Shown: piece by piece, positions 1 through 13,815 of the stretch
Layout of the letters: the number at the start of each line of letters is the position of its first letter
Numbering within the stretch: the stretch's first letter is position 1
Source: a virus
UHGV virus genome: UHGV-0045964
Direction: 5' to 3' (one strand)
Length of the DNA: 13,815 nt
Position numbers and translations under genes: made by a program
The notes under the pieces: model-generated
Told to the model about the DNA's origin: nothing
Seen by the model: only the letters and a program-made list of their open reading frames with translations
Databases searched by the model: none

Positions 1-35
1 TAAAGGGTAATATATAACAGAAGGTTTATATAGTT

Positions 36-107
36 AGAAGCAAGGTTGTGCTTCTAAAGGAAGTGGCTTGAGGGAGCCACTTATATGTTGGGGAGGCAAC
101 GCCTCCC
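36..107 (-). terminator. Cluster of three perfect 7-bp hairpins just 3' of the porin stop; putative porin terminator region
   Basis: Inverted repeats agaagca/tgcttct (36-42/49-55), agtggct/agccact (62-68/75-81) and gggaggc/gcctccc (91-97/101-107), each with a 3-6 nt loop. Only the middle hairpin is followed by a U-rich tract on the minus strand, so the terminator assignment is tentative. Confidence 0.3.
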
Positions 108-132
108 GCAACATATCTTTTTCGTAATCAGA

Positions 133-1215
133 TTAGAACTGATACACCAGACCTACAGCGACGATGTCGTCGGTATCAATACCAGCTGTTTTGGTAAACT
201 TACTATCGTCAATTAAGTTGATTTTGTAATCAACAAAAGTGGACATGTTTTTATTAAAGTAGTAAGTAGCACCGACATCGACATACTTGACTAAGTCTCG
301 GTCACCATGAACACCAAGGTCTTTACCTTTTGACTGAAGGTAAGCAACAGATGGACGCAGACCGAAGTCAAACTGATATTGTGCTACTGCTTCAAAGTTT
401 TGTGCTTTGTTTGCAATATGGTTATTACCAAAAACGGTCATATTCTGAGTTTCAGAATATGTGGTAGCCAGATAGATATTGTTCGCATCATATTTCAGGC
501 CTGCAGCCCATACTTCCGCATTTTTGCCGGAGGCATTGAATTTGCTCTTACCATAGGCGACCTGACCGTCAGTGCGATCTGATTTAGCATAGGTTGCACC
601 CACGCCGAATCCTTCATACTCATAAGTAGCGGAGAAACCGAAACCATCACCATTGGCTTCAGTTACGTCAGTGCGGTCATTTTTACCCTGATACTGAGCA
701 GCAAAGTTCAGGCCATCGACCAGACCAAAGAAGTCGTTGTTACGATAAGTTGCAACACCAGTAGTGCGACCAGTCATGAACACATCTGTTTGGGTCCAGG
801 TATCACCACCGAATTCTGGCAGAACGTCAGTCCACGCACCGATGTCGTATGCTACACCGTAGTTACGGCCGTAATCGATTGAGCCGTAATCACCAAATTT
901 CAGGCCTGCAAATGCAAGACGGGTTTTGTCTTTGGAAGAACCTTGAGATTCAGCGCGGTTGCCTTTGAATTCATATTCCCACTGACCGAAACCAGTCAGT
1001 TGATCGTTGATTTGGGTTTCACCTTTGAAGCCAAGACGGGCATAAGTAGTATCACCATCATCTGCATCATTAGAGGAGAAGTAGTGCTTAGCATTAACTT
1101 TCCCGTACAGATCCAGCTTGTTACTGTCTTTATTATAAATTTCAGCTGCCTGAGCAGACATCGCCATCAGTACTGATGCAGCTACAGCAGAAATTGCCAC
1201 TGTTAATTTTTTCAT
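133..1215 (-). CDS. nmpC: Prophage-borne OmpC/OmpF-family general porin (NmpC/Lc-like), intact 360-aa precursor
   Basis: Minus-strand ORF. Start taken at ATG 1215..1213 (signal peptide [23 protein letters not shown], then AEIYNKD) rather than the upstream in-frame Met of the ORF track. Porin hallmarks include the C-terminal ...VGLVYQF; stop TAA at 135..133. Position on the opposite strand directly upstream of the lysis genes matches the nmpC/lc moron slot of DLP12/PA-2-type phages. Confidence 0.9.
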
Positions 1216-1642
1216 CGTGAGCCCTTTTTTTGAACTATTATTAAAAAATGATGTCACTGCGCGATAAATATTCATCTAATCAATGTGATTATTTCAAGAT
1301 GTAAGTTTTGGTTTCTCGTTTGATTTGTGAAGTAGATCTCTATTTTTATCTGAACTTTTTTCTATCGAATCCTATTCATGGCTCTTGGCTGAATAAAAAT
1401 AAATCTATTAGCCAATTTATATTAATGGCTGTTATTTATAAGTGCTCTATAATTTGAAGGTTCAATTTAAATCGGCTAAAAATAACGCTGGAAATTATTT
1501 GTTGGTTATTTGTTGAGATTTGCTTATGTATTTGTAGTGGTGTTTTCAATACTCGGTAGCATTCTCGCAAATATCATTTAGTGGTTTACGTACGTAAAAA
1601 ATTGGTTATGCTGTTAAGAGTGGTTACTTCGTCACACAGCTT

Positions 1643-1672
1643 AAACCCGCCGTCGAGCGGGTTTTTCCATTT
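1643..1672 (+). terminator. Intrinsic terminator upstream of the lysis cassette (tR'-like)
   Basis: Hairpin aaacccgc / loop cgtcga / gcgggttt followed by TTTTTCCATTTTTT, about 120 bp upstream of the holin start. Confidence 0.5.
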
Positions 1673-1787
1673 TTTGAGTCTCGATATTAGCTGATAACCC
1701 AATACCTGAGTTATTCACTGACTCCGAGTCTGTTACGTTTCGTAGTATTCCCTCAATTTACACCCGCTTTGTCTGCGAGGTGGGGTT

Positions 1788-2003
1788 ATGAAATCCATGG
1801 ATAAGTTAACAACGGGTGTCGCCTATGGCACCTCAGCAGGTAGTGCCGGGTACTGGTTTTTACAGCTGCTAGATAAAGTCACGCCCTCACAGTGGGCGGC
1901 AATTGGAGTGCTGGGTAGCCTGGTATTTGGCCTGCTGACGTACCTGACAAACCTTTATTTCAAGATTAAAGAAGATAAGCGCAAGGCTGCGAGAGGTGAA
2001 TAA
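1788..2003 (+). CDS. essD: Class II holin, phage 21 S21-type pinholin (71 aa) with dual-start motif
   Basis: Translation [26 protein letters not shown]...[15 protein letters not shown] matches the S21 pinholin family. Met1-Lys2-Ser3-Met4 gives the antiholin/holin dual start; two TMDs and a basic C-terminus; RBS gaggtgggg upstream; stop overlaps the endolysin start (TAATG). Confidence 0.9.
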
Positions 2004-2500
2004 TGCCTCCATCATTACGAAAAGCCGTTGCTGCTGCTATTGGTGGCGGAGCAATTGCTATAGCATCAGTGTTAATTACTGGCCCAAGTGGTAACGATGG
2101 TCTGGAAGGTGTCAGCTACATACCATACAAAGATATTGTTGGTGTATGGACTGTATGTCACGGGCATACAGGAAAAGACATCATGCTCGGTAAAACGTAT
2201 ACCAAAGCAGAATGCAAAGCACTCTTGAATAAAGACCTTGCCACTGTCGCCAGACAAATTAACCCGTACATCAAAGTCGATATACCGGAAACAACGCGCG
2301 GCGCTCTTTACTCATTCGTTTACAACGTGGGTGCTGGCAATTTCAGAACATCGACGCTTCTTCGCAAAATAAACCAGGGCGATATCAAAGGCGCATGTGA
2401 TCAGCTACGTCGCTGGACATATGCTGGCGGTAAGCAATGGAAAGGTCTCATGACTCGTCGTGAGATTGAGCGTGAAATCTGTTTGTGGGGTCAGCAATGA
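2003..2500 (+). CDS. rrrD: SAR (signal-anchor-release) endolysin, phage 21 R21-type lysozyme (165 aa)
   Basis: N-terminal Gly/Ala-rich weakly hydrophobic SAR segment ([20 protein letters not shown]) followed by a T4-lysozyme-like catalytic region (E...D...T in [16 protein letters not shown]); near-identical to R21 by recognition. Stop TGA overlaps the Rz start (ATGA). Confidence 0.9.
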
Positions 2501-2958
2501 ACAGAGTAACCGCGATTATCTCCGCTCTGGTTATCTGCATCATCGTCTGCCTGTCATGGGCTGTTAATCATTACCGTGATAACGCCATTACCTACAAAGC
2601 CCAGCGCGACAAAAATGCCAGAGAACTGAAGCTGGCGAACGCGGCAATTACTGACATGCAGATGCGTCAGCGTGATGTTGCTGCGCTCGATGCAAAATAC
2701 ACGAAGGAGTTAGCTGATGCGAAAGCTGAAAATGATGCTCTGCGTGATGATGTTGCCGCTGGTCGTCGTCGGTTGCACATCAAAGCAGTCTGTCAGTCAG
2801 TGCGTGAAGCCACCACCGCCTCCGGCGTGGATAATGCAGCCTCCCCCCGACTGGCAGACACCGCTGAACGGGATTATTTCACCCTCAGAGAGAGGCTGAT
2901 CACTATGCAAAAACAACTGGAAGGAACCCAGAAGTATATTAATGAGCAGTGCAGATAG
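2497..2958 (+). CDS. Rz: Rz i-spanin (inner-membrane spanin subunit), lambda-type, 153 aa
   Basis: [29 protein letters not shown]... with N-terminal TMD and coiled-coil periplasmic domain; essentially lambda Rz by recognition. ATG 2497 preferred over GTG 2485 of the ORF track. Confidence 0.9.
2717..2899 (+). CDS. Rz1: Rz1 o-spanin (outer-membrane lipoprotein), nested in the +1 frame inside Rz
   Basis: 60-aa ORF wholly inside Rz in another frame; perfect SD aaggag 7 nt upstream; lipobox LVVVG|C; proline-rich mature part ([15 protein letters not shown]) as in lambda Rz1. Confidence 0.88.
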
Positions 2959-2989
2959 AGCTGCCCATATCGATGGGCAACTCATGCAA

Positions 2990-3283
2990 TTATTGTGAGC
3001 AATACACACGCGCTTCCAGCGGAGTATAAATGCCTAAAGTAATAAAACCGAGAAATCCATTTACGAATGTTTGCTGGGTTTCTGTTTTAACAACATTTTC
3101 TGCGCCGCCACAAATTTTGGCTGCATCAACAGTTTTCTCCTGTCCAATTCCCGAAACGAAGAAATGATGGGTGATGGTTTCCTTTGGTGTTACTGCTGTC
3201 GGTTTGTTTCCAACAGTAAACGTCTGTTGAGCACATCCTGTAATAAGCATTGCCAGAGCGGCAGAAAACAACATTTTTTTCAT
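2990..3283 (-). CDS. bor: Bor lipoprotein (serum-resistance / Iss-family outer-membrane lipoprotein), 97 aa
   Basis: Start taken at MKKMLFSAALAMLITG|CAQQ (lipobox) = ATG 3283..3281, not the longer ORF-track start at 3331; C-terminus ...EARVYCSQ; near-identical to lambda Bor by recognition. Confidence 0.9.
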   Translation of the reverse strand: MKKMLFSAALAMLITGCAQQTFTVGNKPTAVTPKETITHHFFVSGIGQEKTVDAAKICGGAENVVKTETQQTFVNGFLGFITLGIYTPLEARVYCSQ

Positions 3284-3464
3284 CTTATTATCCTGCATTG
3301 TTAAAAACGGCAGAATCCTATGTGACAACAATTAAACGATAGTTAAATGGATTGATGAAAATTAAAACTATATAGGTGGATGCTCAGCCTATTGGAGGAG
3401 GGGGGGGCACTCAGAATCCTGTGGAATGAAATAAACCGCTCTATCTGTCCATTACCCTTTTAGC

Positions 3465-3574
3465 TGCGCTGTATCGTCGCCGTATTCCCGCATTAACCAT
3501 GACCGTAGCCCGACGGGGAATTCCTTCTGCGTGAGTGTGCGGGAATAATCAAAAACGATGCACACCGGGTTTTA
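3465..3574. repeat. Conserved non-coding element, copy 1 (between bor and the ylcI-like gene); diverged copy at 5123..5233
   Basis: About 110 bp alignable to 5123..5233 with scattered substitutions; no ORF in either copy; contains a 10-bp inverted repeat tattcccgca (3483-3492) / tgcgggaata (3538-3547). Weaker similarity continues to about 3644. Confidence 0.7.
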
Positions 3575-3644
3575 CTGTGCTGACAGACGCAGGGTTACCC
3601 TCATAGTCGCTTTTCCGGTGCGATGGTGGAAGAAACCGGGATGT

Positions 3645-3839
3645 TCATCCATCATCACTTTGGATTGATGTATATGCTCTCTTTTCTGACGTTAGTCTCC
3701 GACGGCAGGCTTCAATGACCCAGGCTGAGAAATTCCCGGACCCTTTTTGCTCAAGAGCGATGTTAATTTGTTCAATCATTTGGTTAGGAAAGCGGATGTT
3801 GCGGGTTGTTGTTCTGCGGGTTCTGTTCTTTGTTGACAT
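3645..3839 (-). CDS. ylcI: Small YlcI-like (DUF3950) protein, 64 aa, possible ribbon-helix-helix DNA binder
   Basis: MSTKNRTRRTTTRNIRFPNQMIEQINIALEQKGSGNFSAWVIEACRRRL...; ATG at 3839..3837, stop at 3647..3645. Position just upstream of cos/Nu1 matches ylcI-nohD in DLP12. The RHH assignment is inferred from the basic N-terminus and Arc/MetJ-like pattern. Confidence 0.7.
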   Translation of the reverse strand: MSTKNRTRRTTTRNIRFPNQMIEQINIALEQKGSGNFSAWVIEACRRRLTSEKRAYTSIQSDDG

Positions 3840-4002
3840 GAGGTTGCCCCGTATTCAGTGTCGCTGATTTGTATTGTCTGAAGTTGTTTTTACGTTAAGT
3901 TGATGCAGATCAATTAATACGATACCTGCGTCATAATTGATTATTTGACGTGGTTTGATGGCGTAGATGCACGTTGTGACATGTAGATGATAATTATTAT
4001 CA

Positions 4003-4177
4003 TTTTGCGGGTCCTTTCCGGCGATCCGACAGGTTACGGGGCGGCGACCTCGCGGGTTTTCGCTATTTATGAAAATTTTCCGGCTTAAGGCGTTTCCGTT
4101 CTTCTTCGCCGTAACTTCATGTTTTTATTTAAAACACCCCCTAAAAAGAAAGGAAACGACAGGTGCTGAAAACGGGC
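4003..4177 (+). other. cos: cos site copy 1 (cosQ-proximal region, cosN, cosB sites R3-I1-R2), cut off by the scaffold gap before R1
   Basis: Lambda junction ...ccgacaggttacg|gggcggcgacct... with the 12-nt cohesive-end sequence GGGCGGCGACCT at 4039..4050; gpNu1 R-site motifs cgtttccgttct (R3) and inverted gaaaggaaacgacag (R2). Sequence stops at the N run 4178..4187. Confidence 0.85.
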
Positions 4178-4259
4178 NNNNNNNNNNTTAGTGCTGGCGA
4201 GCCTCGGTGGGCTGGTTTCCTGTGCGGCAAAGGTTCATTTCAAAGAGTAGGTACACGCT

Positions 4260-4757
4260 ATGAAATCATTAACCCTCTTCAATCAACCAATTCGTATCGG
4301 TGAAGATGGCATGATCTGCCTCACTGATATGTGGAAAGCCAGTGGTAAAAGTGAATCTGAATCGCCTTACCACTACCTGCGAAACAAGCAGACCAAAGAG
4401 TTCTTAGCCGAGCTGGAGAAAAACCACGAATCTGTGGTTTTTACTGAGCGCGGTGTACACGGTGGAACATATGGCGGGAAGTTTGTTGCTTACGATTATG
4501 CGGCTTGGTTAAACCCCGGGTTCAAGTACGCGGCCTATAAAGTCCTCGATGACTACTTCACCGGAGAACTTCAGCATCGCAACAGCTTAAGTGCGCAGCT
4601 CAACATGAAATGTCATGAGTTTGACCAGAAGAAAGACATGGCGAGCTTCTGCGGACAAGGGCTGGCAGCATGGCGCTATACGAAGCCAGTGTTGGTCGCT
4701 GAGATTAACTCCCTGGCTAACCAGCTGCAGATTACGATCCCCGGGCTTCCGGGATGA
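4260..4757 (+). CDS. KilA-N domain protein (165 aa), function unknown
   Basis: KilA-N/APSES-like signature ...VFTERGVHGGTYGGKFVAYDYAAWLNPGFKYAAYKVLDDYF...; no fused C-terminal Bro/ANT domain; stop overlaps the next ORF start (ATGA at 4754-4757). Confidence 0.75.
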   Translation: MKSLTLFNQPIRIGEDGMICLTDMWKASGKSESESPYHYLRNKQTKEFLAELEKNHESVVFTERGVHGGTYGGKFVAYDYAAWLNPGFKYAAYKVLDDYFTGELQHRNSLSAQLNMKCHEFDQKKDMASFCGQGLAAWRYTKPVLVAEINSLANQLQITIPGLPG

Positions 4758-5011
4758 GTGATCGTGTTATTGAATGCGCCTCCAGAGCGGGGCGCGACTT
4801 CTCAGAGTTCATGAAAGGCGAGAAGGGCATGATGGAAGCATTGGCCTCGGTGGATGAGTTTGGCGAGCAGCTGCGCCTCAACGGCTGTGTCAATCATCAC
4901 TTTGTTAGCTACATGATGCGGAACTCGATCATGCAGGCATTCATGGACATGGCAAAAGCCGAGAGGAAAGAAGAGCGCCGGCGTAAGCGAGCGGAAGCAA
5001 AAGCGAAGTAG
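4754..5011 (+). CDS. Hypothetical 85-aa protein, Met-rich with a strongly basic C-terminal tail, translationally coupled to the KilA-N gene
   Basis: ORF MSDRVIECASRAGRDFSEFMKGEKGMMEALASVDEFGEQLRLNGCVNHHFVSYMMRNSIMQAFMDMAKAERKEERRRKRAEAKAK; ATGA overlap with the upstream gene; a weak hairpin plus T-run follows (gggata...tatccc tttt, 5065-5090). Not recognised as any known family. Confidence 0.55.
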   Translation: MSDRVIECASRAGRDFSEFMKGEKGMMEALASVDEFGEQLRLNGCVNHHFVSYMMRNSIMQAFMDMAKAERKEERRRKRAEAKAK

Positions 5012-5122
5012 CCATTACAAAGCCTATCTACGGGTGGGCTTTGATAATGGCTTATACCCTACACGGGATAACTTAACTGATATCCCTTTTAAAGGATAAA
5101 GGTATTCAAGCCTGACACATCA

Positions 5123-5233
5123 TGCGCTGTATCGTCGCCGTATTCCCGTATTAACAGAGACCATAGCCCGACGGGGAACTCTTTCTGCGCGAGTGTGCGG
5201 GAATAATCAAAAACGATGCACACCGGGTTTTTA
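5123..5233. repeat. Conserved non-coding element, copy 2 (upstream of the second cos)
   Basis: Diverged copy of 3465..3574; inverted repeat retained as tattcccgta (5141-5150) / tgcgggaata (5196-5205), where the single arm change turns a G-C pair into a G-U wobble. Confidence 0.7.
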
Positions 5234-5332
5234 CCGCGTTTATGGTTCGCGGGTTTGTCCCTCATGCTCGCCAGTCCTGTGCGAGGGTGGAAGAAACCGG
5301 ATATTAATGCAAGTGATAAACATTCTCATTTT

Positions 5333-5533
5333 CTCGGGTCCTTTCCGGCGATCTGACAGGCTACGGGGCGGCGACCTCGCGGTTTTTCGCTATTTATGAA
5401 AATTTTCCGGTTTAAGGCGTTTCCGTTCTTCTTCGTCGTAACTTAATGTTTTTATTTAAAATACCCCCTGAAAAGAAAGGAAACGACAGGTGCTGAAAAC
5501 GGGCTTTTTGGCCTCTGTCGTTTCCTTTCTCTG
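5333..5533 (+). other. cos: cos site copy 2, complete (cosN, cosB with R3, I1-like AT-rich region, R2, R1)
   Basis: ...ctgacaggctacg|gggcggcgacct...; cosN 12-mer at 5366..5377; R-site motifs cgtttccgttct (about 5418-5430), gaaaggaaacgacag (about 5476-5490, inverted) and ctgtcgtttcctttctctg (5515-5533); Nu1 start follows at 5555. Confidence 0.88.
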
Positions 5534-5554
5534 TTTTTGGCCGTGGAATGAACA

Positions 5555-5726
5555 ATGGAAGTCAACAAAAAGCAGCTGGCTGACATTTTCGGCGCGAGTA
5601 TCCGTACCATTCAGAACTGGCAGGAGCAGGGAATGCCCGTTCTGCGGGGTGGTGGTAAGGGTAATGAGGTGCTTTATGATTCTGCCGCCGTCATAAAATG
5701 GTATGCCGAAAGGGATGCTGAAATTG
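5555..5726 (+). CDS. nu1: Terminase small subunit gpNu1, N-terminal piece (fragment 1 of 3; runs into the N gap)
   Basis: MEVNKKQLADIFGASIRTIQNWQEQGMPVLRGGGKGNEVLYDSAAVIKWYAERDAEI, the winged-HTH cosB-binding domain of lambda Nu1; ATG at 5555 as in lambda. Confidence 0.85.
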
Positions 5727-5736
5727 NNNNNNNNNN

Positions 5737-6231
5737 AAGTCAACAAAAAGCAGCTGGCTGACATTTTCGGTGCGAGTATCCGTACCATTCAGAACTGGCA
5801 GGAACAGGGAATGCCCGTTCTGCGAGGCGGTGGCAAGGGTAATGAGGTGCTTTATGACTCTGCCGCCGTTATAAAATGGTATGCCGAAAGGGATGCTGAA
5901 ATTGAGAACGAAAAGCTGCGCCGGGAGGTTGAAGAACTGCGGCAGGCCCGCGAGGCAGATCTCCAGCCAGGGACTATTGAGTACGAACGCCATCGACTTA
6001 CGCGTGCGCAGGCCGACGCACAGGAACTGAAGAATGCCAGAGACTCCGCTGAAGTGGTGGAAACCGCATTCTGTACTTTCGTGCTGTCGCGGATCGCAGG
6101 TGAAATTGCCAGTATTCTCGACGGGATCCCCCTGTCGGTGCAGCGGCGTTTTCCGGAACTGGAAAACCGACATGTTGATTTCCTGAAACGGGATATCATC
6201 AAAGCCATGAACAAAGCAGCCGCGCTGGATG
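5737..6231 (+). CDS. nu1: Terminase small subunit gpNu1, second allele fragment (residues about 3-166); overlaps fragment 1
   Basis: Restarts at ...aagtcaacaaaaag (codon 3) in frame 0. The 167-bp overlap with 5560-5726 differs at 7 positions, all synonymous third-base changes. Continues ...ENEKLRREVEELRQAREADLQPGTIEYERHRL... to the N run at 6232. Confidence 0.85.
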
Positions 6232-6241
6232 NNNNNNNNNN

Positions 6242-6610
6242 GAAAAGCTGCGCCGGGAGGTTGAAGAACTGCGGCTGGCCAGCGAGGCAGATCTTCACCC
6301 CGGAACACTTGAATTTGAGCGCCATCGCCTGACTCGTGCTCAGGCGACGGCGCAGGAACTGAAAAATGCCAAAGAATCGGCTGAAGTGGTGGAAACCGCA
6401 TTCTGTACTTTCGTGCTGTCGCGTATAGCAAGGGAAATATCCAGTATTCTCGACGGTATTCCTCTGTCGGTGCAGCGACGTTTTCCTGAGCTGGATAACC
6501 GGCATATTGATTTCCTGAAACGGGATATTATCAAAGCCATGAACAAAGCAGCCGCGCTGGATGAACTGATACCGGGGTTGCTGAGTGAATATATCGAACA
6601 GTCAGGTTGA
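6242..6610 (+). CDS. nu1: Terminase small subunit gpNu1, C-terminal fragment of a divergent allele, with stop
   Basis: EKLRREVEELRLASEADLHPGTLEFERHRLTRAQATAQELKNAKESAEVVETAF...ELIPGLLSEYIEQSG*; stop TGA 6608-6610; overlaps 5909-6231 with several amino-acid differences. Confidence 0.85.
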   Translation, partial: EKLRREVEELRLASEADLHPGTLEFERHRLTRAQATAQELKNAKESAEVVETAFCTFVLSRIAREISSILDGIPLSVQRRFPELDNRHIDFLKRDIIKAMNKAAALDELIPGLLSEYIEQSG

Positions 6611-6858
6611 CAGGCTGCGGCATTTTGTCCGCGCCGGGCTTCGTGCCCTGTTCAGGCCGGAGCCACAGACCGCCGTTGAATGGGCGGATGCCAATTACTA
6701 TCTCCCGAAAGAATCCGCATACCAGGAAGGGCGCTGGGAAACACTGCCCTTTCAGCGGGCCATCATGAATGCGATGGGCAGCGACTACATCCGTGAGGTG
6801 AATGTGGTGAAGTCTGCCCGTGTCGGTTATTCCAAAATGCTGCTGGGTGTTTATGCCT
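6585..6858 (+). CDS. A: Terminase large subunit gpA, N-terminal fragment (1 of 3)
   Basis: GTG start at 6585 overlapping the Nu1 3' end by 26 nt as in lambda; MNISNSQVDRLRHFVRAGLRALFRPEPQTAVEWADANYYLPKESAYQEGRW...; ends at the N run 6859. Confidence 0.85.
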
Positions 6859-6868
6859 NNNNNNNNNN

Positions 6869-7138
6869 CCTTTCAGCGGGCCATCATGAATGCGATGGGC
6901 AGTGACTACGTCCGCGAGGTGAATGTGGTGAAGTCTGCCCGTGTTGGTTATTCCAAAATGCTGCTGGGTGTTTATGCCTACTTCATAGAGCATAAGCAAC
7001 GCAACACCCTTATCTGGTTGCCGACGGATGGTGATGCCGAGAACTTCATGAAAACCCACGTTGAGCCGACCATACGTGATATTCCGTCGCTGCTGGCGCT
7101 GGCCCCGTGGTATGGCAAAAAGCACCGGGATAACACGC
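6869..7138 (+). CDS. A: Terminase large subunit gpA, alternative-allele internal fragment (2 of 3)
   Basis: Frame-1 piece FQRAIMNAMGSDYVREVNVVKSARVGYSKMLLGVYAYFIEHKQRNTLIWLPTDGDAENFMK...HRDNT; overlaps both flanking fragments (6749-6858 and 7149-7324) with few differences. Confidence 0.8.
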
Positions 7139-7148
7139 NNNNNNNNNN

Positions 7149-10056
<2,908 letters not shown>

Positions 10057-10066
10057 NNNNNNNNNN

Positions 10067-10252
10067 AAATTGCCGCGTATTACGCCGCAGCACCGGTCCG
10101 GCTTGGAGGCGCAAAAGTGCCACACCTGATGCCGGGTGACTCACTGAACCTGCAGACGGCTCAGGACACGGATAACGGCTACTCCGTGTTTGAGCAGTCA
10201 CTGTTGCGGTATATCGCTGCCGGGCTGGGTGTCTCGTATGAGCAGCTTTCCC
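10067..10252 (+). CDS. B: Portal protein gpB, allelic internal fragment (2 of 4)
   Basis: Frame-1 piece IAAYYAAAPVRLGGAKVPHLMPGDSLNLQTAQDTDNGYSVFEQSLLRYIAAGLGVSYEQLS; the overlap with 9951-10056 differs only at synonymous sites. Confidence 0.8.
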
Positions 10253-10262
10253 NNNNNNNNNN

Positions 10263-10724
10263 AGACGGCTCAGGACACGGATAACGGCTACTCCGTTTTT
10301 GAGCAGTCGCTGCTACGGTATATCGCAGCCGGGCTGGGTGTCTCGTATGAGCAGCTTTCCCGGAATTACGCCCAGATGAGCTACTCCACGGCACGGGCCA
10401 GCGCGAACGAGTCGTGGGCGCACTTTATGGGGCGGCGAAAATTCGTCGCATCCCGTCAGGCGAGCCAGATGTTTCTGTGCTGGCTGGAAGAGGCCATCGT
10501 TCGCCGCGTGGTGACGTTACCTTCAAAAGCGCGCTTCAGCTTTCAGGAAGCCCGCAGTGCCTGGGGGAACTGCGACTGGATAGGCTCCGGTCGTATGGCC
10601 ATCGATGGTCTGAAAGAAGTTCAGGAAGCGGTGATACTGATAGAAGCCGGACTGAGCACCTACGAGAAAGAGTGCGCGAAACGCGGTGACGACTATCAGG
10701 AAATTTTTGCCCAGCAGGTCCGTG
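10263..10724 (+). CDS. B: Portal protein gpB, internal fragment (3 of 4)
   Basis: Frame-2 piece TAQDTDNGYSVFEQSLLRYIAAGLGVSYEQLSRNYAQMSYSTARASANESWAHFMGRRKFVASRQ...EIFAQQVR; the overlap with 10150-10252 differs only at synonymous sites. Confidence 0.8.
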
Positions 10725-10734
10725 NNNNNNNNNN

Positions 10735-10973
10735 TCGATGGTCTGAAAGAAGTTCAGGAAGCGGTGATGCTGATAGAAGCCGGGCTGAGTACCTACGAGA
10801 AAGAGTGTGCAAAACGCGGCGATGACTATCAGGAAATTTTTGCCCAGCAGGTCCGTGAAACGATGGAGCGTCGTGAAGCCGGTCTTAAACCACCCGCCTG
10901 GGCGGCTGCGGCATTTGAATCCGGGCTGCGACAATCAACAGAGGAGGAGAAGAGTGACAGCAGAGCTGCGTAA
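10735..10973 (+). CDS. B: Portal protein gpB, C-terminal fragment (4 of 4) with stop
   Basis: DGLKEVQEAVMLIEAGLSTYEKECAKRGDDYQEIFAQQVRETMERREAGLKPPAWAAAAFESGLRQSTEEEKSDSRAA*; stop TAA 10971-10973. Confidence 0.85.
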
Positions 10974-11189
10974 TCTCCCGCATATTGCCAGCATGGCCTT
11001 TAATGAGCCGCTGATGCTTGAACCCGCCTATGCGCGGGTTTTCTTTTGTGCGCTTGCAGGCCAGCTTGGGATCAGCCGCCTGACGGATGCGGTGTCCGGC
11101 GACAGCCTGACTGCCCAGGAGGCACTCGCGACGCTGGCATTATCCGGTGATGATAACGGACCACGACAGGCCCGCAGTTATCAGGTCAT
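10954..11189 (+). CDS. C: Head maturation protease / scaffold gpC, N-terminal fragment (1 of 4)
   Basis: GTG start at 10954 with SD gaggaggaga upstream, overlapping the B 3' end by 20 nt; (M)TAELRNLPHIASMAFNEPLMLEPAYARVFFCALAGQLGISRLTDAVSGDSLTAQEALATLALSGDDNGPRQARSYQV. Confidence 0.85.
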
Positions 11190-11199
11190 NNNNNNNNNN

Positions 11200-11526
11200 T
11201 TGGGATCAGCCGCCTGACGGATGCGGTGTCCGGTGACAGCCTGACTGCCGGAGAGGCACCCGCGACGCTGGCGTTATCCGTTAATGATGACGGACCACGA
11301 CAGGCCCGCAGTTATCAGGTCATGAACGGCATCGCCGTGCTGCCGGTGTCCGGCACGCTGGTCAGCCGGACGCGGGCGCTGAAGCCGTACTCGGGGATGA
11401 CCGGTTACAACGGCATTATCGCCCGTCTGCAACAGGCTGCCAGTGACCCGATGGTGGACGGCATTCTGCTGGATATGGACACGCCAGGCGGAATGGTGGC
11501 GGGGGCATTTGACTGCGCTGACATCA
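11200..11526 (+). CDS. C: gpC, allelic internal fragment (2 of 4)
   Basis: Frame-0 piece LGISRLTDAVSGDSLTAGEAPATLALSVNDDGPRQARSYQVMNGIAVLPVSGTLVSRTRALKPYSGMTGYNGIIARLQQAASDPMVDGILLDMDTPGGMVAGAFDCADI; overlaps 11067-11189 with a few amino-acid changes. Confidence 0.8.
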
Positions 11527-11536
11527 NNNNNNNNNN

Positions 11537-12439
11537 ACGGCATTATCGCCCGTCTGCAACAGGCTGCCAGCGATCCGATGGTGGACGGCATTCTGCTCGA
11601 TATGGACACGCCCGGCGGGATGGTGGCGGGGGCATTTGACTGCGCTGACATCATCGCCCGTGTGCGTGACATAAAACCGGTATGGGCGCTGGCCAACGAC
11701 ATGAACTGCAGTGCAGGTCAGCTGCTTGCCAGTGCCGCCTCCCGGCGTCTGGTCACGCAGACCGCCCGGACAGGCTCCATCGGCGTCATGATGGCTCACA
11801 GTAATTACGGTGCTGCGCTGGAGAAACAGGGCGTGGAAATCACGCTGATTTACAGCGGCAGCCATAAGGTGGATGGCAATCCCTACAGCCATCTTCCGGA
11901 TGACGTCCGGGAGACACTGCAGTCCCGGATGGACGCAACCCGCCAGATGTTTGCGCAGAAGGTGTCGGCATATACCGGCCTGTCCGTGCAGGCTGTGCTG
12001 GATACCGAGGCTGCAGTGTACAGCGGTCAGGAGGCCATTGATGCCGGACTGGCTGATGAACTTGTCAACAGCACCGATGCGATCACCGTTATGCGTGATG
12101 CACTGGATGCACGTAAATCCCGTCTCTCAGGAGGGCGAATGACCAAAGAGACTCAATCAACAACTGTTTCAGCCACTGCTTCGCAGGCTGACGTTACTGA
12201 CGTGGTGCCAGCGACGGAGGGCGAAAACGCCAGCGTGGCGCAGCCGGACGTGAACGCGCAGATCACCGCAGCGGTTGCGGCAGAAAACAGCCGCATTATG
12301 GGGATCCTCAACTGTGAGGAGGCTCACGGACGCGAAGAACAGGCGCGCGTTCTGGCAGAAACCCCCGGAATGACCGTGGAAACGGCCCGCCGCATTCTGG
12401 CTGCAGCACCACAGAGTGCACAGGCGCGCAGTGACACTG
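11537..12439 (+). CDS. C: gpC, main internal fragment (3 of 4), ClpP/SppA-like serine protease region
   Basis: Frame-1 piece NGIIARLQQAASDPMVDGILLDMDTPGGMVAGAFDCADIIARVRDIKPVWALANDMNCSAGQLLASAASRRLVTQTARTGSIGVMMAH...; lambda gpC by recognition; the in-frame Nu3 start lies inside it at 12139. Confidence 0.85.
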
Positions 12440-12673
12440 NNNNNNNNNNACTGTGAGGAGGCTCACGGACGCGAAGAACAGGCTCGCGTGCTGGCCGAAA
12501 CCCCCGGTATGACCGTGGAAACGGCCCGCCGCATTCTGGCAGTTGCACCACAGAGTGCACAGGCGCGCAGTGACACTGCGCTGGATCGTCTGATGCAGGG
12601 GGCACCGGCACCGCTGGCTGCAGGTAACCCGGCATCTGATGCCGTTAACGATTTGCTGAACACACCAGTGTAA
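12139..12673 (+). CDS. nu3: Scaffolding protein gpNu3, in-frame internal start within C; interrupted by the N run 12440-12449 and a duplicated overlap
   Basis: ATG 12139 preceded by SD ggaggg; MTKETQSTTVSATASQADVTDVV... shares frame and C-terminus with C, as in lambda. Confidence 0.55.
12450..12673 (+). CDS. C: gpC/gpNu3 C-terminal fragment (4 of 4) with stop
   Basis: CEEAHGREEQARVLAETPGMTVETARRILAVAPQSAQARSDTALDRLMQGAPAPLAAGNPASDAVNDLLNTPV*; stop TAA 12671-12673; overlaps 12310-12439. Confidence 0.85.
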
Positions 12674-12682
12674 GGGATGTTT

Positions 12683-13015
12683 ATGACGAGCAAAGAAACC
12701 TTTACCCATTACCAGCCGCTGGGCAACAGTGACCCGGCTCATACCGCAACCGCGCCCGGCGGATTGAGTGCGAAAGCGCCTGCAATGACCCCGCTGATGC
12801 TGGACACCTCCACCCGTAAGCTGGTTGCGTGGGATGGCACCACCGACGGTGCTGCCGTTGGCATTCTGGCGGTTGCTGCTGACCAGACCAGCACCACGCT
12901 GACGTTCTACAAGTCCGGCACGTTCCGTTATGAGGATGTGCTCTGGCCGGAGGCTGCCAGCGACGAGACGAAAAAACGGACCGCGTTTGCCGGAACGGCA
13001 ATCAGCATCGTTTAA
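12683..13015 (+). CDS. D: Head decoration protein gpD (110 aa)
   Basis: [110 protein letters not shown]; start taken at ATG 12683 (lambda-like MTSKE), not the upstream ATG at 12677. Confidence 0.9.
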
Positions 13016-13032
13016 CCTGACCCTTCATCACT

Positions 13033-13057
13033 AAAGGCCGCCTGTGCGGCTTTTTTT
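13033..13057 (+). terminator. D-E intercistronic hairpin plus T-run (partial terminator / mRNA stabiliser)
   Basis: aaaggccgc ctgt gcggc ttttttt: a 5-bp GC stem extended by A-U pairs, then T7; lies between the D stop and E start. Confidence 0.45.
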
Positions 13058-13070
13058 ACGGGATTTTTTT

Positions 13071-13512
13071 ATGTCGATGTACACAACCGCCCAGCTGCTG
13101 GCGGCAAATGAGCAGAAATTTAAGTTTGATCCGCTGTTTCTGCGTCTCTTTTTCCGTGAGAGCTATCCCTTCACCACGGAGAAAGTCTATCTCTCACAAA
13201 TTCCTGGACTGGTAAACATGGCGCTGTACGTTTCGCCGATTGTTTCCGGTGAGGTTATCCGTTCCCGTGGCGGCTCCACCTCTGAATTTACGCCGGGATA
13301 TGTCAAACCCAAGCATGAAGTGAATCCGCAGATGACCCTGCGTCGCCTGCCGGATGAAGATCCGCAGAATCTGGCGGACCCGGCTTACCGTCGCCGTCGC
13401 ATCATCATGCAGAACATGCGTGACGAAGAGCTGGCCATTGCCCAGGTGGAAGAGATGCAGGCAGTTTCTGCCGTGCTTAAGGGCAAATACACCATGACCG
13501 GTGAAGCCTTCG
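13071..13512 (+). CDS. E: Major capsid protein gpE, N-terminal fragment (1 of 3)
   Basis: ATG 13071; MSMYTTAQLLAANEQKFKFDPLFLRLFFRESYPFTTEKVYLSQIPGLVNMALYVSPIVSGEVIRSRGGSTSEFTPGYVKPKHEV...KGKYTMTGEAF; lambda gpE by recognition. Confidence 0.9.
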
Positions 13513-13522
13513 NNNNNNNNNN

Positions 13523-13678
13523 AAGATCCGCAGAATCTGGCGGACCCGGCTTACCGCCGCCGTCGCATCATCCTGCAGAACATGCGTGACGAAGAGCTGG
13601 CCATTGCTCAGGTCGAAGAGATGCAGGCAGTTTCTGCCGTGCTCAAGGGCAAATACACCATGACCGGTGAAGCCTTCG
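13523..13678 (+). CDS. E: gpE, allelic internal fragment (2 of 3)
   Basis: DPQNLADPAYRRRRIILQNMRDEELAIAQVEEMQAVSAVLKGKYTMTGEAF (one M to L change versus fragment 1); ends on the same sequence (gaagccttcg) as fragment 1. Confidence 0.8.
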
Positions 13679-13688
13679 NNNNNNNNNN

Positions 13689-13815
13689 CCCGTGGCGGCT
13701 CCACCTCTGAATTTACGCCGGGTTATGTCAAGCCGAAGCATGAGGTGAATCCGCAGATGACCCTGCGTCGCCTGCCGGATGAAGATCCGCAGAATCTGGC
13801 GGACCCGGCTTACCG
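13689..13815 (+). CDS. E: gpE, third variant internal fragment (3 of 3), runs off the window
   Basis: SRGGSTSEFTPGYVKPKHEVNPQMTLRRLPDEDPQNLADPAYR; re-covers 13263-13389 with synonymous differences (ggA/ggT, aaA/aaG, ccC/ccG, gaA/gaG). Confidence 0.8.

Follow-up and report, generated by a model that had tools for sequence, protein, structure and literature searches.

Two Rz-to-cos accessory regions from lambda-like prophages of Escherichia coli, placed back to back in a scaffold and probably differing by ordinary lambdoid mosaicism

Lambda-like phages host optional genes in a region that lies after the lysis genes and before the packaging site. The stretch of DNA analysed here (the window, 13,815 nucleotides of UHGV virus genome UHGV-0045964) carries two versions of this region one after the other. 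The part treated is 3284-5533, which we divide into "arm 1" (up to 4177) and "arm 2" (from 4188), and we call the prophages behind them P1 and P2. The features are collected in Table 1. Each region has the same frame: Rz, a left variable site (site L), a conserved segment of ~175 nt, a right variable site (site R), cosQ/cosN/cosB and then nu1. In P1, site L holds Bor/Iss and site R holds YlcI; in P2, site L holds a KilA-N/ORF11CD3 protein together with orf85, and site R is empty. Both arms are lysis-cassette-to-cos accessory regions by their position, from Rz/Rz1 to cos/nu1, and by a content that varies between syntenic phages.

Table 1. Features of the two arms, with positions in the window and the evidence for each.
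Feature	Position	Strand	Evidence
Rz (RzpD-type i-spanin)	2497-2958	+	Pfam Phage_lysis E 3e-54; RefSeq rzpD at matching position of NZ_CP146681.1
bor/iss lipoprotein gene, left-site cargo of arm 1	2990-3283	-	Pfam Lambda_Bor PF06291 E 6e-30; PHROG 260 E 1e-58; RefSeq name iss
Conserved segment, copy 1	3465-3639	.	Repeat families and alignments; homologous to lambda 46865-46974 and the DLP12 borD-ybcV spacer
Hairpin HP1	outer stem 3470-3477/3555-3562; inner stem 3483-3492/3538-3547	.	Pair counts
Hairpin HP3	3615-3619/3635-3639	.	Pair counts
ylcI (YlcI/YnfO, DUF3950), right-site cargo of arm 1	3645-3839	-	Pfam DUF3950 E 2e-20; NCBIfam NF041551
cos of P1 (cosQ, cosN, part of cosB; ends at contig end)	3988-4177	+	93.4% identical to lambda cos
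10-N scaffold gap, arm 1/arm 2 join	4178-4187	.	Flanking contigs map 300 kb apart in NZ_CP146681.1
KilA-N/ORF11CD3 protein gene, left-site cargo of arm 2	4260-4757	+	Pfam KilA-N E 1e-15, ORF11CD3 E 2e-13; PHROG 129 "transcriptional regulator"
85-aa ORF (orf85)	4754-5011	+	PHROG 875, full length, E 3e-54
Conserved segment, copy 2	5123-5300	.	Repeat family and alignment
cos of P2	5314-5554	+	92.2% identical to lambda cos
nu1 5' part (terminase small subunit) of P2, to contig end	5555-5726	+	Pfam Phage_Nu1 E 1.5e-33; RefSeq annotation

In arm 1 the accessory region is bounded on the left by Rz, within which the Rz1 ORF is embedded (2717-2899). The Bor/Iss protein matches PF06291 over its full length (103.7 bits against a cutoff of 25), its N-terminus, MKKMLFSAALAMLITGC, contains the lipobox LITGC, and the GC content of its gene is ~40-43%, compared with 47-52% in the lysis genes. 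YlcI scores 72.8 bits with Pfam DUF3950 (cutoff 25) and 37.6 bits with NCBIfam NF041551 (cutoff 30), and has no relatives among PDB sequences. The DNA found only in arm 1 runs from 3640 to 3987 and comprises ylcI with the sequence upstream of it; the corresponding stretch of arm 2 is 13 nt long.

The two genes of arm 2 form a compact cassette. In the closed genome discussed below the KilA-N gene follows Rz after 200 nt, and the ATG of orf85 overlaps its stop codon. Both domains of the KilA-N protein exceed the Pfam gathering scores (KilA-N 57.6 versus 23.8 bits, ORF11CD3 50.5 versus 25). No relatives of it were found among PDB sequences; orf85 has no match in Pfam, PDB sequences or PADLOC. A search of the cargo proteins against the PADLOC models of known anti-phage defence systems assigned none of them to such a system: the sole match was a partial one, of 30 residues, between the KilA-N domain and the candidate model PDC-S22, and the other proteins gave none. 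The GC content of this pair (46-55%) is not distinct from that of neighbouring phage genes. The orf85 gene accompanies KilA-N in most KilA-N-bearing slots, including those of Stx2 phages and of phage PhiR49_1, and KilA-N occurs without it at three loci. We infer that the KilA-N/ORF11CD3 protein is a Rha/antirepressor-like DNA-binding regulator, and that Bor is a serum-resistance lipoprotein expressed from the prophage. A preliminary description of this DNA, made from the sequence alone, had given the order of arm 1 as bor(-), conserved element, ylcI-like(-), cos, and that of arm 2 as KilA-N(+), 85-aa ORF(+), the same element, cos, with neither bor nor ylcI. The first order is borne out by the gene calls (Pfam, PHROGs, NCBIfam) and the repeat matches, the second by the gene calls and by tblastn, which finds bor and ylcI absent from arm 2.

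Each arm does end in a lambda-type cos, as had been claimed. The 12-nt cohesive end GGGCGGCGACCT lies at 4039-4050 in arm 1 and at 5366-5377 in arm 2, identical in both arms and to lambda. The surroundings share 92-93% identity with lambda over ~260 nt, and nu1 opens with an ATG at 5555. In arm 2, cosN comes just 65 nt after the end of the conserved segment, the shortest version that we have seen. Empty right sites carry several distinct spacer sequences, with lengths of 65, 87, 116 and 119 nt.

Three stretches are repeated between the arms, namely 3465-3572 versus 5123-5230 (92.6% identity), 3598-3638 versus 5259-5299 (83%) and 3988-4177 versus 5314-5504 (about 94%), and these repeats are far above chance (blastn E 3e-50 and 6e-104). 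The preliminary description had placed a cargo breakpoint near 3574/5233. Alignment moves it: the drop in identity at 3573/5231 is a diverged patch, 25 nt long in arm 1 (3573-3597) and 28 nt in arm 2, internal to a homology that is continuous over 3465-3639/5123-5300, and the actual junctions are 3465/5123 and 3639/5300. Arm 2 had been seen to pick up again with the sequence just 3' of the arm 1 ylcI stop codon. The second of the repeats includes ggtggaagaaaccgg, at 5286-5300 and at 3625-3639, in arm 1 5 nt past that stop.

The conserved segment is widespread. It is present in lambda (in the bor-lambdap78 interval), in DLP12, in Stx1 and Stx2 phages and in most lambda-type slots, and it occurs independently of the flanking cargo or the type of terminase. 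In a sample of 56 Rz-to-Nu1 intervals, anchored on Nu1 and chosen independently of the segment, it is found in 50 and absent from 6. A scan of genome contigs for divergent copies added no diversity, as it recovered mostly lambda DNA contaminating unrelated assemblies and a few Escherichia/Raoultella matches.

How do two such regions come to lie next to each other? Read as given, with the arms adjacent and in the same orientation, the window could be collinear with the genome, that is, a single prophage with a tandem duplication, two cos sites and both cargo sets. The junction is, however, an N10 gap, and the window as a whole is a scaffold in which 13 such gaps of 10 N each join 14 contigs. 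On the closed chromosome of E. coli MS 196-1 (NZ_CP146681.1), arm 1 (1-4177) matches 3454805-3458981 and the arm 2 contig (4188-5726) matches 3153035-3154573, each at 99.9% identity. The arms thus lie ~300 kb apart there, in two separate lambdoid prophages. RefSeq annotation places arm 1 after essD/rrrD/rzpD and before nohD in P1, and arm 2 after holin/YdfR/lysozyme/Rz and before nu1 in P2. Each sits directly between Rz and nu1, with one cos and, after it, a complete terminase and head module, and the later contigs of the window switch back and forth between the two prophages. The collinear reading is already contradicted by this layout and we consider it extremely improbable. Neighbouring contig ends share overlaps of 100-175 nt at 93-97% identity, and this bubble-like pattern might suggest that the arms are alleles of one locus, assembled from a mixed culture or a heterogeneous population. 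Yet both versions occupy distinct positions within one closed genome, and the early and lysis genes differ between the two prophages, so that this explanation too is very improbable. It is the adjacency of the arms alone that is artificial, a product of draft-assembly scaffolding, and at 99.9% identity the source strain would be MS 196-1 or a near-identical one. The arms, first described as neighbours, are therefore better seen as contigs from two prophages set side by side. A worry voiced at the outset, that arm 2 might be a mis-join away from any lysis cassette or cos, is answered by the closed genome, where Rz and nu1 flank it.

The preliminary description had also seen two alternative cargo sets in one slot. 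Comparison of the slot across related lambdoid prophages, which it had proposed as a check, lists multiple cargo variants on both sides of the segment and replaces this picture with two independent sites. The left site may contain nothing, Bor, KilA-N with orf85, Rha-type proteins, DUF6979 or a T5orf172 protein, while the right site may contain nothing, YlcI, YbcV with YlcI, YbcV with YbcW and YlcI, a TonB_C lipoprotein or an SDH protease. In IMG/VR, 53 loci are bounded by both Rz and a lambda-type Nu1, and these show 14 different left-by-right combinations. Other genomes and phages have KilA-N with the orf and both YbcV and YlcI, KilA-N with the orf alone, or KilA-N with the orf and YlcI; in this last slot the left side is 94% identical to arm 2 and the right side 98.6% identical to arm 1. 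Bor is also seen with an empty right site. The contents of the left and right sites assort freely, and the non-coding segment does border sites of accessory-gene difference, as had been suggested.

The lambda region Rz-bor-lambdap78-lambdap79-cos and the K-12 DLP12 region rzpD-borD-ybcV-ybcW-ylcI-nohD have the same order of Rz, bor(-), segment, minus-strand accessory genes, cos and nu1. Arm 1 shares 89-90% identity with lambda and DLP12 over Rz-bor and 96-97% over ylcI-cos, but lacks the ~1.1-kb block of ybcV/lambdap78 and ybcW/lambdap79. Arm 2, unlike either, is without bor, ybcV, ybcW and ylcI and carries KilA-N/ORF11CD3 and orf85 instead. The same cassette is found in Escherichia phage PhiR49_1 (PV340568), where the two genes lie right after Rz and are followed by the segment (99.9% to arm 2); this phage, unlike arm 2, has YbcV and a YlcI-like gene ahead of nu1. 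The Stx2 phages 1717, 2851 and Stx2a_WGPS4 share the arrangement at 95%, although in Stx2a_WGPS4 a small ORF, an HNH DNase and another type of terminase come after the segment. A further likeness is with the Rha/ORF11CD3 and Rha "antirepressor" genes at the ends of lambdoid lysis cassettes. These occupy the same left site and share the upstream leader and the C-terminal ORF11CD3 domain with the KilA-N gene, but have Phage_pRha as N-terminal DNA-binding domain instead of KilA-N, a domain swap.

Our preferred reading, to which we give a probability of roughly 0.88, is that 3284-5533 contains the Rz-cos moron regions of two lambda-like prophages of one E. coli strain, back to back through scaffolding, whose differences arose by ordinary lambdoid mosaicism. 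Lambdoid phages that reside in the same cell or infect it would shuffle the modules by homologous recombination, with Red/Rad52-like recombinases and RecA as the probable mediators of exchange. Crossovers would fall in the shared stretches (the 3' end of Rz, the conserved segment, and cos/nu1) and simple insertions and deletions would contribute as well; together these would lead the contents of sites L and R to assort independently. A good example is phage Stx2a_F403, in which the 5' part of the segment is identical to lambda (81/81) and the 3' part to Stx2_4151 (118/118), a clean crossover inside the segment. De Paepe et al. 2014 (PMC3945230) have shown experimentally that lambda captures DLP12 ybcV::Kan by homologous recombination across the Rz-cos-nu1 region, and 10 of their 19 sequenced recombinant junctions immediately adjoin cos. 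Homologous exchange accounts for the shuffling of modules, not for the first entry of each cargo. The distinct spacers of the empty right sites point to independent deletions or insertions, not necessarily homologous events.

These regions also resemble the moron concept (Juhala et al. 2000, reviewed in PMC3594210), that is, optional genes between conserved essential modules. The likeness to this concept and to the exchanges of De Paepe et al. 2014 extends to the low GC content of bor, exchange through flanking homology and junctions near cos. Consensus scans for sigma-70 promoters gave no candidate whose strand and position would suit bor, ylcI or KilA-N, nor did scans find a terminator-like site placed after any of these genes, in which they differ from that concept; promoter-like sites are about as numerous as in shuffled sequence. 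A classic moron is an independent transcription unit with its own promoter and terminator, expressed in the lysogen. By that definition these cargoes are candidate morons. The KilA-N and orf85 genes, which are read in the direction of the late operon, may simply be co-transcribed with the late genes.

The persistence of the conserved segment invites other explanations. RefSeq annotates a 58-aa CDS over copy 2 (WP_001205134.1, 5089-5265, minus strand), as do some phage records over the segment, and a minus-strand ORF of at least 45 aa covers it in 72 of 127 loci, so the segment might encode a small protein conserved as a gene. The frame argues otherwise. The start codon and N-terminus vary between variants (93-, 58- and 54-aa forms), arm 1 retains only a 37-codon GTG ORF, the frame is changed by a 1-nt deletion in lambda and an indel in DLP12, and in one variant an in-frame TAA stop codon interrupts it. 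Most of the substitutions that separate the two main haplotypes are non-synonymous, and there is no match in Pfam, PHROG, NCBIfam or PADLOC. With a frame that is not conserved and no family matches, we rejected this candidate as very unlikely; the CDS over copy 2 is probably spurious. Could the segment instead be a functional cis-element under selection, a structured RNA on the plus strand (the sense of the late transcript), with its use as recombination homology a by-product? It is kept in lambda, DLP12, the Stx1/Stx2 phages and most lambda-type slots whatever cargo or terminase flanks it, and it forms nested hairpins. In these, 97.2% of cells are paired versus 28-56% with the partners slid, although the low diversity and relatedness of the sequences mean that the shuffle control overstates the support, and for most sequences the 3' arms were partly fixed by the search pattern used to collect them. 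Compensatory changes are seen at two pairs, one of which is C:G in the arm type and G:C in the lambda type, while the other, in HP3, goes from G:C to U:A; no more than these 2 of 23 pairs covary. Most one-sided changes lead to G:U on the plus strand and would be A.C mismatches on the minus strand, and pairing in the inner helix reaches 98.4% on the plus strand versus 90.6% on the minus. On the other hand, plus-strand folding energies are no better than those of shuffled sequence (z -0.5 to -1.7), the very common Stx2a variant has acquired a G.G mismatch through the crossover, the lambda/DLP12 type lacks the middle hairpin, the segment is missing from the 6 slots counted above, and it has no Rfam family and no clear terminator. 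We regard selection for such an RNA element as possible but unlikely.

In an Rfam 15 scan of 1-6300 at E<=1 the only two matches (E 0.15 and 0.28) were at chance level, well short of the gathering scores, and neither lay in the segment. Of the known prophage sRNAs (Pas, AgvB, AsxR, Esr41 and STnc100), those listed in Rfam have no match in the window, and Pas sRNA genes adjoin the holin/lysozyme operon, upstream near Q and not in the Rz-cos interval. An intrinsic terminator was rejected as well, the scans having found none in the segment and the middle hairpin being without a U-tract and absent from the lambda type. An RNA element at this place might serve transcript processing or stability, or stand as a transcription barrier where the lysis and packaging modules meet. 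Rather doubtfully, then, we raise the idea of a conserved structured RNA of the late transcript, absent from Rfam, which marks the lysis/packaging boundary and perhaps acts as a processing/stability signal or as a barrier to non-antiterminated transcription. The RNA-element reading is compatible with ordinary mosaicism as the main explanation.

Ordinary lambdoid mosaicism is thus the reading that we retain, and the moron finding is real but ordinary and already known. The preliminary description was right that accessory genes differ here between phages, and the crossover within the segment is real; this is nevertheless established lambdoid biology and no new observation. The closed genome already contains both arms, resolved and annotated. 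For those who interpret genomes there is a caution, as the apparent layout with "two arms, two cos sites" is an artefact that scaffolding has made of a genome with several lysogenic lambdoid prophages. The hairpins of the segment, with their compensatory changes, are the only lead, and a mildly new one, and the role of the conserved spacer in lambda itself is possibly the sole new question. If the RNA element is real, its selective upkeep would explain why this spot became a recombination hinge for accessory genes. In summary, the two arms illustrate cleanly the differences that lambdoid prophages of one cell show at two small variable sites for fitness or regulatory genes (Bor/Iss, KilA-N/Rha-type regulators, YlcI and YbcV), with a short conserved spacer and cos as the hinges for exchange.

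The junction between the two arms of the window, arm 1 (up to 4177, prophage P1) and arm 2 (4188-5533, prophage P2), is not a feature of the bacterial genome. Thirteen runs of exactly ten N divide the 13,815-base window into 14 contigs. In a repeat comparison, the end of nearly every contig recurs at the start of the next one (100-175 nt, 93-97% identical), a pattern that marks a draft scaffold built by stringing near-identical, unresolved repeats in series. The arm 1/arm 2 region spans the first gap (4178-4187). Contig 1-4177 corresponds to 3,454,805-3,458,981 of the closed E. coli MS 196-1 chromosome (NZ_CP146681.1) and contig 4188-5726 to 3,153,035-3,154,573, each at 99.9% identity; with the loci about 300 kb apart, their adjacency is an assembly artefact. 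Later contigs of the window come alternately from the two prophages or fit one about as well as the other. The contigs alternate between two or more near-identical lambdoid prophages, and the apparent duplications of nu1, A, portal, protease or capsid segments further downstream are the same scaffolding artefact.

Both loci are already annotated in the closed genome. Around arm 1, RefSeq lists quuD, porin, essD, rrrD, rzpD, iss, ylcI and nohD, then terminase, portal and capsid genes; around arm 2, the order is Q, HNH, holin, YdfR, lysozyme, Rz, KilA-N, a hypothetical 85-aa protein (orf85), a hypothetical 58-aa protein (minus strand), terminase small subunit, terminase, portal and capsid genes. 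As this order places arm 2 between a lysis cassette and cos, it had not been mis-joined away from them, a possibility raised in the preliminary description. The P1 cassette has a P21-type holin (PF04971) and a lysozyme whose hydrophobic N-terminus suggests a SAR endolysin, and that of P2 has a class II holin, YdfR and lysozyme; the cassettes being unlike, the prophages differ in lysis modules as well as cargo. P1 also carries an intact OmpC/NmpC-type porin gene, another classic lambdoid accessory gene, placed after the Q antiterminator region and before the holin; in K-12 DLP12, IS5 interrupts nmpC.

Features of the two arms (window positions; paired ranges are arm 1 vs arm 2)
Feature	Position	Strand	Evidence or remark
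Porin gene (P1)	133-1275	-	
Lysis cassette (P1)	1788-2500		
Bor/Iss	2990-3283	-	Pfam PF06291, E 6e-30; PHROG 260
G8 homopolymer	about 3399-3406		
Block 1	3465-3572 vs 5123-5230		92.6% identity
Block 2			diverged patch, 25 nt vs 28 nt
Block 3	3598-3638 vs 5259-5299		83% identity; contains ggtggaagaaaccgg
YlcI/YnfO	3645-3839	-	DUF3950, E 2e-20; NCBIfam above cutoff
Block 4	3988-4177 vs 5314-5504		~94% identity
Cohesive end GGGCGGCGACCT	4039-4050 vs 5366-5377		
KilA-N + ORF11CD3 domain protein	4260-4757	+	domain matches
orf85	4754-5011	+	PHROG 875 full length, E 3e-54
58-aa hypothetical CDS WP_001205134.1	5089-5265	-	RefSeq, across the conserved segment
nu1 ATG	5555		
Starts of N10 gaps	4178, 5727, 6232, 6859, 7139, 10057, 10253, 10725, 11190, 11527, 12440, 13513, 13679		

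The arm contents first proposed, bor and a ylcI-like gene in arm 1 and KilA-N with an 85-aa ORF in arm 2, were borne out by Pfam, PHROG and NCBIfam matches. The start of orf85, which had no match in Pfam, overlaps the stop codon of the KilA-N gene. The non-coding repeat common to both arms is also real, and gapped alignment resolves it into four blocks. What had been taken for a breakpoint at 3574/5233 is an internal low-identity patch within one continuous segment of about 175 nt, not a cargo junction. Between blocks 3 and 4, arm 1 has 348 unique nucleotides (ylcI and upstream DNA) and arm 2 has 13. Both arms do end in a lambda-type cos with its cohesive end, 92-93% identical to lambda cos.

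In lambda the segment matches 46865-46974, the spacer between bor and lambdap78, and in DLP12 it is the spacer between borD and ybcV. Arm 1 is the lambda/DLP12 arrangement without the ~1.1-kb ybcV-ybcW block. Arm 2 has KilA-N and orf85 in bor's place and nothing of the segment-to-cosQ content except 65 nt, the shortest spacer between segment and cos of all empty right sites compared. Whichever minus-strand gene comes next, the GGAAGAAACCGG motif is found directly past its stop codon. This comparison defines the slot frame as Rz, a left variable site, the segment, a right variable site and cos.

A scan of IMG/VR with a core motif of the segment gave 120 loci, whose cargo was assigned by mapping marker proteins and by Pfam annotation of the remaining ORFs. 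The left site holds nothing (86-400 nt), Bor, KilA-N/ORF11CD3 with orf85, Rha or Rha/ORF11CD3 proteins, a DUF6979 protein or a T5orf172/MUG113 protein. The right site holds nothing, YlcI, YbcV+YlcI, YbcV+YbcW+YlcI, lambdap78+YbcW+YlcI, a TonB_C lipoprotein block or a ClpP-like SDH protease block; in Stx phages other terminase types directly follow the segment. Fourteen left-by-right combinations occur among the 53 IMG/VR loci bounded by Rz and lambda-type Nu1, among them an empty right site beside Bor, and KilA-N+orf85 together with either YlcI or YbcV+YlcI. The last of these, KilA-N+orf+YbcV+YlcI, is also found in E. coli strain CUPS04 and phage PhiR49_1. KilA-N+orf+YlcI occurs in E. coli strain 2017-02-2CC, whose slot shares 94% identity with arm 2 in its left part and 98.6% with arm 1 in its right part. 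Comparing the slot across IMG/VR loci, E. coli genomes and isolated phages, as had been suggested, yields a list of cargo variants, and these combinations show modules at two independent sites rather than two exclusive sets in one slot. The Rha-type proteins in the left site of three loci (L014, L078 and L009) share with window 4188-4757 an upstream leader and the C-terminal ORF11CD3 domain of the KilA-N protein; it looks as if the N-terminal DNA-binding domain has been swapped on a common frame.

What the segment itself does was also considered. It has no Rfam match, and a scan found no convincing promoter or terminator in it. The 58-aa CDS across it is probably spurious; its frame is interrupted or cut short in arm 1, in lambda and DLP12, and in a TAA-stop variant, and it has no family matches. 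That the segment is a functional RNA element seems to us unlikely, although it has nested inverted repeats, and the proposed helices are 97.2% paired on 31 distinct variants (28-56% with the partners slid). Compensatory changes at two pairs, and one-sided changes that mostly give G:U pairs on the plus strand, the late-operon sense strand, also speak for such an element. However, plus-strand folding energies are not unusual, the variants differ little from one another, one pair is mismatched in the common Stx2a chimera, and not all types have the middle hairpin. The segment is also missing from six slots, being present in 50 of 56 Rz-to-Nu1 intervals in a sample anchored on Nu1 and independent of the segment. 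G-runs inside it vary in length, up to G10, in some IMG/VR copies, and a G8 run lies between bor and the segment; the variable lengths could be sequencing noise or slippage-prone tracts.

Apart from a few Escherichia/Raoultella matches, a search of genome_contigs for more divergent copies yielded nothing beyond lambda contaminants of unrelated assemblies. These contaminants (L214-L248) are contigs with 99.8% or more identity to phage lambda in Pseudomonas, Cohnella, Kitasatospora, Flavobacterium, Pedobacter, Shewanella and several MAGs, some of ~48.4 kb (the whole lambda genome) and others of ~3.5 kb (lambda 45042-48488). They have the look of control or spike-in DNA that has entered public genomes as contamination, and the shorter piece resembles the nanopore control amplicon.

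Exchange of modules at the two sites is a known phenomenon. Both the moron concept and the role of Bor, a serum-resistance lipoprotein made from the prophage, are well established (PMC3594210, PMC7067206). Experimentally, homologous recombination over the Rz-cos-nu1 region was shown to pass a ybcV::Kan marker from DLP12 to lambda, at high frequency and with junctions concentrated beside cos (De Paepe et al. 2014, PMC3945230). The segment of Stx2a_F403 (2990-3195) is, on its sequence, a clean chimera with the crossover inside the segment, its 5′ part matching lambda (81/81) and its 3′ part another Stx2 phage (118/118). The spacers at empty right sites come in several forms, which suggests that deletions or insertions occurred independently there. 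The interpretation in the preliminary description is partly supported and stands in spirit, but it erred in treating the arms as neighbours, the cargoes as mutually exclusive and 3574/5233 as the breakpoint. Ordinary lambdoid mosaicism best explains the slot, with common stretches acting as exchange hinges and local insertions and deletions supplying further variation.

Follow-up and report, generated by a model that had tools for sequence, protein, structure and literature searches.

A conserved non-coding unit beyond the lysis genes of lambda-like phages, a candidate structured RNA of the late transcript

Stem-loops at the 3′ ends of phage mRNAs, such as the sib/tI retroregulator of int in lambda and the RNase III sites of T7, control message stability through a block to exonucleases or through RNase III. 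Another structured phage RNA, put of HK022, is a cis-acting two-stem antitermination RNA that lies just downstream of the early promoters and acts on RNA polymerase. Boundary or 'linker' sequences are also found at the junctions of lambdoid modules and are usually a few tens of bases in length with no structure signal. Small RNAs with fixed positions are well documented in lambdoid prophages, and include the anti-sRNAs AgvB/AsxR (RF02702, RF02703) and the EcOnc RNAs (PMC4104026), StxS (PMC7547250) and the Pas sRNAs (bioRxiv 10.64898/2026.05.13.724894). AgvB/AsxR, StxS and Pas are 50–80 nt long, bind Hfq and are transcribed from promoters of their own to intrinsic terminators, in the interval that separates Q/pR′ from the lysis genes. 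A further RNA, svsR, is located at the 3′ end of cI (PMC12803456). The inserted genes of these genomes are referred to here as morons, a concept of Juhala et al. 2000 (as cited in PMC4104026).

We describe here a non-coding unit of ~175 nt that is located after Rz. Like AgvB/AsxR, StxS and Pas, this unit is non-coding, occupies one late-region position in many E. coli prophages and is present in several copies per genome. Unlike them, it is beyond the lysis genes, has neither a promoter nor an intrinsic terminator of its own, has no Rfam match and is absent from the list of Hfq sites; nor is it at the position of svsR. The resemblance to sib/tI and the T7 RNase III sites consists of a long imperfect hairpin within untranslated sequence of a polycistronic phage mRNA, just past a block of genes. 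However, there is no sequence similarity to these elements, and the unit has a second module and follows the lysis genes rather than int. As a short conserved non-coding block amid variable inserted genes, with recombination joints inside it, the unit also recalls the boundary sequences but differs in its length, in the retention of hairpins through sequence change and in a pairing bias towards one strand. Finally, the unit would be, like put, a multi-stem RNA acting in cis in a lambdoid transcript, but it lies at least 2 kb into the operon, where the polymerase is already Q-modified, and has no similarity to put.

The window, i.e. the whole 13,815-nt stretch analysed (UHGV virus genome UHGV-0045964), consists of 14 contig pieces joined by runs of ten Ns, with gaps that include 4178–4187 and 5727–5736. 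The original prediction was of a diverged repeat of ~110 bp, and alignment confirmed a direct repeat of 109 nt (3465–3573 and 5123–5231) with 93% identity, which we term element E. The copies had been pictured in both arms of a single cos region, but this was an artefact of the N10 scaffolding. Piece 1 (100% identity) and piece 2 (99.9%) match the complete genome of E. coli MS 196-1 at loci 300 kb apart, indicating that there is one copy of E per prophage. Copy 1 is ~465 nt and copy 2 ~132 nt from cosN, in agreement with the 0.1–0.5 kb upstream that had been proposed. Homology of the copies extends past the repeat to a second block (3598–3639 and 5259–5300). The whole unit runs in a fixed order from E (~109 nt) through a small variable hairpin to block 2. 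The features of the two loci are as follows.

2497–2958, + strand: Rz, last lysis gene of the late operon, prophage 1 (context)
2990–3286, − strand: bor/iss lipoprotein moron between Rz and E, prophage 1 (context)
3465–3573, + strand: element E, copy 1 (repeat family D12, fold, pair counts; covariance model R1, 139.7 bits)
3575–3592, + strand: small spacer hairpin, copy 1 (CTGTG, 8-nt loop, CGCAG; downstream alignment)
3602–3641, + strand: block 2, copy 1 (repeat family D16, alignment A4, pair counts)
3645–3839, − strand: ylcI (DUF3950) moron, with its stop codon 3 nt past block 2
4178–4187, no strand: N10 gap, junction of two contigs from two prophages 300 kb apart in the complete genome
4260–5011, + strand: morons between Rz and E in prophage 2 (KilA-N/ORF11CD3 gene, 4260–4757; 85-aa ORF, 4754–5011)
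5123–5231, + strand: element E, copy 2, on the other contig and in the other prophage (same nested stems; R1 score, 133.8 bits)
5234–5252, + strand: small spacer hairpin, copy 2 (CCGCG, 9-nt loop, CGCGG)
5263–5301, + strand: block 2, copy 2 (stem S1: CATGCTCGC, 5263–5271, with GCGAGGGTG, 5281–5289)

On the + strand, E is predicted to fold as a rod-like hairpin of nested stems. In copy 1, the outer stem joins TGTATCGT (3470–3477) to ACGATGCA (3555–3562) and the inner stem joins TATTCCCGCAT (3483–3493) to GTGCGGGAATA (3537–3547); a third helix (CGTAG with CTGCG) and an apical mini-hairpin (CCC/GGG) complete the rod, and the 3′ tail is CACACCGGGTTTT. The helices are of 8, 11 and 5 bp with internal loops between them (RNase III sites have about two turns of near-continuous dsRNA). 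The inner stem includes the 10-bp stem of the original prediction, whose arms (TATTCCCGCA, 3483–3492; TGCGGGAATA, 3538–3547) are 100% complementary and enclose 45 nt; the single arm substitution noted in copy 2, c to t at 5149, does produce a U·G pair on the + strand. The window contains five inverted repeats this long or longer (≥10 nt, within 70 nt), this stem among them. Taken alone, the 10-bp stem is near chance, and its significance rests on homologues.

The sequence of the spacer hairpin varies by lineage (CCGCG/CGCGG, CACGT/ACGTG and others), with a short hairpin usually being possible, and the spacing of E and block 2 is 40–60 nt in 229 of 232 instances. Stem S1 of block 2 copy 1 is formed by CATAGTCGC (3602–3610) and GCGATGGTG (3620–3628). 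Its loop, TTTTCCGGT, holds a CCGG (3615–3618) that can pair with a downstream CCGG (3636–3639), separated from S1 by the A-rich linker GAAGAAA (3629–3635), to give stem S2. Block 2 is thus a possible H-type pseudoknot composed of S1 and S2. In copy 2, the loop CCTG (5276–5279) faces the downstream CCGG (5297–5300) with a U·C mismatch in S2. The 3′ end of block 2 is GGAAGAAACCGG, with GGAAGAAAC as a near-invariant terminal stretch.

Gene order around the unit was the same in all 128 instances: R (+), Rz (+), then bor (−), a KilA-N gene (+) or nothing, E, then ylcI (−), ybcV (−), p79 (+), an HNH gene (+) or nothing, and finally nu1/terS. Element E was always 3′ of Rz or of an inserted moron and in the orientation of the late operon. 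Direct succession to Rz was the commonest arrangement, and in Sp10-type phages E begins 10 nt past the Rz stop codon. Three unrelated small-terminase types (lambda nu1, 933W type and Sp10 type) co-occur with E, and the unit is tied neither to cos type nor to bor.

In lambda, E is located at 46869–46976 and the whole unit at 46869–47035, in an interval (46753–47041) with no annotated feature. The unit of Sp10 is at ~1946756–1946935 of NC_002695.2. Element E is also found in Stx phages and in the defective K-12 prophage DLP12, and matches were obtained in 432 phage records and in 4578 of 5426 E. coli genomes (84%; 11,723 places). All copies are at one site in lambdoid prophages or, on plasmids, adjacent to iss, a gene of phage origin. 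A dispersed palindromic repeat (REP, ERIC or MITE-like) was rejected because of this single genomic context and because the ends of the unit are not inverted repeats. Mean pairwise identity was 88% for E and 77% for block 2, whereas in the spacer it fell to 55% and in the 40-nt flanks to 42 and 35%. The unit is a backbone component of lambda-like phages and is dispensable for some relatives, being missing from 34 of 80 loci with a lambda-like Rz; HK97-like phages have the same Rz and bor without it. The block was unannotated in 38 of 40 E. coli records sampled across the search identity range, the remaining two having a 'hypothetical protein', and no prior description of the unit was found in the literature on DLP12, lysis cassettes, sRNAs and lambda transcriptomes.

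This family is narrow, with identities of at least 80% and hosts limited to E. coli, Shigella and a few Salmonella. When searched with a covariance model of E, Rz loci without E and loci of other genera gave no new match, only the two copies in the window being detected, and bor-anchored loci of other genera, sought as divergent homologues, were without the element. Most matches to bor in other genera were lambda control DNA contaminating unrelated assemblies.

The nested stems of E are kept in 70 distinct variants, with 97.5% of cells paired, and compensatory change has occurred at two pairs (C–G to G–C in lambda; C–G to U–A). Covariation analysis of homologues with shuffle controls gave a modest signal in E and a clearer one in block 2. 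The score for E was 0.075 versus 0.057 for shuffles (0 of 500 as high), with only two covarying pairs, a count reached by 42 of 500 shuffles. For block 2, the score was 0.234 versus 0.134 for shuffles (0 of 500) and at most 0.087 when partners were slid; pairs 13–31, 14–30 and 24–44 each have two or three standard pair types. The S1 hairpin occupies the same columns despite differing sequences (UGCCAG/CUGGCA versus GUCGC/GCGAU), with covariation support at three pairs and two mismatches in lambda. Stem S2 has one covarying pair (G–C in 21, U–A in 11 and G·U in 4) at which 7 of 43 distinct sequences are mismatched, and mismatched combinations are common, one being seen in 23 instances.

Pairing was better on the strand of the late transcript, with paired stem cells amounting to 96.6% on the + strand versus 86.2% on the − strand in E and to 78.8% versus 60.2% in S1. 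Variants forming a wobble on the + strand only, when set against A·C types (17 versus 11), did not differ significantly. Folding energies are ordinary, with z-scores of −0.4 and −1.1 for the whole unit on the + strand and of −1.0 and −1.7 for E alone. Minimum-free-energy folds favour partners other than S2 for the CCGG segments. Pairing of the E tail (CACCGGG) with the loop or 3′ end of block 2, present in such folds, was rejected as unsupported by polymorphisms. A consequence of the narrow family is that shared ancestry and recombination could mimic part of the structural signal.

The unit probably folds as an RNA in the late transcript. Among the options of the original prediction, a structured RNA is the reading that we favour; retention of the stems across variants, the compensatory pairs and the better pairing of the + strand provide moderate support that falls short of being decisive. 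Our tentative choice is a structured RNA that acts in cis from the far end of the lysis cassette (S-R-Rz). In this reading, the unit is carried by the Q-antiterminated late transcript from pR′. Morons (bor, KilA-N genes, ylcI, ybcV and HNH genes) have inserted before or after the unit, never inside. We infer that it acts in cis in its folded form; the likeliest role is in the processing or stability of the lysis-gene message, whose 3′ side it would define or protect. It may do so by blocking 3′–5′ exonucleases or as a target for a double-strand-specific nuclease, within the lengthy untranslated region that precedes the packaging genes.

The main rival explanation, which we consider somewhat unlikely, is that the block is backbone DNA maintained by common descent, serving as a homology patch for lambdoid recombination and moron swapping, and that the hairpins are incidental and without RNA function. 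Recombinants are indeed found within the element, the same 5′ flank types occurring with different 3′ types and the reverse, and the mismatched S2 combinations resemble crossovers between lineages. In one lineage, a 15-nt microhomology connects a truncated HNH gene with the spacer hairpin. The z-scores are unremarkable, and the E copies are about as alike as the cos (94%) and nu1 (96%) repeats next to them; both points are also consistent with a recombination junction. However, this explanation does not account for divergence of the spacer and flanks but not of E and block 2, for the presence of a hairpin in the same columns with different S1 sequences, or for the pairing bias towards one strand.

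A bolder form of the structured-RNA reading, and a rather unlikely one, is that lambda and, via their prophages, most E. coli carry an undescribed three-module RNA of ~175 nt (rod hairpin, small hairpin and A-rich-linker pseudoknot) with its own specific job in or from the late transcript. If true, the job might, for instance, be that of a nuclease-resistant element setting how strongly the lysis genes are expressed relative to the packaging genes, or that of a stable RNA targeting a factor of the host or of a rival phage in lytic growth.

Alternatively, the unit may be a trans-acting ncRNA gene, or a stable RNA cut from the late transcript, with host or competing-phage targets. We regard this as improbable, although the fixed-position prophage sRNAs are a precedent, the unit has been kept in defective DLP12 and across E. 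coli, and its single-stranded stretches include the near-invariant AAUCAAAAACG and GGAAGAAAC. Against this, there is no conserved upstream promoter, the flanks being unrelated, and the conserved blocks themselves match neither promoters nor terminators. Searches of 2900–5800 and 3440–3660 with Rfam 15 (cmscan, E-values up to 10) yielded nothing better than chance-level hits, with scores far under the gathering thresholds and no match to RF02702 or RF02703, and ARAGORN found no tRNA or tmRNA. Against the remainder of lambda, the longest complementary stretches were chance-level 11-mers, none reaching 12 nt. No Hfq-bound site of O157 Sakai has a peak on the element (Table S2 of PMC4104026, with coordinates corrected by a +140 shift from NC_002695.1 to NC_002695.2 that was calibrated with AgvB). 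The nearest peaks, EcOnc11 and EcOnc12, are on the other strand, and overlap of these RNAs with the element was rejected as the shift places them at the 3′ end of a ylcI-like gene. Membership of the AgvB/AsxR/EcOnc group was rejected on the position of E after Rz and the absence of a terminator, of a match to either family and of an Hfq peak.

The original prediction also offered a promoter or terminator region for the flanking morons, which found no support: the conserved blocks are free of consensus promoters and terminators, the orientation of the element is constant while its neighbours vary, and divergent bor genes elsewhere are without it. The sole nearby promoter-like match (3580–3607) is in the variable spacer of copy 1 and absent from other variants; a sigma-70 moron promoter, which has −35 and −10 hexamers spaced by 16–18 nt, was rejected on lack of conservation and on the varying neighbours. 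A role of the minus strand in serving the neighbouring morons, whether in the promoter or 5′ leader of bor or as the 3′ end or terminator of transcripts from ylcI or ybcV, is quite improbable. The arrangement in lambda, DLP12 and copy 1 is suggestive of such roles, the element being 110–180 nt upstream of the bor start codon and just past the ybcV/p78 or ylcI stop codon, and the minus strand of copy 1 has a hairpin (GCACA...UGUGC) followed by AUCGUUUUUGAUUAUU. However, no minus-strand gene is found to the left in copy 2 or in the commonest arrangement, bor of Salmonella arizonae, Pectobacterium, Enterobacter and others lacks the element, and pairing is worse on this strand. A terminator scan of both strands (3465–3643 and 5123–5301) detected no terminator-like site; the U run after E begins 8 nt past the base of the stem. 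In Sp10, a convergent minus-strand ylcI-like gene is ended by a terminator of its own ahead of block 2, such that only + strand transcription is expected there.

A DNA-level signal, whether a cosQ-like packaging element, a protein-binding site or an ssDNA replication hairpin, is very improbable. In its favour, block 2 of prophage 2 ends ~65 nt before cosN, block 2 contains GATGGTGG or GGTGGTGG, one base off Chi (GCTGGTGG), and DNA hairpins also tolerate G·T pairs. However, the distance from E to cosN is ~132 nt, ~465 nt and ~1.6 kb in three phages. As this spacing is not fixed and the element is not terminase-specific, a cos signal (cosQ, cosN or cosB) was rejected, and the earlier suggestion of a packaging-termination signal found no support. 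Co-changing half-sites 45 nt apart are unlike the expectation for a dimeric DNA-binding protein, and HK97-like phages dispense with the unit.

The copies had been said to lack ORFs, which strictly is incorrect for copy 2, as a 58-aa ORF is present on the − strand (5089–5265), but there was no sign of coding by this ORF. A check for a conserved peptide in an alternative frame found none: variable sites are spread across codon phases (19/18/20), variants differ by frame-shifting 1- and 2-nt indels, and no + strand ORF is present in 129 of 232 instances, with the rest differing in frame, start and end. A small protein encoded across the element is therefore scarcely credible, despite this minus-strand ORF, a weak match to phrog_6954 and a CDS annotated in AU6Stx1 (gp52, 81 aa, + strand, 'Rz-like spanin') and, in places as 'hypothetical protein', in a few other records. 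Coding tests with Pfam, which gave no hits, and PHROGs were negative, and the 81-aa CDS is limited to one lineage.

Lambda is among the most closely studied of genomes, yet the interval of this unit has no annotation there. The block accounts for some erroneous gene calls ('hypothetical protein', 'Rz-like spanin'), and it can be used in practice to mark where the lysis module ends. If the unit is only a recombination junction, it is a clear example of the shuffling of morons around a fixed backbone. If it is a functional RNA, it would constitute an extra point of post-transcriptional control in the late operon, at the boundary of lysis and packaging, that is common to Shiga-toxin phages.

The window strings together 14 pieces, with a run of ten N at each join, and is no single continuous genome stretch; in many cases pieces that lie next to each other carry the same lambda genes (nu1, A and downstream genes) in versions 93-97% identical. 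It is a pseudo-scaffold, whose neighbouring pieces presumably arose as collapsed or bubble contigs because one strain carried several lambdoid prophages; because alleles have been joined in this way, tandem 'repeats' spaced at their length plus 10 are assembly artefacts. The element under study, E, occurs on the first two pieces:

1-4177, piece 1
3465-3573 (+), copy 1 of E
3483-3492 and 3538-3547, stem arms TATTCCCGCA and TGCGGGAATA of copy 1
4188-5726, piece 2
5123-5231 (+), copy 2 of E
4178-4187, 5727-5736, 6232-6241 and ten more, runs of ten N

Positions 2400-4177 of piece 1 are 100% identical to the complete genome of E. coli MS 196-1 at 3,454,805-3,456,582, and piece 2 is 99.9% identical to it at 3,153,035-3,154,573. 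As the pieces map 300 kb apart, the copies are corresponding sites of two different lambdoid prophages, which contradicts the original prediction that they lie in both arms of one cos region. The direct repeat itself was confirmed (109 nt, 93% identical between copies), as were the 10-bp stem, which is perfect and encloses 45 nt, and the c to t change at 5149 of copy 2, which gives a U.G pair on the + strand. Five inverted repeats comparable to this stem, itself included, occur in the window, so that homologues are needed to judge its meaning. At 5474-5530, in the cosB/nu1 leader, an imperfect inverted repeat of 26 nt (gap 5 nt) gave weak, chance-level Rfam matches to miRNA families; it is nothing new but a feature already known from the left end of lambda.

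Instances of E were gathered from IMG/VR, metagenome and reference loci (n=232; 70 distinct sequences). The repeat stood, but its proposed end at about 110 bp did not: homology runs on to a second conserved block (block 2) with the 3' end GGAAGAAAC(C/A)GG, found in 229 of the 232 instances, and ends right after it. The intervening spacer is variable (40-60 nt) and usually holds a short G+C-rich hairpin of differing sequence. E, spacer and block 2 together form a unit of about 175 nt, and inserted genes sit upstream of E or downstream of block 2, never between them.

Mean pairwise identity across the unit and its edges
40 nt upstream of E, 42%
E, 88%
Spacer, 55%
Block 2, 77%
40 nt downstream of block 2, 35%

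On the + strand, that of the late transcript, E folds into a single rod-like hairpin, whose outer stem has 8 bp and inner stem 11 bp, followed further up by a third helix (CGYAG/CUGCG) and an apical CCC/GGG mini-hairpin; 97.5% of cells in the stems are paired in 37 distinct sequences. Compensatory change occurs at two pairs, C-G to G-C in the lambda type and C-G to U-A in another lineage (the C.A intermediate is also found). The hairpin stem of block 2, S1, varies in sequence by lineage while its paired columns are constant (GUCGC/GCGAU, CUCGC/GCGGG, GCCGC/GCGGU, UGCCAG/CUGGCA); lambda S1 has two mismatches. The S1 loop (UCCGG) could pair with CCGGA past an A-rich linker, and this candidate pairing, S2, would make a possible H-type pseudoknot. 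Its covarying pair is G-C in 21 sequences, U-A in 11 and G.U in 4, and the mismatched combinations of a further 7 look like recombinants. Shuffle-based measures, which can be inflated by kinship and recombination among the sequences, placed the covariation score of E above all 500 shuffles and all slid controls, and that of block 2 at 0.234 against 0.134 for shuffles (0/500 as high), while slid controls did not exceed 0.087; on a weaker measure, the two covarying pairs seen in E were reached by 42 of 500 shuffles. Cells were paired more often on the + than on the - strand (E, 96.6% versus 86.2%; S1, 78.8% versus 60.2%). The excess of variant pairs that wobble on the + strand only over those of A.C types, just 17 to 11, is not significant. 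The suggestion of a structured RNA is favoured by kept stems, compensatory pairs and + strand pairing, but not by folding energies, which are ordinary (+ strand z-scores -0.4 to -1.7). The 3' arm of S1 (GATGGTGG, window 3622-3629; GGTGGTGG in the VT2-type block 2) is one base off the Chi octamer GCTGGTGG; its place is close to where the packaged genome has its right end.

Among 128 instances taken for a census, E was oriented as R and Rz. R and Rz came first in every case, followed by E either directly or after bor (-) or KilA-N genes (+); nu1 or another small terminase gene came last, again directly or after ylcI (-), ybcV (-), p79 (+) or HNH (+). In Sp10-type phages 10 nt separate the Rz stop codon from the start of E. 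The two pieces read:

Piece 1: R, Rz (+), bor (-), E, ylcI (-), cos
Piece 2: KilA-N gene and 85-aa ORF (+), E, cos, nu1

E lies at about 46869-46976 of phage lambda, between bor and lambdap78, with the unit ending at 47035 in an interval without annotated feature. It also occurs in DLP12 of K-12, and VT2-Sakai and 933W-type Stx phages carry it with bor on one side and the small terminase gene on the other. BLAST matched E in 432 phage records and in 4578 of 5426 complete E. coli genomes, which together hold 11,723 places, at most 11 in any one; all but two ('hypothetical protein') of 40 records sampled over the identity range leave it unannotated. Among 80 loci picked solely for a lambda-like Rz, 46 carry E; loci without it are Rac-type defective prophages (trkG after Rz) or HNH-bearing HK97-like phages, and a covariance model found no diverged copies there, so the family is narrow (identities at least 80%) and not universal. 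The bor loci of Salmonella arizonae and diarizonae, Pectobacterium, Enterobacter, Buttiauxella and Photobacterium have no E.

ColV-type plasmids carry a decayed relic of E beside iss. In that of pEC6622-2 (locus L004, 2490-2610) the inner stem shows one added C and a G to A substitution, and an IS3 insertion has removed the 3' tail and block 2; such decay would fit relaxed constraint outside a phage. A few phages have an HNH endonuclease gene that breaks off behind its HQRGYGS codons and continues straight into the spacer hairpin and block 2, with E deleted, via shared GCG(G/T)TTATGGTTCG (L294 3935-4010 versus L323 3935-3960), a clear microhomology recombination joint. Contigs with lambda bor and lambda-type E, many of about 3.5 kb (L127-L152 and others), in assemblies labelled Kitasatospora, Cohnella, Flavobacterium, Pedobacter, Shewanella, Arcanobacterium ('plasmid') and others look like contamination with lambda control DNA.

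E matched no Rfam family and no tRNA. The described prophage small RNAs are located elsewhere: AgvB, AsxR and Pas between Q and the lysis genes, StxS as the pR'-tR' transcript and svsR at the 3' end of cI. The Hfq-bound sites EcOnc11 and EcOnc12 (Tree et al. 2014) were likewise rejected, since the +140 shift from NC_002695.1 to NC_002695.2, calibrated on AgvB, moves them to the opposite strand, in the A/U-rich 3' end of a ylcI-like gene (Sakai Sp10 minus strand; L172 5945-6008). A canonical intrinsic terminator (CUGCUGUG...CACGGCAG, then a U run) follows just past these positions, and the two sites have the appearance of Hfq binding in a 3' UTR.

The fixed orientation, the place immediately behind the last of the lysis genes, the unbroken order of E, spacer and block 2, the strand-specific pairing and the lack of transcription signals of its own lead us to propose, tentatively, that the unit is a folded RNA that works in cis as part of the Q-dependent late transcript. 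The main rival, that it is conserved backbone only and serves as a recombination junction for the exchange of inserted genes, has in its favour the joints visible inside the unit, and we regard it as doubtful. A trans-acting or processed RNA seems improbable; E and block 2 contain no promoter or terminator by consensus, which also tells against the earlier suggestion of such a region. We give little credence to a role of the minus strand, on which the stems pair less well, for the (-) genes bor or ylcI, and less to a DNA-level signal: E is 0.13-1.6 kb from cosN and co-occurs with three terminase types, and so is not tied to cos as part of a packaging-termination signal. A small protein is hardly credible, as variable sites of E show no codon periodicity (19/18/20 by codon phase), variants differ by 1- and 2-nt indels, a + strand ORF is absent in 129 of 232 instances while the ORFs of the others lie in different frames, and Pfam gave no match; the element is non-coding as first supposed. 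The Stx1 phage AU6Stx1 has an 81-aa CDS, gp52 'Rz-like spanin' (L373 696-941), that spans the whole unit in a frame not kept in other lineages; this CDS and the label phrog_6954 are probably spurious gene calls over a non-coding block.

A folded RNA acting in cis would lie in the long stretch between Rz and the packaging genes, which is without translation in that sense. There, we infer, a stable rod hairpin and a pseudoknot might hold back 3'-5' decay or attract a double-strand-specific nuclease, and the fate of the lysis-gene message could thereby be set independently of downstream sequence. No prior description of the unit was found in Rfam, sampled genome annotations or the searchable literature, whose coverage of subscription papers, including older lambda work, is slight. 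The unit would belong to a known kind, the conserved structured non-coding elements of phage operons; its presence in lambda itself and in most E. coli genomes gives it moderate interest.

Follow-up and report, generated by a model that had tools for sequence, protein, structure and literature searches.

A widespread two-gene KilA-N cassette with a structured leader downstream of the lysis genes of temperate enterobacterial phages

Closest described systems

The closest described relatives of the locus analyzed here are gene pairs of the phages HK620 and HK97. In HK620, hkbK encodes a 165-aa protein with a KilA-N and an ORF11CD3 domain and is accompanied by hkbL; in HK97, gp73 (HK97p60) is a 242-aa protein that combines KilA-N with P63C, and its neighbor HK97p61 has 77 aa and a frameshifted C terminus. 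An N-terminal KilA-N domain is also present in BstA, an abortive-infection protein that is encoded beside the repressor and made in the lysogen. Both P1 KilA and the Rha proteins of P22 and phi80 are harmful if over-expressed. For Rha of P22/phi80, such harm is also stated in PMC4936722, which, citing Henthorn & Friedman 1995, presents rha as a late-operon gene that harms lytic growth once IHF control is lost. Bro-network proteins are often regulators (PMC10111431), and CapR of PLE illustrates that those of the T5orf172 type can be repressors (bioRxiv 10.1101/2020.11.28.402263; PMC10111431).

The window, a 13,815-nt stretch of the virus genome UHGV-0045964, contains two overlapping open reading frames, ORF A and ORF B (Table 1), that form a pair identical or near-identical to HK620 hkbK/hkbL and related to HK97 gp73/HK97p61. 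With HK620 it shares both the cassette and the slot after Rz: ORF B and HkbL are 100% identical, and HkbK and ORF A diverge only close to their N termini. HK97p61 is 96% identical to ORF B over residues 1-54 but differs in its frameshifted C terminus, and gp73 has P63C where ORF A has ORF11CD3. The locus is an already catalogued two-gene accessory cassette that is very common in temperate phages of the E. coli type and consists of a Bro-network protein that probably binds DNA and a small helical partner; it represents no new kind of system. Searches of the literature by accession, PHROG identifier, hkbK/hkbL, HK97 gp73, and KilA-N plus antirepressor returned no functional study of the pair.

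Resemblances extend to several other systems. The Rha genes of P22/phi80, Stx phages and HK639 occupy the slot downstream of the lysis genes behind the same terminator-plus-hairpin leader, and the Rha proteins of Stx phages, Pantoea and Klebsiella have an ORF11CD3-type C terminus like that of ORF A, ending in ...QITIPG; one protein, P0133, is a hybrid of Rha and KilA-N+ORF11CD3. However, the N-terminal DNA-binding domain of Rha is Phage_pRha rather than KilA-N, Rha is mostly found without the 85-aa partner, and the IHF dependence of rha, as given in PMC4936722, has no visible counterpart in the window cassette. In the P22 immI-type (Arc/Mnt-Ant) arrangement, an Arc / Arc-P22_AR_N-Rha operon ends in an overlapping gene for a relative with 50% identity to ORF B, whereas the window cassette has terminators and an RNA hairpin as its control instead of Arc/Mnt repressors. 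ORF B has homology to the N-terminal ~60 residues of two T5orf172/MUG113 (GIY-YIG-like) proteins, P0190 and P0192, with hhalign probabilities of 96% and 95%, respectively (see also PHROG 4284), but it wholly lacks the T5orf172 domain, which is present only in these distant fused relatives. BstA, prophage-encoded and with an N-terminal KilA-N domain like ORF A, is about twice as long and lies beside a repressor, whereas ORF A lies behind terminators in a late operon; PADLOC gave no BstA-type match for ORF A.

Table 1 Features of the cassette and its surroundings in the window
Feature	Position	Strand	Description
3' half of conserved structured leader	4188..4259	+	3' arm of ~100-nt hairpin
ORF A, 165 aa	4260..4757	+	KilA-N + ORF11CD3; identical to WP_000839225
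KilA-N domain of ORF A	aa 9-101, nt 4284-4562	+	Pfam
ORF11CD3 domain of ORF A	aa 109-161, nt 4584-4742	+	Pfam
ORF B, 85 aa	4754..5011	+	ATG overlaps ORF A stop; identical to WP_001283921 and HK620 HkbL
Strong hairpin, 3' cassette boundary	5010..5052	+	-28.5 kcal/mol, z -6.46; right after ORF B stop
cosN GGGCGGCGACCT	5366..5377	+	From sequence; 355 nt downstream, same contig piece

The KilA-N protein and its 85-aa partner

Pfam, with membership defined as a score above the gathering threshold, places two domains in ORF A, KilA-N (PF04383; 57.6 bits, cutoff 23.8; residues 9-101 on model positions 8-106 of 107) and ORF11CD3 (PF10549; 50.5 bits, cutoff 25; residues 109-161 on model positions 1-54 of 54), a two-domain architecture that is classic for the Bro network. 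The initial annotation had described a stand-alone KilA-N protein; in fact, ORF11CD3 occupies the C-terminal third. Structure prediction, which had been proposed for each protein, agrees with this assignment: the AF2 model of ORF A (pLDDT 84.5) has a beta/alpha N-terminal domain of KilA-N fold and, after it, a hairpin of two helices (H86-130 and H132-156). Foldseek found nothing at E below 0.1 for this model in the PDB, the Mbp1 APSES domain being a weak match (E 0.8). ORF A, which is also annotated in RefSeq, matches PHROG 129 ('transcriptional regulator') and PHROG 10441; the Rha-like PHROG 518 is matched by its C-terminal region only (residues 105-163), and Phage_pRha (PF09669) was absent from it in the Pfam search.

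ORF B begins within the ATGA at 4754-4757, in which the TGA of ORF A shares bases with its ATG. Its translation contains 9 Met among 85 residues, C8, a C45-x2-H48H49 arrangement and the tail KAERKEERRRKRAEAKAK. The coordinates and lengths of both reading frames, their overlap and this composition all agree with the initial annotation. The description of the protein as basic applies to the Lys/Ala-rich C-terminal tail with its (AK)n repeat (residues 67-85, net +6) but not to residues 1-66, which are net acidic. Along its whole length ORF B matches PHROG 875, a family of unknown function (E 3.2e-54; all 85 residues aligned to all 85 model positions), and its AF2 model (pLDDT 92.8) consists of three helices (3-20, 26-42 and 48-84). 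Pfam, NCBIfam and the PDB gave no match for ORF B, Foldseek found nothing at E below 0.1 for its model in the PDB and BFVD, and no nucleic-acid-binding fold was recognized in these structural searches. Among 1.8 billion representatives, a profile search retrieved only 21 relatives, 0 of them characterized. Homology to a structural or packaging protein, which the initial annotation had named as counter-evidence to its proposal, did not appear in Pfam, NCBIfam, PDB or fold comparisons, and PHROG 875 is itself labelled 'unknown'.

For the two proteins together, PDB sequence searches gave a best E of at least 0.27 and NCBIfam no meaningful match. A T5orf172/MUG113 domain was found in neither by Pfam, and a nuclease domain in neither by Pfam, PHROG or NCBIfam. 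Full-length PADLOC defence models were likewise not matched; the partial or weak matches comprise the candidate PDC-S22 with the KilA-N region of ORF A (~30 residues, E 1e-8) and QatB with ORF B (E 0.02). Both ORFs are genuine genes under strong purifying selection, as indicated by pN 0.16 against pS 0.79 between ORF A and the Klebsiella copy and by dN/dS of 0.04-0.29 between ORF B and five relatives. The copy of ORF B in contig L018 is 100% identical over residues 1-85.

The residues of the possible metal site of the initial annotation are kept within the close family (29 close homologues), in which C8 and C45 never vary and H48/H49 are at least 90% conserved. In the distant relatives P0179, P0190 and P0192, however, position 8 is occupied by S, A or L, and P0192 has V at the C45 position and S at the H48 position. 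Because the Cys/His ligands are not kept in these proteins, a conserved zinc/metal site is ruled out as a family-wide feature of ORF B.

The gene upstream of ORF B homologues encodes KilA-N+ORF11CD3, KilA-N+P63C or Rha; the two genes overlap by 4 nt when this partner is of the ORF11CD3 or Rha type and are 2 nt apart when it is of the P63C type. Fused proteins with an ORF-B-like region and T5orf172 adjoin KilA-N+P63C and Arc/Arc/Bro-N genes. ORF B relatives were always beside or fused to Bro-network modules, including inside Arc/Mnt-controlled antirepressor operons. The PHROG 875 family is a Bro-network module in its own right, always next to a KilA-N/Rha gene or fused to T5orf172.

Leader, genomic attachment and spread

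A run of 10 N at 4178-4187, 72 nt 5' of ORF A, indicates that the window is a scaffold in which part of the cassette leader is missing; the sequence before 4188, which carries bor, DUF3950 and a first cos copy (4039-4050), therefore comes from another contig or prophage. The 5' half of the leader is lost in the N run and only the 3' half lies within the window. A complete copy is available at a 100%-identical locus (L001:5900-6072); in L001, cosN is followed by the Nu1 and A terminase genes. This leader folds with -48.7 kcal/mol (z -3.45), and the Shine-Dalgarno (SD)-like GAGUAGGU at 4245-4252 is base-paired in the foot of the hairpin; in this leader type, ACCUGC/GUAGGU is the pairing that conceals it. 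Covariation among 13 leader types supports the fold: 92.8% of cells are paired, compared with 32-46% in slid controls, and 11 pairs are changed on both sides, compared with 0-5 in the controls. Pairing of the SD recurs in 9-10 of 12 leader types and is absent from the minimum-energy fold of the HK97/RAH1 type. The same leader, with its terminators and hairpin, also precedes Rha-family genes in other phages, and in HK639 the homologous hairpin directly 5' of rha was annotated by the depositors as a terminator. KilA-N and Rha genes share a covarying leader in which the ribosome-binding site (RBS) is occluded, which suggests that the encoded proteins must stay scarce.

Two intrinsic terminators lie upstream of ORF A, and no sigma-70-like promoter was detected on the + strand from Rz to ORF A in three contexts, by a scan that sees consensus-like sites. 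Because of these features and the RBS-hiding hairpin, expression in the lysogen is unlikely, and the bor-like role considered in the initial annotation, that of a lysogenic-conversion gene, is set aside. The strict IHF consensus WATCARNNNNTTR occurred in 0 of 50 leader variants, so that the analogy with Rha and IHF may not carry over. Rfam assigned the window no family at gathering score; for three leader types, matches at E up to 1 were chance eukaryotic miRNA/snoRNA and unrelated sRNA/leader families, with no C4/isrK-type match among them.

The cassette matches a locus between Rz and Nu1 of E. coli MS 196-1 at 100%. The pair is found in Stx phages, PhiR49_1, HK620, HK97, HK022, mEp phages, and Salmonella and Klebsiella phages, and in 427 of 5426 complete E. 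coli genomes (~8%). In the collection, 17,895 indexed blocks contain the exact ORF B protein, always 3' of Rz and 5' of five different terminase/portal sets; a contig search gave 6 loci only. What follows the identical pair may be a pac-type or an HK97-type terminase or a 933W-like packaging module whose portal is of the P22 type. In Klebsiella phage RAH1, the overlapping pair and the same leader lie among tail genes. The cassette is mobile and able to move as a unit, as shown by its positions before at least five unrelated packaging modules and among the tail genes of RAH1. Whichever packaging module follows, its attachment is to the 3' end of the lysis cluster and not to cos. With its place 3' of Rz, its orientation along the late genes and the shared leader in front of it, it fits a late-operon Bro/Rha slot cassette. 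The initial annotation had placed the module next to cos, and cosN does lie 355 nt downstream in the window; this site, however, belongs to the lambda-type packaging module, a neighbor of the cassette and outside it, and its nearness is incidental. At the 3' boundary, the hairpin that follows ORF B has no U tract; it recurs behind the cassette in HK620 and HK97 and behind the partner-less KilA-N gene in SPN3UB, and a different hairpin is present at the same place in RAH1. A moron in the HK97 sense would have its own promoter and terminator around the gene and be expressed from the prophage; set beside this definition, the cassette shows the hairpin lacking a U tract on its downstream side and, upstream, no sigma-70-like site in the scan for consensus-like promoters.

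The cassette also appears to be dispensable, because frameshifted copies (HK97p61, L005 and L010) and a partner-less version (SPN3UB) exist, and because bor takes its place in lambda and in the first piece of the window. The small gene persists beside frameshifted KilA-N genes. As the initial annotation had supposed, the pair does not belong to the lambda gene set; it represents accessory cargo in the bor slot of other lambdoid phages, and bor/DUF3950 indeed occupies that slot in the first piece of the window.

Proposed role and alternatives

Based on these data, the explanation we favor, with middling confidence, is a widespread, mobile and dispensable Bro/KilA-N/Rha cassette of temperate enterobacterial phages that encodes a late, damped, Rha/antirepressor-like regulator pair. 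We infer that transcription of the pair would depend solely on late read-through of the terminators by Q-modified polymerase during lytic growth. The leader would keep translation of ORF A low and, via coupling, that of ORF B as well. ORF A may act as an oligomer bound to DNA, and ORF B would interact with ORF A or work on nucleic acid. The pair would then serve as a dose-sensitive regulator whose targets, reached in trans, are the host or co-resident prophages/satellites, and would not be a packaging factor or a lysogenic-conversion gene. More speculatively, and with a rather low probability in our estimate, the leader could represent an undescribed class of cis-regulatory RNA that gates interchangeable, dose-sensitive late Bro-network genes (KilA-N and Rha); the pair would then be a late weapon or regulator against co-resident prophages/satellites, with ORF B as its obligatory modulator.

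The variable accessory slot, with its presence/absence polymorphism, would also suit the suggestion of the initial annotation, an anti-defence or superinfection-exclusion/defence module that neutralizes host immunity or shields the lysogen from other phages, and both the weak, partial PDC-S22 match of the KilA-N region and the KilA-N domain of the abortive-infection protein BstA make a role in conflict conceivable. Yet no full-length PADLOC model was matched, and the lack of a detected promoter, the two terminators and the SD-sequestering hairpin argue against the lysogen expression needed for defence or exclusion as well as the early expression needed for anti-restriction; in addition, the relatives group with antirepressor/Rha genes, not defence islands. 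We therefore regard this role as unlikely. A factor of a different kind, a DNA-binding pair that aids the terminase at cos, would draw on the proximity to cosN in the window contig and on KilA-N being a DNA-binding domain, but is scarcely credible and effectively refuted by the distribution of the pair, given its identical occurrence before pac-type, HK97-type and 933W-like/P22-portal modules, its location in RAH1 and its absence from lambda.

We give only a slim chance to a selfish mobile cassette akin to free-standing homing-endonuclease genes, in which low expression limits harm and the phage gains nothing. Phage homing-endonuclease genes typically have hairpins that sequester the RBS, a feature that the leader shares, and the cassette has its own leader and 3' hairpin, varied genomic positions and unrelated neighbor modules. 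[quoted passage not shown] However, neither ORF has a nuclease domain, both proteins are under strong purifying selection across genera, and ordinary lambdoid mosaic recombination explains the spread equally well. The tight stop/start coupling with three upstream partner types, the several layers that damp expression and the harm done by over-expressed P1 KilA and P22/phi80 Rha could instead reflect a toxin/antidote-like pair, in which a growth-inhibitory ('Kil') KilA-N protein is neutralized or tuned by the co-translated small protein. This, too, seems improbable to us, since KilA-N+ORF11CD3 and Rha+ORF11CD3 genes occur without the small gene (SPN3UB, Lys8385Vzw) and the small gene is kept where its KilA-N neighbor is frameshifted.

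Genes for KilA-N, Rha, Ant, ORF11CD3, P63C and T5orf172 proteins are among the commonest uncharacterized genes of temperate phages, Stx phages included, and almost none of the Bro-network genes has a known job. The leader provides a simple experimental entry point to the KilA-N/Rha genes.

Architecture of the overlapping gene pair

The sequence bears out two overlapping ORFs, A and B, joined by an ATGA at the positions tabulated below. ORF A had been described as a stand-alone KilA-N protein, but it carries a KilA-N domain (residues 9–101) followed by an ORF11CD3 domain (residues 109–161), both well over Pfam thresholds. One phage record already labels this gene "KilA-N-ORF11CD3", and ORF11CD3 is among the domains listed for the Bro network (PMC10111431). 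In an AF2 model of ORF A (pLDDT 84.5), the KilA-N fold is succeeded by a long helical hairpin (H86–130 and H132–156), which may serve as an oligomerisation or interaction element. Substitution patterns indicate that both ORFs are true genes, because pN and pS are 0.16 and 0.79 for ORF A against the Klebsiella phage copy, and dN/dS for ORF B is 0.04–0.29 across five relatives, with synonymous sites near saturation.

ORF B shows the features first described: nine Met in a length of 85 residues, a C8...C45-x2-H48H49 pattern and a basic tail. The proposed Cys/His metal site is invariant among close relatives only: the distant relatives P0179, P0190 and P0192 have Ser, Ala or Leu at position 8, and P0192 lacks both C45 and H48. 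ORF B matches PHROG 875, of unknown function, end to end (E 3e-54) and, more weakly, PHROG 4284, whose 171-position profile resembles in length the fused T5orf172 relatives described below; Pfam, NCBIfam and PDB returned no matches. The AF2 model is confident (pLDDT 92.8), with three helices (3–20, 26–42 and 48–84), and a fold search with it gave no informative neighbour. The family is narrow, with 21 members recovered by a profile search across 1.8 billion cluster representatives; all those with a named source come from Enterobacterales. Two motifs are near-invariant, IECASRAGRDFSEF at the N-terminal end and GC(V)NHHF. The C-terminal tail (…AEAKAK(AK)nVK) varies by AK units on otherwise identical proteins at loci L010–L089, giving alleles of 85, 87, 89, 91, 93 and 95 aa, a pattern suggestive of slippage within a short coding repeat.

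A Bro-network gene lies directly 5' of every ORF B homologue examined. The usual partner, KilA-N+ORF11CD3, overlaps it by 4 nt; a 2-nt gap separates it from the KilA-N+P63C partner found in HK97, Scandinavium, Raoultella and Trabulsiella. The gene for P0179, an 86-aa relative, overlaps an upstream Phage_pRha gene by 4 nt and closes an operon of the form Arc / Arc–P22_AR_N–Rha, a layout resembling P22 immI. In two distant relatives, the ORF-B-like domain is fused to T5orf172/MUG113 (GIY-YIG-like), another Bro-network module; one of these, P0190, is encoded in a tail region, with a KilA-N+P63C gene and an Arc/Arc/Bro-N cluster as neighbours. The other, P0192, has lysis/hicAB genes on one side and the gene of a small terminase on the other. 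Because SPN3UB and Lys8385Vzw carry KilA-N+ORF11CD3 and Rha+ORF11CD3 genes without ORF B, ORF B is retained next to frameshifted KilA-N genes, and its Bro-network partners vary, it looks like an optional accessory module of this network rather than the obligate partner of one domain.

A mobile cassette between the lysis genes and cos

The window is a scaffold: short contigs are joined by 13 spacers of exactly 10 N, and neighbouring pieces partly duplicate one another. Its overlapping or duplicated segments come from two or more similar lambdoid prophages. Gene adjacency across the N runs (4178–4187 and 12 others) is not trustworthy. Pieces 1 and 2 are alternative contents of one lysis-genes-to-cos slot in two lambdoid prophages, the slot holding bor/DUF3950 in piece 1 whereas the KilA-N cassette occupies it in piece 2, which begins 72 nt 5' of ORF A. 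Escherichia coli MS 196-1 carries an unbroken, 100% identical copy of piece 2 in the order holin, lysozyme, Rz-like "lysis protein", WP_000839225 (KilA-N), WP_001283921 (hypothetical), small minus-strand ORF, Nu1, A, W and portal.

The OmpC/OmpD-like porin gene, 5' of the holin gene and opposite to the late genes, is classic lambdoid cargo; in PhiR49_1 the corresponding "OmpD" gene sits between Q and holin. The 58-aa ORF (WP_001205134, hypothetical) separating the cassette from cos has no match in Pfam or PHROG. Related sequence, mostly unannotated, was detected by tblastn in 417 records of phages, 933W, VT2-Sakai and lambda itself among them; the ORF may be a true gene, or the stretch may be an element near cos that is conserved as DNA.

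Locations of features in the window and in comparison loci
Feature	Location	Strand	Content
Piece 1	1–4177		porin, S, R, Rz/Rz1, bor(−), DUF3950(−), cosN
Porin gene	133–1275	−	380 aa
cosN, piece 1	4039–4050		
Piece 2	4188–5726		ORF A, ORF B, 58-aa ORF, second cosN, nu1 start
Leader, 3' half	4188–4259		
ORF A	4260–4757	+	165 aa
ATGA overlap	4754–4757		
ORF B	4754–5011	+	85 aa
Tail of ORF B	4990–5008		
3' hairpin	5010–5052		
58-aa ORF	5089–5265	−	WP_001205134
Second cosN	5366–5377		
Leader, full (E. coli MS 196-1)	L001:5900–6072		
Leader, other types	L092:2325–2506; L003:2990–3172; L090:2822–3006; L095:2485–2657		
HK97p61	L003:3904–4137		C terminus frameshifted, 77 aa
Decayed pair, Leclercia	L005:3408–3975		KilA-N frameshifted or truncated, small gene intact
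Decayed pair, IMG/VR	L010:3506–3955		KilA-N frameshifted or truncated, small gene intact
P22_AR_N+ORF11CD3 gene, Stx-type prophages	L109:2136–2702; L115:2136–2702		188 aa

The ORF B gene occurs in 427 of 5426 complete E. coli genomes, and the exact protein in 17,895 indexed blocks of an assembly collection. Carriers of the pair include Stx1/Stx2 phages (1717, 2851, JLK-2012), PhiR49_1, HK022, mEp phages, and Salmonella and Klebsiella phages; it is hkbK/hkbL in HK620 and gp73 plus HK97p61 in HK97. HK620, P22-like by taxonomy and gene order, packages by headful (pac). In ten of ten dissimilar E. coli contexts the cassette follows Rz, and five different packaging modules lie 3' of it: lambda Nu1/A; HNH + Terminase_4 + TerL; Terminase_2 + Terminase_3; a 933W-like module with a P22-type portal; and HNH + Terminase_2 + TerL. 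Klebsiella phage vB_Kpn_RAH1 carries this overlapping pair amid its tail genes, with DUF6246 on one side and DUF2335/tape measure on the other. Proximity to cos, which the initial annotation had implied to be meaningful, is therefore incidental, and the cassette is mobile as a unit. Frameshifted copies, partner-less versions and the absence of the cassette from lambda indicate that it is dispensable. Stx-type prophages encode, besides the post-Rz cassette, a P22_AR_N+ORF11CD3 protein between lysozyme and Rz, placing two Bro-network genes inside a single lysis cluster.

A structured leader and the proposed role of the pair

About 190 nt 5' of ORF A are conserved in all of these contexts regardless of the preceding gene; the window retains only the 3' half, the rest being lost at an N run. 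This leader has three parts: an intrinsic terminator hairpin with a U tract, whose sequence varies by variant while the structure is maintained; a GCGCAT-N4-5-GCGCAT box, replaced in the window leader type by a second terminator (ATGCGTACCGCAACGCAT + U6); and an imperfect hairpin of ~100 nt. Across 13 leader types, the 16 consensus pairs were 92.8% paired, versus 32–46% with a slid partner column; both sides had changed at 11 pairs (0–5 in slid controls), and none of 500 shuffles attained the observed values. The folding energy of the window-type hairpin is −48.7 kcal/mol (z −3.45). At its base, ACCUGC pairs with GUAGGU, the Shine-Dalgarno region 8–12 nt before the AUG, whose purines have an unpaired probability of ≤0.1 in 9–10 of 12 leader types. 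Rha-family genes carry this leader too, in HK639, Stx phages, and Hafnia, Pantoea and Klebsiella phages, and the HK639 depositors annotated the homologous hairpin as a terminator immediately 5' of rha. No Rfam family matched the leader, and a plus-strand scan upstream found no sigma-70-like promoter. At the 3' end of the cassette, directly behind the stop codon of ORF B, is a very stable hairpin (−28.5 kcal/mol, z −6.5) that has no U tract. HK620, HK97 and SPN3UB share this conserved hairpin, and RAH1 has a different one in its place.

Beside the observed domain make-up, ORF coupling, mobility, slot, leader and neighbourhoods, we propose a plausible mechanism. The pair would be transcribed only late in lytic growth, via Q-antiterminated read-through, and the RBS-occluding hairpin would throttle translation of ORF A and, through coupling, of ORF B. 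ORF A would bind DNA as an oligomer via KilA-N, and ORF B, with its helical core and Lys/Ala-rich tail, would work with ORF A or on nucleic acid. In trans, the pair would serve as a dose-sensitive regulator of the Rha/antirepressor kind. A precedent exists in rha of P22/phi80, which belongs to the late operon and whose product blocks growth of the phage once IHF control is lost (PMC4936722). The composite reading stands at about even odds: its identity and architecture are near certain, while its functional part is tentative, somewhat short of an even chance.

Other roles have less in their favour. An anti-defence or defence function is unlikely, given unfavourable expression signals and no full-length match to defence models. 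A selfish homing-like cassette would agree with the mobility and the T5orf172 relatives, but the pair itself lacks a nuclease domain, leaving this improbable to a similar degree. Coupling of the ORFs is compatible with a toxin/antidote-like pair, an equally doubtful reading since each gene can be found where the other is missing or broken. The distribution of the cassette refutes a role at cos or in packaging, which is scarcely credible.

The initial description was thus largely accurate apart from "stand-alone" and the link to cos. Given the deposited HK97 and HK620 genes, annotation in thousands of genomes and a described domain network, the pair is already known as an object; its role is putative. 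The most interesting by-product is the leader: an RBS-occluding, covarying element common to KilA-N and Rha genes of late operons and absent from Rfam, which may constitute an undescribed cis-regulatory RNA motif.
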